Below, one piece after another: positions 1 through 64,000 of a DNA stretch of 64,000 nt; the stretch's first letter is position 1, and each line of letters starts with the position of its first letter. The position numbers were made by a program, and so were the translations under genes. The notes beneath the pieces are model-generated. The model did no database searches, was not told the origin of the DNA, and saw nothing but the letters and a program-made list of their open reading frames with translations. This DNA is from an uncultured delta proteobacterium. Lineage in GTDB: Bacteria > Desulfobacterota > Binatia > Bin18. The DNA lies in NCBI GenBank assembly GCA_963733195.1, contig CAVTCR010000081.1, positions 64,001 to 128,000 on the forward strand, read 5' to 3'.

Positions 1-146
1 TACGCACTGGCTTCGTGCGATTCAGAACTCCGTCCAATGACGTAAGGCTTCGCGCTGTCTATTGTGAATTGTCTGGTCCGCGACCGCCCCTAAACAGCCC
101 CCCCAACCACCCTCACGTAGGAGATAGGCACGCGGCTGCTGCGTTG

Positions 147-1808
147 TCACACATCATTCGCCTGTGTTAACGCCCGTGTAATAAGCTGTTGCGCTTCCTC
201 TTGAATCTGGCGTAGATGCTCTACGCCGAGGAAGCTCTCGGTGTAGAGCTTGTAGATATTTTCCGTGCCGGATGGGCGCGCCGCAAACCACCCGTTGGCG
301 GTCATCACTTTGAGCCCGCCAATCGCGCTGTTATTCCCAGGGGCGGTCGTTAGTACTGTTTGGATCTTTTCACCCGCAAGCGTATCGCTCGATAATTGCT
401 CTGGTGAGAGTCGTTGCAATTGCGCTTTCTGTTCTGCCGTGGCAGGAGCGTCGATGCGTTCGTACACTGGATCACCATACTTATCCGCAAGGTCACGATA
501 ATACGCCCCTGGGTCGCGACCAGTTTTGGCCATGATCTCTGCCGCTAGTAGGCCTAAGATGATGCCATCTTTGTCGGTTGTCCATACCATTCCGTCACGG
601 CGCAGAAAAGACGCTCCTGCACTCTCTTCACCACCGAACCCAAGCGTACCGCTCATCAACCCTTCGACGAACCACTTGAATCCCACCGGGGTCTCAATCA
701 GCGGGCGACCAAGTTGGTTGGCAATACGATCGATCATGCTGCTACTGACCACTGTCTTTCCTACAGCCGCGTTTGCCTGCCAGTTCGGACGGTGCTGAAA
801 AAGATAGGCAATGGCAACGGTCAGATGTCGTTCGGATTCAACAAACCTGCACTTCGAGTGACAATGCCGTGACGATCATGGTCAGGGTCATTCGCCCAGG
901 CGATGTCAAATCGGTCTTTGAGAGCGATCAAACTCGCCATGGCATAAGGGGAGGAACAATCCATGCGGATCCTCCCGTCCCAGTCTAGCGTCATGAACGA
1001 GAACGTTGGGTCGACCGTGTCGTGCATGACCGTAAATTCCAGTCCATAGTGTTCAGCAATTGCGCTCCAGTATGCAACCCCAGCACCACCCAACGGATCA
1101 GCGCCAAGCTTCAGCCCGGAGGCACGGATGATACTCATGTCCACGACGTTATCGAGGTCAGCAACATATGTCTGGAGATAGTCGTAGCGATGGGTCGTGG
1201 AAGCAACGCGAGCTTGTTCGTAGGGAATGCGTTTCACCTCATGAAGATTATGAGCAAGCAGCATGTTAGCCTGTGCCTCAATCCACTGCGTCACATGTGT
1301 GTCAGGTGGTCCGCCATGCGGCGGATTATATTTGAAGCCACCGTCCTCAGGTGGATTATGCGAGGGCGTGATCACGATCCCATCGGCAAGCTGACTCTTC
1401 CGTCCACGGTTGTAAGTGAGAATGGCATGAGAAATGACAGGGGTTGGAGTATAGCCGTCGTTGTTATCTATTCTTACCTCAACCCTATTTGCCGCCAGCA
1501 TTTCCAGCGCCGTAGTAAAAGCAGGCTCGGAGAGCGCATGGAATGTCTCCCAAGAAGAGTGGACCGCTAATGTCGTGCTTCTGGCGATACCAGCAAATCG
1601 CCTGACTCACCGCAAGAATGTGGGCTTCGTTAAAAGAATGGGTAAACGCCGAGCCTCGGTGCCCTGAGGTGCCAAAGGCTACACGTTGCGCGGGCACTGC
1701 GGAGTCAGGATGACCCGTATAATAAGCGGAGATCAATTGTGGGACATTGATCAGCATTGTTGGTTCTGCACGAAGACCAGCTAACGGGCTGATGCGCGTC
1801 ATGGCCAT
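147..1808 (-). CDS. pgm: Phosphoglucomutase (alpha-D-glucose phosphate-specific), split by about 2 frameshifts
   Basis: Three consecutive ORFs give FGTSGHRG, catalytic TPSHNPP, metal-binding DPDHDR, GEESAG and RPSGTE motifs; GAGAGGAG RBS before ATG at 1808; breaks near 1540 and 825. Confidence 0.93.
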
Positions 1809-2040
1809 TGCTCCTCTCATGATCCCGTATAGGCTCATGGTACTCATAAGATGTGACAAAGAATTTGGCAATATAGACAGTAGCCTTGATCCTCTTTAGG
1901 AGAGGACTGGATTCAGCCCTGGAACAAAGCGGTGCGAAAAAACTTGTCAGATGTAAAATGAGACTTGTCGTGTTTATGCCGCTTTCTTTCCTTAGGGTTC
2001 TATACTGTCATTCACCGGATTCTCGCCCACTTGCTTCTCG

Positions 2041-2290
2041 TTGGAGTTGGCTTCAACCTCAGCGGTTATGATGCAGGATGCGCGAGATTCTCTGCATGCC
2101 TGCTCTGCACCGATACTGTTTATGGCTGGGGCACACGACCGTGTCGTACCGCGCCAGAATGCTGAGGCGATAACCTGGGGATCGAAAACACAAGCAGTGA
2201 TTATCACAGGTTCTCACTTGGCGATGTATACAAAACCAACGGCAGCAGCCACAGCCATTAGCGGTGTGTGCGGCACGACGATTGAGAGTC
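2041..2290 (+). pseudogene. C-terminal fragment of an alpha/beta hydrolase
   Basis: PILFMAGAHDRVVP...GSHL resembles the Asp/His half of an alpha/beta hydrolase; no N-terminal nucleophile elbow visible. Confidence 0.45.
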
Positions 2291-2321
2291 CTGGCGTCAG
2301 TCTCTTCGCGAGTTTTCCATC

Positions 2322-4412
2322 TTACGAAGGCGGCTGCGATGTAAACGGTAGCAGGAGAGGTTGACTGCTGGCGGTCAATTCGTACAAACGCTCTTGCGAG
2401 CGAAAGGGTGGGTCTCCGGTTGCTGTTAGACGTTGCGAATGACCATCTGGGAGGATCACGCGAGCTTTGACCGTGTCACCTAACTGAATATCGAGAATCT
2501 TGCGAAGGTGTGTCTGCAAGTGCGGATCGAGAATTGGAAACGCGACCTCAATACGGTTATCAAGATTCCGAGGCATCCAATCGGACGACGCGAGCCAATA
2601 CTCTGGGGTCCCTGCATTGTGGAAATAGAAAATCCGCGCGTGCTCAAGGTAGCGGTCGATAATCGAGATGACACGGATACGGTCGGAAACTCCAGGGATA
2701 CCGGGGCGCAGACAGCACAAGCCACGGACAATCAGGTCAATCTGAACGCCTGCTTGGCTGGCAGCATACAATTCGTCAATCACCACAGGGTCTTCTAACC
2801 CGTTCATTTTGGCAATCAAGTGAGCAGACAGTCCAGCGCGGGCGTGCTCCGCTTCCCGCTGGATACGTCGCACTAAGCCATCGCGCAAATCGAAGGGAGA
2901 AACCAACAAGTGGCGAGATTCTCGTGGGTGGGCATAGCCAGTCATGAGGTTGAACAATTCAGTTAAATCTTCTCCGAACGTATCACGACAAGTGAAGAGG
3001 CCGAGATCACCATATATGGTGCTGGTACGGACATTGTAGTTACCAGTGCCGAGGTGACAATAGCGGCGCAGTCCGTCTGCTTCCTGGCGGACCACCAGGC
3101 ACGCCTTACAATGGGTCTTATACCCGACGATGCCATAGACCACGTGGGCACCAACTTCTTCCAGCGCGCGCGCCCAGGAGATGTTTGCTTCTTCATCGAA
3201 ACGGGCGCGCAGTTCCAGTAACACGGCCACTTCTTTGCCGTTCTCTGCGGCGCGCGCAAGGATCTGCGGGATGGGCGAGGCCTGTCCGACGCGGTACAAG
3301 GTCATCTTGATCGCCAGCACCTTCGGATCATCTGCCGCCTCTTCTAGGAAGCGCGTAAAGGCGCGGAACGACTGATAGGGGTGGTGGACAAGAATGTCGC
3401 CGCCGCGAATGGCGCTCCATATGTCAGAGGCGCCTTCGAATGCCGACACCGGGAGCGGTGGTTGAGGGCGGTCCTTGAGCCGTGGCAAATCGATGGCAGT
3501 ATATAACTGAAAGAGATCGGCAAATGCCGTAAAGCCCTTGCCGGGATATAAGTCTTCCGGTTGGAGTTCAAGTTCAGTAACGAGCTTCGTCAGCACATCA
3601 ACGGGAAGATCATCGTCATACTGCAAACGCACCGCGGCGCCCATCCGGCGATCCCGCACACTTTGTTCTATCGCCGTGAGTAAGTCTTGATTTCGTACGA
3701 GAGGAAGTTGCATGTCGGCGTCACGGGTGACGCGCACCGCATGGCACGAAAGGACCTCGTACCCGTGATAGAGCTGCGACAAATGTGAGTGAATCACGTC
3801 TTCCAACAAGATAAAAACGTGTTCACCCGCCGAAGCCGGTAACGCAATAAAGCGCGGGACGACCTGCGCTGGAAGATGCACAACCGAAAGTGAGGTCTTC
3901 GGCAGATGCGATGGTCTGGACGGACGCAGAGATGCGACCAGGCAGAGCGAGCGATTGGCAAGGTGCGGGAACGGATGTCCTGGATCAATTGCTAAGGGGG
4001 TAACAATCGGAAACAGCGTGCGGCGAAAGTAGTCTTGGAGGAAATGCTTTTGGCCCTCTGTCAGGTCGGAAGGACTAATAATACGAATTCCTTCGGTCAT
4101 TAACCGTGGCTGCAGATCTTCCAAAAAACATCGATGCTGCTCCTCAGCCAGATGATGCACGCGCTCGGAAATGGCGGTTAGCGTCTGGGCGGGAGTGAGT
4201 CCATCGGGGCCGGACTGCTGGTCTCCGGTAGCAATACGCTGTTGGAGGCGAGCTACCCGCACCATGAAGAATTCGTCGAGATTGGAACTGAAAATCGCCA
4301 GGAATTTCACTCGTTCCAACAGTGGAACACTTTCATCGAGCGCTTCCTCAAGCACACGGCGATTGAACTCCAGCCACGAGAGTTCTCGATTGGTATACAG
4401 GTGCACTTCCAT
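2322..4412 (-). CDS. ppk1: Polyphosphate kinase 1
   Basis: NRELSWLEFN, SNLDEFFMVRV, HHPYQSF, ELRARFDEE, KTHCK, RYLEHARI motifs; 696 aa. Confidence 0.97.
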   Translation of the reverse strand: MEVHLYTNRELSWLEFNRRVLEEALDESVPLLERVKFLAIFSSNLDEFFMVRVARLQQRIATGDQQSGPDGLTPAQTLTAISERVHHLAEEQHRCFLEDLQPRLMTEGIRIISPSDLTEGQKHFLQDYFRRTLFPIVTPLAIDPGHPFPHLANRSLCLVASLRPSRPSHLPKTSLSVVHLPAQVVPRFIALPASAGEHVFILLEDVIHSHLSQLYHGYEVLSCHAVRVTRDADMQLPLVRNQDLLTAIEQSVRDRRMGAAVRLQYDDDLPVDVLTKLVTELELQPEDLYPGKGFTAFADLFQLYTAIDLPRLKDRPQPPLPVSAFEGASDIWSAIRGGDILVHHPYQSFRAFTRFLEEAADDPKVLAIKMTLYRVGQASPIPQILARAAENGKEVAVLLELRARFDEEANISWARALEEVGAHVVYGIVGYKTHCKACLVVRQEADGLRRYCHLGTGNYNVRTSTIYGDLGLFTCRDTFGEDLTELFNLMTGYAHPRESRHLLVSPFDLRDGLVRRIQREAEHARAGLSAHLIAKMNGLEDPVVIDELYAASQAGVQIDLIVRGLCCLRPGIPGVSDRIRVISIIDRYLEHARIFYFHNAGTPEYWLASSDWMPRNLDNRIEVAFPILDPHLQTHLRKILDIQLGDTVKARVILPDGHSQRLTATGDPPFRSQERLYELTASSQPLLLPFTSQPPS

Positions 4413-4415
4413 GCT

Positions 4416-5396
4416 TCAGACTCCTCGCCCGAACGTCTCGCGCAGAAGCAATCCTTGTCGTACACCTTCGGTACACACTGTGAGGGTACGATAGTTGCCG
4501 AGTCTCATGACTTCTTCGACGACAACGGTTCCCGCAAGGATGACGTCCGCGCGCTCCTCTTTGAGGCCGCCCAATTGCGTACGTTCGAGTGCCGAGAGTC
4601 CCTCCATGCGTTCGCGGAGTGCAGTGATGTCGGCTCGGTGGAGGCTTAGTCCTAGTCGCGACTGTTGCTTATTGATGGCGGTCAAATGCATACGCCCGAG
4701 GGTCCGGATGGTCCCACCGAGCCCAACCATTTCACTGCCAGAAGGCGATAGGAAAAATTTTCTTTCGAGCTGATGCTGGACTTCCTGACGTAGCGCTTGT
4801 ACTTGCTGTGCAGTTGGCGGGTCGCTTTTGAAAAACCGGACGGTAGTGCGAACTGACCCGAGCGGCAAGCTGGCAGCTGAGGTGATTTCCTCTTCGCGCA
4901 CGTGAGAGAGTTGGAGGCTGCCGCCACCAAGATCCGCGACGGTGCCGTTGCGGAAGGAAAGGCTCCGCAACGCGGCCTGGGTACCCAACAGGGCTTCTTC
5001 TAAGCCACTGAGGATGCGGACCGAGACTCCAGCCTCGCGCTGCAACTTATCCAGCAATTCGCTGCGATTCGTCGCCTCGCGCACGGCTGACGTGGCTACG
5101 GCGAGGATACGTGGGCGATACTCCCGTCGAGCTTCGCGGAGAAAGCGGCGGATGGCGTCGGTGGTTTCCCTGATCGCAGTGGGAGGCAATACGCCAGGAC
5201 GACCAGCGCTCAGGCGCGTTTGTACACGTTCTTCGCGGAGTACCTGAAAGCCTACTCCCGGAAGGACTGAAGCGACAAGACAGCGGACGGCATTTGATCC
5301 TAATTCTACCAGCGCGAGAAACTCAGACACATGAGAAGCATAAGAAAGTGCTCCGCGAAGATCAAGAGCGACCTCACTTTTTGTCGATACTGGCAT
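4416..5396 (-). CDS. ppx: Ppx/GppA family exopolyphosphatase (short form)
   Basis: ELGSNAVR, ATSAVREA, DLGGGSLQL, GLGGTIR, ERADVI, GVRQG motifs; directly upstream of ppk1. Confidence 0.92.
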   Translation of the reverse strand: MPVSTKSEVALDLRGALSYASHVSEFLALVELGSNAVRCLVASVLPGVGFQVLREERVQTRLSAGRPGVLPPTAIRETTDAIRRFLREARREYRPRILAVATSAVREATNRSELLDKLQREAGVSVRILSGLEEALLGTQAALRSLSFRNGTVADLGGGSLQLSHVREEEITSAASLPLGSVRTTVRFFKSDPPTAQQVQALRQEVQHQLERKFFLSPSGSEMVGLGGTIRTLGRMHLTAINKQQSRLGLSLHRADITALRERMEGLSALERTQLGGLKEERADVILAGTVVVEEVMRLGNYRTLTVCTEGVRQGLLLRETFGRGV

Positions 5397-5745
5397 TAAC
5401 CACTCCCTCTCCACCCCCCACAATATACGCCTCCAGTTTTGCTAAGGCCTGTTGTACGTCCTCTCCTGAGGCTTTCAGGTGACGCATAACCAGCCGCATA
5501 TCGATCATATCTCCCGGATGACGAAGGAGGTGCAGCAGCACCTTGTCTCCCGTGTCCTCAGGATCGATTTGCAGTGTCAAGGGAACTACGCTCTGGTTGA
5601 TTGCTTGCCTAACATCGGCTGCGGTGGCGTGAAAGGTCCGCATCAATTTACGTACGCGTCGGATAGCGTATGGATGACGGCGCAAATGTTGAGCGATCTT
5701 ATCCCTTACCTCGTCAGGTGTATGCAGACGATCGGATGAATCCAT
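5374..5745 (-). CDS. Hypothetical protein with an internal two-fold repeat
   Basis: GGAG RBS before MDSSDR; repeats DKIAQHLRRHP..ATAADVRQAI and DKVLLHLLRHP..ASGEDVQQAL; overlaps ppx start. Confidence 0.65.
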   Translation of the reverse strand: MDSSDRLHTPDEVRDKIAQHLRRHPYAIRRVRKLMRTFHATAADVRQAINQSVVPLTLQIDPEDTGDKVLLHLLRHPGDMIDMRLVMRHLKASGEDVQQALAKLEAYIVGGGEGVVNASIDKK

Positions 5746-5826
5746 AAATGTAGATCTCCAAAAACCCCTTACTTTTCCAGGACGATGGAAGGAAAAAGAA
5801 AGTAAGAAGAACTCTGCCACACAAAT

Positions 5827-5865
5827 GTGACAAGAATATGACAGGCAGATGACGTGTGTATGACG
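5827..5865 (-). promoter_or_regulatory. Pho-box-like operator (4 repeats, 11-bp period) upstream of the hyp-ppx-ppk1 operon
   Basis: TGAC(A/G) at 5828, 5839, 5850, 5861; minus strand reads CGTCAT/CGTCAT/TGTCAT/TGTCAC, matching PhoB CTGTCAY repeats. Confidence 0.7.
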
Positions 5866-5897
5866 TGTCAATAGATCTTGCGCCTTCGGGTGCCTGC

Positions 5898-5924
5898 TTC
5901 ACTAAATTTTCATCGTGTTGTCAC
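5898..5924 (+). promoter_or_regulatory. Pho-box-like repeats upstream of the 5981 ORF
   Basis: TTCAC 5898, TTCAT 5909, GTCAC 5920 (11-bp period). Confidence 0.55.
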
Positions 5925-5980
5925 TTTCTCGTAGACCCTGCGATGTATCAAGAGAGCACCTTTCTCGTTAAGGAGCCTGT

Positions 5981-6208
5981 ATGTCTCAGGATGAATCGAT
6001 TTACCTCTCTCTGCGCCTGCCGTTTTTTTGGTGGCGTCGCCTGCAGCGAGTCGCCGGGAGCTGCTCTGCTGCCCCGAACGAATTTGCACGCGAGACCATC
6101 GAAGCCGAAATTGTTAGACGCGAACTGTTGTTAGAAAAACAGGGGCAGATTGAGGACGACTGGCTGAGCCTGGTAACCGGTGCGATACCGCCCTCTCGGC
6201 TGCAGTAA
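5981..6208 (+). CDS. Small hypothetical protein, possibly ribbon-helix-helix-like
   Basis: AAGGAG RBS; YLSLRLP beta-strand followed by two predicted helices. Confidence 0.55.
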   Translation: MSQDESIYLSLRLPFFWWRRLQRVAGSCSAAPNEFARETIEAEIVRRELLLEKQGQIEDDWLSLVTGAIPPSRLQ

Positions 6209-6267
6209 CAGCGTGTTTCTTCTGTGAACCGCGTTGCGCGACTGGTGCACGTTGTGAAAGGAAGCCC

Positions 6268-6672
6268 TTACGACGATGCTAACGGGGAACTTTGTTTCTC
6301 CTTCGACGATTCACTCAGATCTCGGATGTCTTGATCGAAGAGCATTTCTTGTACGAATGCCGCGAGAGTGTGCTGTGCCTCTGTGTAGCAGCCACGACCA
6401 AGTGGGGTGAGCTTATAGTAACGACGAACCCTACCTTGGACGGTGGTTGTATGACTCTTGAGCAGCTTTGTCTGCTCGAGTGTGTGAAGCAGAGGGTAGA
6501 GCGTTCCTGGACTCACAGTGTAGTCGAATTTGCGTAATGCTTTGATCAGGGCGCCCCCATATACCGACTCGTGTTGGGCACGCTGGAGGATAAACAGTTT
6601 GATCATCCCATTTATGAGCGATCGGCGGAGTGAGTTTACGGAATCATGTAGATCCAACTTGCGGGTTGCCAT
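6268..6672 (-). CDS. PadR family transcriptional regulator
   Basis: YG..LI..L, SPGTLYPLLHTLE, RRYYKLTPLG motifs. Confidence 0.9.
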   Translation of the reverse strand: MATRKLDLHDSVNSLRRSLINGMIKLFILQRAQHESVYGGALIKALRKFDYTVSPGTLYPLLHTLEQTKLLKSHTTTVQGRVRRYYKLTPLGRGCYTEAQHTLAAFVQEMLFDQDIRDLSESSKEKQSSPLASS

Positions 6673-6785
6673 TTCTCTCAGGCGATCAACACGACGTTAC
6701 ACGGTGATGTCTATTATGTGACGATTCGATGAACCCTTTTGCAATAGGCACAAAAAATAGGGCGACTTTTTTATTTTTTATTTTC

Positions 6786-6817
6786 GACATGCGCTCGTAA
6801 CACACACATAGTATCGT
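6786..6817 (+). promoter_or_regulatory. Pho-box-like repeats with -10 element
   Basis: GACAT 6786, GTAAC 6797, then 10 bp to TATCGT at 6812. Confidence 0.45.
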
Positions 6818-6862
6818 TCCTGTATTGATCTCGACAGAACTAATCACAGGAGGTCATCACGA

Positions 6863-7069
6863 ATGTACGAATCTATTCAAGAAAGAATTCCATCTCACGT
6901 CCACGTTATTCTTACTGAAGTCGAACTGATCCAACCTTCTCTTCGTCGTGTGCTCTCACGAATTTGCAAACAACAGCGGCGTTGGTGGAATGAAGAACGA
7001 CTGACACTACTGGCGTTAGGTTTGGGGAATATCTGTTTTCTCGGGCTTGTGCTGTGGTGGATTTTGTAG
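6863..7069 (+). CDS. Small protein with a C-terminal transmembrane helix
   Basis: AGGAGG RBS; hydrophobic C-terminus LTLLALGLGNICFLGLVLWWIL. Confidence 0.6.
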   Translation: MYESIQERIPSHVHVILTEVELIQPSLRRVLSRICKQQRRWWNEERLTLLALGLGNICFLGLVLWWIL

Positions 7070-7341
7070 CGATTTATTTCATTCGTCACCAAAAATTTCA
7101 CTTTATGTCATATTTCTCTCCAGTTCATCCCTCAACCTCCTCCGGCCCGAAAACACATCGGCGTGTGAAACGACAATAACTTTGCCTTCAGCGTCGGGCA
7201 GCACGTCGAAAGCAAACAAATGGTGACAATGAGTTTATCATCATTCGCCTTGGGACGATTCCCCCCTTCGCTCGACGAGGGGAGGGACGCAGGCCCGCAG
7301 GTTTTTCTCTCCGTCTGTAGGCCTGTTGTTTTTATCGATTC

Positions 7342-7384
7342 TTCATTGTCCTTTCATCTTCATGTAATAACGCGTCTCTATACT
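7342..7384 (+). promoter_or_regulatory. Pho-box-like promoter
   Basis: TTCAT 7342, TTCAT 7353, GTAAT 7364, then exactly 10 bp to TATACT (7379-7384), the classical PhoB promoter geometry. Confidence 0.65.
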
Positions 7385-7489
7385 AGACGGCGATCATCTC
7401 CCAACCCCAGAGGCTGCGCAGAACAGCGGGCCTCTCCCTCCGAGGCGCTGGTGAACAACGAGCAGCAGCGCCTCGCCCCCCACTTTTAG

Positions 7490-8098
7490 GTGCCCCATGA
7501 TTCTCCAACATGTCACTATGCTGCAACGCGCGCGTCATATTGTCCCTGTATGAATATCGTCATCCTCATAAATCGTGTGACCGTCGCTCGGCCAGGGAAT
7601 CTCGAGTTTCTCACGGCCTTTAGTTTCGCCGGAGCGAATGTTGCCATTGATGGAGAAGAATTGATTATTGCCGGAGCTCGCGTCGGTAATGGTACAGCAA
7701 CAGTCCGCACCAACGTGCGGATGAAATATGCGATTGCATCGCAATCCCTCATCATCGGTGCTGCGGTCAATGTGAATACTGCCCTTTTCAACTCCGTTCA
7801 GGAGATTTTTAGCAATTGCTTATCGTCAGGTTGTCATGGCAGCGAGAATCCCCAAGCTGGACAGGTCCTATCTTCTGGGGTTTCATTTCAGAACATCGTA
7901 GCAGTGAGAAGTAGCGAGGTTCCCGACCTTCTCCGAATCAATCCTGGGTTTCCGGAAAAAAGCTACTTGTTACAGAAGATCGAGCAGGAAAAACCACTCA
8001 TCGGTGGGCAGATGCCGTTAGGAGGTCCACCGCTTTCACGCGAACAGATTGAGACCATACGCCAGTGGATCTCCGCCGGGGCTCCTCCCCCATCATAG
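7490..8098 (+). CDS. Protein with C-terminal c-type cytochrome domain (Planctomycete cytochrome C-like); N-terminus probably damaged
   Basis: VQEIFSNCLSSGCH, INPGFPEKSYLLQKI, QMPLGG, IRQWISAGA; start uncertain. Confidence 0.7.
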   Translation: MPHDSPTCHYAATRASYCPCMNIVILINRVTVARPGNLEFLTAFSFAGANVAIDGEELIIAGARVGNGTATVRTNVRMKYAIASQSLIIGAAVNVNTALFNSVQEIFSNCLSSGCHGSENPQAGQVLSSGVSFQNIVAVRSSEVPDLLRINPGFPEKSYLLQKIEQEKPLIGGQMPLGGPPLSREQIETIRQWISAGAPPPS

Positions 8099-8127
8099 TC
8101 GCTCGTTGTTTATTCCCTCATTAGCGT

Positions 8128-9178
8128 ATGCCGAGAACATGTTGTTTCATAAAAATTGTACTAATCCTCCTTCTTATAGGGGTGCTGAGTGCGTCTGTGC
8201 ACGCTGATTCACGTCACTCCGAGGAGGACGATGACCACGAGTCAGGAAAAATGAAATTTGCCTTCGCACTGATCGGCGATCTGCAATACAGTGCCCACGA
8301 AGATGCCAAGTTTCTGAACCTTCGCGACAGTATTAACAAGGAAAATGTTGCCTTTGTGTTGCACGACGGCGATTTCAAAAGTAGTTCTAGTCTTTGCTCT
8401 GATGCCCTGTATCTCCAACGGTTCGAGTTGTTTCAGACGTTCAAGTCTCCGTTCGTCTACGTGTTCGGCGATAATGAATGGACGGACTGCCACCGCACCG
8501 CCGCCGGCGCTTTCGATCCTCTAGAACGTCTCGACAAGTTACGGCAGATTTTCACCCAAGGTGATCAGAGTCTAGGAAAACACACCTTGAGACTCGATCG
8601 GCAGAGCAAGAACCCACTCTTTAGCAAATACCGTGAAAATGTCCGGTGGGAGTATGGGGATGTCATATTTATTGGCCTGAACATTCCCGGCAGTAACAAC
8701 AACTTTCCGCCATATCCTTCAACCCTTTCGGCACAACAACAGGCAGCGAATGTCGTTGAGTCGACTGAACGCAATCAGGCCAACCTTGCTTGGATACAGG
8801 AGGCGTTCGCGGTGGCGAAGCAGGACGGTCGGCGGGGGATTCTTTTCTTCATCCAGGGAAATCCGTTTATTTTTCCACCATCTAATGACAAACTGACAGG
8901 GTATGCCGATTTTCTTTCATTACTTGAGGGTGAAACTCGAACGTTTGGCAAACCTGTGGTATTAGTCCACGGCGATCGCATTACTTCCGCATCGACAAGC
9001 CTACACCACAACCGAGTGAAGGTGACCCGAAGGATAACCGCACCACACGGTTGGCGAACTTTACCCGTGTGGAGACATTTGGTTCACCGGATGTGCATTG
9101 GGTGCGTGGCATTGTGATAAGAAACAATCCTGATCTGTATTCGCTTCAGTACCAGAGTTTGTTGACGCGAACCGTTAG
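8128..9178 (+). CDS. Secreted calcineurin-like metallophosphoesterase (frameshift near 8975; 3' end approximate)
   Basis: Signal peptide; IGDLQY, HDGDFK, GDNEWTDCHR and VHGD motifs; continues as HYFRIDKP...NFTRVETFGS in another frame. Confidence 0.85.
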
Positions 9179-9296
9179 TCCCGTGTGTGTTTCCCCTACG
9201 CACGAGTCGGGTGGACACTCACTGCCCCACCCATCAGCAGTTACGTTCGTGATAATGGGGAGTGTCCACCTTTCCTCACTCTCTGCGCACCTTTCA

Positions 9297-9545
9297 TTAC
9301 GGCCACGGTACAATGGTGAAATTCTGTAGTGCGTTGTAGAACCAGAACATGTACCATCCCCACATGGTAAAAGTCGCCAGAACAAATAAGAACTCCCCGA
9401 ATCGCTCCGCTCGGGTTACTTGCCGAAGTCGTGCACGAAGACCCTCCCACGCGACTGGTGGTACCTGACCGTCATGTGTTTTCCCCCACGCCTGCTCCAA
9501 ACCCTCGCTCGGATACCTTCCCTCAATCATATAGTCGTTCATCAT
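9297..9545 (-). CDS. Small membrane protein
   Basis: AAGGAGG RBS; one TM helix FLFVLATFTMWGWYMFWFY. Confidence 0.65.
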   Translation of the reverse strand: MMNDYMIEGRYPSEGLEQAWGKTHDGQVPPVAWEGLRARLRQVTRAERFGEFLFVLATFTMWGWYMFWFYNALQNFTIVPWP

Positions 9546-9605
9546 GTTATCCTCCTTGCGTTATAACGTGCTTAGAGGATTAGACGCATTGGATCCTACA
9601 TCGCC

Positions 9606-9632
9606 ATGAAAGGCCAGTGAACAGCTGATGAA
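9606..9632 (-). promoter_or_regulatory. Pho-box-like repeats upstream of the 9545 gene
   Basis: ATGAA 9606, GTGAA 9617, ATGAA 9628 (minus strand TTCAY x3, 11-bp period). Confidence 0.55.
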
Positions 9633-9674
9633 ACCCGCCCTTGCTATGCGTCGTATGATCTTTAGTTAGGTGCT

Positions 9675-9735
9675 GGCAGGCACAGCCTGCCCTACCTTGT
9701 GTCCATGGAGACCCGTAGGGCGGGCTGCGCCCGCC
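9675..9735. repeat. GTAG-family REP doublet
   Basis: GGCAGGCACAGCCTGCCCTAC (9675-9695) and GTAGGGCGGGCTGCGCCCGCC (9715-9735): inverted hairpin units with a GTAG foot. Confidence 0.75.
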
Positions 9736-9949
9736 ACGGTGCTCTCAAGTAAAAATCCACATCTTGCTGTAGCGCTTCTATGGCTCCATCACATCACGCT
9801 TGAGAGTGCGAGCTGAATTTCCCGAGGTTGAAGGAATTCACCAAGAGTTCTCGCTTTCTTCATGCCTCTGTAATGTTCATCAGCCAGTGTTGTTTGTACG
9901 CTGAAGAGCTGTTTGCAGCGGATGTGTACTGTCATGAGAAGGAGGCGTT

Positions 9950-10156
9950 ATGGACAAAACATTACGCTGGGGTTTGTTCTGGTTGGCTGCTGCCCTAGCG
10001 GCGAGTGCGATATTGCTCGCGTCATCGACACAAGCTGCATCGCCTGATGTTGTCATCGGTCAAGTGTATGGTGGTGGCAACAGCAAGGCCACGTTGCGTA
10101 ATGATTTCCTCGCATTATTCAATCGAGGTTCAGCCCTGAAGGTAGATTCGCTATGA
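9950..10156 (+). pseudogene. Truncated secreted lamin-tail-domain (ExeM/NucH-type nuclease) N-terminus
   Basis: AGGAGG RBS, signal peptide, SPDVVIGQVYGGG..ATLRNDFLALFNRG typical LTD start; ends after 68 aa. Confidence 0.65.
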
Positions 10157-10527
10157 CTACTCTCTACGACTTCAATGAGAACCTGACAGAAGAGATACTC
10201 CTTCCGGAGCAGGTTTTTCTTCCTATGCATTTTCAGGACAAGCATCGTGGCGAAGTGGCGCTGCTCTATGCCATTCTCGACGATGCGATTAGGTGTCTAC
10301 AGAACGGACGGTGGGAAAAAGGGTGGGATCATGTGCGGGCGGCACAGGAGGCTGAAGCTTGGCTGTTTGCCGATGATTACGAGTGGCCGTTTTCTTTTGT
10401 CAACATATGTGAACACCTTCGTCTTGATCCCACATATCTGCGGCGTGGTCTTAAATGCTGGCGACCTCTGAGGCAATCAATCCCCAAACACAAGAGCCCT
10501 TTGCTCGCGCGTCTAGTGTCACTCTAG
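10153..10527 (+). CDS. Conserved hypothetical protein
   Basis: ALLYAILDDAIRCLQ...EAEAWLFADDYEWPFSFVNICEHLRLDPTYLRRGL; ATGA overlap with the preceding ORF. Confidence 0.75.
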   Translation: MTTLYDFNENLTEEILLPEQVFLPMHFQDKHRGEVALLYAILDDAIRCLQNGRWEKGWDHVRAAQEAEAWLFADDYEWPFSFVNICEHLRLDPTYLRRGLKCWRPLRQSIPKHKSPLLARLVSL

Positions 10528-10719
10528 TGAAAGTACAAGTTTTGGAGACTCAGCAAACCTACCATCTGGACCTGGCTCAGCATCGATCAGCGGAGGTAAA
10601 AGGAAACATCCGGCAGGCAAATCATCCGGATAGAGATCCTCAGGGTGGTACAATAGTTGCCCTCGTAGCAGCTATGTTACACTGAAGGCGGATGAATAAG
10701 AGGCAACGGAGGTGTCGAG

Positions 10720-11292
10720 ATGCTGCTGATCCTTGATGTTGATTTTACCCTGAACCATTTCTACCCGCCGTCGATTCGCGACCTCGTGCCGGCTGAACTA
10801 CTGGAGAATCCGCAAAGTCCGCAAATGTGGGATTGGATCGTAGAACATTTGAACACAGTGAGGTATCCGGTGCGTGAAGATGCGGTTGCGGTTCTACAGC
10901 AACTTGACCAGCACAAGCCGACGGTCGTGGTGAGTACTGGTCGTCCCGAAGCCTTACGCACGACCACAGAACGGTGGTTAGAGCAATTCTTCCGTGTCGA
11001 ACGTGCTTTTATGCGTCCGCATGGAGATTATCGCCATAACTCGGAGATTAAACGCGATGCACTGACACAGTTCATTCAGCCGCTTGCCGGGTCGCGTCCT
11101 ATCTACGCATTTGAGGACGATGCCGAGGCACTCGCCATGTATCGGGAGGCTGGAGTAGTGACGTTTCCTGCCCCAAATTGTTGGGAACGCCTCTCCACCC
11201 GGCTCCGGGAGGCGAGGGATTTCGAGGCGGTACGATTGATACTCGCGCAAGGCGATCTTGGTGATCGCCCTAATATCCCCCTGGCCTCCTAG
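10720..11292 (+). CDS. HAD-family phosphatase (polynucleotide kinase 3'-phosphatase-like)
   Basis: LILDVDFT, STGRPE, FMRPHGDYR...IK, FEDD motifs; GGAGG RBS. Confidence 0.8.
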   Translation: MLLILDVDFTLNHFYPPSIRDLVPAELLENPQSPQMWDWIVEHLNTVRYPVREDAVAVLQQLDQHKPTVVVSTGRPEALRTTTERWLEQFFRVERAFMRPHGDYRHNSEIKRDALTQFIQPLAGSRPIYAFEDDAEALAMYREAGVVTFPAPNCWERLSTRLREARDFEAVRLILAQGDLGDRPNIPLAS

Positions 11293-11373
11293 TGAACACT
11301 TCCGTCAGAGGGTGTTCTGGATACTGTATTGCCGCTCGGTCTCGTTCCTTGCCTTTTCTGTGCCCACCTTTTT

Positions 11374-11400
11374 TTCATAGTAACGTCACACTGCGGTAAC
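11374..11400 (+). promoter_or_regulatory. Pho-box-like repeats upstream of sthA
   Basis: TTCAT 11374, GTCAC 11385, GTAAC 11396 (11-bp period). Confidence 0.55.
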
Positions 11401-11516
11401 AGAGTCTAGCAAAACTGTAGCTTCCCTCATCGATATTCGCTGGGAGGTCGTACCTGTTCTGGAGTGAGCGAGGTCCGTGCGATTTCCCAACAAGTCATAA
11501 CGCCTGGAGATGAATT

Positions 11517-12947
11517 ATGCAGCACAACGAGTATGATCTGATTTGTATCGGTAGTGGTCCAGCAGGGCAGCGCGCTGCCGTTCAGGCAGCAAAGCTGGGG
11601 AAGAAAGTAGCAGTAGTTGAAAAACAGCGCTTTGTCGGTGGCATGTGTATTGACACTGGTACGATTCCCTCAAAAACCTTCCGTGAGGCAGTACGCAGAG
11701 TATACTCGCGACCCGGCCTTGAGCTGACGGATCCGTTTGCTGCACGAAATCGCGTCCGGCCGACCATGCAGGAATTGGTTGGCCACGTCGGGCGCGTGAT
11801 CCAACGTGAAATTGGCATGGTTCACGATGCACTCACACGGAATGATGTTGCCGTTGTCCATGGTTGCGCCTCGTTTGTTGATCCACACGTGATTCAGGTG
11901 GACACCGGAGAAGGACAACGTTCACTGACGGCGGATTATTTTCTGATTGCCGTTGGTACGCGTCCCAGCAAACCGCCTGGAGTGGAAATCGATCGGCAAA
12001 CGATTATTACTGCTGATGAAATTTTACACCTTGATCACTTACCGCGAACAATGGTCGTCGTTGGGGCGGGAGTCATCGGTATCGAATATGCATCCATGTT
12101 TGCTGCATTAGGAGTCCAAGTGACGGTTATCGATCAGCGTCCGCGCCCCTTGGAGTTTCTTGACGCTGAGATCGTTGACGAACTGATTCACCAGATGCGC
12201 AAGAGTAATGTCACTTTTCGTTGTGGTGATGCCGTCGTGCGGATCGATACCGTGCAGGCATCACCGCGCCAAGGGCTGATCCAGCTCGCTTCCGGCAAGC
12301 ATATCGTGGCGGATGTCGTTTTGTTTTCTGCTGGGCGTGGTGGGGCTACCGACACCTTGCGCCTTGAAGCTGCGGGGCTGACCGCAGATGAGCGTGGGCG
12401 GTTACTTGTTGATGCGACCTATCGCACCAGTAGCGAGCATATTTGGGCGGCAGGCGACGTGATTGGCTTTCCCGCGCTGGCTGCGACATCGAGCGAGCAA
12501 GGGCGACTTGCTGCCTGTCACATGTTCGGGGTCGAAGCTGCGCCAATGGGCACGCATTTCCCAGTGGGGATTTATGCGATTCCCGAGGTCTCGATGGTCG
12601 GAGCCACTGAGGAAGAATTAACGCAGAGCAAGGTCCCTTATGAGACTGGCATTGCACGCTATCGCGAGATTTCGCGGGGCCCGATCTTAGGGGATGATTC
12701 CGGACTGTTCAAAATGCTCTTTCACCGCGAAGACGGACGGTTGCTTGGGTGCCACTGCATCGGTAGCGGCGCAACGGAACTGATTCATGTTGGTCAAGCC
12801 GTTTTGGGTTTAGGCGGAGGACTCGACTACTTCCTCAAGACCGTTTTTAACTATCCCACACTAGCAGAGTGTTATAAAGTTGCGGCCTATAATGCTGCCA
12901 ATAAGATGTCCTTAATTCGTCATGCAACGAACGCTGTCCATCTTTAA
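11517..12947 (+). CDS. sthA: Soluble pyridine nucleotide transhydrogenase
   Basis: GSGPAG, GGMCIDTGTIPSK (CxxxxT), GAGVIGIEYA, FNYPTLAECYKVAA. Confidence 0.93.
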   Translation: MQHNEYDLICIGSGPAGQRAAVQAAKLGKKVAVVEKQRFVGGMCIDTGTIPSKTFREAVRRVYSRPGLELTDPFAARNRVRPTMQELVGHVGRVIQREIGMVHDALTRNDVAVVHGCASFVDPHVIQVDTGEGQRSLTADYFLIAVGTRPSKPPGVEIDRQTIITADEILHLDHLPRTMVVVGAGVIGIEYASMFAALGVQVTVIDQRPRPLEFLDAEIVDELIHQMRKSNVTFRCGDAVVRIDTVQASPRQGLIQLASGKHIVADVVLFSAGRGGATDTLRLEAAGLTADERGRLLVDATYRTSSEHIWAAGDVIGFPALAATSSEQGRLAACHMFGVEAAPMGTHFPVGIYAIPEVSMVGATEEELTQSKVPYETGIARYREISRGPILGDDSGLFKMLFHREDGRLLGCHCIGSGATELIHVGQAVLGLGGGLDYFLKTVFNYPTLAECYKVAAYNAANKMSLIRHATNAVHL

Positions 12948-13210
12948 CAACCCCTGTCTTTATACCTGGATGTCAGCAAACAGTGTAAACGGCGCGCTGT
13001 TCTAAGCTGTCGAGCAATAGCAACACCTACAAAAGTGATCCTGCCGGGAAAAGTGTTCTCCTCATAGGAAACGTGTGTTGAGCACGACAGGAGGTGCTCT
13101 TGGGACCCCTGGCTGGCTTCGTCATCGCAAGACCGGACGGTTCTCATCCGTGTGCAAGGCATGATAGAGGTGCTTGCGATGGGTGAGAGAACTACCGAAA
13201 GGAATGAAGG

Positions 13211-14788
13211 ATGAGGATGCCTACCGCAGTACTCGTTTGGCTGGTGAGTGTATTGATTATGATACAAAAACTCGCACTGGCGGCTGGCCCAAATACTCCT
13301 GAAGAGTGGTTTGCTGCTGGTCAACGTGCTGTCCAAGAAGCGAAACAACTAGCGCAAACGCGAACAGCGGCGAAGAATGTGGTCCTCTTTGTTGGTGATG
13401 GCATGGGCATCTCCACAGTAACGGCGGCACGTATTCTTGAAGGACAACTGCGCGGTGAAAGTGGAGAGGAGAACCAACTGAGCTTTGAAAAGTTACCGTA
13501 TCTGGCCCTGTCGAAGACCTACAGTGTGGATCAGCAAACGTCCGACTCTGCGCCGACTATGACGGCGATGGTGACTGGGATTAAAACTACTGATCGCATG
13601 ATTTCCGTCGATCAGTTCGTGAAGTTTGGTGAACCGAATAAGGATGTCGTTCGGCAGCACACACTCAAAACCGTCTTAGAGATGGCTGAGGAAAAAGGTT
13701 TGTCGACTGGGGTAGTCACAACGACACAAGTGACACACGCGACACCGGCTGCTTGTTATGCGCATACGGCCCATCGCGACTGGGAAGGTGATGACGATCT
13801 ACCGGAGGGGGCGACAGTGCCGGATATTGCACGACAGCTTATCGAATTCTCCTATGGCAATGGGCTTGAGGTCGCCATGGGTGGTGGGCGAAGCAAATTT
13901 CTCCCAAAGTCTGTGGATGATCCAGAAGATAAAGGCAAGTCAGGAAACCGTAAGGATGGCCGCGATCTCACCAAGGAGTGGCTCACGAAGCATACGAACG
14001 CAGCGTACGTCTGGAACGCCCAGCAGTTCACCGCAATTAATTCAGCGACCACTGATCATCTGCTTGGGTTATTTGAACGTTCGCATATGGAGTTTGAGGC
14101 TGATCGTCAAAAAGACACTAGTGGTGAGCCTTCGCTGAGTGAAATGACGGTAAAGGCCCTTGAGGTGCTGCAAAAGAACAAGAAAGGATTTTTTCTCATG
14201 GTCGAAGGTGGGCGCATCGATCATGCCCACCATGGCGGGAATGCCTACCGCGCGCTTACTGAAACGATCGAGTTTGCTAAAGCCGTACACGTCGCGCTGG
14301 ATAAAACCAAGCGAGCAGAAACGCTTATCATCGTTACTGCCGACCACAGTCATACGTTCACGATTGCAGGATATCCAAAACGTGGGAATCCGATTCTGGG
14401 GAAAGTTGTTGCTCCTGACCGCACTGAGTTTGCTCGTGATGCACTCGGGCTTCCGTATACAACTCTCGGGTATGCCAACGGTCCTGGGTACACTGGAGAG
14501 TCACGTGAAGCAGATCAGGACAAGACGCGCCCAGAGGGGCCTAAACTCTTTCCTCACTTTCTTAGCAAGTATTTAGGCATCACTGCTGGACGTCCAGACT
14601 TAACTGCCGTTGACACCACAGCTCCAAATTATTTGCAAGAGTCAGCTGTGCCGATGGGTAGTGAGACCCACGCAGGTGAGGACGTAGCGATCTATGCTGG
14701 TGGTCCGCTCGCCCATCTTTTTCATGGCGTGCAAGAACAGAATGTGATTGCCCACGTGATTATGGAAGCGTTGCAGCTGAAGAGATGA
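13211..14788 (+). CDS. phoA: Alkaline phosphatase, secreted
   Basis: Signal peptide; VGDGMG, DSAPT (catalytic Ser), THATPA, EGGRIDHAHH, TADHSH, HAGEDV. Confidence 0.95.
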   Translation: MRMPTAVLVWLVSVLIMIQKLALAAGPNTPEEWFAAGQRAVQEAKQLAQTRTAAKNVVLFVGDGMGISTVTAARILEGQLRGESGEENQLSFEKLPYLALSKTYSVDQQTSDSAPTMTAMVTGIKTTDRMISVDQFVKFGEPNKDVVRQHTLKTVLEMAEEKGLSTGVVTTTQVTHATPAACYAHTAHRDWEGDDDLPEGATVPDIARQLIEFSYGNGLEVAMGGGRSKFLPKSVDDPEDKGKSGNRKDGRDLTKEWLTKHTNAAYVWNAQQFTAINSATTDHLLGLFERSHMEFEADRQKDTSGEPSLSEMTVKALEVLQKNKKGFFLMVEGGRIDHAHHGGNAYRALTETIEFAKAVHVALDKTKRAETLIIVTADHSHTFTIAGYPKRGNPILGKVVAPDRTEFARDALGLPYTTLGYANGPGYTGESREADQDKTRPEGPKLFPHFLSKYLGITAGRPDLTAVDTTAPNYLQESAVPMGSETHAGEDVAIYAGGPLAHLFHGVQEQNVIAHVIMEALQLKR

Positions 14789-14794
14789 GACCCT

Positions 14795-15397
14795 CTACCA
14801 CAACTCGCGTACGTTCAGCACGAAGCCTGGTAAAACGGGGTCGCCACTGACAGCGGCAGGATTGTCGAGCAATTCTATCGGCTGTCCAGGACGATAGACG
14901 TAGACGCGTTGTTCGAGCGGATCAATCAACCAACCGAGGCGAGCGCCGTTGTCGATATATTCCTGCATCTTCTCTTGCAGGTCTGACAGGCGATCGGTGC
15001 GCGAACGTAGTTCCATCACGAAGTCAGGACACACCGGAGCAAAACCTTCCTGCTGGGCGTCGGTCAATGCCTCCCAGCGTTCCCGTTTCACCCACGAGGC
15101 ATCCGGAGACCGTTTCGCGCCGTTGGGGAGAGTGAATAAAGTTGACGAGTCGAAGACGAATCCACTGCCATCGACTTCGGCCCAGTTGCCTAACCGTTGC
15201 GTGAACGTACTGTTACGCCTCCCTGTCTTTGATCCGGTTGGCGGCATAATAACTAACTCCTTCCGAGCGGTGAGTTCGAGTCGTAGCTCCGGATTCTCTT
15301 GACAGAGAAGTTTGAACTGCTCATCGCTGACGATGACGCCTTGCACGTTCAACTTAACGGGTTCGCTACCTTCGTAAGTAACAGCAGTCTGAGCCAT
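14795..15397 (-). CDS. Uma2 family endonuclease
   Basis: GAKRSPDASWV, CPDFVMELRS, KMQEYIDNGARLGWLIDP. Confidence 0.92.
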   Translation of the reverse strand: MAQTAVTYEGSEPVKLNVQGVIVSDEQFKLLCQENPELRLELTARKELVIMPPTGSKTGRRNSTFTQRLGNWAEVDGSGFVFDSSTLFTLPNGAKRSPDASWVKRERWEALTDAQQEGFAPVCPDFVMELRSRTDRLSDLQEKMQEYIDNGARLGWLIDPLEQRVYVYRPGQPIELLDNPAAVSGDPVLPGFVLNVRELW

Positions 15398-15568
15398 ATG
15401 TATTCCTCACTCGTGAGAGAGCCTAAAGCTTTATCGCTAGGGTTGCAATCCGAGAGTTCTCAGCTCTGCACCTCTTCGTAGACAAGCTTGACGCCATCCC
15501 CAAGCCTCACTAGAGTTGCCCCAGCACAAGCTGAGGCTTGCCTCAAGGGCAAGCGAAAAGGAGGACTT

Positions 15569-16780
15569 ATGCCGGGAGGCGCGCTTGCAGGCTTCCGGGT
15601 CGTTGAATATGGCGACATGGTTTCTGCGTCCTACGCGGCCAAGATGATCGCTGATATGGGTGCAGAAGTGATTAAGGTGGAACACCCTGGGCGCGGCGAT
15701 GATGCACGTCGACGTGGACCCTTTCCAGGGAAAATTCCGCATCCGGAGAAAAGTGGACTGTTTCTCTATCTCAATACCAACAAACGCGGCGTGACGCTTA
15801 ATCTCGAAACGCTACGAGGCCAAGATATTTTCCAACGGTTGGTCGGGCAAGCTGACCTCTTTATTCACAATGTCCACCCGACGCGCATGACGGCGCTCGG
15901 CTTAGATTACGAACGTCTCGCGTCCAAGAATAAAGAGTTAGTCATGACGTCGATCACTCCTTTCGGGGTGACTGGCCCACATAAGGATTACCAAGCGTAC
16001 GACCTGAACTCCTGGAGTGCTGGGGGGCTGACGTATCTCAACGGTGGTGGTCCAGGGACGGAGGATCTTCCGCCGCTGAAAGTGTTTGGTCAGCAGTCAG
16101 GCTTTCAGGCTGGCGTTCATGCTGCTGTGGCTTCGTTGGGTGCCCTCTTTGCGCGGCTGCGCGATGGCGTGGGACAGCACGTTGATTGTTCAACGCAGGA
16201 AACCCTCATGGCGATCTCGGAATTCGCCGGCATCATGCCTGCCTATGTAAAACAGATCGTGGTCCGCTTTACCGGCAACAAAGCGATTCGCCCACTCGAC
16301 ATCATGGAGTGCAAAGACGGTTGGATTTATATCTGCTGCGTCGAAGAACATCAGTGGAAAGGGTTCGTTGATATCATGGGTAACCCCGAATGGGCGGACG
16401 AGCCCTTGTTCGCTACGCGCCTCGACCGGGCTGAGAACTGGGATGCCCTTGAGCTATTCATGGGACCGTGGGTGAAAGAACAAACGGTGGAGGAACTGTA
16501 TCATAAAGCCCAAGCACGTCGCATTCCGTTTGCGCCGGTTTCGACCATGGGGGATTTGTTCAACTCTGAGCATCTCAAAGCCCGGGGATTTTTCGCTGAA
16601 ATCACTCACCCCATTGCTGGCACGCTTCCCTATCCCACCACTCCAGCGCAATTCTCAACGACGCCGTGGACGCTTCGTCGTCCCGCGCCATGTTTGGGAC
16701 AACATAATGCGGACGTTTACAGTGAGTTGGGAATCGACCAAAAAGAACTAGAGCAATTGAAACGGGAAGGAGTGATTTAA
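15569..16780 (+). CDS. CaiB/BaiF family III CoA-transferase
   Basis: LAGFRVVE, ADMGAEVIKVE, LNTNKRGVTLNL, APCLGQHN; GGAGG RBS. Confidence 0.92.
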   Translation: MPGGALAGFRVVEYGDMVSASYAAKMIADMGAEVIKVEHPGRGDDARRRGPFPGKIPHPEKSGLFLYLNTNKRGVTLNLETLRGQDIFQRLVGQADLFIHNVHPTRMTALGLDYERLASKNKELVMTSITPFGVTGPHKDYQAYDLNSWSAGGLTYLNGGGPGTEDLPPLKVFGQQSGFQAGVHAAVASLGALFARLRDGVGQHVDCSTQETLMAISEFAGIMPAYVKQIVVRFTGNKAIRPLDIMECKDGWIYICCVEEHQWKGFVDIMGNPEWADEPLFATRLDRAENWDALELFMGPWVKEQTVEELYHKAQARRIPFAPVSTMGDLFNSEHLKARGFFAEITHPIAGTLPYPTTPAQFSTTPWTLRRPAPCLGQHNADVYSELGIDQKELEQLKREGVI

Positions 16781-16787
16781 GGAGAAC

Positions 16788-16900
16788 GGGTAAAGGATAG
16801 TGGATAATGAGATAATGAGGAGAAAACGCGGAAAGAAATTCCCAGATTTCTTTCCTTATCCTTTATCCCATTTATCCATTGCGCCATTTATCCATTCCTT
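16788..16900. repeat. Inverted heptamer tandem-repeat arrays
   Basis: GGATAGT/GGATAAT/GAGATAA run followed by the complementary CCTTATC/CTTTATC/ATTTATCC run. Confidence 0.6.
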
Positions 16901-16921
16901 TCTCGGTAAGGAGCAAAGACT

Positions 16922-18142
16922 ATGAGTAACAAACCACCACTAGACGGTATCCGTGTTGCTGACTTTTGCTGGGCCTGGGCTGGTCCGTATGGCGCCCTGC
17001 AACTCGCGCACCTCGGAGCAGAAGTCATTCGTATTGAAAGCGAAACCCGTCCGTGTCCGTCACGTCAGATTCCTCCATGGGCAGATAATCAAAAGGGAGG
17101 ATTCAACCGCTCCGGGTATTTTAATCAGTACAATCAGGGTAAACGCTCACTAACGCTTAATCTGAAAAAACCTGAAGGGCTTGAGTTAGCGAAGAAAGTC
17201 GTCGCTAAAAGTGACATTGTGACCGAAAACTTTGCCGGTGGCGTGATGGATAAGATGGGCTTGGGCTATGAAGTGCTACGAGCGATTAAGCCCGACATCA
17301 TCATGATCTCGTTGTCGGGTTACGGTGCGACTGGCCCAGAAAAAGGCTATGTCTCCTACGGCCCGCCACAAGTTGCGCTCAGCGGTATGTCATCGTTGAC
17401 TGGATATAAAGATGACCAACCTCGACAGGCAGGGTTTTCGTATGGTGATCCCAACGGTGGAGTTCATGGCACATTCGCTGTGATGTGTGCACTGCTCCAT
17501 CGCGCGAAAACTGGCAACGGACAATACATCGATCTTTCTCAACGTGAAGCCTGCGCCATGTTGCTCCCCGAGGGGATCATGGAATATGCGATGAATGAGA
17601 CCCAACCACCACGAAACGGGAACCGTGATCCCTACATGGCTCCACATGGCGTATTTCGTTGTAAGGGGGCAGATCGTTGGGTCAGCATCGTTGTGGGCAA
17701 CGAAGAGGAATGGCAACGGTTCTGCAAAGCCATCGGTCAGCCTACGTTAGCAACCGATGCGCGCTTCGCGACACTCGCGGCCCGCAAAGAAAATGAAGAT
17801 GCACTTGAGCAGATTATAACGACGTGGACAAACGAATTATCACCGGATGAGGTCACGCAAAAATTGCAACATGCCGGAGTTGCGGCCTATCCCACTCTCG
17901 ATGGTAATGACATGCTCGCCAACCCACATGTAGCTGCACGTGGCTATTTTGTTGAACTTGAACATGCAGAAGTGGGAAAGCGCCGACATTTGGGGATTCC
18001 GTGGAAAATGTCACGCACCCCTTGCGAGATAAGCCGTCCAGCGCCACTCTTCGGGCAAGATACGAACTATGTGTTAGGGGAGATTCTTGGCTTGAATAAC
18101 GACGAGATCGCAATACTGAGAACAAAAGAAGTGCTTGTCTAG
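16922..18142 (+). CDS. CaiB/BaiF family III CoA-transferase
   Basis: LDGIRVADF, LGAEVIRIES, NQGKRSLTLNL, SYGDP (catalytic Asp), APLFGQDT. Confidence 0.93.
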   Translation: MSNKPPLDGIRVADFCWAWAGPYGALQLAHLGAEVIRIESETRPCPSRQIPPWADNQKGGFNRSGYFNQYNQGKRSLTLNLKKPEGLELAKKVVAKSDIVTENFAGGVMDKMGLGYEVLRAIKPDIIMISLSGYGATGPEKGYVSYGPPQVALSGMSSLTGYKDDQPRQAGFSYGDPNGGVHGTFAVMCALLHRAKTGNGQYIDLSQREACAMLLPEGIMEYAMNETQPPRNGNRDPYMAPHGVFRCKGADRWVSIVVGNEEEWQRFCKAIGQPTLATDARFATLAARKENEDALEQIITTWTNELSPDEVTQKLQHAGVAAYPTLDGNDMLANPHVAARGYFVELEHAEVGKRRHLGIPWKMSRTPCEISRPAPLFGQDTNYVLGEILGLNNDEIAILRTKEVLV

Positions 18143-18190
18143 ATCAGACCACATGACATTCGTATACTTTACACTACGATCCCTCGGGCG

Positions 18191-18485
18191 TGTCATTCTG
18201 AGTCCCCGAGAGTGCTGCGCACTCAGCGAATGGGCAGAAACAGCACGAGCATTCCCGTCCGTCATTTCCGCCCTCGCCGTCGCGAGGGCAGGCTCCGGCG
18301 GGAATCCAGTCTTTGGCCCCTGGATACCGGGTCTCGCGTTGCTCGCCCGGAATGACGAGCTGGTCGTTTTCGTCATTCCAGCGAAAGCTGGAATCCAGGA
18401 GGTGTGGTGCGGGTTGGGCATTTTGTTTCTGAGCAGCGGAGCGAAGAATCTCTCTGAGAGACCCTTCGTTTCACTCAGGGTGACA
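18191..18485. repeat. Nested cluster of GTCATT-type palindromic (RPE/dRS3-like) elements
   Basis: Outer TGTCATTCTGAG...CTCAGGGTGACA; inner GTCATT..GGGAATCCAG / CTGGAT..GGAATGAC; GTCATTCCAGCGAAAGCTGGAATCCAG. Confidence 0.75.
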
Positions 18486-18751
18486 ACTTTGGTGTGCCAA
18501 TTTTGTGTGTTTCGATTTAGCTCAGTCCCCAAGAGCCTGACTCAGTGGCACACGTTTCACGTTTTAACCAAGAATTTTTGCCGGCAACTTCGCTTATCCC
18601 GGCCTGTTCTTCTGTAGGCCGGGATGAGGTCGGAGACCGTTCCCGGCTTCCTTTTTGCCTCTACAAACCCGCTGCAAGACTTGCTATGCCTATGAATGCA
18701 GGAGTGACACCCCGGCGGAGCGTCTCTACATAAGACAAGGGGGCACTTGCC

Positions 18752-19970
18752 TGTGGGGAATCACGTTTTCATCTGTTACGCGCACGAAGATTGGAACTTC
18801 GTCCAAAAGAATCGCAATCAAGCTGAAGGAGCGTGGAGTTCCTATCTGGTTAGATGAATGGGACATTCCTCATGGTGCGAACTGGAATGAAACGCGAGAT
18901 AACGCGCTCTACGATGCTGCGCAGTGTCTGGTCATTCTCTCGTCTGCAGCCGTAAATTCTCAGCAGGTCCAGGCAGAATGGGTGACCGCTCTGGAGGAGA
19001 AGAAACCCCTCGTTCCTATTCTCTATCAGACATGCCGGATTCCAAGCAGATTGCGGCTTATACAGCGCTTTGATTTTACCAGTGGCGGTTTAGAAAATGA
19101 GGAAATTCTAGAAGCCTTGCTCCGTGCTCTGGGAGGTCAACAAGAGCCGTCTGGTTCCCAAGCAAAAAAAGTCTCGTAAGCAAAGCCGGAGGCCAACGTG
19201 AGGAGACGACGAGAGCGCCAATCATCACCTCACCAACTACCCTCTACCCTATCAGAGATCACTAATAGTATTGGTATGAAACTCATTCTCATCCCCGCGG
19301 GAGAGTTTCTGATGGGTTCAGAGAATGGTCGTGCCGATGAAAAGTCAGTGCGACGAGTGCAAATCAGTAAACCCTTTTACCTGGGGAAATATCCAGTCAC
19401 GCAAGCGCAGTGGGAAACGGTGATGGGTAATAGTCCGAGTCGTGTAAAAGGTGAGCCAAATCGACCGGTAGACAGTGTTTCATGGAATGAGGCTCGGGAG
19501 TTTCTCCGGAAGCTGAGTGCACGTGAAGGGGGGAAGCCGTATCGCTTACCGACGGAAGCGGAGTGGGAGTATGCCTGCCGTGCGGGATCTACGGGAGCGT
19601 ATTACTTTAGTGACAACGAGGCAATGCTAGGAGAATACGCTTGGTACAGTAAAAATGTTTTTTGCTCAGGTATTGCAAAAGCTCTCTTCGCGAGTGGGGG
19701 TTCGCACCCGGTAGGGCAGCTCAAACCAAATGATTGGGGGTTGTACGACATGCTCGGCAATGTGTGGGAATGGGTGCAGGACTGGTATGCGGCAGATTAC
19801 TACAAGCAACGCCCAAACCCGGACTGTGATCCTCAAGGGCTTGACAAAGGGAAATATCACGTCCTGCGCGGCGGTTCGTGGTGCAATGTTGCCGAGTACG
19901 TCCGCGTGGCCTGCCGCGACTGGCACGGCCGGCTACCGCTACGTCTTTCGGTTTTCGGTGTGCCCAGTAG
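18752..19970 (+). pseudogene. TIR domain + FGE/SUMF1 (formylglycine-generating enzyme-like) fusion, interrupted
   Basis: VGNHVFICYAHED then a frameshift into IWLDEWDI..QVQAEW (TIR); a single in-frame TAA at 19177 separates it from the in-frame NSIGMK..RLPTEAEWEYA..GNVWEW..RGGSW; 3' frameshifts before GFRCAQ*. Confidence 0.8.
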
Positions 19971-20098
19971 CTTGTAAAAGGTTCTGGATTCTGAGTTCTA
20001 GAATTCTGGATTCTGTAGGGTCCAGGGCGGAGTCCTGGTCGAATTTTTTCATACTACAGTAAGAGTTCTCGTAGTCTGTCTATGTAATGATAAAGGAT

Positions 20099-20183
20099 TG
20101 TCATTGCGAGCGTAGCGAAGCAATCTTTTTGGAGATATTGTGTCGCCGAGATTGCTTCGTCGCTAATACTCCTCGCAATGACA
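20099..20183. repeat. RPE-like palindromic element
   Basis: TGTCATTGCGAG..CGAAGCAATCT ... AGATTGCTTCG..CTCGCAATGACA inverted arms. Confidence 0.8.
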
Positions 20184-20221
20184 GGAACTTGCGGTTTGTA
20201 GACACACAAGGAGGATCCACA

Positions 20222-21340
20222 ATGAAAGTCATCGACGGCGATAGCCACTTTATGGAGCCATTGGACTTGTTTGATCGTTATACTGATGCGAAATTTCGTG
20301 AGCAGGCGATGCGGGTGGTGCAAGACCCCGCGACTGGCAAGCCTGCCTTAGTCGTCGAAGGGCGACAGTTACATATCCTCAATGTCGAAGAACTACTCGC
20401 TGCTGTGGTTGGCTACGGTCAAAAGGAAGCGGGACACGACCTCAGCAATTTTGATCAAGCGTTGACGTACAATGCTGAGTGGCAAGACATGACCAAACGC
20501 GTGCAGTTCCTTGATCAGGAAGGAATCGATTTGCAGATTCTTTATCCGACGATGGGTCTCTTGTGGGAAGGTGGAGTAGAAAGTCCACAAGTTGCCGATG
20601 CGCTGTGCCGCGCCTACAATACTTGGGCGTTCGAGATTACCGCCTCACAGAAGCACAGATTGTTTCCCGCCGCTCATATTTCACTGCGTGATACTCAATT
20701 GGCAGTGAAAGAACTGCAACGAGTCGCTACACTCGGCTGCAAGACTATCTTTGTTGCGGCGATGCCAGTCAACGGTCACAGCTTTGGCCACCCAGATTTG
20801 GACCCGGTGTGGGCGGCGGTGCAGGATCTGGATCTTAGTGTCGGTATCCATCTGGTTGGCCACCGGCATTACACCGGCAGTCAGTGGTATCAAGATCGTG
20901 ATCCGGGTTTTATGTTTGTGACGATGAACGTGATCCAAGACCCGCGTATGGCGCTGACGACGATGGTCTATGACGGTGTATTTGAGCGGTTTCCGAAGTT
21001 GCGAGTGGCGACCATCGAAGCGATGGCTGGGTGGGTGGGTGAATGGCTTGAACGGCTCAACTATCGTTTCAAGTATATGAAGCACACCTCGCAGATGAAG
21101 AGGTCAGCGAGCGAGTACTTTGCCCAGAATATTTGGATCAACGGTGATCCCGAAGAGCAGATGTTTCCGATTATGGTCCAGTTCGCCGGTGACGAACGCT
21201 TCTTTGTCGGTTCCGATTACCCACATGCCGAGGGGTTTATTGAGCCGATGAAGAAAGCGCGTAAGCTGCTTTCTGGATTACCCACAACTTCGGTAGACAA
21301 GATTTTAGGGGCGAATGCGCAGAGGTTCTTTGGGATTTAG
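20222..21340 (+). CDS. Amidohydrolase family 2 protein
   Basis: IDGDSHFMEP, QILYPT, RAYNTW, GVFERFPKLR, GSDYPHAE; GGAGG RBS. Confidence 0.92.
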   Translation: MKVIDGDSHFMEPLDLFDRYTDAKFREQAMRVVQDPATGKPALVVEGRQLHILNVEELLAAVVGYGQKEAGHDLSNFDQALTYNAEWQDMTKRVQFLDQEGIDLQILYPTMGLLWEGGVESPQVADALCRAYNTWAFEITASQKHRLFPAAHISLRDTQLAVKELQRVATLGCKTIFVAAMPVNGHSFGHPDLDPVWAAVQDLDLSVGIHLVGHRHYTGSQWYQDRDPGFMFVTMNVIQDPRMALTTMVYDGVFERFPKLRVATIEAMAGWVGEWLERLNYRFKYMKHTSQMKRSASEYFAQNIWINGDPEEQMFPIMVQFAGDERFFVGSDYPHAEGFIEPMKKARKLLSGLPTTSVDKILGANAQRFFGI

Positions 21341-21427
21341 GCTGCAGGCCGCAGGCTGTAGGCTTAAGGTTAAGAAGCTCCCCTACAGCCTTAAGCCTCT
21401 GTAGGTGAATCACAAGAGAGGAGAGGT

Positions 21428-22465
21428 ATGTCCCTTGAAGGCCTGATTGACGTACACGCCTTGGAAACGTTCTTACGCCAAAATTTGCCGCCGCATGAAG
21501 GCGAGATAATTATTGAGAAGCATGAAGCTGGTTTCTCGAACGAAACCTTCTACGTTTCTTGGGGACCGAAACGATGGGTGATGCGCCGCCCACCGCGTGG
21601 AGACATTCTGCCCACGGCTCACGATATGTTACGTGAGTTTCGTGTGCTGTCTGGCTTAGCCCCGACTGGAGTGCGGGTGCCGCGGCCGGCGGTGGTGTGT
21701 GAAGATCGTTCAATTATTGGCGTGCCGTTCTATTTGATGGAGCGGATAGAAGGTGTGGTCATTCGTGAACAACTCCCGCCTGAGTTCGATGCGGTGATAG
21801 ATCGCAAGAAAATTGGCGAAGAGCTGATCGACGCGTTGGTCGAGTTGCATGCCGTCGATTGGCAAAAAACGCCACTCGTGAATTTGGGAAAACCCGAAGG
21901 CTTTCTTGAACGGCAATTACGACGGTGGCTGGGGCAGTTAGAACTGACCTTGCCGCGAACTCGTTCGCTGCAAGGTATCCATGAGGTAACGCAATGGTTG
22001 CAGACCCATGTGCCACCACAAAGCACGACCAGTATCGTGCATGGCGACTACAAGCTCGATAACGTGATGTTTGCGCCGCCACCGTCAACGCATTTGGTTG
22101 CAATCTTTGATTGGGAGATGGCAACCCTTGGTGATCCGCTTGCTGACCTTGGCTGGGTACTGAGCTTTTGGGGGCCAACAGGCGATCCCCCTGACCCTGA
22201 GCCAAAAGAGAGTAATTACATCACCTCACAACCTGGATTTCTCGCACGCGAAGAGCTGCTGGCACGGTATGAACAAAAAACTGGCCGGACAATGAAGCAC
22301 TTTGCCTTTTATCATTGCATGGCTGTGTGGAAGTTGGCGATTATTCTTGAAGGGTTATATCGCCACTACATTGAAGGCACGGCGTCAAATCCCAAAGCCA
22401 ATGAATTTGAATGGAGAGTGCCACAGCTTGTTGATCGTGCGCATCGGATTATTGCCGCTGCGTGA
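21428..22465 (+). CDS. APH/ACAD10-11-like phosphotransferase
   Basis: GFSNET, MRRPP, AHDMLRE, HGDYKLDN, FDWEMATLGDPLADLG. Confidence 0.92.
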   Translation: MSLEGLIDVHALETFLRQNLPPHEGEIIIEKHEAGFSNETFYVSWGPKRWVMRRPPRGDILPTAHDMLREFRVLSGLAPTGVRVPRPAVVCEDRSIIGVPFYLMERIEGVVIREQLPPEFDAVIDRKKIGEELIDALVELHAVDWQKTPLVNLGKPEGFLERQLRRWLGQLELTLPRTRSLQGIHEVTQWLQTHVPPQSTTSIVHGDYKLDNVMFAPPPSTHLVAIFDWEMATLGDPLADLGWVLSFWGPTGDPPDPEPKESNYITSQPGFLAREELLARYEQKTGRTMKHFAFYHCMAVWKLAIILEGLYRHYIEGTASNPKANEFEWRVPQLVDRAHRIIAAA

Positions 22466-22541
22466 GCTTGTCGGTCATGTGGCCGAGAAAAAACAGCCTC
22501 TCGTTTACTCCGGCAAGGCCAACACCTGACGCAACACGTCA

Positions 22542-24147
22542 ATGTTCCAAAGTACACACTTCGTCTGGGTCATTTGTTTACTTGGCGGGCTGTTGAGGAT
22601 CTACCAACTTGGCAGTGAGAGCCTGTGGCGAGATGAAATTAGTTCGGCGGCTGTTGCTCAGCTCTCTTTGGCGCAGATTGTCGAGAACCGCTCTTCCGAT
22701 GTCCATCCGCCATTGTATTACTTTCTGTTACACTATTGGGTAGCTCTCTTGGGATCTTCGGAATTTAAAATCCGTCTACTGTCGGCCATTTTTGGCAGCG
22801 CATCCCTGTGGCCGATGTACAAAATAGGGCGCACCCTTTTTAATCAGTTTGTGGGGATTCTCAGTGCTCTCCTCTTGGCGCTTGCTGAATTCCATATTCA
22901 CTACTCACAAGAGGCAAAGAGCTACAGTCTCCTAACGTTTCTTACCTTACTGTCTTTTCTGTCGTTGATTCAGCTTCTCGAAGATCGGAAATTTTTCGTC
23001 TGCATTCTTTATGTCGTTGTAAACACATTGCTCATTTATACTCACGCCTATGGGCATTTCATTCTCATTAGTCAGCACTTCTTTTTTCTCTATTTGTTTT
23101 TTTCAGTTCCCGAAAAAAACAAATTCACGGTGAAGGAGTGGTTGATTCTCCAGAGTATCCCACTGGTTCTTTACATACCGTGGGCTCAGATTTTTCTCGA
23201 CCAGGTGCACAAACAACAAGAGAGGTTTTGGCTTGAGACTCCGACGATTTCCTCAGTGGAGAGAACGTTTTCAGATTATGCTGGCTCTCGACTCTCTCTC
23301 ATCTTACTTCTGTTCATTGTGGTGTTTCCCTATATGCAGCACGCTATATGGAAGGGGAAAAACGCGGAGAACGAATGGTCTAGGGGACAGATATAGGAGA
23401 TTGAGGACAGCGAGAGGAGGAACTGGGGGGGAGAGACCTTGTATGGGGAGAGGGGGGTAGCGGGGTACTATCGGGGGGGGGGTGATATATTGTTGATAGT
23501 TAGTTCTAGCGGTGGCTTGTTTAGGCGATCGCTAGAAAAGCCTGGACAACGGTCGAGCAATTCGGCTAGCTGGTCGTTCGCCCTTTTGCTTTCCTGGCTC
23601 CTAACGCCGATTCTGCTGCCTTTTGCGATTTCGCAGGTGGCGACGCCGGTGTATCTCACAAGGGGACCGGGAGTGCGTCGTGCGCGCTTTATATCCTCGT
23701 TGCAAATGGGGTGTATAGAATAAAAGGAGATCGAACCCTCCAATCTTGATGAGTAGCCTTATTTTCATCTTTTTCGCGGTCAATCTGTATGAGTATTATA
23801 CAAAGGTCAAAAAAGAACAGTGGCGAGAACTTGCCCATTACGTAGATAATCAGGCTGGACCGGGGGACCTCGTGCTGTTTTATCCCTCTTTTTGTCAGCA
23901 AGCGTTCGACTATTATTCGACGAGACGTGATCTCGTTAAAAAGGGTCCCCAGGATAACGGGGACGATGAAGCAAAGCAGTGGCAGTTGATAATGATGAGC
24001 ACAGAAAGTGACCCAGCATGGTTCATCCTGTGCGATGATCGAGCGAAGAGGACCTCGATGGAGCAGATGCTGGGCGAAGCCTATCCGTACTTGTCACGTG
24101 TACATTTCAAAGAACTAGACCTCTTACGATTGAGGAAGGAAGAATAA
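22542..24147 (+). CDS. Glycosyltransferase family 39 (PMT/ArnT-like) membrane protein, frameshifted
   Basis: ESLWRDE, DVHPPLYY, RLLSA, YSQEAKSY; continues through ORFs 23439 and 23746 (KEQWRELA..PGDLV). Confidence 0.8.
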
Positions 24148-24164
24148 CGCACTCCGGCGCGCTC

Positions 24165-24956
24165 CTACGTCGAAGTGGCCAGCACCTCTCGCAGTACGTC
24201 GAGCGTTTCCTGATGTAACAACCCATTTGTCGCTAGCGTTTGTTCACCAGTGATGTCAAACGTTTGGCCGGTGAAATTGCTCATCTTGCCGCCCGCTTCT
24301 TCGACAATCAGTGATCCGGCGGCCGTGTCCCACGGATGCAACCGCCATTCCCAGAATGCATCAGCGCGGCCACAGGCAACATAACAAAGGTCGAGCGAGG
24401 CTGAACCGACGCGCCTCACTCCTTGTGTTCTCATCATGAAGGCTTGATAAAAGCGCAAATAGTATTCACTGCGTTTGCGGCGATCATACGGAAACCCGGT
24501 GAGAACCAGCGATTGGTCGAGCGTCGGGGTTGGCGAGACGTGAATGGGGTGGTTATTGAGTGTTGCCCCGTTCCCGCGCATCGCACAGAAAAGTTCGTCT
24601 TTGATCGGGTCATAGACAACACCGACGATTATCTGCGACTCGTGCATCAGTCCGATCGACACGGCGAAATGAGGAAACGAGTGCGCAAAATTGGTGGTGC
24701 CGTCGATCGGGTCAATGTACCAGCGATAGGCGCTGGGCTTGCCTGACACTGCGGATTCTTCGGCGATGATCTGATGATCGGGAAAGCGGGAACGGAGAAT
24801 CCCAGTAATCAACGCGTCTGAGGCTTTATCGACGTTAGTAACCAGATCGACAATATCTGTCTTGATCTCAATGGTTTTGGCTTTTTGCCAGTTGTCTTTG
24901 AGTAACGCCCCAGCCTGACGTGCGGCATCGACCGCGACCTTCATGAATGTATCCAT
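24165..24956 (-). CDS. suhB: Inositol monophosphatase
   Basis: DLVT, AEES, WYIDPIDGTTNFAH, GSASLDLCYVACGR, PWDTAAG. Confidence 0.93.
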   Translation of the reverse strand: MDTFMKVAVDAARQAGALLKDNWQKAKTIEIKTDIVDLVTNVDKASDALITGILRSRFPDHQIIAEESAVSGKPSAYRWYIDPIDGTTNFAHSFPHFAVSIGLMHESQIIVGVVYDPIKDELFCAMRGNGATLNNHPIHVSPTPTLDQSLVLTGFPYDRRKRSEYYLRFYQAFMMRTQGVRRVGSASLDLCYVACGRADAFWEWRLHPWDTAAGSLIVEEAGGKMSNFTGQTFDITGEQTLATNGLLHQETLDVLREVLATST

Positions 24957-25016
24957 GCTGTTGTTGTTTCATAGGGAGCTTTCGGCTGCAACGACGAGCA
25001 GCTAAATATCAACATC

Positions 25017-25868
25017 ATGCGGATTCTTGCTCCGGCGAAAATTAATGTCTTCCTGCGAATCACTGGCCGGCGGCCAGATGGATACCACTTGCTTGATTCC
25101 CTGATGGTGCCGATCAGTTTGTGTGATGAGATTCAGATAGAGATAGAGAGAGAGACAAGAGAAGGATTCCAAATAACTCTTACTTGTGATGATCCGACAT
25201 TGCCGACTGATGAAACGAATCTTGCCCACAAGGCTGCAACGTTGTTGTGCAAAGAAGCCGAAGTACAAGCTCACATTACTATTGATCTACTCAAGCGCAT
25301 TCCGGCTGGTGCCGGACTTGGCGGCGGGAGCAGTGATGCAGCCGCAGTATTGAAAGGCCTGAACGCGCTCTTATCATTGGGGTTTGATGAGTCGCGCTTG
25401 CGTGCGCTTGCCACTCGATTAGGCGCTGATGTGCCTTTTTTTATTCCTTGTCGTCCTTCACGTGTCCAAGGAATCGGGGAAATTCTGACCCCAGTGTTCG
25501 CGTTGCCACCGAAATGGTTTGTTGTGGTTGTTCCCCCCTTTGGCGTCTCTACACTGTGGGCCTATCGCCGTTTTGATGAACTGCCTGAACAAGAGAGCCC
25601 TGATAGTAAGATTGAACTGACCAACGGAAGGTGGCCTCTGGGAAAACTTCTCGTTAATGACCTCGAACGTGCAGTGATTTCAGCATATCCATCAATTGGC
25701 GAACTCAAAGAACAAATGCTCCGGCTTGGTGCAGAGAGTGCTTTGATGTCTGGCAGTGGTTCAGCCGTGTTTGGTATGTTTCAGAATCCCCACATTGCAG
25801 AACAGGCAGTGGACACACTTGGAAAAATAGGAAAAGCTTTTGTTGTCGAGCACTTGAACGAATCATAG
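25017..25868 (+). CDS. ispE: 4-diphosphocytidyl-2-C-methyl-D-erythritol kinase
   Basis: APAKIN, DGYH, IPAGAGLGGGSSDAA, LGADVPFF, MSGSGS. Confidence 0.96.
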   Translation: MRILAPAKINVFLRITGRRPDGYHLLDSLMVPISLCDEIQIEIERETREGFQITLTCDDPTLPTDETNLAHKAATLLCKEAEVQAHITIDLLKRIPAGAGLGGGSSDAAAVLKGLNALLSLGFDESRLRALATRLGADVPFFIPCRPSRVQGIGEILTPVFALPPKWFVVVVPPFGVSTLWAYRRFDELPEQESPDSKIELTNGRWPLGKLLVNDLERAVISAYPSIGELKEQMLRLGAESALMSGSGSAVFGMFQNPHIAEQAVDTLGKIGKAFVVEHLNES

Positions 25869-26195
25869 AGTATCAATACTGTGTGTTCCATTAATCAGCA
25901 CTCTGTGAAGTGGGTGGGAGTTGCAGGCTCGGTTCTTCTATTGCTTATCTTTTCGCCGCTTCCCCTTTTCGCCATTTCCCCTTTTTCTGCCGTAGACTTC
26001 TAAGGGCAAAACTGCTACGTAATTTTGGCCTTCAGCGATCAACTATCAGCCAAAAATGCATGCTGACGAATGAGGACTGGGGACTGGGTAAACGAGGACG
26101 AAAAGCCTGAAAAGAGAACAAAACAGTCCTCATTGCTGAGTTCTCTATGTCATTCTTCGTTGATCACTGAATGCGAGTAGATGGCTTCTCGATAA

Positions 26196-26269
26196 TGGGG
26201 AGTAGCCAAGTTTGGTAAGGCACCGGACTTTGACTCCGGCACCCGCAGGTTCAAATCCTGCCTCCCCAG
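26196..26269 (+). tRNA. tRNA-Gln(TTG)
   Basis: TGGGGAG/CTCCCCA acceptor stem, CCGGA-CTTTGAC-TCCGG anticodon arm, GGTTCAAATCC T-arm; usual ispE-tRNA-Gln-prs synteny. Confidence 0.96.
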
Positions 26270-26304
26270 TGTGTTTTGTGGTCTTCGAGCAGGTGAGGAG
26301 TATT

Positions 26305-27282
26305 ATGCGAGACGCACCCCTGAAGATCTTTGCTGGAAATTCAAACGTACCCTTGGCGAAGGAGATCTGCGCATATCTCGGTACCTCGCTAGGGGCAGCA
26401 GATATTCGTCGCTTCAGTGACGGCGAGATAGCGGTCGAAATCACTGAAAACGTGCGCGGTGGCGATGTGTTCGTCATGCAATCCATCTGCACGCCTGGCA
26501 ATGACAACCTGATGGAGTTGCTGTTAATGCTCGATGCTTTTAAGCGAGCATCGGCAAACCGCATCACAGCGGTGATTCCTTACTATGGCTATGCACGACA
26601 GGATCGCAAGGTTGCCCCACGTGTACCGATTAGTGCGAAACTCGTCGCTGATCTTGTCACGACAGCCGGGGCTTCGCGCGTGTTGACGGCTGAACTGCAT
26701 GCTGGGCAGATTCAAGGATTCTTTAACATCCCAGTCGATAATCTGTTTTCTGCACCAGTGCTGTTGCCGTATATTCGTTCCCGCATTGGTCGTCAGGAGG
26801 TCACAATTGTTTCTCCTGATGCCGGTGGTGTTGAACGTGCCCGCGCTTTTGCGAAACGCCTAGGTTCGTCATTGGCAATTATTGATAAACGCAGAGCACG
26901 TGAAGGCGAGTCTAAAATCTCAGGGAAAGCCAATGTCGATGTTGCCGAGATGAACATTATCGGTGACGTTGAAGGTCGGGTTGCTATTCTTATCGATGAT
27001 ATGATTGATACGGCAGGAACGCTGACTACGGCGGCGGCGGCCTTGCACGAAGCCGGTGCACAAGCGGTGTTTGCTTGCTGTACGCATCCGATTCTTTCCG
27101 GGCCTGCAATCGAGCGTATTCGTGGGTCGGTGCTTGAGGAACTACTTGTCACCAATTCGATTCCCTTACGGTCTGAGGCTCAGGGGGTAGAAAAAATTAA
27201 GGTACTGTCGCTGGCGCCTCTGATCGGTGAAGCGATTCGTCGTATTCATAACGAGGAGTCAATTAGCTCTCTGTTTGTTTGA
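26305..27282 (+). CDS. prs: Ribose-phosphate pyrophosphokinase
   Basis: [31 protein letters not shown]; GAGGAG RBS. Confidence 0.97.
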
Positions 27283-27292
27283 TGAGGAAAAT

Positions 27293-27965
27293 ATGGAAAC
27301 AGTGGTTTTGAAAGTTGAAGATCGTCAAGTAAAAAGCAAAGGGGAATCTGGGAGACTGCGACGCAGCGGGAAAGTTCCAGCCGTTTTCTATGGTCCAGGA
27401 AAACGGCTGCCCCATTTGTGTCGATGCACGCGAGTTTCGCTTTAAGTTGGACGGCCTTGAAGGATCACATTTGATTCAGCTCACTTCGCCCGGTTCAGTA
27501 GTCAATGAGAAGTTGGCGCTGTTGAAAGAAGTGCAACGCCATCCGGTGACCAGTGCCCCAGTCCATATCGACTTCTACGAGGTCGATGTGAATAAGCCGA
27601 TTGAAGTGACAGTCCCGTTGCATTTCATTGGCAAAGCACAAGGGGTGACGGCTGGTGGTATCCTGCAATCCCTCCGTCGCGAAATTACCGTAGAATGTCT
27701 GCCACGAGAAATCCCTGAGTTCTTTGAGGTGGATGTTTCACCGCTAGCCTTACACGACTCGGTACGTATTTCTGAAATTCCGTTGCCGGCTGGCGTGAAG
27801 GCGGTCTATGACACCGATGATTCCGTCGTAACTGTCGTTTCACCAGTAGCCGCTGAAACGAAAACTGAGACAGAAGTGGTTGAAGGAGAAGCTGCGGCTG
27901 GAACGGAGACGGCTGCCCCTGCACCAGCAGCGGCGGGTGGAGCACCAAAAGCGGACAAAAAATAG
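27293..27965 (+). CDS. rplY: 50S ribosomal protein L25/Ctc (frameshift near 27400)
   Basis: RLRRSGKVPAVFYG then KEVQRHPV, HIDFY, VPLHFIG, GGIL in the next frame. Confidence 0.92.
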
Positions 27966-28096
27966 AGGCCCGAGAGGTGAAATGGGCGAAATAGGGAAGA
28001 TGGGCAAAAGGCAAGGAAACACTGAACAATTTGTTTCCTCACTGTTTTGCCCTTTCTCCCATTTTACCCTTTTCCTCATTTTATTCAGGTTCGGAC

Positions 28097-28687
28097 GTGC
28101 GTGTCATTATTGGTCTCGGAAATCCTGGTCCCGAACACCGCAAGACACGCCATAATGTCGGCTTTTGGGTGGTGAACACCTTGGCTGAACGCTGGGGCAT
28201 CCGCCTGTCTCGCCGAGCGTTTCTATCGTTGATTGGTGATGGCCAGCTAAACAGAGAGAAAGCTCTTCTCGTTCAACCTGAAACATACATGAATCGTAGT
28301 GGCGAGGCGGCAATAAAAATACGGGATTTCTACCGACTGGAATTGTCGGACTTTATTGTTATTCATGACGACCTTGACCTTCCCTTCGGACGAGTGAGGG
28401 TGAAGCGCGGAGGGGGAGGAGCAGGAGGAAACCGCGGAGTTGCTTCGCTGATTGCGGCGTTTGGCAGTAAAGAGTTCGTGCGCATTAAGGTCGGTATTGG
28501 GCGCCCTCCTGGACGTCAAGATCCGGCCGACTTTGTTTTACAGCCCTTTACTCCTCAAGAAGAAGCGTCTATTCTCCCCGCGGTGGATAACGCTGCCGAC
28601 GCGGTAGAAATGTGGGTCCGCGATGGTATTGAGAAAACGATGGCGGCAGTGAATGGAGCGGTCCAACCAGAGGCAGAGCAGCCGTAG
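28097..28687 (+). CDS. pth: Peptidyl-tRNA hydrolase
   Basis: GLGNPG, TRHNVGF, TYMNRSG, HDDLD, GIGRP. Confidence 0.95.
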   Translation: MRVIIGLGNPGPEHRKTRHNVGFWVVNTLAERWGIRLSRRAFLSLIGDGQLNREKALLVQPETYMNRSGEAAIKIRDFYRLELSDFIVIHDDLDLPFGRVRVKRGGGGAGGNRGVASLIAAFGSKEFVRIKVGIGRPPGRQDPADFVLQPFTPQEEASILPAVDNAADAVEMWVRDGIEKTMAAVNGAVQPEAEQP

Positions 28688-28773
28688 AGAGTGAGAACAC
28701 TCAACGACCTTTGCTCGACACCCCTTAATGCGAGGACCACAAGTAGCGATGCGATTATTGGCAGGAGGAACGC

Positions 28774-29148
28774 ATGCCGAGTTACGAAACATTGTGCATT
28801 TTTCATCCAGAGTTGCCAGAAGCTCGAGTCAAAGAGCTAAACGCATGGATGCAAAAGATTGTTGAAGGAGCTAATGGGACAGTGGTCCGGGCAGATGAGT
28901 GGGGTATGCGGGATCTTGCTCACCTGATTAAGAAGCAGAGGCGCGGCTACTATCTCCGGCTTGAGTATGATGCGCCAGGGGCAACGGTGAAAGAGCTAGA
29001 GCGCAACCTTCGTATCAACGAAAATGTTTTGCGTTTCCTTTCGACCGTACGCAAGCCGTCCGTGGTTGCTCCAGCTTCGCAACCTTCTACGACGGCACCT
29101 TCCACACCTCCTCCGGTCGAATCAGAGAATCCGACTGCTGGTCAATAG
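28774..29148 (+). CDS. rpsF: 30S ribosomal protein S6
   Basis: YET, WGMRDLA..IKK, GYY, ELERNLRINENVLRFL. Confidence 0.95.
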   Translation: MPSYETLCIFHPELPEARVKELNAWMQKIVEGANGTVVRADEWGMRDLAHLIKKQRRGYYLRLEYDAPGATVKELERNLRINENVLRFLSTVRKPSVVAPASQPSTTAPSTPPPVESENPTAGQ

Positions 29149-29212
29149 TTTTTTCTTAGGAACGAAGTTGATTTTCATAAAACTTTGGTATTTTGTTTGA
29201 AGGATTACGCGT

Positions 29213-29509
29213 ATGCCACCGAGACAACGACAACAAGAAAGAGGGCCGCAAAGAAGAGGGCCAGCGACCGATGATAAATTCCCGAATCGGCGCCGTTTAC
29301 GCCGTAAGGTGTGTCGATTCTGCGCTGACAAAGGAGCCGGAATTGACTACAAAGAGCAACGCATGCTGGAAGACTTTATTTCCGAACGAGGAAAGATCAT
29401 TCCCAGCCGGATTACGGGCACCTGCGCCTGGCATCAAAGAAAGCTGACCAAAGCGATTAAGCAAGCCCGCTCTATTGCGCTTGTGCCGTATGCGTCGGCA
29501 CGGTTGTAA
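29213..29509 (+). CDS. rpsR: 30S ribosomal protein S18 (Zn-binding form)
   Basis: [31 protein letters not shown]. Confidence 0.96.
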
Positions 29510-29612
29510 GAGCGCATGGCAAGATGAAGACTCACCCCGTTCTATGGACGGTGAAACGATCTAGTTTTGAACTTGAGTTTTCTTATTTGCTGCCGTAAAA
29601 ATAGAGGCTGCT

Positions 29613-30059
29613 ATGGAGATCATTTTACAAGAAGATGTTGCGAACCTTGGTACTATCGGCGAGGTCGTGAAGGTTCGTGATGGATACGGACGTAATTATC
29701 TCATTCCTCGTGGGTTTGCTATTGAAGCAAATCGTCGTAACCTCCACGTCCTTGAACATCAGAAACGGTTAACGGCGGCAAAGAAGGAAAAAGATCACCA
29801 GAAAGCACAGGGAATGAGTGACCGGATTACCGCACTGTCATTAACAATCCAAGCTCGAGCTGGGGAAGAAGATCGTCTATTTGGTTCAGTGACGAATATC
29901 GACATTGAGAAGGCGCTGACAGCGCAAGGTGTGACGATCGATCGGCGAAAGATCCTGCTGGCAGAGCCAATTAAGCAACTTGGGACGTATACGGTTCCTG
30001 TTCACCTCAGTAGTGAAGTGCGCGGGAATATTACTGTGCATGTCGTGCGGGAATCGTAA
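29613..30059 (+). CDS. rplI: 50S ribosomal protein L9
   Basis: LG..GEVVKVRDGYGRNYLIP, LFGSVT, PIKQLG. Confidence 0.96.
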   Translation: MEIILQEDVANLGTIGEVVKVRDGYGRNYLIPRGFAIEANRRNLHVLEHQKRLTAAKKEKDHQKAQGMSDRITALSLTIQARAGEEDRLFGSVTNIDIEKALTAQGVTIDRRKILLAEPIKQLGTYTVPVHLSSEVRGNITVHVVRES

Positions 30060-30125
30060 CAGAGAAATGGTAGAGTGGGGAGCAGCTGAGCAAAAGGAGA
30101 GGAACTCCCTGTATCATAATTTTGC

Positions 30126-30197
<72 letters not shown>

Positions 30198-30333
30198 TTT
30201 CCCCCTTAGTCTAGAACTCGACGCTGTCAGCTTTCGGCACTAGAGATTGAATCCTTTTCCCAGTTGATCGAATCAATGAATTAATGCGTCAATCCATCAA
30301 CGACCCGCTGATTGCTGAAAGCTGATTGCTCTT

Positions 30334-32253
30334 ATGAGTTCCCGTTCCCAAGAAATCACCATACAAGTTCAAAAGGGAGAACAACGTACCGTAGCTCTGG
30401 GGACTGTGGTGCGCGAACTCTTACCTCCCAACCGAAAAGATGTGATTGCCGCGAAAGTCAACGGCAAAGTCGTCGATTTATCTCACTCGTTAAATACAGA
30501 CTGCGCGATCGAGTTCATCCCGTTAGCATCGGTCGAGGGACTTGATGTTCTGCGCCACTCCTGTGCACACCTCATGGCTCAGGCTGTGAAACGCCTCTTT
30601 CCTAGTGTGCAGATCACTATTGGCCCAGTAATTGAGAACGGCTTTTATTACGATTTTAAGCATGAGCGTGCCTTCACTCCCGAGGATCTAGAGAAGATCG
30701 AAGCAGAGATGAAAAAAATCGTGGGAGAAAACTTCTCCATTGCGCGGGAAGAAGTTCCGCGCGATGATGCCGTTCGTCTTTTCCGTTCGATGGGTGAGGA
30801 CTTCAAGGCGGAGATTATCGCTGGCATTCCTGGAGATGAAGCGATATCGCTCTATCGACAAGGCGAGTTTGTTGACCTCTGTCGTGGTCCCCATTTACCT
30901 GCGACTGGTAATATTCCGGCGTTCAAACTGACGAGTGTTGCCGGAGCTTACTGGCGTGGAGACGAAAAGAACGAAATGTTGCAGCGGATCTACGGGACCG
31001 CGTTTGCGACAGAAAAGGATCTGCGACAACATCTCGCGCTCCTAGAGGAAGCGAAACGTCGTGATCATCGGAAGTTGGGCAAAGATCTCGACCTCTTCAT
31101 CTTTGATCCGATTGCGCCAGCAAGTCCGTTTTTTCTTCCCAAAGGGGCGTTCATTTATAACGAACTGATTGCGTACATTCGTGGTCTATATAAGCGTTAC
31201 GGCTATCAGGAGGTGCTGACTCCACAAATCTTCGATGTTGATTTGTGGCACCGATCCGGTCATTACGAGAATTACAAAGAGAATATTTTCTTTACCGAGA
31301 TCGAAGGACGAGAGTTCGGTGTCAAGCCGATGAACTGTCCTGGACACACTTACATTTACGCCGCGAAGAAACGGTCATATCGTGATCTGCCGATTCGGAT
31401 TGCTGATTTTGCTCGACTGCATCGCTTTGAGCGGTCTGGTGTGACCTCTGGGCTCACACGGGTTCGTTCCTTCTCTCAGGACGATGCTCATATTTTCTGT
31501 ACTCCAGAGCAGATCGAGACTGAAGTGAACGGGGTTCTGCGCATGATCAACGAGGTCTATCGAACCTTTGGTTTTGCAGAGATGCGCTTCAATCTCTCGA
31601 CTCGACCAGCAAAGCGCCTTGGCGAGGATGCGACATGGGATCGTGCAGAAGCAGCGCTTGCTGCGGCACTCAAAGCGAATCAGATTGATTACCGAGTGAA
31701 TGCTGGAGATGGAGCGTTCTACGGACCAAAGATCGATTGCATTGTCCTTGACGCTTTACGTAGACAGTGGCAGTTAGCGACTATTCAGCTTGATTTCATG
31801 ATGCCTGAGCGTTTTGACCTTGCATTTACCAATGCACAAGGAAGTGAAGTGCGGCCGGTGATGATTCATCGAGCAGTCTTAGGATCACTCGAACGCTTTC
31901 TTGGCGTACTGATCGAGCATTGTGGTGGCGATTTCCCATTATGGCTTGCCCCGGTGCAGGCCCGCCTCCTTACTGTGACTGATGCGCAGGAAGACTATGC
32001 GCGCAACGTCTGTGATCAGTTACAGCAGGCTGGTATTCGCGCTGAACTCGATTTACGGAACGAAAAGTTAGGTTATAAAATCCGTGAAGCCGAAGTGCAA
32101 AAAATTCCCTACATGGTTGTGATTGGCGATAAAGAAGTGAACACTGCAACAGTAGCGCCGCGGGGACGCAAAGGAGAAAAAATCCCTTCCCTCACGGTGT
32201 CAGAGTTGATTGCCCGTATCGCTACTGAATCTGTTCCAGGAGGTGAGCCATAG
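30334..32253 (+). CDS. thrS: Threonine--tRNA ligase
   Basis: HSCAHLMAQA, DLCRGPH, RDHRKLG, KPMNCP, GAFYGPK, MIHRA. Confidence 0.98.
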   Translation: MSSRSQEITIQVQKGEQRTVALGTVVRELLPPNRKDVIAAKVNGKVVDLSHSLNTDCAIEFIPLASVEGLDVLRHSCAHLMAQAVKRLFPSVQITIGPVIENGFYYDFKHERAFTPEDLEKIEAEMKKIVGENFSIAREEVPRDDAVRLFRSMGEDFKAEIIAGIPGDEAISLYRQGEFVDLCRGPHLPATGNIPAFKLTSVAGAYWRGDEKNEMLQRIYGTAFATEKDLRQHLALLEEAKRRDHRKLGKDLDLFIFDPIAPASPFFLPKGAFIYNELIAYIRGLYKRYGYQEVLTPQIFDVDLWHRSGHYENYKENIFFTEIEGREFGVKPMNCPGHTYIYAAKKRSYRDLPIRIADFARLHRFERSGVTSGLTRVRSFSQDDAHIFCTPEQIETEVNGVLRMINEVYRTFGFAEMRFNLSTRPAKRLGEDATWDRAEAALAAALKANQIDYRVNAGDGAFYGPKIDCIVLDALRRQWQLATIQLDFMMPERFDLAFTNAQGSEVRPVMIHRAVLGSLERFLGVLIEHCGGDFPLWLAPVQARLLTVTDAQEDYARNVCDQLQQAGIRAELDLRNEKLGYKIREAEVQKIPYMVVIGDKEVNTATVAPRGRKGEKIPSLTVSELIARIATESVPGGEP

Positions 32254-32762
32254 CCAAGGAAGCAGGAGTCCGGATCAACCAACAGATTCGTTCCCGTGAG
32301 GTCCGAGTAATCGACCAAGAAGGACAACAAGTCGGCGTCCTTCCTCTCGCAGAAGCACTTCGCCTAGCTGGCGCAAAAGAATTCGACCTTGTTGAGGTTT
32401 CTCCGACAGCAACGCCTCCAGTCTGTCGGATCATGGATTACGGCAAGTTTCGTTATCTGCAAAAGAAGAAAGTGCAGGAGTCCAGGAAACACTCAACACA
32501 AGTGTTGGTCAAAGAAGTGAAACTTGGTTCACGGACGAGTGACCATGATATCGATTTTAAAGTAGTTCATGTACGCCGTTTTCTGGAAAAGAAACAACGA
32601 GTGAAAGTCTCAGTTCTTTTTCGTGGTCGAGAAATTACCCACCCAGAATTAGGGAAAGACATGCTGGGGAAGTTCTTCGAGAAGGTACAAGACATTGGAG
32701 AACTCGAAGGGCAAGCGCGCTTAGAAGGGCGCAATATGTCAATTCTGATCGTACCGAGGTAA
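32250..32762 (+). CDS. infC: Translation initiation factor IF-3 (non-canonical ATA start)
   Basis: GGAGGTGAGCC-ATA-GCC; in frame [36 protein letters not shown]. Confidence 0.93.
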
Positions 32763-32767
32763 AGTAT

Positions 32768-32965
32768 ATGCCAAAGCTCAAAACCCGCCGCGGGGCGGCA
32801 AAACGCTTCAGAACGACTGGAACCGGAAAGGTTCGTCGGGCGAAAGCGTTCTTACGCCATCAACTCTCAGCGAAAACGCGCAAACAGAAACGGCACCTGC
32901 GCCAGACGACGCTAGTTGATGTGACTAACGAAAAAGCGATTAAGAAGTTGATTCCCTATAAGTAG
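32768..32965 (+). CDS. rpmI: 50S ribosomal protein L35
   Basis: [19 protein letters not shown]. Confidence 0.96.
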
Positions 32966-32985
32966 GAATGTAAGGAGACACAGTC

Positions 32986-33348
32986 ATGCCACGGGCAAAA
33001 CGCGGCTTCAAAGCACGCCGCCGTCACAAGAAGATCTTGAAACTTGCCAAAGGATTCACCGGTGGTCGGCGGAGACAGTACCGTCAAGCACGAGAAACCG
33101 TCGAACGCAGTTTAGTCTATGCATATCGGGATCGGAAGGCACGCAAACGCGACTTTCGTCGCTTGTGGATTACTCGGATTAATGCTGCAGCCCGACTCAA
33201 TGGGATCAATTATAACCAACTCATTCATGGCCTGGGACAGGCGAACGTTGAGATCGACCGTAAGATCCTCGCCGCACTGGCGATTGATGATCCGGGTGCA
33301 TTTACCGCTGTCGCCGATCTGGCGAAACAGCGACGCGCGGCAGCCTGA
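32986..33348 (+). CDS. rplT: 50S ribosomal protein L20
   Basis: [37 protein letters not shown]. Confidence 0.97.
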
Positions 33349-33456
33349 GTTCAGCTTTGAGGTATGAGCACCGAGCGATGAGTAAAGAGAATGGAAGTAG
33401 CCTTCTCTTGCTCGATGCTCAGGGCTCGGACCTCGAACCTCTTTTCTTCCGATCCT

Positions 33457-34479
33457 ATGGAACACGAACTCGTACGTATCCGAGACGAAGCGTTGTCTGC
33501 CCTTGATGCTTGTAAAGATGAGGACGGACTTGAAGCAGTGCGGGTACGCTTTCTCGGGCGTAAGGGAGAACTCACCGGAGTTCTTCGTGGCATTGGTGAG
33601 CTACAACCTGAGCAACGACGCAAAATAGGCGAAACAGCAAACGAGATCAAAGTCCTGCTCGAAGAGCGGATCGTGAGCTTGAAGGCAGGATGGCAAGAGG
33701 CTCAGCGGACTCAAAGCCTTGCTGCCGAACGTATCGATATTACTATCCCTGGTAGGCGACGACCGCGCGGATCGCTGCACCCGTTGTTGCAAGTGATGGA
33801 CGATACGATCGCAATCTTTACGGCAATGGGGTTTGAAGTTGCGCGCGGTCCTGACATCGAAGACGACTACCATAACTTTGCTGCACTCAACATTCCGGCG
33901 GACCATCCTGCGCGAGAAATGCAGGATACCTTCTTTATTGCTCCCGAAGTGGTGTTACGAACCCACACCTCACCGGTGCAGATCCGGGTGATGGAGAGTC
34001 GTAAGCCGCCATTACAGATTATCGTGCCAGGCTGTGTTTATCGTTGCGATGATGATGTCACCCACTCGCCGATGTTCGTCCAACTCGAAGGGTTGATGGT
34101 TGGTTCTGATATCTGCTTCGCTCATCTCAAAGGAGTGCTGACCGCCTTTGTTCATGCCATGTATGGTTCAAGTACGCCGGTGCGTTTTCGGCCGAGTTAT
34201 TTCCCGTTTACTGAACCGAGTGCGGAAGTAGACATTGGTTGTGTGCTCTGTGGGGGAAGTAACGCCTCTTGTCCAGTATGTAAAGGTAGCGGGTGGATGG
34301 AAATCCTGGGGTCAGGCATGGTCCATCCCAATGTGTTCCGGGCGGTGGGATATGATCCCGAACAGGTTTCTGGATTTGCGTTCGGTATGGGTATCGATCG
34401 GATCGCGATGTTGCGCTACGGGATTGATAACATCAGATTATTCTACGAAGGAGATCTGCGGTTTTTGCGGCAGTTCTAG
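33457..34479 (+). CDS. pheS: Phenylalanine--tRNA ligase alpha subunit
   Basis: HPAREMQDTF, LRTHTSPVQ, THSPMF, YFPFTEPS, GFAFGMG. Confidence 0.97.
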   Translation: MEHELVRIRDEALSALDACKDEDGLEAVRVRFLGRKGELTGVLRGIGELQPEQRRKIGETANEIKVLLEERIVSLKAGWQEAQRTQSLAAERIDITIPGRRRPRGSLHPLLQVMDDTIAIFTAMGFEVARGPDIEDDYHNFAALNIPADHPAREMQDTFFIAPEVVLRTHTSPVQIRVMESRKPPLQIIVPGCVYRCDDDVTHSPMFVQLEGLMVGSDICFAHLKGVLTAFVHAMYGSSTPVRFRPSYFPFTEPSAEVDIGCVLCGGSNASCPVCKGSGWMEILGSGMVHPNVFRAVGYDPEQVSGFAFGMGIDRIAMLRYGIDNIRLFYEGDLRFLRQF

Positions 34480-34489
34480 AAAAAGTAAA

Positions 34490-34575
34490 TAGAGTCTAGG
34501 AGTCAAATACAGAGTCCAAGGTTCTCACGGATTACGTTTTACGCTTATTACGTATTACGTATCACGTTTCACGGT
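34490..34575. repeat. Heptamer tandem repeats between pheS and pheT
   Basis: AGAGTCT/AGAGTCC then TTACGTA TTACGTA TCACGTT TCACG. Confidence 0.6.
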
Positions 34576-34582
34576 CTTCCCC

Positions 34583-36980
34583 ATGAAAGTTTCCCTTAAT
34601 TGGCTTGCGCGAATTTGTGACGATTGAGCTTTCGCTTGATCGTTTAGCCAGTCGCTTGGCAATGGCTGGCCTTGAAGTCGACGATATTCGTGAGCAAGGG
34701 GCCGAGCCAATCCAAGTCGCACAGATTGTGCGGATCGATCCACATCCACAGTCTGACCACTTAACGATCTGCTACGTTACTCAGGGTGGAGAGACGCTTC
34801 CCGTTGTGTGCGGTGCGACCAACATGAAAGTTGGAGACAAAGTAGCCTTTGCTCCAGCCGGGACGACATTACCCGCTGGGCAGCACGTAGAACTGACAGA
34901 AATTCGCGGACAACAGTCGCATGGTATGTTGTGTTCTGAACAGGAACTTGGACTCTCAGATGATCACAGTGGATTATTGATTGTCGAAGAAGACGCTAAA
35001 CTTGGCGAAGAGTTGTACGCTCGTCTTGGACTGCGGGATACGATCCTTGATATTGCCATTACCCCGAATCGCGGTGACTGTCTGAGTGTGTTGGGTTTAG
35101 CGCGCGAAATCGCCGCACTCACCGGTGTCCCGCTGCTCGCGAAGCGGCTACGTGTACGAGAAGGGAAATCTGTAACGAGTGAGCAAGCCCGTGTTTCGAT
35201 TCTCGATGCTGATTTATGTCCTCGCTATGCCGCACGGATAGTAAATAATCTCCGTGTTATTCCTTCTCCGGCCTGGATGAAATGGCGACTCGAAGGCACT
35301 GGAGTGCGGGCGATTAACAGTATTGTGGATGTCACGAACTATGTGATGCTGGAACGTGGACAGCCCCTGCATGCGTTCGATCTGCCTTCTCTACATGGGC
35401 CAGAAATCATTGTCCGTCGTGCTCGTGACATTACCTCAATTACGACCCTCGACGGAAAAGAGCGGACGCTAGTCTCAGACGACTTGCTGATTTGTGATCG
35501 TGATCGCGCCGTCGCTGTGGCTGGAGTCATGGGAGGTTCAAATTCTGAAGTCCACGACCAAACGACAGTGACCTTCCTTGAAAGTGCTTATTTTATTCCA
35601 GAAACAGTTCGTCGTACTGCTCGTCGGTTAGGATTACGAAGTGAAGCTTCGTATCGTTTCGAGCGTGGAGTCGATCCTCAAGGTACTCTTCTCGCCTTAG
35701 ATCGCGCAGCAGATCTTCTTGCGCAGATTTCAGAGGGGAAGGTAAGTCGTGGAATTATTGACGTCTGTCCACAACCATTGCTTCCGACAACTATTCCTCT
35801 GCGTGGACAACGTGTCTCGCGTTTCCTCGGTATGCCGGTCGAGGCAAAAGACGTCGAACACTGCATACACACTTTGGGAGCCAAGGTTAAACGCAGTCGG
35901 GGTGGAACCTGGAATGTGACGGTTCCCTCGTATCGCTCTGACCTTACTCAAGAGGTAGACCTGATTGAAGAAGTCGCGCGGCTCAGGGGCTATGAAACGA
36001 TTCCAACGCTCTTACCGCGAGCAGAAGCACACGAAAGAACCCTGGATGATGAGGGGAATTGGGTACGGCGTATTCGTGCCTGCCTTGCCGCACAGGGACT
36101 TTCCGAGGTGCTGAGCCTGAGCTTCACCTCGGCACAGCTCAATCGGTTGTTTGCGGGGACCAGCTCAACGTCTCCTATTCCATTACTAAATCCCCTTTCT
36201 GCTGAAAGTGCAGAAATGCGCGTGAGCTTGCTTGGTAATCTCATGCGAGTACTCCAACACAACCTTCATCAGGGAGAGAGTGGCGTGACGGTGTTCGAGA
36301 TTGGCAAAGTATTTTTGGGTGCCCAGGAAACACCAGATGGACGGCAAGAACGATTACATGTTGCTGGAGTGCTCTATGGGAATTGGCCGGCAAGCGGTTT
36401 ACAGAAACCAACACCGATCGAGTTTGCCGATCTCAAGGGAGTGTTAGAAGCGCTCTGGCAAGAGCTACGCTGTGAGGAAAAAATTCGTTGGGAGCGAGCG
36501 ACGACCGTCCCGTTTCTCCACCCAGGAAAAGCGACGACGATTCTGATTGATGGTACTGTATGTGGTGTGGCTGGGGCGGTGCATCCGAATCATTGTCGCG
36601 CACTTGATCTCACGGTAAACCCATGGGTGTTTGAAATTGATCTTGCGCCTTTGTTTCCCCACGCGCGCACCGCGGTTCGCTATCAGCAACTACCGCGCTT
36701 TCCAACGACTGTTCGTGATGTCGCTCTGGTAGCAGATGAAACCTTGCCGGTACAGGCGGTGATTGATGCAGTCCGTTCTTTAGCGAATCCTCTGATTGTT
36801 GAGGTCCGTTTGTTCGATCAATACCGAGGGAACTCCATTCCGCAAAACAAACAGAGCCTTGCCTATTCCATTGCATATAGAGCGACGGATCGTACCCTTA
36901 CTGCACTTGAAGTGAATGCTCTACACTCACAGATCATTGCCCATCTCGCGCAAACCCTTGATGTTGAGGTGCGAGCGTAA
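34583..36980 (+). CDS. pheT: Phenylalanine--tRNA ligase beta subunit (frameshift near 34605)
   Basis: MKVSLNWL/REFV, VCGATN, TPNRGDCLS, GQPLHAFD, RFERGVD, DLIEEVAR, FDX-ACB C-terminus. Confidence 0.96.
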
Positions 36981-37106
36981 CAATTCCCGGGAGAAAGATC
37001 TCCGTCACGGAAGGAAGAAAGTTTCTCTTAGTGCCTCCCTGGACTTTCCTTCTCGCATAGTCCAGTGCTACAAGGAAGGGAAAATTCCTTGTCGGCCAGG
37101 AGTGAC

Positions 37107-37503
37107 GTGGCGCAACAAGTAGAGCTGCCGAATAAACTCTATTTCCGGATTGGTGAAGTCGCAAAGATTGTTGGGGTTAAGCCTTACGTTTTGCGCTACT
37201 GGGAGACCGAGTTTTCCATCCTGAAACCAGGAAAGACGCCCTCTCGGCATCGTCTCTATCGTCGCCGGGATGTTGAAATGCTCTTAGAAATAAAGACGCT
37301 CCTATACGAAGATGGTTTCACCATTGCGGGAGCGAAGAAAAAACTCAAAGAGAGCGAGAACGAGAGAGAGGATGAGAAAGACGTCCTCGCCGACCGTTCC
37401 CCTTGAACAGACGATTGCTGTACTTCCCCAAAGTCAGAATCATCTTCATCTTTTACGTGCCATCCGAGATGATCTCCTAATGCTATATAACATGCTCACA
37501 TAG
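37107..37503 (+). CDS. MerR family regulator (pheT-associated); probable frameshift near 37400
   Basis: [49 protein letters not shown]; tail LLRAIRDDL in another frame. Confidence 0.88.
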
Positions 37504-37681
37504 CGTTTTTCCTGCGAAATATCTTTTTCCTTCCGTTTTTGCGCAGAAAAGTTGCGCCGATTTTCTCCGATATGGTACTATGATCCTTCTTGCCATTATT
37601 AATGGCAAGAATCTTTTCCCATTTAGAATCAGATATTTATTCGTGTATACGACAAGATTTCATTAATAAAGCGGAGGACGA

Positions 37682-38857
37682 ATGACGTGGCGGATTAAGA
37701 TGTGGAGGTGGATTGGAGTGGCGATTGGAGGAATACTCGCCTTCTTACTAGATGGAACGATCGGTCAAAGTCTTGCGTATAAGACAAAAGAGACGCAGGT
37801 CTCGCGACAGCTTCCTCGTGCAGAGAAAAAAGCGGCACCACGGCTGATACAAGGCAAACAGAAAGAGAACCTTCGTGTATTGACCCTCCGGAGTTCTGAC
37901 CCTCGGCGACCTCGATCTCACGTACGACCTCGCATCCAGAAGCGGAAATCTGTACGGCAACTCAAACGCCGAGCTCCTGTCGCACGGGAAGTCGTGCAGC
38001 TTTTCGATCCAGAACCAGGCAAAGATTTCCAGTCGATGTTATTGGCAGATGCGGAGACTGGACAACTGCTTCTGGCTGAAAATATTAACAAGCAGTGGCC
38101 CACTGCCTCCCTAGCAAAGATGATGGTCGGACTTTTGGCAATGGAGGACCTAGAGCGAGAGCGGTTGTCGTTGCAAACTCCGGTTGTGATTAGTTCCCGC
38201 GCAAGCCGCGCCCGTGGGAGGACGATTAACCTCCGTCCGGGTGAAGTTTTTCCTTTAGGAGAGCTTCTGCAAGCTATGCTGGTGACATCAGCGAACGACG
38301 CTACCGTTGCAGTAGCAGAACATATTCACGGGTCAGTTGAAGCGTGCGTTGCTGCGATGAATCAAAAAGCTCGTGCGCTGGGAATGAAGAAAACCAGATA
38401 TCAAACTGTTAATGGGATGCCTCTGCCCGGTGGTGGTGCTGGAGACGTATCCTCTGCCCGGGATTCGGCTGTCTTAGGCATGGAACTCATTAGATACCAT
38501 CGTGTCTTACGCTGGACTTCCCTTGACCATGTCCCGTTCCGCGATGGGATGGCAATGTTGCCAAATACGAATCACCTTGTTGGTCGTGTTGATGGAGTGA
38601 ACGGACTAAAGACAGGTTTTACGGTTAGGGCTCGGTACAATCTTGTGGCGACGGCTCAACGTGGAGAGAAAAGCCTCATCGTTGTTGTCCTCGGCGGTAG
38701 GAATAGCCGGGTGCGGTTCAAAGCGGCTGAGGAGTTCCTAGAATGGGGATTCTCCCACGATAATCGCCGAACTGAATTTTCCGATGAGAGCAGAGAGTTA
38801 GAGGATGGTTTCCGGGTGAGGCCGGCAGTTGTTGACCACGATGAATCTCTGTTCTAG
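37682..38857 (+). CDS. D-alanyl-D-alanine carboxypeptidase (peptidase S11)
   Basis: ASLAK (SxxK), SAND (SxN), GLKTGFT; N-terminal TM and basic linker. Confidence 0.9.
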   Translation: MTWRIKMWRWIGVAIGGILAFLLDGTIGQSLAYKTKETQVSRQLPRAEKKAAPRLIQGKQKENLRVLTLRSSDPRRPRSHVRPRIQKRKSVRQLKRRAPVAREVVQLFDPEPGKDFQSMLLADAETGQLLLAENINKQWPTASLAKMMVGLLAMEDLERERLSLQTPVVISSRASRARGRTINLRPGEVFPLGELLQAMLVTSANDATVAVAEHIHGSVEACVAAMNQKARALGMKKTRYQTVNGMPLPGGGAGDVSSARDSAVLGMELIRYHRVLRWTSLDHVPFRDGMAMLPNTNHLVGRVDGVNGLKTGFTVRARYNLVATAQRGEKSLIVVVLGGRNSRVRFKAAEEFLEWGFSHDNRRTEFSDESRELEDGFRVRPAVVDHDESLF

Positions 38858-38992
38858 TTGGGATAATTCGCGATAATCTTAAAGTCCCAATCTTCTTCTT
38901 TGCCGGAGGACCTTGCAATTTACTAAAAGATGCATACCTTGCATTGTCCCTTAATTTTATCGCGAACACAGTAGGTGAAAGGAGAGTACAGG

Positions 38993-40639
38993 ATGGCGAA
39001 GAAGCTCGTCTACCTGCATGACAAGGCACGGGAGGGAATCCTCCAGGGGGTTAACTTGCTAGCCGACGCGGCGCAAGTGACGCTTGGTCCACGTGGGCGT
39101 AACGTTTTGTTACAAAAGAGCTTTGGCGCTCCGTTGGTAACTAAGGACGGGGTAACGGTTGTCAAAGAGATTGAACTCGAAGACAAGTTCCAAAACATGG
39201 GCGCCAAGATGATCCGTGAGGTAGCCAGCAAAACTTCAGACACCGCTGGTGACGGTACCACGACTGCAACTGTGTTGTCGCGTGCGATCCTCCGCGAGGG
39301 TATTCGTCTGCAGAGTGCTGGGTTTGACCCTATGGAACTGAAACGTGGGATCGATACAGCAGTAGAGAAAGTAATTGAGGGTATAAAAGAACAAAGCCGT
39401 ACCGTCCGAGGGAAAGAACAGATTGCCCAAGTCGGAACCATTGCGGCCAATGGTGAGAGTACGATCGGTGAGATTGTGGCTGAAGCAATGGATAAAGTCG
39501 GGAAGGAAGGCGTCATCACCATCGAAGAAGGCAAAACTTTGGAGACGACACTTGATGTTGTCGAAGGCATGCGTTTCGATCGTGGATACCTGTCCCCGTA
39601 CTTCGTGACCCATCCAGAAAAAATGACTACAGAGCTGGAAGATCCCTATATCCTCTTCCATGAAAAGAAGATTTCTAACCTCCGCGAAGTCCTCCCGCTG
39701 CTGGAAAAAATCGCTCAGAGTGGTCGCGCACTCCTCATTATTGCAGAAGATGTAGACGGAGAGGCACTTGCTGCCTTAGTGGTCAATAAGCTACGTGGTA
39801 CCCTGCGATGTGCGGCAGTGAAAGCTCCTGGGTTTGGTGATCGGCGCAAGGCTATGCTGGAAGACATAGCGATTCTGACCTCGGGAAAAGTCATTGCCGA
39901 AGAGCTCGGGATCAAACTGGAGAATCTTGCGTTGAGTGACCTTGGTCGCTGCAAACGCGTGATTATCGATAAGGACAACACCATCATCGTCAGTGGTGCA
40001 GGCAAAAAGGACGCGATTCAAAGCCGAGTTCAACAGCTCCGCACCCAGACTGAAGAAACGACATCTGATTACGATCGAGAGAAACTGCAAGAGCGCCTGG
40101 CAAAACTCGCCGGTGGGGTTGCTGTCATTAAAGTCGGTGCAGCAACTGAAGTGGAAATGAAGGAACGCAAAGCGCGGGTGGACGATGCAATGCATGCGAC
40201 TAAAGCTGCAGTAGAAGAGGGGATTGTTCCTGGTGGTGGAGTAGCGTTAGTGCGTGCGCAAAAGAAGCTTGATGGGTTGAAGTTTGGTGATGGTCGTGAC
40301 CAGGGAGTCGCTATCGTTCGACGCGCTATCGAAGAGCCGTTACGACAAATTGCGGCAAACGCAGGATCTGAAGCCTCTGTCGTTATTAGTAAAGTACGTG
40401 AGGGGAAAGACGACTACGGGTTCAACGCCGCGAGTGAGAAATTCGAGAACCTACTGAAAGCTGGCGTGCTTGATTCAGCAAAAGTTGTGCGCACGGCGCT
40501 TCAAAATGCAGCGAGTGTCGCCGGCCTCATGATTACAACTGAAGCTGCGGTCGCCGATCAACCAGAAAAGAAGCAAGCTCCTGCCGGTGGTGGGCATCAT
40601 GGCCACAGTCATGATGACGACTTCGGCGATGACTATTAG
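38993..40639 (+). CDS. groL: Chaperonin GroEL with His/Asp-rich C-terminal tail
   Basis: [40 protein letters not shown]; tail [17 protein letters not shown]. Confidence 0.97.
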
Positions 40640-40808
40640 TCGCTGACTCATTTTCTGCTCTACGCGCGAGCTTCTGGGGGGAAACTATTCAGATATGGGA
40701 ACAGCATGCCGTACCCATACCACACATTTGCCGCCTCGAGGTTTGAGTGAGCGACAAAATTGTGGCAAAATAGAGAAATCAATGTATCTAACGAAGGGGG
40801 TAAGCAGG

Positions 40809-41070
40809 ATGAGGGACTTTTGGCGGATTGGCCACAGGCGTTGCCGCAGTGGCCCTACTTGCAGTTGTTAATATTGGTTGTGCAACACAGCGCGAAGTGA
40901 AAGACACCTGGACTGATGCGTCTAACCGCTCAAGTCAATCGGCCAGCCGTGCAGAAGATGCTGCCAGGCGTGCCGAAGCCGCAGCTGCACGTGTAGAGGT
41001 AGCATCGAAGAAATGTGAAGATGCAGCGGCTCGAATCGAAGCAATGACGACAAAAAGTATGAGAAAGTAA
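40809..41070 (+). CDS. Lpp/OprI-like alanine-zipper lipoprotein, copy 1 (frameshift in signal peptide)
   Basis: MRDFWRIG/TGVAAVALLAVVNIGC lipobox-like; Ala-rich heptads; C-terminal MRK. Confidence 0.75.
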
Positions 41071-41105
41071 GACAGACATCGCTGGAGAGGTAAGGGGTAA
41101 ACGCA

Positions 41106-41369
41106 ATGAAGACGTATAAGAGAATAGGGACAGCCGTTACCGCTGCTGCCCTGTTAGCGATGGTCAATGCTGGGTGTGCGACGAAGCAGCCTGAAGTGAG
41201 AGACACGTGGACAGATTCTGCAAATAGATCAGCTACGGCAGCGAGTCGAGCAGAGGATGCCGCGAAACGTGCTGAGGCTGCAGCTGCGCGTATGGAAGCC
41301 GCTGCTCAGAAAGTCGAGAACGTTGCCGGGAAGTACAACTCAACGCTGGAGAGGTCTTTTAATAAGTAA
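41106..41369 (+). CDS. Lpp/OprI-like alanine-zipper lipoprotein, copy 2
   Basis: LLAMVNAGC lipobox-like; DTWTDSANRS..ASRAEDAA shared with copy 1; C-terminal Lys. Confidence 0.8.
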   Translation: MKTYKRIGTAVTAAALLAMVNAGCATKQPEVRDTWTDSANRSATAASRAEDAAKRAEAAAARMEAAAQKVENVAGKYNSTLERSFNK

Positions 41370-41391
41370 ATCTCACTAGGAATCCAGTAAG

Positions 41392-41428
41392 GGCGGCCTC
41401 GTTTCCCGAGAGGCCGCCTTTCTTTTTT
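41392..41428 (+). terminator. Rho-independent terminator
   Basis: GGCGGCCTC / GAGGCCGCC stem followed by TTTCTTTTTT. Confidence 0.85.
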
Positions 41429-41888
41429 ATGATCTGCTAAATGCTCCAGCCGTGTGTGCAGCTATAGCTTCTGTAGAAGACACCGTTTGAGGACGGTCAC
41501 GTTTAGCATCCACGATACAAAAGAAGCCAAACGGCTCATCGTTCACAGCTTGGAACTGATGCGGAGTCCACGGAGCTACATATACCGTATCAAACGGATT
41601 TAGCTCATACGCAGTAGCATCGAGGATCGCCCGGCCTTTTCCCCTGACGACAACGACGACATGTGCATGCTCGTGTTTTTCGAGGCTCGAGTACCCACCC
41701 GGAGCAACCTCAAAGTAACGCAGGTGAAAGGCAGTAGATTCTCCACCTTTCCCAACGAGTACCTGCCGTACAATTCCCTGCCAATCACGTCCTTCTTCCT
41801 GGCTGGATTTATACACCTCACGCTCGACGCCTTCCCAACCGGGTCCGTCCTGAAAGCGTGTGATTCGTGTCTCTGATTTCGCCATCAT
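41427..41888 (-). CDS. Cupin domain protein
   Basis: LRYFEVAPGGYSSLEKHEHAH, PWTPHQF, FGFFCIVD. Confidence 0.88.
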   Translation of the reverse strand: MMAKSETRITRFQDGPGWEGVEREVYKSSQEEGRDWQGIVRQVLVGKGGESTAFHLRYFEVAPGGYSSLEKHEHAHVVVVVRGKGRAILDATAYELNPFDTVYVAPWTPHQFQAVNDEPFGFFCIVDAKRDRPQTVSSTEAIAAHTAGAFSRS

Positions 41889-41895
41889 TCAGTCA

Positions 41896-42921
41896 TCAAG
41901 GAAACTCGACCAGAGTCTTGATCGAGTCTCGTGCTTCAGAGGCGGTTTTGTATGCATCGTGTAAAGCGGCAAAGGGAAAACGATGAGTAATGAACTTATC
42001 AGCAGTAACGATGCCTGTACGAATGAGCTGTAATGCCTCGCGGGTATCATTCGGTCCACACGAGTAGCTCGGGATGAGGCGAATCTCGTTAAAATAGAGG
42101 TGATATGGAGAGACTGGCAATATCGCTTCCGGAGTGCTCGTGGTAAAGAGAACAACCGTCCCACCTTTAGCTACGCAGCGAATTCCTAATTCCATCGCTT
42201 CAAGCGACCCTGGTCCGACAATCACAACTTCAGCCATCTCACCATGCGTGTGCTGCCGCAATTGCTCTTCAACGTTTCCTTGAGCTGGATCAAGGGCAAA
42301 GTCTGCGCCCAAAGCGAGAGCCTTCTCGCGCCTATACGGAACAAAATCGGCACCGATAACACTGCCTGCACCAGCGTGGCGAGCCAGCGCAACATGCAAT
42401 TGACCCATAATGCCCAAGCCAATAATGAAAACCCGATCACCGGCTTGCATTCCTGACTTACGCATTGACTTTACTGTGCACGCAGCAGGTTCGATCAGCG
42501 CACCATCAGCAAAAGACAGGTCAGAGGGAAGGGAGAGAGTGTCTCCGGCGAGGTTTTCTTTAGGCGCGAGAAAATACTCTGCCATACCACCCGGAACAAT
42601 GCGGGATGCTCTCCATGTGGAACACTGAACAAACTCTCCACGCTGACAGGGCCGGCAAGTAAAACATGGCGCATGATGGTGGACAAACACCCGGTCCCCA
42701 GGACGAAAATCTGTTACCCCAGGCCCAACTTCGATTACTTCTCCGGCTGGCTCGTGACCGAATACGAGCGGCGCTTTCTTCTTCATATACCAGCCCATGA
42801 CATCACCAGAGCAAATGCCACACGCTCGCGTACGAATCAGCGCTTCTCCAGGGCCAACTACCGGGACCGGTTCGTCTTCAAAGCGGATGTCTGTCGAATC
42901 GTAAAGCCGCGCGACTTTCAT
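41896..42921 (-). CDS. Zinc-dependent alcohol/polyol dehydrogenase
   Basis: CGICSGD, GHEPAG, CFTCRPC...C, GLGIMG. Confidence 0.92.
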   Translation of the reverse strand: MKVARLYDSTDIRFEDEPVPVVGPGEALIRTRACGICSGDVMGWYMKKKAPLVFGHEPAGEVIEVGPGVTDFRPGDRVFVHHHAPCFTCRPCQRGEFVQCSTWRASRIVPGGMAEYFLAPKENLAGDTLSLPSDLSFADGALIEPAACTVKSMRKSGMQAGDRVFIIGLGIMGQLHVALARHAGAGSVIGADFVPYRREKALALGADFALDPAQGNVEEQLRQHTHGEMAEVVIVGPGSLEAMELGIRCVAKGGTVVLFTTSTPEAILPVSPYHLYFNEIRLIPSYSCGPNDTREALQLIRTGIVTADKFITHRFPFAALHDAYKTASEARDSIKTLVEFP

Positions 42922-42942
42922 AACCGCATTTCCATGAGGCGA

Positions 42943-43940
42943 TTATGAAAACATCCATTTCGCCATCTTCCACATGTCCTTGCGGGCTTTCGGGGAAGGT
43001 GCGGGTGACAGATGCCTCGAACCCTGAGTGCATCAAGCAATCGTGGCATCTGGTATCAATGCGTTTTTCCCAGTAGTTCCAGTCCACCCCATTCCAGAAC
43101 TCGTCCCAGGTTTTATAGTATTTTTCGCCAATCAAGTAACAGGGGCCTTTCCAGCCGAAAGGGGTACGAGTGACATTTCCCCATGGGGTGCAGGGATACT
43201 CACGCTCTCCAGCGGCGAATTCAAGAAAGAGCGGAGTAGAGCCGAGGCGATACTTCTTTGATAATTCCAAAACCTTTCTGAACTTCTGATGGATCTCCTG
43301 ACGGAAGAGGAAGTGGTTCTCTTGGATTTTTTCGTAATGATACCCAGGTGACACCAACATGTTGTCGATTCCCATCCGCGTCAGGAGTGCGAACAACTCC
43401 TCAATCTCTTCCATACTGGTTTCACGATAGACCGTGGTGTTCGTGCAGACGGTATAGCCAAGCTGCTTGCCCACCTTGATCATCTCAAGGGCTTTGTCAA
43501 ATACCCCTTCACGCGCACAAACGAAATCGTGGGTCTCCCGCAAACCATCAAGATGAACGTTGATGGTTAATCGCTTATGTGGCTGTGCTTTGCTGAAGAA
43601 TCGCTCAAGCAGAATGGCGTTTGTACAAACGATTACATGCCGTTTGCGAGCGATCGTTTCACTAACTAACTCGGGAAGTTCTGGATAGACGGTCGGTTCG
43701 CCACCACAAATAGAAACGATGGGTGCGCCGGACTCATCAACCGCTTGAAGACATTGAGAGAGCGTGAGTCGATCTTTTAGCTCACCAGAATGACGTTCTG
43801 GGGAACATCCGACACAGGCAAGATTGCAGGTATACAGAGGCTCAAGCATCAGCACGACCGGATACCGTTTCCGTCCTTGTAGTTTATTTTTCGTCTGCCA
43901 CTTCATCATATCTGTCGTTACATGTAGCGGGTACCGCATC
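42943..43940 (-). CDS. hpnH: Adenosyl-hopene transferase HpnH (radical SAM); frameshift near the C-terminus
   Basis: YPVVLMLEPLYTCNLACVGC, GGEP, HLDGL, CTPWGNVT, PCYL, CHDCLMHSGFE; true end ..DMWKMAKWMFS* at 42943. Confidence 0.88.
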
Positions 43941-44014
43941 CTTTTCCACACTCCTTCTCCACACTTGACCGTTTGGTCAGCGAATCTTAGCGGTCTGCCG
44001 TGAGCGTCGCAAGG

Positions 44015-44118
44015 AGGATAATGGATAAGGGGGAAAGGAGAAAGGATAAGGGAAAGGCCAGAAGGATGTTTTTCTATCCGTTTCTCCCTTTATCCGTTAC
44101 CCCTTCTCCCTTATCCTA
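44015..44118. repeat. Inverted heptamer tandem-repeat arrays
   Basis: GGATAAT GGATAAG .. GGAGAAA GGATAAG followed by complementary TTTCTCC/CTTTATCC/CTTATCC. Confidence 0.65.
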
Positions 44119-44955
44119 TCTCGATAAGAACACCGGACACGGCGCATTGCGCAGGACATACTCGGTTGTACTTCCAAGGACCATTTCGATAATACGAGTA
44201 TGGCCGTATGCGCCAATGAATAACAGATCGTGGCTTCTTTCTTTAATGCACTCGACGATCCGTTGGTTGGCATGACCGACAGCAGGGACGAGGGTTAGTG
44301 GTATTCCGTAGGAGCTGAGATAGTGTCGTGCTTCTTCGAGGAGTTTTTCTCCACCGTTTTTTTCGCGATGTGCGACCGAGAGAACGGTTAAGGGAAGATG
44401 GAGCGCAGCACAGAATTCTGCTGCCAAATGCATGGCTGTGCTGGCACGCGGGCTGCCGTCATAGGCAAGGAGTGGATTCGTGATCGGTTGAAATTGCATC
44501 GGAGTGATGAATACCGGACGTGGACATTTACGTGTGACACTTTCGGCCGTACCACCTAACAATCCTGTGGAAAATCGTTCGTTAGCTCCGCGATGGCCAA
44601 TGACAACAAGATCGCTGGTGCGGGCATGTTCACAAATGTCATTCGCGATGATCCCAGTAACGAGAATGGTTTCGTAGGCAATCCTCCGTTCACTACACGA
44701 GGCTGTGAACTCTGCAAGCAATTGCTGTCCACGTTCATGCAAGGCTTGACGTACTTTTCCAGTTACATCGAGATAGGGTTCAAAGCCCAACGCTCCGGAG
44801 ATGTCCTGAAAAAATGGCCCTTCAACCGAAACGATGTCGATGACGTGCAAACCAGAGATCTCAGCCTGGAAACGTTCGGCTAACCATAATGCATACTGAA
44901 ACGCAGTCCGCGCATGGTCAGAGCCGTCGAGAGCGAGGAGGATATGTTTAATCAT
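44116..44955 (-). CDS. Universal stress protein (tandem USP domains)
   Basis: ILLALDGS, DLVVIGHRG..LGGTAE, LLAYDGS, GAYGH..LGSTTEYVL. Confidence 0.93.
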   Translation of the reverse strand: MIKHILLALDGSDHARTAFQYALWLAERFQAEISGLHVIDIVSVEGPFFQDISGALGFEPYLDVTGKVRQALHERGQQLLAEFTASCSERRIAYETILVTGIIANDICEHARTSDLVVIGHRGANERFSTGLLGGTAESVTRKCPRPVFITPMQFQPITNPLLAYDGSPRASTAMHLAAEFCAALHLPLTVLSVAHREKNGGEKLLEEARHYLSSYGIPLTLVPAVGHANQRIVECIKERSHDLLFIGAYGHTRIIEMVLGSTTEYVLRNAPCPVFLSR

Positions 44956-45070
44956 GTAATCCTCAGTGTCTCAGTTACCATTCCTCGTGGGCCTGATTAT
45001 CACTGTGTCCTCACGTGAGCAAGCAACCACTTTACAAGCCGAGAGCCCTTGGTCACAATAGAGAATTACT

Positions 45071-45367
45071 ATGGCAAAAAAACCGCAGTCCGGGGGAAGA
45101 GGTGGTGCCCTCCTTCAAGAACTGAAGACCGTGGCTGAACGGATTGGCATCCGTGTCCGCGAAGAAAAGCTGTTCCGAGAAGTGGGCTACCAGGTACGAG
45201 GTGGAGGATGTCGAGTCCGTGGACAAGAGACCGTTTTCTTGGATCGAGATATGCCAGTTCCAGATCGCATGGATATCCTTCTTGATGAGTTGTCGCGGCG
45301 TGAGGTTGATCGCGAGTTGTTGTCTCCTGCGTTACGACGGCTCTGGCCTGGAGGAGCATCGCAGTGA
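45071..45367 (+). CDS. Conserved hypothetical protein upstream of fur
   Basis: ERIGIRVREEKL..RGGGCRVRG..VFLDR; GTGA overlap with fur. Confidence 0.7.
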   Translation: MAKKPQSGGRGGALLQELKTVAERIGIRVREEKLFREVGYQVRGGGCRVRGQETVFLDRDMPVPDRMDILLDELSRREVDRELLSPALRRLWPGGASQ

Positions 45368-45837
45368 GCGATCGGCTCACCCAATTCCGTCATTGGATCA
45401 AAGAGCAGGGACTCAAAGCAACCTCGCAACGAGAGGATATCGCGCAGGTTTTCTTTTCAGCCGACCGTCACATCAGTGTTGAAGAGCTCTACAGCGAGGT
45501 GCGTCGACTCAATCCGCGTGTGGGCTATGCCACTGTGTACCGCACGATGAAACTCTTAAAAGAGTGCGGCCTAGCGGAAGAGCGACACTTTGCCGATGGG
45601 CAAGCTCGATTTGAGAAACTCGAAGATGAACGTCATCACGATCATATTATCTGCGAACGCTGTGGGCGCATCGTCGAGTTTACTCAACCGCAGATCGAAA
45701 AACTTCAGGAAGAAGTTGCTCAGCGATTTGGGTTTGTGGCAACAACCCATAAGATGGAGATCTACGGCATTTGCAAAGACTGCCGAGAGGGCAAAGGTTC
45801 TCGTGCAGAGCGCGAGCGACCGTTAGTGCGAACCTAA
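45364..45837 (+). CDS. fur: Fur family transcriptional regulator
   Basis: ATVYRTMKLL, HHDHIICERCG, IYGICKDC. Confidence 0.92.
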   Translation: MSDRLTQFRHWIKEQGLKATSQREDIAQVFFSADRHISVEELYSEVRRLNPRVGYATVYRTMKLLKECGLAEERHFADGQARFEKLEDERHHDHIICERCGRIVEFTQPQIEKLQEEVAQRFGFVATTHKMEIYGICKDCREGKGSRAERERPLVRT

Positions 45838-45971
45838 TCCCATCTCCATCCTTTCTGTTTCTTCGTTTTGCTGCTTCCTTTTCATTACGCACAATGAAAC
45901 GTGTCTGGAAAGTGTTCATCTCGCACTTGCTGCGCCGCAGCTTTCTCGTCGATCATCGCTAGATCATTTCG

Positions 45972-47916
45972 TTACCAAAGCGTTGTGGTATCGAGGACAT
46001 GAACGTGTCCGGCATGTTCAGTGACTGTCTCGTACATGTGTTGGGTTCCGCCGAGGCCGTCTCCACCTTTACGGTTCCACAGACAAAGGAAGTGCAGTCG
46101 TTCCGGCCCCCACGACAGTGCGGTGTATAACTGCCATAGATTGTTACGCGCGAACGCATTGACACCTTTGGGGAGTGGGCCAAGCTCATCTGGCATAACC
46201 AGCAGTTTGGTCTTTTCATGTTTTTTGACGGCGTAAAAACGCTCGCGCCAGTTGTCGCCGGCGAAATTGACCGATTCTTGAAGAAACTCCGGCTCATCAA
46301 AGGGAATACGTACTTCCAGTCGTAAGCCGCGCGTCAGGCATGCCTCAGCGAACAGCAAGTCACCACCGCATGCGCCACCACAGAGGGCAAGGTCTTCTGC
46401 TCCAGCACCAAGTGCTTCGAGTTTGGCGAGAATCGCCCATGTGGCGATGGATTCCTTCTCCGCAGGAAAGCGGGGAGTTGGACGATCCGGTCGCGTCAAT
46501 CATATGCCCACTGAAGAGAAATACGCGCTGCGGCTTCCAGCGTTCTTGTGGAGCTTCGAGTTTCTTGAGCTCGCGCTCAAGAATCTTCAATCCGGCTTCG
46601 ACTTCTACGAGGCGGAACCCGAGGTCACGCAGTAGGAGTAACTGTTGGTACGAAGAATCAAGTGCGAACCAATCCTTCTCGGCCACTGCAACCGCGACTC
46701 GATACTGTCGCTCGACCTGTGCTTTATCAGCGGAGAGAACGTCGAGATCACCGAGCGTTACTCGTGCCCAGTAGTCTCTCGGAGTTTCAGTGAGTGCACT
46801 TTGTACTGCCCATCGGACTCCCCCTTCCAACGCACGCTGCTCGGGAGTCTGTTCCTCGTGAAGAAGTGTTTGCTTGAGGGTAAGAAGAGTAATCGCATTA
46901 ATACCGGCATAGTAGTTCTTCGGATCTTTGCGAAAACCGGTCATGTAGGCGTCGATTGCTTCATGAAGAAACCCCTCCTCGGCCAGTGCATCTTCTCGCA
47001 TTCGCTCGGGTGTTTTGCCCGAATCCCTCCACCTCATGACCCAATTCTCCTTCTCAATACGGCCCAGTAACGCCCAGCTTTCCGAATCCTCAGGGTACTC
47101 CTCAACAACCGCCTTGAGCCACGCTTTGGCTTCGTCATACTTTTTCAAACGTCCGAACAGGAGACCTTTCTGTCGACGACTTTCGAGATCAGTTAGATCG
47201 ATGTCCAATGCTTTCTGGTACTGGTGCAGTGCGTATGAAAACTGTCCGAGAGAAAGCAGAGCTTTTCCTGCTTTGCGACGTGCTTCAGGTTGGAGGAGGC
47301 GAGAAGGAGCTTCTTTGGTAAAGACGAGAATATCACCGGGGAGGTTTTTCCGCCGCGCGACTTCGATGCGACGTGCCCATCCATCATACGCTTCCCAAAA
47401 CTCTTTGGCCTCTTCCACTCGGAGTGATTTCCAATCTGGCTCCTGCAAGTAACGAAGCAGATGATAGACAGGACTGATCTTGCGTCCGTGCCATGACTGG
47501 ATCGTTTCAGTTGCAAACGTGGCTAACGCCTTTTTGTCGTCTTCCAGAGTTGCCGGATCGGGGACGCCATCTTTGATGTGATACCGGAAGGCACGATCGA
47601 CATAGACGTCGAACGGCATGTAGTCACGCTTACATTGAATTTGGATCACTCCGCGTGAGCGAAGTCCATGACGAACGCCTAACTCGTACCAGACGTTGGG
47701 GTTGTCGATTGACAAGTCTACAACCACCAGGTCGGCAAGCAGTAACTCTTGGAACATATCCGTGCGAATGTTCCCTGCCTGCTGTTCCTCATCGGCACGA
47801 AAGACGTTGAATCCAGCCGTTTCTAAGGCGGGTTTAATGTAATCCTTGTAGACCTTGTTAAAGTCGATGCCTTCTTTCGTGCCAAACGGCATAGCGACAA
47901 AAGCATGCAAGGTCAT
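45972..47916 (-). CDS. DRHyd/deoxyribosyltransferase-like + DUF4071 (MAP3K TRAF-binding-like) TPR + SLOG-like protein (frameshift near 46490)
   Basis: AFVAMPFG..RADE..DLSIDNPNVWYELGVRH; TPR region with YYAGINA, DYWARVTLGD; FLFSGHMID..PRFP..GGACGGDLLFAE..LWN..GDGLGGT. Confidence 0.85.
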
Positions 47917-47967
47917 TGCGTGTTCCTTATGTGGTTTGAAGACAGACGGTAGCTATGTCTTTTTTCC

Positions 47968-50790
47968 TTAGGTCTCGGAGAGGGAACATGTCTGGAGATA
48001 CTCCGTAGATCCTACGTACTTCTGCCACTCCTCGTTGGTGAGATTCCGGTGCAGGCGCTCGCATACCTCGCGTACCGCATCCTCTCGTCGCCACAGCCAA
48101 CGAAATTCGACGTTCTCCCAATTGGCGGTAATCACGTACTTGCCGTCGGGACTAAAAGCGACGGTTGCGACTCCGGCATCGTGGCGTAAGCGGGTGACTT
48201 CCTGAAAACCAGGCATTTCCCACACTCGTGCAATTTTGTCCGAACCAGCAGTGGCCAAATATTTCCCGTCAGGACTAAAGGCGAGCGCAGTGACGGTTTC
48301 TTCACGGTGGGGATGGGGACTGGTCACAACCTGTCGCGTCTCCAGGTCCCAAATGCGGATCGTTTTATCCCATCCCGCAGAGGCGAACTGTGTGCCATCA
48401 GGGCTAAAGGCGATTGCCGCTGCACCTTCCTTATGTAACAGGAAGGCGCGCTCTTTCACCGTTGACGTGTCCCAGATACGGATGGTTTCATCATCCCAAC
48501 CAGCGGTTGCGAATTGTTTGCCGTCGGCACTGAAGGTCAAGGCAGCGACTCCGCCTTCATGCGGAATGATTGTTTGGTGCTGCGGATTGCGGGCTTCCCA
48601 CGCCCGTGTGATCTTGTCCCAGCCCGCCGTAACTAGATACTTACCGTTAGGGCTGAATGCGATAGCTGCTACTCCACTGGGGTGAACCATCCGAGCCAGC
48701 GGCTGGCAGTCCGGGCGGCGGCAACGGGCTACCTGCCACACCGCGATCGTGGTATCCCACCCCACAGTCGCCAGATAGGTGCCGTCACTGTTGAAAGCGA
48801 GTGCAGCGACTCCGTGAGCATGCCGCATCGTGGCGATCTCTTGCTTGCTGTCCTGTTCCCAAATGCGGATCGTCGAATCGTCATCGGCCGTGGCAAGGTA
48901 TTTCCCATCTGCACTGAGGGAGACCGCAGCTACGCGTGGCATATGCGTGAATGTGGCGATCATACGCCCCGTGCCCGACTCCCAGAGCAGAGCGGCAGGA
49001 TCATCACTCGCAGAAATAATGGACTGACCATCGGGACTAAAGGCTGCCGCAGTGACCCCACTGTTGTGGGTCAGGCGGACGCTCTCTTTCGGCGAGGCAA
49101 TCTCCCATACACGAGCCGTCTGGTCATAACTTCCAGTGACAATCTGCCGGGAATCACTGCGGAAGGAAACGGCGATGACCCCCCCTTCATGCGGAAGCTG
49201 GGCAATCTCCCGTCCGCTCGCACGTTGCCAAATCCGGGCCGTGTTGTCCCACCCGGCAGTGGCTAAGAAGTTTCCATCCGGGCTAAAGCTGAGGGCGGTC
49301 ACCCCACCTCGGTGTGAAACGTGGGCAATCTGTTCGCTGTTGGCGACTTTCCAGATGCGCACCAGTGGGTCATAGGTGGCCGTGCCAAGGAGTGCACCAT
49401 CCGGACTAAAGGCAACCGCAGTCACTCCTTCCTTGTGTGGCAGTCTTTTAATCTCGCGACAACTGACAAGATCCCAGATACGGACGGTTTTGTCCCAACT
49501 GCCTGAGGCGAGGTAGCGACTATCATGGCTGAATGCCAGACTGGTACTGCCTTTGTCGTGCATGCCACGGAGGATCTCACGGTTAGTATTGTATTCCCAC
49601 ACACGAACGGTTCCGTCCCAGCTTGCGGTGGCCAGGTACTTACCATTGGGGCTGAAGCTGATCGCTGTGATTCCTTCTTCGCGAGCCATCGGCGAGATCT
49701 CCTGGCCTGTCGTGATGATCCACACATGCGCGTGACCAGCCCAATCGACTGTAGCCAGATACTTACTATCAGGACTAAAAGCCATAGCCGTGATCCCGCT
49801 CTGGTGTGAGAGCAGGGAGACGGGTTGCTGATTGGCGACATTCCAGATGCGGACAACACAAGAATATCCAGCCGTGGCAATGAACTGGCCATTGGGACTG
49901 AATGCAACAGAGGTGATGCCCACCTTCGCAGTTGCGCAGGGCAGCAGTACTGTTCCCTGTAAGACTGCCTGATCAGATTCTAGAGAAGGTGAAAGTTTGA
50001 TGGCGGTGGCAGCTAGCAGTTCTCGGAGTGAGGACAATTCAGGGCGGCTTTTCAACGCCTCAACTTGCAATGCGAGTTGCCGGGCGAGGACGACTTTCGT
50101 CTGCGAGCGGGCGTATTGCCATTGGATCAACGCGATTACAGCCAATGCCGCAACAATTCCAAGGCCAGACGTGGCGATACTCAGCCAGACCCCTTTGCTT
50201 TTGGTAGCCGCGCGGCGACTGGCGATAATATACTGAGTTTGCAGTGGTGTCGGTTGTGGATCTTTTTTGTCGGCTTGAGTCAGCCACTGTTCCGCTTCGC
50301 GTAGCTCACGCCCACGCACGAGCAGGCTGTGTTCCTGTCCTTTACGATTCCACTCCTCGGCTTTGATTAACCAGCGTGTATGGGTATGCACCCACTCCGG
50401 GTCGACGTTGAGGACCTCTACGAGTGCCGTAAAGGCGCTGGAGAAATCATCCGTAGCACGGAAAAACTGCCACTGGCGTGCCGCAAGCGGTTGCGGGATC
50501 GTTTTCTCGTCAACCTCGCGATAATAGATCGGCACGATACGTTTATGGTGTTCAACCGCGTACGCAAGCTCCTGCTGACAGTACGCTGAACTCAATGCCT
50601 CCGGACTGATAACGAAGAGGAACGCTTCAGCTTCTTCGATGGCAGTGCGAATCCGTGGCCAGAACTCTTCCCCAGCGTAGAGGTCGTCGAGATCGACCCA
50701 CGTCTCGCGATTTTGAGCGGTGAAGGTATCCTGGAGCTTCTGTACAAAGTCCTTATCTTCACGGGCATAGGAAATGAAAACAGCGGCCAT
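47968..50790 (-). CDS. TIR domain - TM helix - WD40 repeat protein (about 15 repeats)
   Basis: VFISYARED, WVD, FVISP, CQQEL; TM GVWLSIATSGLGIVAALAVIALIQW; repeated V.A.AFSPDG..LATA.WD...RIW. Confidence 0.93.
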   Translation of the reverse strand: MAAVFISYAREDKDFVQKLQDTFTAQNRETWVDLDDLYAGEEFWPRIRTAIEEAEAFLFVISPEALSSAYCQQELAYAVEHHKRIVPIYYREVDEKTIPQPLAARQWQFFRATDDFSSAFTALVEVLNVDPEWVHTHTRWLIKAEEWNRKGQEHSLLVRGRELREAEQWLTQADKKDPQPTPLQTQYIIASRRAATKSKGVWLSIATSGLGIVAALAVIALIQWQYARSQTKVVLARQLALQVEALKSRPELSSLRELLAATAIKLSPSLESDQAVLQGTVLLPCATAKVGITSVAFSPNGQFIATAGYSCVVRIWNVANQQPVSLLSHQSGITAMAFSPDSKYLATVDWAGHAHVWIITTGQEISPMAREEGITAISFSPNGKYLATASWDGTVRVWEYNTNREILRGMHDKGSTSLAFSHDSRYLASGSWDKTVRIWDLVSCREIKRLPHKEGVTAVAFSPDGALLGTATYDPLVRIWKVANSEQIAHVSHRGGVTALSFSPDGNFLATAGWDNTARIWQRASGREIAQLPHEGGVIAVSFRSDSRQIVTGSYDQTARVWEIASPKESVRLTHNSGVTAAAFSPDGQSIISASDDPAALLWESGTGRMIATFTHMPRVAAVSLSADGKYLATADDDSTIRIWEQDSKQEIATMRHAHGVAALAFNSDGTYLATVGWDTTIAVWQVARCRRPDCQPLARMVHPSGVAAIAFSPNGKYLVTAGWDKITRAWEARNPQHQTIIPHEGGVAALTFSADGKQFATAGWDDETIRIWDTSTVKERAFLLHKEGAAAIAFSPDGTQFASAGWDKTIRIWDLETRQVVTSPHPHREETVTALAFSPDGKYLATAGSDKIARVWEMPGFQEVTRLRHDAGVATVAFSPDGKYVITANWENVEFRWLWRREDAVREVCERLHRNLTNEEWQKYVGSTEYLQTCSLSET

Positions 50791-51202
50791 GTTCCCCTCG
50801 TAGATGGTGCCGGTTCCTTGTTAGGACTCCCAATGGTAGAGCAATGGGTATGCCATTAAGTAGATATGCAAGAAATTGCTCCATTTGCAATCTGCCTTAT
50901 GGAAGCCAAGGGTAAATTTATCGAGGGTTACAGTCGGAATTAAGAAAATAAGGACAATACGACGAATAGCGAGATAAAACTGTCTCACGGTAACAAAAGT
51001 TGACAGGACAAGTGAAGTAGATGGTACAGTGGTAGGGGCGATGGCCAGATGCCCCGGCGGTTCACCTTCCCGCTCAATAAGGAGGGAGGGTCAATTAGTG
51101 TGACAAAAGAGTCGGGCAGCACCCTACTCTGAATGAGGTTTGTCTACGCCTCATTTCTCCGGTGATTTGTCTTTACCTTTTGCCTTTTGACTTGTTTGGA
51201 CC

Positions 51203-54200
51203 CTAGACGCTAGACTCTAGACTATCGAGTAGCGCTTTCGCCTCTTGCAAGTCTTTCGTGTCGAATCCTTCAGTAAACCAGTTGTAGACCTCGGATAACA
51301 TCTGTGTAGCTTCGTGGAGCGTGATGTGCGTGGATATCTTTCGTGCTGCGTATCTGCTTGCTGTTGTCGTAATCGGACCAGGCTCATCGTGGCGCGGAGT
51401 TCCAGCGATTTGGCTTGTTGTTTTTGCGCGATCTCGATAGCTTTGAGGAAACACGCTTCGGCGTCTTCTTGGGGGGCGGGGGTCAGGGGGCGGGGATCGG
51501 TAACTTTTGCCCTTTGTTTTTCTTCTTTTTCTCTACTGACTACTGACTGCTGACTACTGACTACTGTTTCCTGACTTTTGCCCTTTGCCTTTTGATTTCC
51601 TTGGACTCCAGACTCTAGACTCTGGACTCTAGACTGGGCGAGCGTTAGCTCGCCGCGCAGCCGATACAGCTCCGCCTCGTAGAAACGCTCGCCGGTTTTG
51701 TCCACCACCGTCAGCGCCTCGGCGAGTGCGGCCAGCCCTTCCTCTGTCTGCCCCGCTTTCCCATACGCCTCGGCCAGCAGGACAAGATAATAGGATTGAA
51801 ATAGACCTGCCCCTATGGCTTCGTGGGTGGCCAGTCCTTGGCGGATCTGGCTAATCCCCTCTGCGACTCTGTCCCTGCTCGGCTCAGCGCCCAGCCCTGC
51901 AGGACAGCCCCTTGCCCTAACCACATTGGAAATCCTTGCTCGCGCGCGAGGGTGATTGCTGCCTCGGCCCACTCTTGGGTCAGGGGTCTGTCCCGGCGGA
52001 GCTGATGCAACAGGGCAGCATAAACCCGGGCGGCGGCCAAGCTGTATGGATGAGACCGCTCTTCGGCCAGCGTACGCGCTGCATTGCTCTTCTGGAGCGC
52101 CTGGTCCGGATAGCCCAGATGCCACAGGACCCCGGCTGCATAGGAGAGGCCAAAGACCCCCGGCTCCATGCCGTAGAGGAACACAGGGGAGTGGTGGCGC
52201 TGAGAGTCATACAGGGTCATGCCCTGCTCCAGGTGCGCCTGGGCAGCGCCGAACTCACCCAGATGGAATAAGGTGCCGCCCAGCGCCCGATATGCCTCCA
52301 CGAGCAAGGCCGGGTCTTGCTCCCGCTGGGCCAGGCCCAGGAGTTGCTCCCCGAGCTCTCGCGCCGTGAGAAACTCGCCCCGCAACATGATGAAACGTCC
52401 GCAGCCCAAAGAGGACCCGGAAGAGCTGGCGGGTCTCCCCGACCTGCTGGCACAGCTCCCGTGCGCGGGTATAGGCGGCCATCACTTCCGGTGAGGCAAA
52501 ACTTCTGGTGGCTTGTAACGGCACGCCCAGAGTGAGGTGCAGTGTGAGTTCTTGTTGGGCGCGCTCGCGGGTGTCTGGCAACGTCTTGAGGAGATCTAAG
52601 GCGGTCGTGAAGATGACTGATCGCTTCTGCATTGGCCGACCGCTGGGCCGCCTGTTGCCCCGCCAGGTGCAGATACTCGACGGCTTTTTGCGTGTTGCCA
52701 CTGCGCGTGTAGTGATGCGCCAGCTCACTGTAATGGTCGTCCAAGGTGGCCCGATACAGTGCTTCAATCGCCTGCGCGGTCTGCTCATGCAGGACTTTAC
52801 GCCGCTCCTGCAGCACCGTGCCATAAGCGACCTCTTGGGTCAGGGCGTGCTTAAAAATATATTCCACCTCGGGAAAGGCGGGCTGCTCGTAGAGAAATTC
52901 TTTGTGTTGGAGGGAGGCAAGGAGGCGATACAGTTCGTCTTCTGGCTGGGTGATAACCTGGCGGATCAAGACTCAAGGGAACTCACGACCGATGACCGCA
53001 AGCTGTTGAAGAATGCTTCTCTTCTGGCGCGAGGCGGTCGATGCGGGCGGCGAGGATGCCTTGGACGGTGGGGGGAGATGGAATCTTGGGGTAGGGCGCG
53101 ACCCGGCCGGTCTGACCCGCTCGCCCAAACACGCCTTGCTCGCGTAACTCTTGGACCATCTCTTCCATGAAAAACGGGCGTGCCTTCGGTCTTCTCCAGG
53201 ATGAGCTGTTTCAAGGGTTGTAGGGGCGCAGCATGCTGCGCCCCTACGGTGTCGCCCAACAAGCACATCAAGAAATTCTTCGGCTTCCGCTTTACCAAAT
53301 GGCGCCAGCCGTAGCTGCGTGTAATACGTCTTCTGCCCCCATTCGGACCGATACTCAGGACGGTAGTTCACCAGCAGCAGGACCTTGGCCGAGGCTACAC
53401 TCTCACTCAGCACGTCGAGAAAGCCTTGCGTCTCGCTGTCAATCCAATGCAAGTCTTCAAAGATGAGCATCAGGGGCTGGTTAAGACTCTCCCGCAGGAA
53501 CAACCTTCTTGAGCGCTTCAAAGGTGCGTCGCCGCCGTATCTGCGGGTCCATCTGCTGAAGACTTGATTGCGGGTCTTCAATCCCCAGCAGAGCAAAGAG
53601 ATAGGGCAAGGTGTCTTCCAGACTGCGATCGAGTGTGAGCACTTTGCCCGTGATTTTCTCCCGCCGCTTCCGTTCGTCGTCCTAGAGGCTGATGTCGAAG
53701 TAGCTCTTGAGCAGTTCAATGAGCGGCAGATAGGGCGAGGCTTTGCCATGCGAGACTGAGTAGGCTTCCAGCACCAGGCAGCCACGTTGCGAGGTGAGCT
53801 TGAACTCGTAGAACAAGCGAGACTTGCCCTAGCCCCGGCTCGCCCATCACCCCGACAATCTGTCCGTGTCCGGCTTTCGCTTGCTCAAGGCCCGCTGCAT
53901 CTGCTCCAGTTCGCTCTGCCGTCCCACAAACCGGGTCAGCCCGCGGCGCGCCGAGACTTGTAAGCGCGTGCGCAGTGGTCCCGCGCCGAGCACTTCGTAG
54001 ACATGGAGCGGCTCTTCCACGCCTTTGATCTGCGTCTGCGCCCAGATCCTTGAACTCAAAATAGCCGTCGGTCAGCTTGTGCGTGTAGGCAGTGACGAGA
54101 ATCGACCCGGGCGCGGCCAGCTGTTCCATGCGCGCTGCTAAGATTCGTCGAATGTCCGACTGGGACATAGTCAGTATGCAAATCATCTTTGCGGATCGAC

Positions 54201-54889
54201 CGCAGAACGACTTCGCCCGTGTTAATCCCCACCCGCATCAACAGCGGCGGATAGCCTTTTAGTCGGAGCTTGTCGGCATACCGCCGCATCTCGTCTTGCA
54301 TGCGCAGCGCGGCATAGAGTGCCCGTTGGGGATGATCTTCATGGGCAAGTGGGTGCACCAAACAAGGCAAAGATGCCATCGCCCAAGGCTTGCGCCACAT
54401 AACCTTCATAGCGATGCACCGCGTCCATCATCAGCTGCAACGCCGGATCGATAATCGCCCGCGCTTCTTCGGGATCAAGCCCTTCGATGAGCGCCGTCGA
54501 GCCTTTGAGGTCGGCGAACAGGGCCGTGATCGTCTTACGCTCGCCCTCCGTAGACCCCCGTGCTTCTAACGCTGCCTGCTCCGCGCGGATCCGTTCGGCC
54601 AGATGGGGTGGCGTGTAGGTCACGGGGGAGAGTTCGGGTTCGGGGTTCGGAGTTCGGCGTCTTGACTTGGAACCTGGAACTTTGAACTTGGAACTGGCGC
54701 AGCCCCTGCCCACACCAGCACCTTGCCATCTTCATCCCGGGCCACGTGTTCCGCATCAATGAGTTCTGCCGCGACATCGGCAACGTAATCGTCATCCAGC
54801 GTGAACTCACGCTTCAGCGCTCGGTACGTCACCCGGCCTTTGTCCCGGACCTTCCCCCGCACCTGGTCCAATATCTCACGAAATGTCAT
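51203..54889 (-). CDS. Class III nucleotide cyclase - STAND AAA ATPase - TPR protein, copy 1 (wHTH-like N-terminus; many frameshifts)
   Basis: MTFREILDQV..YRALKREF; ERKTITALFADLKGS, GDG; GEPGLG; FEDLHW; YIFKHALTQEVAY; FYEAELYRLRGEL; WFTEGFDTKDL. Confidence 0.88.
53220..53247. repeat. Perfect 28-bp GTAG REP palindrome inside cyclase copy 1
   Basis: GTAGGGGCGCAGCATGCTGCGCCCCTAC, translated as VGAQHAAPLQ. Confidence 0.9.
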
Positions 54890-54904
54890 TCTTGTTTCTC
54901 TACG

Positions 54905-55291
54905 CTACCAAAGAACCGTCACCCCATAGTCAGCAAAAATAGCCTCAATGGTCACAATGGGCACGCTCTGCAATTTTGCCTGTGCGATCAACATCCGGTC
55001 AAAAGGATCCCGATGCGGGCCAGGCAAACTGCCCGCTAAGAGCGCATGATCGACGGAGACCTCAAGGGCGGTAAAGCGCGCCTTTCGTAGGTACAGCGGA
55101 AATTGACTGACGATGTCCCCAGCCTCTGGTAATTTGCCAATCCGATACTTGGTCGCGATTTCCCAAGCCGAAGCTGCACTCACGAGGATCTCGTTCTCCG
55201 GTGCAGCAATGGTCGTCCGCGCTCGGTGTGAGAGTTTGGGATCGTCGAAGAGCCACCAGAGGAGTGTATGGGTATCGAGCAAGCACCTCAT
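54905..55291 (-). CDS. vapC: VapC PIN-domain toxin
   Basis: LLDTHTLLWW, SAASAWEIATK, HRDPFDRMLIAQA. Confidence 0.93.
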   Translation of the reverse strand: MRCLLDTHTLLWWLFDDPKLSHRARTTIAAPENEILVSAASAWEIATKYRIGKLPEAGDIVSQFPLYLRKARFTALEVSVDHALLAGSLPGPHRDPFDRMLIAQAKLQSVPIVTIEAIFADYGVTVLW

Positions 55292-55512
55292 CGTTCCCAC
55301 GCCTTTAGTTCCTCCTCGGGGAGTGGCTCAAAAAACGCATCGGTGACTTTCCCGTGCGCAATACCAGGGATGCGCGGCGAGCGCTCTTCGACTGGCAGCA
55401 AGCGCGCGACCGGCTGGTTATTTTCGGTGATGATGACCTCCTCATGAGGCTGAAGTGTATGGATCAAGTCCAAGAGTTTGGTCTGAGCCTCTTCAATAGT
55501 CACAGTTGACAT
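55288..55512 (-). CDS. Phd/YefM-DUF2281-like antitoxin
   Basis: VTIEEAQTKL..EEVIIT..PVARL..FFEPLPEEELKAWE; overlaps vapC start. Confidence 0.88.
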   Translation of the reverse strand: MSTVTIEEAQTKLLDLIHTLQPHEEVIITENNQPVARLLPVEERSPRIPGIAHGKVTDAFFEPLPEEELKAWER

Positions 55513-55576
55513 CACAGACTCCTGTTGTGGTTGATGACCGTTTGTACAAACGGCTCCTTTTCTTTTTTACTTTACC

Positions 55577-58500
55577 TTAGGAGAGACGTTCCAGCAGCGC
55601 CTTCGCCTCTTGCAAGTCTTTCGTGTCGAACCCTTCGGTGAACCAGTTGTAGACCTCGGATAACATGCCGGTGTGCTTCGTGCTCTGCTTGCCTTGTTGT
55701 TGCCACAGCCGGACCAGGCTCATCGCCGCCCGCAGTTCCAGCGATTTGGCTTGCTGGTGCTGGGCAATCTCGATGGCTTTGTGAAAACACGCTTCGGCTT
55801 CGGCTTGGGGGTCGGGGGTCAGGGGTCGGGGATCGGTGACTTTGAACTTTGAACCTTGAACTTTGAACTGTTGCAGCGTCAGCTCCCCTTTCAGCCGATA
55901 CAGCTCGGCCTCGTAGATACTGCTCCCCAGTTTTGTGCACCGTCAGCCAGCGCCTCGGCCAGCACCGCAAGCCCTTCCTCGGCTTGTCCACTTTTTCCGT
56001 ACCCTTCGGCTAGCAAGGCAAGATAATACGGACGTGCCCACTCTGCCCCGGTGGCCCGGTAGGCTGACAAGCCCTGACGCATCTGGTCAATTCCTTCCTC
56101 TACCTGTCCCTGCTCAGCCAGCGCCCAACCCCACAGGACAGTCCCCCACGCCAACCAGAACGGAAACCCTTGTTCAGTGGAGAGGGTCATGGCGGCCTCA
56201 GCTCGCTCTTTAACTGCTTGACTCTCTTGGCGGTGCTGATGGAGCACAGCAGCGAAGTCCAGAGCAAGAGCCAGGTTAAAGGGATGAGACATCTCCTGAG
56301 CCAGGGTGAGTGCCTCGTGGCTCCTTTGCAGCGCCTGCTCCGGATAGCCCAGAGACCACAGGGCCCAGGCTGCATAGGATGGGCAAAACACCCTGGAGGC
56401 TATGCCATAGATGAAGGTATGAGAGCGGTGCTGCTGAGAGTCGTAGAAGGCAATGCCTTGCTCGAAGTGCGCTCGGGCAGCGACCAACTCGCCAAGGTTG
56501 AACAAGGAGGCCCCCAAGGCACCATGCGCCTCCAAGAGGAGGATCGGATCTTGGGCACTCTGGGCCAGGCTGAGGAGCTGCTCCCCTAGTTCACGGGCCG
56601 TGTGTGTCTCTGCCCGCAGAGAATAAAACCTCCGCAGTCCTACCAGCACCGAGAAGAGCTTCGGGGTTTCCCCTACCTGGTGGCACAGCTCAAGCGCCCG
56701 GGTGTAGGTTTTACCTACTTCCGGTGCCGCAAGGCCTTTGGTGGCCATCCACACCGGACCGAGAGTGGTCTGTAGGAGCAGCTCTTGGTAGGTACGTTCG
56801 GGAGTGTCCGGGAGCGTGGTGAGCAACTCTAAGGCGGTCGTCAGATAATGGATCGCTTCCACATTGGCTGAGCGTTGGACAGTCTGTTGCCCGGCAAGTT
56901 GGAGGTAGTCAATTGCCTTCTCGCGTATTGCCGCTCCGAGTGTAGTGATGCGCCAGGTCACTGTAGTGCTCGTCGAGGTTAGTGCTATAGAGTCCTTCAA
57001 TAGCTTGCGCCGTGCGCTCGTGCAGGACTTTGCGCCGCTCCTGGAGCACCGAGTTGTATGCCACTTCCTGGGTGAGAGCATGCTTGAAGATGTATTCGAC
57101 TTCAGGAAACGCCGGCTGTTCGTAGAGGAATTCTTTGTGCTGAAGGGAGGCAAGGAGGCGATACAATTCGTCTTCGGGCTGGGTGATAACCTGGCGGATC
57201 AGGCTCACAGGGAACTCGCGACCGATCACCGCGAGCTGTTGAAGGAGCTGTTTTTCGGCAGGTCGAGTCGGTCAATGCGGGCGGCGAGTACGCCTTGCAC
57301 GGTCGTCGGAATATGTAGGTCGGTGGGTAGGGGCACGGCGCGCCGTGCCCCTGCAGCGTCGCGTACGAGCACCCCCTGCTCCACCAGCTCCTGGACGATC
57401 TCTTCCATGAAGAACGGCGTGCCTTCGGTCTTGTCGAGGATGAGTTGCTTGAGGGCTTGTAGAGACGTTGCATGCAACGTCTCTACAGTTGCGCCCAACA
57501 GCACGTCGAGAAATTCTTCCGCCTCGGCTTTGCCAAACGGCGACAACCGCAGCTGCGTGTAATAGGTCTTACTCCCCCACTCGTGGCGATACTCCGGCCG
57601 ATAGTTCGTAAGCAGTAAGAGCTTGGCGCTAGCTACACTTTCACTCAGGATATCGAGAAAGCCCTGCGTCTCATTGTCAATCCAGTGCAAATCCTCAAAG
57701 ATGAGGATCAACGGCTGATTAAGACTCTCGCGCAGGAAGAGCTGCTTGAGGGCTGCAAACGTCCGCTGCCGCCGAATCTGCGGGTCCATCTGCTGAAGTG
57801 GCGACGGTTGTTCTTCCACTCCGAGCAGGGCAAAGAGGTAGGGGAGAATGTCTTCGAGACTGCGGTCGAGCGTGAGTACTTTCCCGGTGACCTTCTCTCG
57901 TCGTTTGCGTTCGTCGTCCTGCGCCTGGATGTCAAAGTAACTCTTGAGCAGTTCGACCACCGGGAGATACGGCGAGGCCTTGCCATGCGAGACAGAGTAA
58001 GCTTCAAGCACCAGGCAGCCAGCTTGTGAGGTAAGCTTGAACTCATACAACAACCGTGACTTGCCTAGTCCAGGCTCGCCCATCACACCTACAATTTGTC
58101 CATGTCCAACTTTGACCTGCTCTAGTGCACGGCGCATTTGTTCCATCTCGCTCTGGCGCCCGACAAAGCGGGTCAGTCCGCGTCTGGCCGCCACTTGTAA
58201 CCGCGTACGCAGCGGTCCCGCACCGAGCACTTCGTAGACATTGAGCGACTCTTCCACGCCTTTGATCTGCGTCTGGCCCAAATCCTTGAACGCGAAGTAA
58301 CCGTCCGTGAGGCGGCGAGTTTGCTCGGTGAGCAGAATAGAACCAGGAGCGGCGAGTTGTTCCATCCGTGCCGCCAAATTGGTCGAGTGACCCACGGGAA
58401 CATAGTCGGCGTGCAGATCGTCTTTGCGAATCGACCGCACCACCACTTCGCCCGTATTGATGCCCACCCGCATCAACAAGGGCGGATAACCTTTTGTCCG

Positions 58501-59058
58501 CAACGTGTCCGCATACCGGCGCATCTCTTCCTGCATGCGCAGCGCAGCATAGAGCGCTCGCTGGGGATGATCTTCATGGGCAATAGGTGCACCGAACAGG
58601 GCAAAGATGCCATCGCCGAGCACTTGGGCCACATAGCCTTCATAGCGATGCACGGCATCCATCATGAGCTGGAGCGCAGGATCGATAATCGCCCGCGCTT
58701 CTTCGGGATCGAGGCCTTCAATCAACGCCGTCGAGCCTTTGAGATCGGCAAACAGTGCCGTGATCGTCTTACGTTCACCGTCCGTCGCTCCCCGTGCTTC
58801 CAGCGCCGCCTGCTCGGCGCGTATACGTTCCGCGAGGTGGGGAGGTGTGTAGCTCGCAGGAGGCGCACTCACAGCAAAAGGAGAAGACTGAACGGGTGGC
58901 GGTCGCCCGGCGAGCGGCGCGGCGCATTTCCCGCAGAACGCAAAGCCGGACGGGTTCTCAAAGCCACACTGAGAACAGCGTGGTATCAGCGAGGCCGCAC
59001 ACTTGCCACAGAAGTTCATGCCTTCGGGATTTTCAAACCCACAGCTTGCACAGCGCAT
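55577..59058 (-). CDS. Double zinc ribbon - class III cyclase - STAND AAA ATPase - TPR protein, copy 2 (frameshifts near 57255, 56915, 55940, 55670)
   Basis: CASC..FCGKC..CSQC..FCGKC; FADLKGS, GDG, RVGINTG, NLAAR; GEPGLGKS; FEDLHW; TPR tail ..WFTEGFDTKDLQEAKALLERLS*. Confidence 0.92.
57327..57354. repeat. 28-bp GTAG REP palindrome (1 mismatch) inside cyclase copy 2
   Basis: GTAGGGGCACGGCGCGCCGTGCCCCTGC, translated as AGARRAVPLP. Confidence 0.85.
57458..57487. repeat. Perfect 30-bp palindrome (28-bp GTAG REP core) inside cyclase copy 2
   Basis: TGTAGAGACGTTGCATGCAACGTCTCTACA, translated as VETLHATSLQ. Confidence 0.9.
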
Positions 59059-59209
59059 AGGGCCTCTTTACTCCTTGAGGTTTCCCGGGGCAAGGACAAG
59101 ACCTGAGCCTGGGCAATCAGGCGGCCATCTTCTGCAGAGGATACGCCGCCTGCCCTCTGTTTCCACACCTTTGGGTTATCCTCCTCAAAAGAGGAACCTG
59201 TGATGGCCC

Positions 59210-59874
59210 TCATTGCACAACCGCGCGTGCTAAGGTGCTGCGGTAGGGTTCTTGCGTGGTGAGCAGTGCGTCGAGAAACGTTTTCTCAGCCCAGCAGATG
59301 TCTTCGTCCGAGGCGCGCGCAGGGTCGCCGGTGAGCAATAGGCGAGATGGTCAGCTTGCTCTGCCGGTAGCGTTTGCAAGAGCGAGCCGAAACGCCTCGG
59401 GAAACTGGTCTTGCAGAACCATCTTGGGTGGTTTCTGCTTTTTTACTTCCGCGACGTTGCGGTTTCTTTGAGAGAGAAGAACGCCTCGACATCGGGTGCA
59501 TCAAGTGTTGCCAGGGCGGCGTGGGTTTGCGCTTCAGTAGCTTTATCGCGTACTACGGCAGCACAGGTAGTGACATCGGCAGAAGAGAGTAACTTGCGGC
59601 GAATGGTCACCCGTTGGAGCAGCTGGTCGTCACTCAGTCGCTTCCAGCCGCGCCGAGCGAGTCGATCGAGTGCCTCGTCAGTGGCGGCTGAGGATTGACC
59701 AACGAGCGTTTTCTGCACATCGGGATTGGCGAGGAGTCGTTGCTTTGTCTGCGTGGAAATTGTTTCGATGGAAGTGGATGAATATGAGGTTGGCGATTCC
59801 TTTTTGCTACAACCGATCGTTACGCTCATGAGTATGAGACTCACTCGAATAAGAATCGTCAGATCTTTGCCCAT
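59210..59874 (-). CDS. Hypothetical lipoprotein (frameshifted)
   Basis: MGKDLTILIRVSLILMSVTIGC lipobox-like; continues in other frames to ..EDICWAEKTFLDALL..ARAVVQ*. Confidence 0.6.
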
Positions 59875-59905
59875 AGCAATGCGCCCCTTTTGCCTTCGTA
59901 ATGTG

Positions 59906-59955
59906 GTAGGGCGGGCTCTGCTCGCCTGATCATCGGCGGCCAATGGCCGCCCTAC
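59906..59955. repeat. GTAG-family REP doublet
   Basis: GTAGGGCGGGCTCTGCTCGCC and inverted GGCGGCCAATGGCCGCCCTAC; same class as 9675-9735. Confidence 0.75.
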
Positions 59956-60072
59956 GATTGCTCCGCTATAGAACTGACCGGTTGTTGCTGTCAATTGCTC
60001 GCACCGGTTGCCAAAGAAGCGCCACTCAGGCAAAACAAGACATAGCTCGCTAGTAAAAGGAGGAGAAATTGT

Positions 60073-60358
60073 ATGATTACGTTGACTGCCAAGCTCACGG
60101 TAAAGAGGGAAAAGAGAAAGAGTTTGAAGAGACGATGAAAGGTGTGGTGCCGAAAGGTGCGCCAAGAAGCGGGCAACCGCGCCTACACGATGTGCCAAGT
60201 CGAAAGAGAATCCCCGTGTCTTCATGTTCTATGAAGAGTATGTTGATGATGAAGCATTTAAGGCACATCGCAAACATCTGGGTGAACTGGGAGTGAACCT
60301 TGGTGCCATACTCGACGGCGCGCCGGTGTTGGAGTTTTACGAGAAGATTGCTTCCTAA
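60073..60358 (+). CDS. ABM/putative quinol monooxygenase family protein (frameshifted)
   Basis: AGGAGGAG RBS; MITLTAKLTV/KEGKEKEFEE..EAGNRAY..ENPRVFMFYEEYVDDEAFKAH. Confidence 0.8.
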
Positions 60359-60487
60359 GGAAACAGGGGATGGGTAATAGGGGCTAGGGGACAGGGGAGG
60401 AAGAGGATAGCTCGATTAACTCTTCTGTCCCTTGTTGGCCTCTTTTTACCCAAATCCTAACTCCCAACTCCTAATTCCTGTCTGCAT

Positions 60488-61264
60488 GTGATTACCCGCA
60501 ACAACCTCTTCATATTTATTGCGCTGGTCTTTTTGTCTGTGCTTGCGTGGATCGTCACTGCTGCCCAAGCCGACGGTATGGGTTGGGGTATGTTCACGTG
60601 CAGTATGACGATGGGCACGCCTTTTTCTGTCAGTAATGCGTTTCTCTATGTCGCCCTGTGGGGCGTGATGATGATGGCGATGATGCTGCCAGCGATGACG
60701 CCGATCATCGAGGTCTTTCAGGCCATGGCACGACGACGACAAGAGCAAGCCTTGCCCTTTACGCCGGTGTGGGTGTTTGTTGCTGGCTACTTAGTATTGT
60801 GGACTCTCACTGGCGGTGTGGGCTATGCTGCCGATCTTGCGATCCAGTCGCTTCCTGCGCAGTTTCCAGCATTGCGTACCTACGGTATGGTAATTGGTGG
60901 AGTGACATTGATTGCCGCTGGAATTTATCAATTGACTCCGCTGAAATATCTCTGTTTGTCACAATGTCGCTCACCCATGGGCTTTCTGCTCAGCAGTTGG
61001 CGTGATGGGCATTGGGGTGCATTTCGCATGGGAATGGACCACGGATTCTACTGTCTCGGTTGCTGTTGGAGTCTGATGGCCGTGCTGTTTGTCGTTGGCT
61101 CAATGAACTTGGTATGGATGGGGATTTTGTCGGCGGTGATTTTTGTCGAGAAGATCGTTCCGCAAGGAGTAATCATCGGGAGAGCAACCGGAATCGTATT
61201 GATTGTGCTCGGTGTCGCTCTCAGTGCAGGTATTGTGCCTTTTGGTGAGGGGACCGTTACATGA
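60488..61264 (+). CDS. DUF2182 predicted metal-binding integral membrane protein
   Basis: WGVMMMAMMLP, AGIYQLTPLK..CL..CRSP, YCLGCCWSLM, MNL.WM, EK. Confidence 0.9.
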   Translation: MITRNNLFIFIALVFLSVLAWIVTAAQADGMGWGMFTCSMTMGTPFSVSNAFLYVALWGVMMMAMMLPAMTPIIEVFQAMARRRQEQALPFTPVWVFVAGYLVLWTLTGGVGYAADLAIQSLPAQFPALRTYGMVIGGVTLIAAGIYQLTPLKYLCLSQCRSPMGFLLSSWRDGHWGAFRMGMDHGFYCLGCCWSLMAVLFVVGSMNLVWMGILSAVIFVEKIVPQGVIIGRATGIVLIVLGVALSAGIVPFGEGTVT

Positions 61265-61716
61265 TTAAACTCGAACCAGACATGCTCAATAAGGAAGTGC
61301 CACTCGGAGAGTTTGCCGTCACTGCCGATGATATTCGTGACTTTGCCGAAGCGGTTGGTGACCTCAATCCATTGTATCTTGATGCTGAAGCTGCTCGACA
61401 GGAAGGGTATCCTACGGTTATCGCGCCACCGACATTCTGCATGCACATTCGTGGACAACGATTATTACCTGAAGTGACAGTCGAGCCCGGCTTCACTACC
61501 CTGCACGCAGGCCAAGAGTTTGAATATTACGACGAGATCTATGCTGGGCAGACATACTCCGCGTTTGGCAAGCTGGTCGAAGTGTACGAGAAGACTGGAC
61601 GCAGTGGACCACTTGGCGTGATCGTACGCGAAATGGTGGTGAAAGATGCAACCGGCAAAACTGTGGTCGTGCTGCGCGAACGACAGATGGTGCGGTCACC
61701 GGAGAAAAAGATCTGA
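61261..61716 (+). CDS. MaoC/FAS1-like dehydratase N-terminal half
   Basis: IRDFAEAVGDLNPLY, APPTF, LHAGQEFEY. Confidence 0.88.
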   Translation: MIKLEPDMLNKEVPLGEFAVTADDIRDFAEAVGDLNPLYLDAEAARQEGYPTVIAPPTFCMHIRGQRLLPEVTVEPGFTTLHAGQEFEYYDEIYAGQTYSAFGKLVEVYEKTGRSGPLGVIVREMVVKDATGKTVVVLRERQMVRSPEKKI

Positions 61717-61844
61717 GGCGTGAAACGTGAAGCGTGTTGCGTGAAGAAGAACTAGTAAAATTGTGGCTTTTGCTTGATTCATCACATACCACGCATTACG
61801 CAACACGTGGTACATAGTGCGTGTTACGTAAGGAGAATTCCGCT

Positions 61845-62288
61845 ATGGCGGTGAGAACCCTAAGGGCGTTCGCCGACATCGAAATCGGCGATGAAATCGG
61901 TCCAGTAACGAAGACTCCGACTAGTGACGTTGTCATACGCTATGCCAAAGCTGCGCGCATTACTGACCAGCGCTTTATTGATCCAGAGCGTGCGCGGCAG
62001 ACTGGATTCTCACAGCCGATTGTCCCAGGTCCGTTGAGCGCAACATTCCTGGCGCAAATTGTGACTGATCACTTTCCTGGTTGGCGCTTGCAGAATTTTC
62101 AAGTCAGCTTTCGCACGCCAGTAAAACACGGCGATACGCTCAATCTGTGGGGAAACGTGACCGAGAAAAACGGCGACGAGGCTGACGGTAGCGCGACGAT
62201 TCATTGCGACGTTATCGTAGAGAATCAGAACGGGGACCGTGCGATCGTGGGGACAGTGATACTAGGGATGCGCAAACCGGTGTTGTGA
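61845..62288 (+). CDS. MaoC family dehydratase
   Basis: FADIEIGDE, GFSQPIVPG, FRTPVKHGD; AAGGAG RBS. Confidence 0.82.
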   Translation: MAVRTLRAFADIEIGDEIGPVTKTPTSDVVIRYAKAARITDQRFIDPERARQTGFSQPIVPGPLSATFLAQIVTDHFPGWRLQNFQVSFRTPVKHGDTLNLWGNVTEKNGDEADGSATIHCDVIVENQNGDRAIVGTVILGMRKPVL

Positions 62289-62303
62289 AGTAAGGTAGTC
62301 ATT

Positions 62304-62489
62304 ATGGATAATTGGATCCTGTTAGGAATTTGGCTCAACACGATCATGCTACTGAGCGTCGGCGTAGCAACGGTGATATCGTTGCGAAGGATTGCTGAAG
62401 TCGTGGGACGCGTCGAGGAAACTGCCGCGCGAGGAGAACGAATGACCGCCGAGATTCTCACTCGGTTGACCAACTCAACTGCGCAATAG
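62304..62489 (+). CDS. Small membrane-anchored coiled-coil protein
   Basis: N-terminal TM plus amphipathic helix; TAAGG RBS. Confidence 0.55.
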   Translation: MDNWILLGIWLNTIMLLSVGVATVISLRRIAEVVGRVEETAARGERMTAEILTRLTNSTAQ

Positions 62490-62542
62490 GAAGCGCTGTC
62501 CTTTTCTCAACTACGCCCCAGGAATTCTCACAAAGAGGTATT

Positions 62543-63256
62543 TTATACTGTCCTGGCCAAGTGCCGCGTTTCGATAGTAGGAGAGGCAATCGGTGACCGC
62601 GCAATCAGTACCTGATCAGCCATACCAACAAACAGTCCGTGACCAACGATACCGGGCAAAGCATTGAGTTGTTGATCAAGTTGAACCGCGTCAGGAATCG
62701 CATCGAACTTCACGTCCAGAATCGGATGACCAAGGTCGGAAATCACCGGTCCCAGTTTACCATTGCTTGAACGGATCTGTGGATGCCCACCGAACTCGCG
62801 TAATTTCTTCATCACAAACGCCAGTGCCGGAGTAATAACTTCCACTGGAACCGCAGTGCGCGCACCCAGCACCTGAACAGATTTGGTCTCGTCAGCGACA
62901 ACCACAAATTGTTTTGCCATCGCTGCAATGAGCTTTTCCATCACATGCGCACCGCCCCCGCCTTTAATCAGGTTCCCGGCAGGGTCGATTTCATCAGCAC
63001 CATCGACCGTAATATCAACACTCTCCACACCCATCGGATCAAGTAGAGGCACTCCCGACTCTTTGGCTAAGAAGTGCGATTGGTACGAGGTGGGAACCCC
63101 GACGACATGAAACTGACCAGAACGCACCCGTATCCCCAGTTCTTGGATGAAGTACAACAACGTCGAGCCAGACCCAAGTCCAACTACAGCGTTGTTTGGG
63201 ATGAGGTCAAGCGCTGCAAGCGCTGCGGCTTTTTTTAGTGCGTCCACGTCACCCAT
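62543..63256 (-). CDS. rpiA: Ribose-5-phosphate isomerase A
   Basis: GLGSGST, DGADEID, IKGGGGA..EK, PVEV, GIVGHGLF. Confidence 0.96.
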   Translation of the reverse strand: MGDVDALKKAAALAALDLIPNNAVVGLGSGSTLLYFIQELGIRVRSGQFHVVGVPTSYQSHFLAKESGVPLLDPMGVESVDITVDGADEIDPAGNLIKGGGGAHVMEKLIAAMAKQFVVVADETKSVQVLGARTAVPVEVITPALAFVMKKLREFGGHPQIRSSNGKLGPVISDLGHPILDVKFDAIPDAVQLDQQLNALPGIVGHGLFVGMADQVLIARSPIASPTIETRHLARTV

Positions 63257-63418
63257 ACTCTTTGTCCCCCATTTCCGTACATTGTAGCAATGTTTCTGAA
63301 CGCCAGCAGAAACACAAGGGCTGGTAGGTCAGAGGGTAGGTGAGGCCCTATATCTAGCGTGCGGCGAGGAAGTGGTGTAAACACAGGGCACGAGAGCGTG
63401 CAAACAGGGAGGTGGAGG

Positions 63419-64000
63419 ATGCGCATTGTGCTTGATCCATGGGGTGGCGACTACGGCAGCCAAATTTCCACTCCCTATGAAGCTGATACGGAGGAGGTAT
63501 CGGTTCGGGCACTCGATGAAGAAGGGGAGCAGTGTCCCTGGAAGCCGATTGTCCCGGCTCCTATCTCATCACCAATAGAAACGGTAGTCGTTGATGGTGT
63601 TATGCGTAGCGATGCATTCGGTATGGTCGAAGACGAAGAGCGACGTGCGCTGGCGTTGTTTGGCTCGTTTGCTGCGGGTGCGGTTTCCATTAACGCCCAC
63701 GTGCGCATTGTCCAAGAACGCATCGTCCGTCTCTTCATTACCGGTGGGAATTGGCTGACACCAGAGAACGTCGATGTTCCGGTTGGGAGAGGCGGCAACC
63801 TGTGTTACCACGGGTTCAGTACCAAAGATGAAACCTATGAAGACCTCCGGGAAGCGTTGGTGAATGAGATGCGGCGGGCGGAAGCGCAGGTCGCTGAAAC
63901 GCTGACCAGTGCCGACAGCTTGGTCCTTGCAGACGGAAGCCTGAAATTTTTCGGCGGAGCATCTTCTGTTGTCGGGGTGATTAAAACCATTCACAAACTC
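63419..64000 (+). CDS. NurA-like nuclease, runs off the window end
   Basis: GGAGG RBS; MRIVLDPW..VVDGVMR..FGSFAAGAV..MRRAEA..VLADGSL..VGVIK; open frame not in the ORF track because it has no stop in the window. Confidence 0.7.
   Translation, partial: MRIVLDPWGGDYGSQISTPYEADTEEVSVRALDEEGEQCPWKPIVPAPISSPIETVVVDGVMRSDAFGMVEDEERRALALFGSFAAGAVSINAHVRIVQERIVRLFITGGNWLTPENVDVPVGRGGNLCYHGFSTKDETYEDLREALVNEMRRAEAQVAETLTSADSLVLADGSLKFFGGASSVVGVIKTIHKL

Follow-up and report, generated by a model that had tools for sequence, protein, structure and literature searches.

Few bacterial repeats are as common, or as poorly understood, as REPs, which normally lie between genes. To our knowledge, how they move and how one class changes into another are still open questions. 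In Rickettsia, palindromic elements made known by Ogata et al. in 2000 are reportedly selfish palindromes that sit in frame in protein genes and are tolerated in the protein. GTAG-tagged REPs are described, in the relevant passages of Di Nocera, De Gregorio and Rocco, 2013 (PMC3733652), as mostly extragenic, downstream of ORFs and RAYT-linked; some occur inside genes, where they are read through as extra residues. These intragenic insertions are scattered over unrelated genes, many of them of replication and repair, which was taken as arguing against functional constraint. The same passages place the R. conorii intragenic repeats RPE-4 and RPE-6 in a CGTC-tagged superfamily, not a GTAG one. 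In the parts of Nunvar, Licha and Schneider, 2013 (PMC3686654) that deal with it, the "orthoswitch" designates different REP classes at the same genomic position in related genomes; its mechanism is stated to be unknown, and the authors read it as mutation of the flanking REPs. Finally, the REPIN-RAYT systems are presented by Bertels and Rainey, 2011 (PMC3116915), as populations of GTAG hairpins that are inherited vertically and linked to a Y1 transposase present in one copy.

The DNA analysed here, a 64,000-nucleotide stretch of a Binatia-like genome ("the window"), harbors palindromes that are GTAG-tagged REPs: 28-bp hairpins with a 5' GTAG, belonging to a dispersed, multi-copy and mainly extragenic family. 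Like the elements of PMC3733652, they are short, mostly extragenic, in some cases read through within genes, and RAYT-linked; unlike those described in its passages, nearly all coding copies lie in one expanded family (plus a RAYT), at recurrent codon positions that each accept many classes. The host phylum is also absent from the phyla listed in those passages. The orthoswitch shares with this locus a position common to different REP classes, but in the passages on it concerns only REPs flanking orthologous RAYT genes of Pseudomonas and Stenotrophomonas, without coding sequence or paralog families. REPIN-RAYT systems likewise combine vertically inherited GTAG hairpins with a Y1 transposase, and the ~61-bp units found in one slot (slot B, see below) resemble inverted REP doublets; as far as their description goes, they differ in that copies number here in the tens, not hundreds, and that the most frequent unit is one perfect palindrome, in which GTAG and CTAC pair with each other. 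The Rickettsia elements are, similarly, selfish palindromes tolerated in frame in coding genes, but carry a CGTC tag (RPE-4, RPE-6) and are not, in the passages treating them, concentrated in one paralog family. The present units have GTAG/CTAC feet in place of the CGTC tag and RPE consensus: they behave like RPEs, being in frame and tolerated, yet are not members. What is new is the presence of different REP classes at fixed in-frame slots of one expanded family, a variation on a documented theme that falls short of a demonstrated diversification machinery. No account of fixed REP slots in one expanded gene family was found in the literature searched. An earlier, sequence-only reading of this DNA, which knew of no description at all, went too far, intragenic GTAG REPs (PMC3733652) and the switching of REP classes (PMC3686654) being documented in the passages cited above.

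The host genes are two tandem minus-strand paralogs, both frameshifted (Table 1), which blastn aligns over 3005 nt at 76.6% identity, with 33 gap openings. The tblastn match of copy 1 is split into at least five pieces, and copy 2 shows a single frame break between its two open frames. In copy 2, Pfam identifies a double zinc ribbon, Guanylate_cyc (5e-21) and AAA_16 (3.6e-21), the latter two above cut-off, with a Walker A motif GEPGLGKS; its second ORF yields TPR_2, TPR_MalT and TPR_14 matches, all weak and below cut-offs. The host gene is, therefore, a P-loop NTPase of AAA_16 type fused to a class III cyclase (Guanylate_cyc). This cyclase-STAND-TPR family accounts, by tblastn matches, for 5.13% of the 6.9-Mb genome. 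Among the loci of this genome, an open frame of at least 900 aa is kept in 5 of the 43 close and 15 of the 75 distant ones; in other assemblies, 38 of 42 family match ranges are stop-free and the family genes carrying the units are intact.

Table 1. Host genes and slot contents in the window (positions 1 to 64,000).
Feature	Position	Strand	Description
Copy 1	51219..54688	-	Class III cyclase - AAA_16 STAND - TPR family pseudogene, several frames
Copy 2	55584..59058	-	Same family as copy 1; ORFs 57226-59058 (610 aa) and 55891-57153 (420 aa)
Slot A, copy 1	53778..53801	-	Short native form KLTSQRGC, without REP
Slot A, copy 2	58015..58038	-	Short native form KLTSQAGC, without REP
Slot B occupant, copy 1	53220..53247	.	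GTAGGGGCGCAGCATGCTGCGCCCCTAC, perfect 28-bp palindrome and GTAG REP, core class GCAGCATGCTGC, most frequent slot-B class
Slot B occupant, copy 2	57459..57486	.	GTAGAGACGTTGCATGCAACGTCTCTAC, perfect 28-bp palindrome and GTAG REP, GAGAC feet, core GTTGCATGCAAC, private class
Slot C, copy 1	53091..53118	.	Decayed remnant of a GACCGGCCGGTC-class unit (class assigned by reading the letters)
Slot C occupant, copy 2	57327..57354	.	GTAGGGGCACGGCGCGCCGTGCCCCTGC, 28-bp REP, core ACGGCGCGCCGT, one altered foot base, translated AGARRAVPL

The two slot-B palindromes differ at positions 5, 7, 10, 11, 18, 19, 22 and 24, which form four mirror-image, compensatory pairs. Translated from the minus strand, the sequence around the unit is LLGDT-VGAQHAAPLQ-PLKQLILEKTEGT in copy 1 and LLGAT-VETLHATSLQ-ALKQLILDKTEG in copy 2, which places the units at the same codon position. 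The VGAQHAAPLQ frame of copy 1 is conceptual only: owing to a frameshift a short way upstream, RRGAACCAPT is what the long open frame encodes at this point. DNA folding of the three good units gives -15.5, -13.1 and -12.8 kcal/mol (z-scores -5.3, -7.0 and -3.0), the first two values being those of the perfect palindromes; the decayed unit of copy 1 folds no better than shuffles (z +0.36). The sequence-only reading had claimed 28-bp palindromes whose eight differences are four compensatory pairs, a shared codon position, and a second homologous slot filled in copy 2 and degraded in copy 1; the sequences confirm all three, with the conceptual frame used for copy 1. In slot A, other paralogs carry a REP at exactly the position that is native in copy 2.

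A census of 163 genes of the family, drawn from this assembly and from other Binatia-like ones, shows how general these slots are. Slot A, which follows the P-loop helix, holds 20 single palindromes and 135 short forms; slot B, an inter-helix loop, 47 single palindromes, 61 long inserts, 34 short forms and 21 others; and slot C, in a predicted winged-helix hairpin, 35 single palindromes, 73 sites scored "short" and 48 others. Two more slots, D and E, are found in distant family members. At least three loop positions of the family are thus taken up by a short native loop in some genes and by an insert in others. The inserts range from REP hairpins, of many classes, and double hairpins to a further hairpin family and nested elements; slot B in particular hosts the double hairpins, about 61 bp long, as well as nested elements and a family of CCCCTCTCCC-type hairpins. 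The census bears out the earlier claim of fixed in-frame slots holding different REP classes in NLR-like (STAND) paralogs, and the short "empty" alleles, for which a search had been proposed, do exist. In an AF2 model, slot B is the loop between helices 510-521 and 534-543, with pLDDT <50. The slots sit in the NTPase, helical and winged-helix part, not in the TPR sensor. The encoded 9-10 residues (V-G-A-x-x-x-x-P-L) are loop filler, the peptides being dictated by the hairpin. Selfish hairpins can, accordingly, become long-lived loop parts of bacterial NLR-like proteins, which matters when such proteins are annotated or modelled. The family furthermore offers dozens of homologous, precisely alignable sites, with occupied, empty, swapped, nested and decayed states in one frame, and so allows direct tests of how REPs turn over and how RAYTs choose their targets.

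The same units populate the rest of the genome, in which 66 matches to GTAGRGRC-N6-20-GYCYCTAC are found on 44 of 87 contigs. Chance is ruled out as a source of the palindromes, since the 28-letter foot pattern has 43 genome matches, as compared with 0 for the reversed-pattern control, and 19 perfect 28-bp palindromes are present among 63 with arms of at least 10. The copy number is low relative to classical REP-rich genomes. Every counted unit carries GTAG on both strands; in contrast with classical REPs, this GTAG is paired with CTAC in the stem, which ends there in 57 of 66 units. The family tblastn matches contain 33 of the 66 strict copies (binomial P = 3.6e-25), and one further copy in an AAA_16 ORF brings those within the family to 34. 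About 29 strict copies occupy classic extragenic positions near gene ends; most of the 33 copies outside the family matches lie 4-70 bp past the ends of long ORFs in which Pfam finds ordinary domains. Of the 21 related genomes, 14 also have the foot pattern, and the core classes are the same across genera. Whether the palindromes recur elsewhere in the genome had been put forward as a decisive check: the genome has the 66 strict copies, the copy-1 28-mer recurs identically at two other sites, one of them within a RAYT gene, and the proposed match between slot classes and intergenic REPs holds, the same classes being extragenic near gene ends.

Four loci of the genome match the NF047646 RAYT profile. 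In the C26 RAYT gene (206 aa, with HUH and Y motifs), the copy-1 28-mer follows the HUH motif in frame, and a unit of class GACCGGCCGGTC lies 18 bp upstream. The C62 RAYT-like gene has ACGGCGC-class units on its flanks and one inside, the class of slot C in copy 2. These two candidate cognate genes, with slot classes both inside and beside them, reach 47 and 64 bits against an NCBIfam cut-off of 80; the two loci above the cut-off, one of them frameshifted, have none of these REPs nearby. The suggested RAYT association thus stands as regards slot classes in and beside RAYT-type genes, with the qualification that both genes fall short of the 80-bit cut-off. RAYT genes with slot-class REPs show the same architecture in genomes G009, G005, G010, G011, G015 and others. 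Ten of the 21 relatives possess this RAYT group, namely all 7 of those with at least 38 palindromes, as compared with 3 of the 14 others. No Y1 or RAYT match, and hence no diversifying enzyme linked to the target genes, was found within the window's contig range. One RAYT elsewhere in the genome adjoins a cyclase-domain ORF.

Taken together, the palindromes are probably REP-RAYT residents of loops, spread by duplication and conversion and sometimes overwritten from a genomic pool. These GTAG-tagged REPs of a system resident in this Binatia-like genome would have entered each loop rarely and anciently, where extra residues were tolerated. Filled genes would then have been amplified by duplication and mixed by gene conversion between paralogs, the resident hairpin being occasionally replaced by another REP class of the pool. 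The likeliest agent would be a RAYT working at the common GTAG/CTAC feet of the folded single strand, the alternative being a template switch between two hairpins whose feet are the same. From one replacement to the next, hairpins would decay by point mutation, at times with compensatory changes. Among the results that go against this reading, filled and short forms differ by +3, +6, +18 or +21 nt, never by 28 or 30, and a unit must therefore replace 7-22 native bases, which no simple insertion model predicts.

Much of the slot pattern is vertical, and in-place drift is common, since 59 of 102 units are imperfect and the L073 and L209 units differ at 4 of 28 positions, about the flank rate. 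It could be proposed that each slot was entered once and that all classes arose in place, through point mutations symmetrised by hairpin selection or by intrastrand template-switch correction of quasi-palindromes, without other REP copies. The ordinary within-class drift of L073/L209, the imperfect units with their 65 foot+core types, and the largely slot-specific distribution of classes in this genome all fit such a history, as does the copy-2 class: allowing at most one mismatch, it is present in 2 of 55 family genomes, solely in slot B of homologs of one gene lineage, and a single compensatory pair separates it from an extragenic GAGAC-foot REP of the same genome. This purely in-place history is unlikely, however, given that identical 28-mers occupy non-homologous sites (a RAYT gene, an extragenic site, slot B here and slot A of L025), that in eight slot-B genes the unit is 28/28 identical while the 180 flanking nt average 74% identity, and that ~61-bp double hairpins, CCCCTCTCCC-type hairpins and nested elements are underivable from a 28-mer by substitution.

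Unit similarity does not, moreover, follow flank identity, with Spearman coefficients of -0.005 (slot B) and -0.017 (slot C), although flank identity spans a narrow range (0.7-0.85) and the flat relation could reflect a star-like radiation. On the strength of the identical 28-mers amid 74% flanks and of this flat relation, occupants appear to be overwritten from a pool, besides decaying in place; the earlier contention that REPs are exchanged, beyond mere drift, agrees with these data. It applies unevenly to the two paralogs: the copy-1 unit is a common pool class, whereas the copy-2 class is private and vertically inherited. No recent swap was caught among the family genes compared, the nearest relatives of copy 2 being 78-88% identical, with none above 88% found and the contigs compared yielding fragments only.

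Another possibility is that each slot/class combination arose once and that conversion or recombination tracts, comprising slot and flanks, merely shuffled them between paralogs, without REP-to-REP replacement. Pairwise difference profiles do reveal clear mosaic blocks between family members, and the element type tracks adjacent codons (IP with GGTTCGCGAACC in 3/3 genes, ES with the SPLP-type insert, VS/IS/TS with double hairpins). In L031 and L032, the closest different-class pair, flanks are 90.6% identical and cores differ at 10 of 12 positions; as read from the alignment, flank differences crowd beside the slot, a pattern that a gene-conversion tract from another paralog fits as well as a precise hairpin swap does. 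Shuffling as the sole process is nonetheless quite improbable. At least five classes share the same immediate 5' context ACGACC, one class occupies slots A, B and C of a single assembly, and the RAYT gene and extragenic sites also harbor the same class, which paralog conversion cannot yield. One class is found in different slots of the same assembly in 5 assemblies; cross-slot class sharing within a genome amounts to 7.0% versus 4.2% (permutation p = 0.057, a weak test). The idea that the slots serve as recombination handles is not upheld, the correlation of adjacent-window distance matrices showing no specific dip at slots and the mosaic breakpoints observed lying elsewhere.

In an extended version of overwriting from the pool, the slots would be landing sites addressed by their hairpins: RAYT would recognise the folded GTAG...CTAC in ssDNA, cut both feet and swap the 28-nt body in frame, rewriting surface loops of STAND sensors and of RAYT itself, a process that the host may have co-opted for an NLR-like repertoire; we give this version little credence. 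Were exchange both enzyme-driven and host-exploited, it would represent a new route to varying sensor proteins, which goes beyond present evidence. The domesticated diversification first proposed, according to which RAYT-driven swapping of cassettes at fixed slots lets the cell vary the surface loops of NLR-like sensors, is very improbable, even though REPs are strongly concentrated in one STAND family, at fixed loop positions, in genes that are intact in other assemblies, and although one RAYT gene adjoins a cyclase-domain ORF. No evidence of the cell exploiting slot turnover was seen in the genes surveyed. The idea of adaptive diversification falters on slots located outside the TPR sensor, on a RAYT gene that is itself slotted, and on the broken state of most copies here, few close or distant loci retaining the long frame; the peptides are, besides, set by the hairpin, the window has no RAYT gene, and genome G009 contains 56 REPs but only 2 family genes.

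The window harbors two perfect 28-bp palindromes with GTAG/CTAC feet, one in each of two tandem minus-strand paralogs (copy 1, 51219-54688, and copy 2, 55584-59058) that are 76.6% identical over 3 kb. In a direct reading, their eight differing positions form four mirror pairs. Copy 1 reads LLGDT-VGAQHAAPLQ-PLKQLILEKTEGT and copy 2 LLGAT-VETLHATSLQ-ALKQLILDKTEG, hence the codon position is the same in both. As DNA hairpins, the two units fold much more stably than shuffled controls, with z values of -5.3 and -7.0, respectively. This pairing of palindromes at one codon position of two paralogs, first claimed in a sequence-only reading of this DNA, is real and far beyond chance; the second homologous slot claimed ~130 bp away is also real, with a 28-mer in copy 2 and a decayed unit in copy 1. 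That reading needs one amendment, as copy 1 is a pseudogene. Its alignment with copy 2 breaks up over several frames, and in its long open frame the palindrome is translated in a different frame. Copy 2 has a single cut, leaving frames of 610 and 420 aa, and encodes a class III cyclase domain (Guanylate_cyc, 5e-21) and an AAA_16 STAND NTPase domain (3.6e-21) together with a double zinc ribbon; its TPR matches are weak. One RNA-library contig (X12) spans the break in copy 2 with zero differences or gaps, which argues that the break is real rather than an assembly error, DNA carry-over in the library being possible.

Coordinates of the window features and of the RAYT genes of genome G000
Feature	Sequence	Coordinates	Description
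Palindrome, copy 1	window	53220-53247	perfect, 28 bp, GTAGGGGCGCAGCATGCTGCGCCCCTAC
Palindrome, copy 2	window	57459-57486	perfect, 28 bp, GTAGAGACGTTGCATGCAACGTCTCTAC
Second slot, copy 1	window	from 53091	decayed remnant, folding lost
Second slot, copy 2	window	57327-57354	28-mer, one foot base changed
Match to contig X12	window	57023-57263	
Other palindrome	window	55538-55553	perfect, 16 bp, CCGTTTGTACAAACGG; just downstream of copy 2, unrelated to GTAG units
Neighboring genes	window	46360-50790, 54905-55300	940-aa WD40-repeat protein; 518-aa TPR-S (TPR-sensor) protein; 131-aa PIN-domain ORF, the last between copies 1 and 2
RAYT gene, contig C26	L124	1147-1767	206 aa; HUH motif MPNHLHGIL and tyrosine motif
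RAYT gene, contig C62	L122	1435-2016	slot-C-class units on its flanks and one inside
RAYT gene, contig C57	L121	1444-1977	intact, 108 bits; a wider-family cyclase-domain ORF (2198-2866) lies head to head with it

Slots were extracted between conserved peptide anchors on both sides in 163 non-identical family genes from G000 (the genome containing the window), 79 genome-collection loci and 80 metagenome loci. Slot A follows GKSRLFxEF at the end of the P-loop helix; it keeps the short native form KLLSQSGC in 135 of the 163 genes and holds a single GTAG palindrome in 20. Slot B, between LLGxx and xLKQLIL, has a long insert in 61 genes, a single palindrome in 47, the short form in 34, and intermediates in 21. 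In slot C, between VLVRDx and PTDLHIP, 35 genes carry a single palindrome, 48 other forms, and 73 were scored as short, a count that includes a further GTAG class (GTAGGGTGGGTC...) missed by the search pattern. Distant members possess units at two more places, slot D (three genes) and slot E (two genes), the latter within the cyclase domain. The long inserts of slot B are of three kinds. Some are double hairpins of ~61 bp, enclosed between GTAG and CTAC and resembling inverted REP doublets. Others belong to a non-GTAG hairpin family, CCCCTCTCCC/GGGGAGAGGG, read as SPLPxGERxRVRG, and the third kind consists of nested combinations with one hairpin inside another; CCCCTCTCCC-loop-GGGGAGAGGG hairpins or nested elements are found in slot B of L011, L034, L041, L043, and other loci.

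In intact genes the units are always read GTA-GGG-GCx, and of 42 match ranges in other assemblies, 38 contain no stops. Filled forms exceed short ones by 3, 6, 18 or 21 nt, a difference of 28 or 30 nt being absent, and a REP unit stands in for 7-22 native bases of the slot. Copy 2 was modelled with AlphaFold2 from a 39-row alignment (mean pLDDT 74). Slot A falls in the loop that joins helix 333-343 to strand 349-353, and slot B separates helix 510-521 from helix 534-543, residues 524-530 having a pLDDT below 50; slot C is part of a beta hairpin of low confidence.

The family is hugely expanded in G000 (6.95 Mb, 87 contigs, 53.8% G+C), with 52 close and 85 more distant loci whose matches cover 5.13% of the genome. 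Only 5 of the 43 close loci, and 15 of the 75 distant interior ones, retain an open frame of at least 900 aa, whereas most family genes of other genomes have open frames of 1000-1200 aa. The broken state in G000 is due either to wholesale pseudogenisation or to an assembly problem confined to this family. Genome-wide assembly indels are an unlikely source, since open frames of at least 300 aa cover 52% of G000, an argument that applies to the genome as a whole and not to the repeats themselves.

The units are of a known kind, GTAG REPs with RAYT. The pattern GTAGRGRC-N6-20-GYCYCTAC has 66 matches in G000, and its fixed 28-letter form 43, versus none for the reversed pattern; 14 of 21 related genomes also contain the 28-letter form, and the same core classes recur from genus to genus. 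Half of the 66 units (33) fall inside family matches, with a binomial P of 3.6e-25 against the genome coverage of the family. Most of the 33 others lie 4-70 bp past the ends of long ORFs with ordinary domains (amidase, luciferase-like oxygenases, ClpB, release factor, and MetH, among others), which is the classic REP position. Among them, one is in an AAA_16 ORF and two belong with a RAYT gene; a further, ambiguous case falls within a ring-hydroxylase ORF, in its C-terminal tail. The class of the copy 1 unit has other copies in the genome. The related genome G009 harbors 56 REPs and only two family genes; none of 15 examined sites overlaps a family match, and most of these sites lie in gaps between long open frames, a call that is not firm given the many overlapping frames.

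A search of G000 with the NCBIfam RAYT model returns four loci. The RAYT gene of contig C26 contains the exact 28-mer of copy 1 in frame, read VGAQHAAPL, and has a GACCGGCCGGTC unit 18 bp upstream; the link to RAYTs suggested earlier is thus present for the copy 1 unit. The C26 palindromes might have been part of a decayed STAND gene, but this was ruled out, as they belong to the RAYT gene. No GTAG hairpin was found near the C57 RAYT gene. The RAYT genes of each genome (also at L129-L135 and L138) carry an in-frame REP at one shared position, directly behind the HUH motif; from genome to genome this REP changes in class and even in reading frame (VGAQHAAPL, VGAHSCAPL, RRGDRPVAPT, VETPRRGVST, and others). 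This RAYT group occurs in 10 of 21 relatives, namely in all seven genomes with at least 38 palindromes versus 3 of the 14 others; this is an association and not a test, the relatives not being independent. IS200-type TnpA loci were also considered as REP partners and rejected, no GTAG hairpins being seen near the six strong Y1_Tnp loci checked; L001, a Y1_Tnp locus, is typed as IS200.

How the occupants of the slots change can be read from units and flanks together. In slot B, the GCAGCATGCTGC unit is identical at 28/28 positions in eight genes, the 180 flanking aligned bases of which average 74% identity. Over all pairs, unit similarity and flank identity are uncorrelated in slots B and C (Spearman -0.005 and -0.017) and weakly correlated in slot A (0.30). 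Such shared 28-mers despite diverged flanks, together with identical units in a RAYT gene and at extragenic sites, do not arise from drift in place, and we infer an enzyme step in the exchange. Five assemblies have one class in different slots, and L013 has near-identical units in slots A, B and C; cross-slot class sharing within one assembly (7.0% versus 4.2%, permutation p = 0.057) is not significant, and REP classes in G000 are largely slot-specific. Drift in place is also common: only 43 of 102 units are perfect, foot and core together give 65 types, and the units of L073 and L209 differ at 4 of 28 positions within one class. With up to one mismatch allowed, the copy 2 class is confined to 2 of 55 family genomes. 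It always occupies slot B of a homolog, among them the closest homolog (85% amino-acid identity), which comes from another genus. It is therefore a private, vertically inherited class, and a single compensatory pair separates it from an extragenic unit on contig C2.

Gene conversion among paralogs is evident from mosaic blocks in pairwise comparison. The loci L031 and L032 have the closest flanks with different classes (90.6% identity, 10 of 12 core positions differing), and their flank differences crowd beside the slot, so that some apparent swaps may reflect conversion tracts and not an exact exchange of hairpins. Close orthologs that would display a recent swap were sought in same-genus DNA (best 78% identity), in metagenome contigs (best 88%), and in public sequencing runs (best run at most 26% of sampled words); contigs from these runs are short fragments, slots matched only as other paralogs or REPs, and no within-population variant is readable.

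The proposal that slots serve as recombination handles is not supported. Distance matrices from adjacent 90-column windows correlate at 0.41 for slot A and 0.36 for slot B; values elsewhere range over 0.27-0.48, without a dip specific to the slots, and the breakpoints seen in pairwise profiles lie away from the slots. An adaptive diversification system of NLR-like genes likewise finds no support, because the TPR part contains no units, the RAYT gene has the same kind of slot, G009 has its many REPs with so few family genes, and most G000 family loci lack a long open frame despite the frame coverage of the genome.

Di Nocera et al. 2013 (PMC3733652) reported in-frame GTAG REPs dispersed among unrelated genes, in contrast with their concentration here in a single expanded family of STAND genes. 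Nunvar et al. 2013 (PMC3686654) coined "orthoswitch" for orthologous RAYT genes that are flanked by different REP classes, and presented its mechanism as unknown. A search of the full main text of papers returned no account of recurrent slots in a paralog family or of REPs inside RAYT genes. What is new is that REPs concentrate in this family and occupy fixed loop positions there, in many classes, with nesting of elements and signs of overwriting.

The closest public relatives of the host gene are MAG records, mostly titled Candidatus Binatia or Deltaproteobacteria. For L034, L057, L061, L070, L080, L015, L021, and others, the MAG records of relatives are titled Klebsiella pneumoniae or uncultured Enterobacteriaceae; these titles look like mislabels, as the gene content groups with Binatia-like records.
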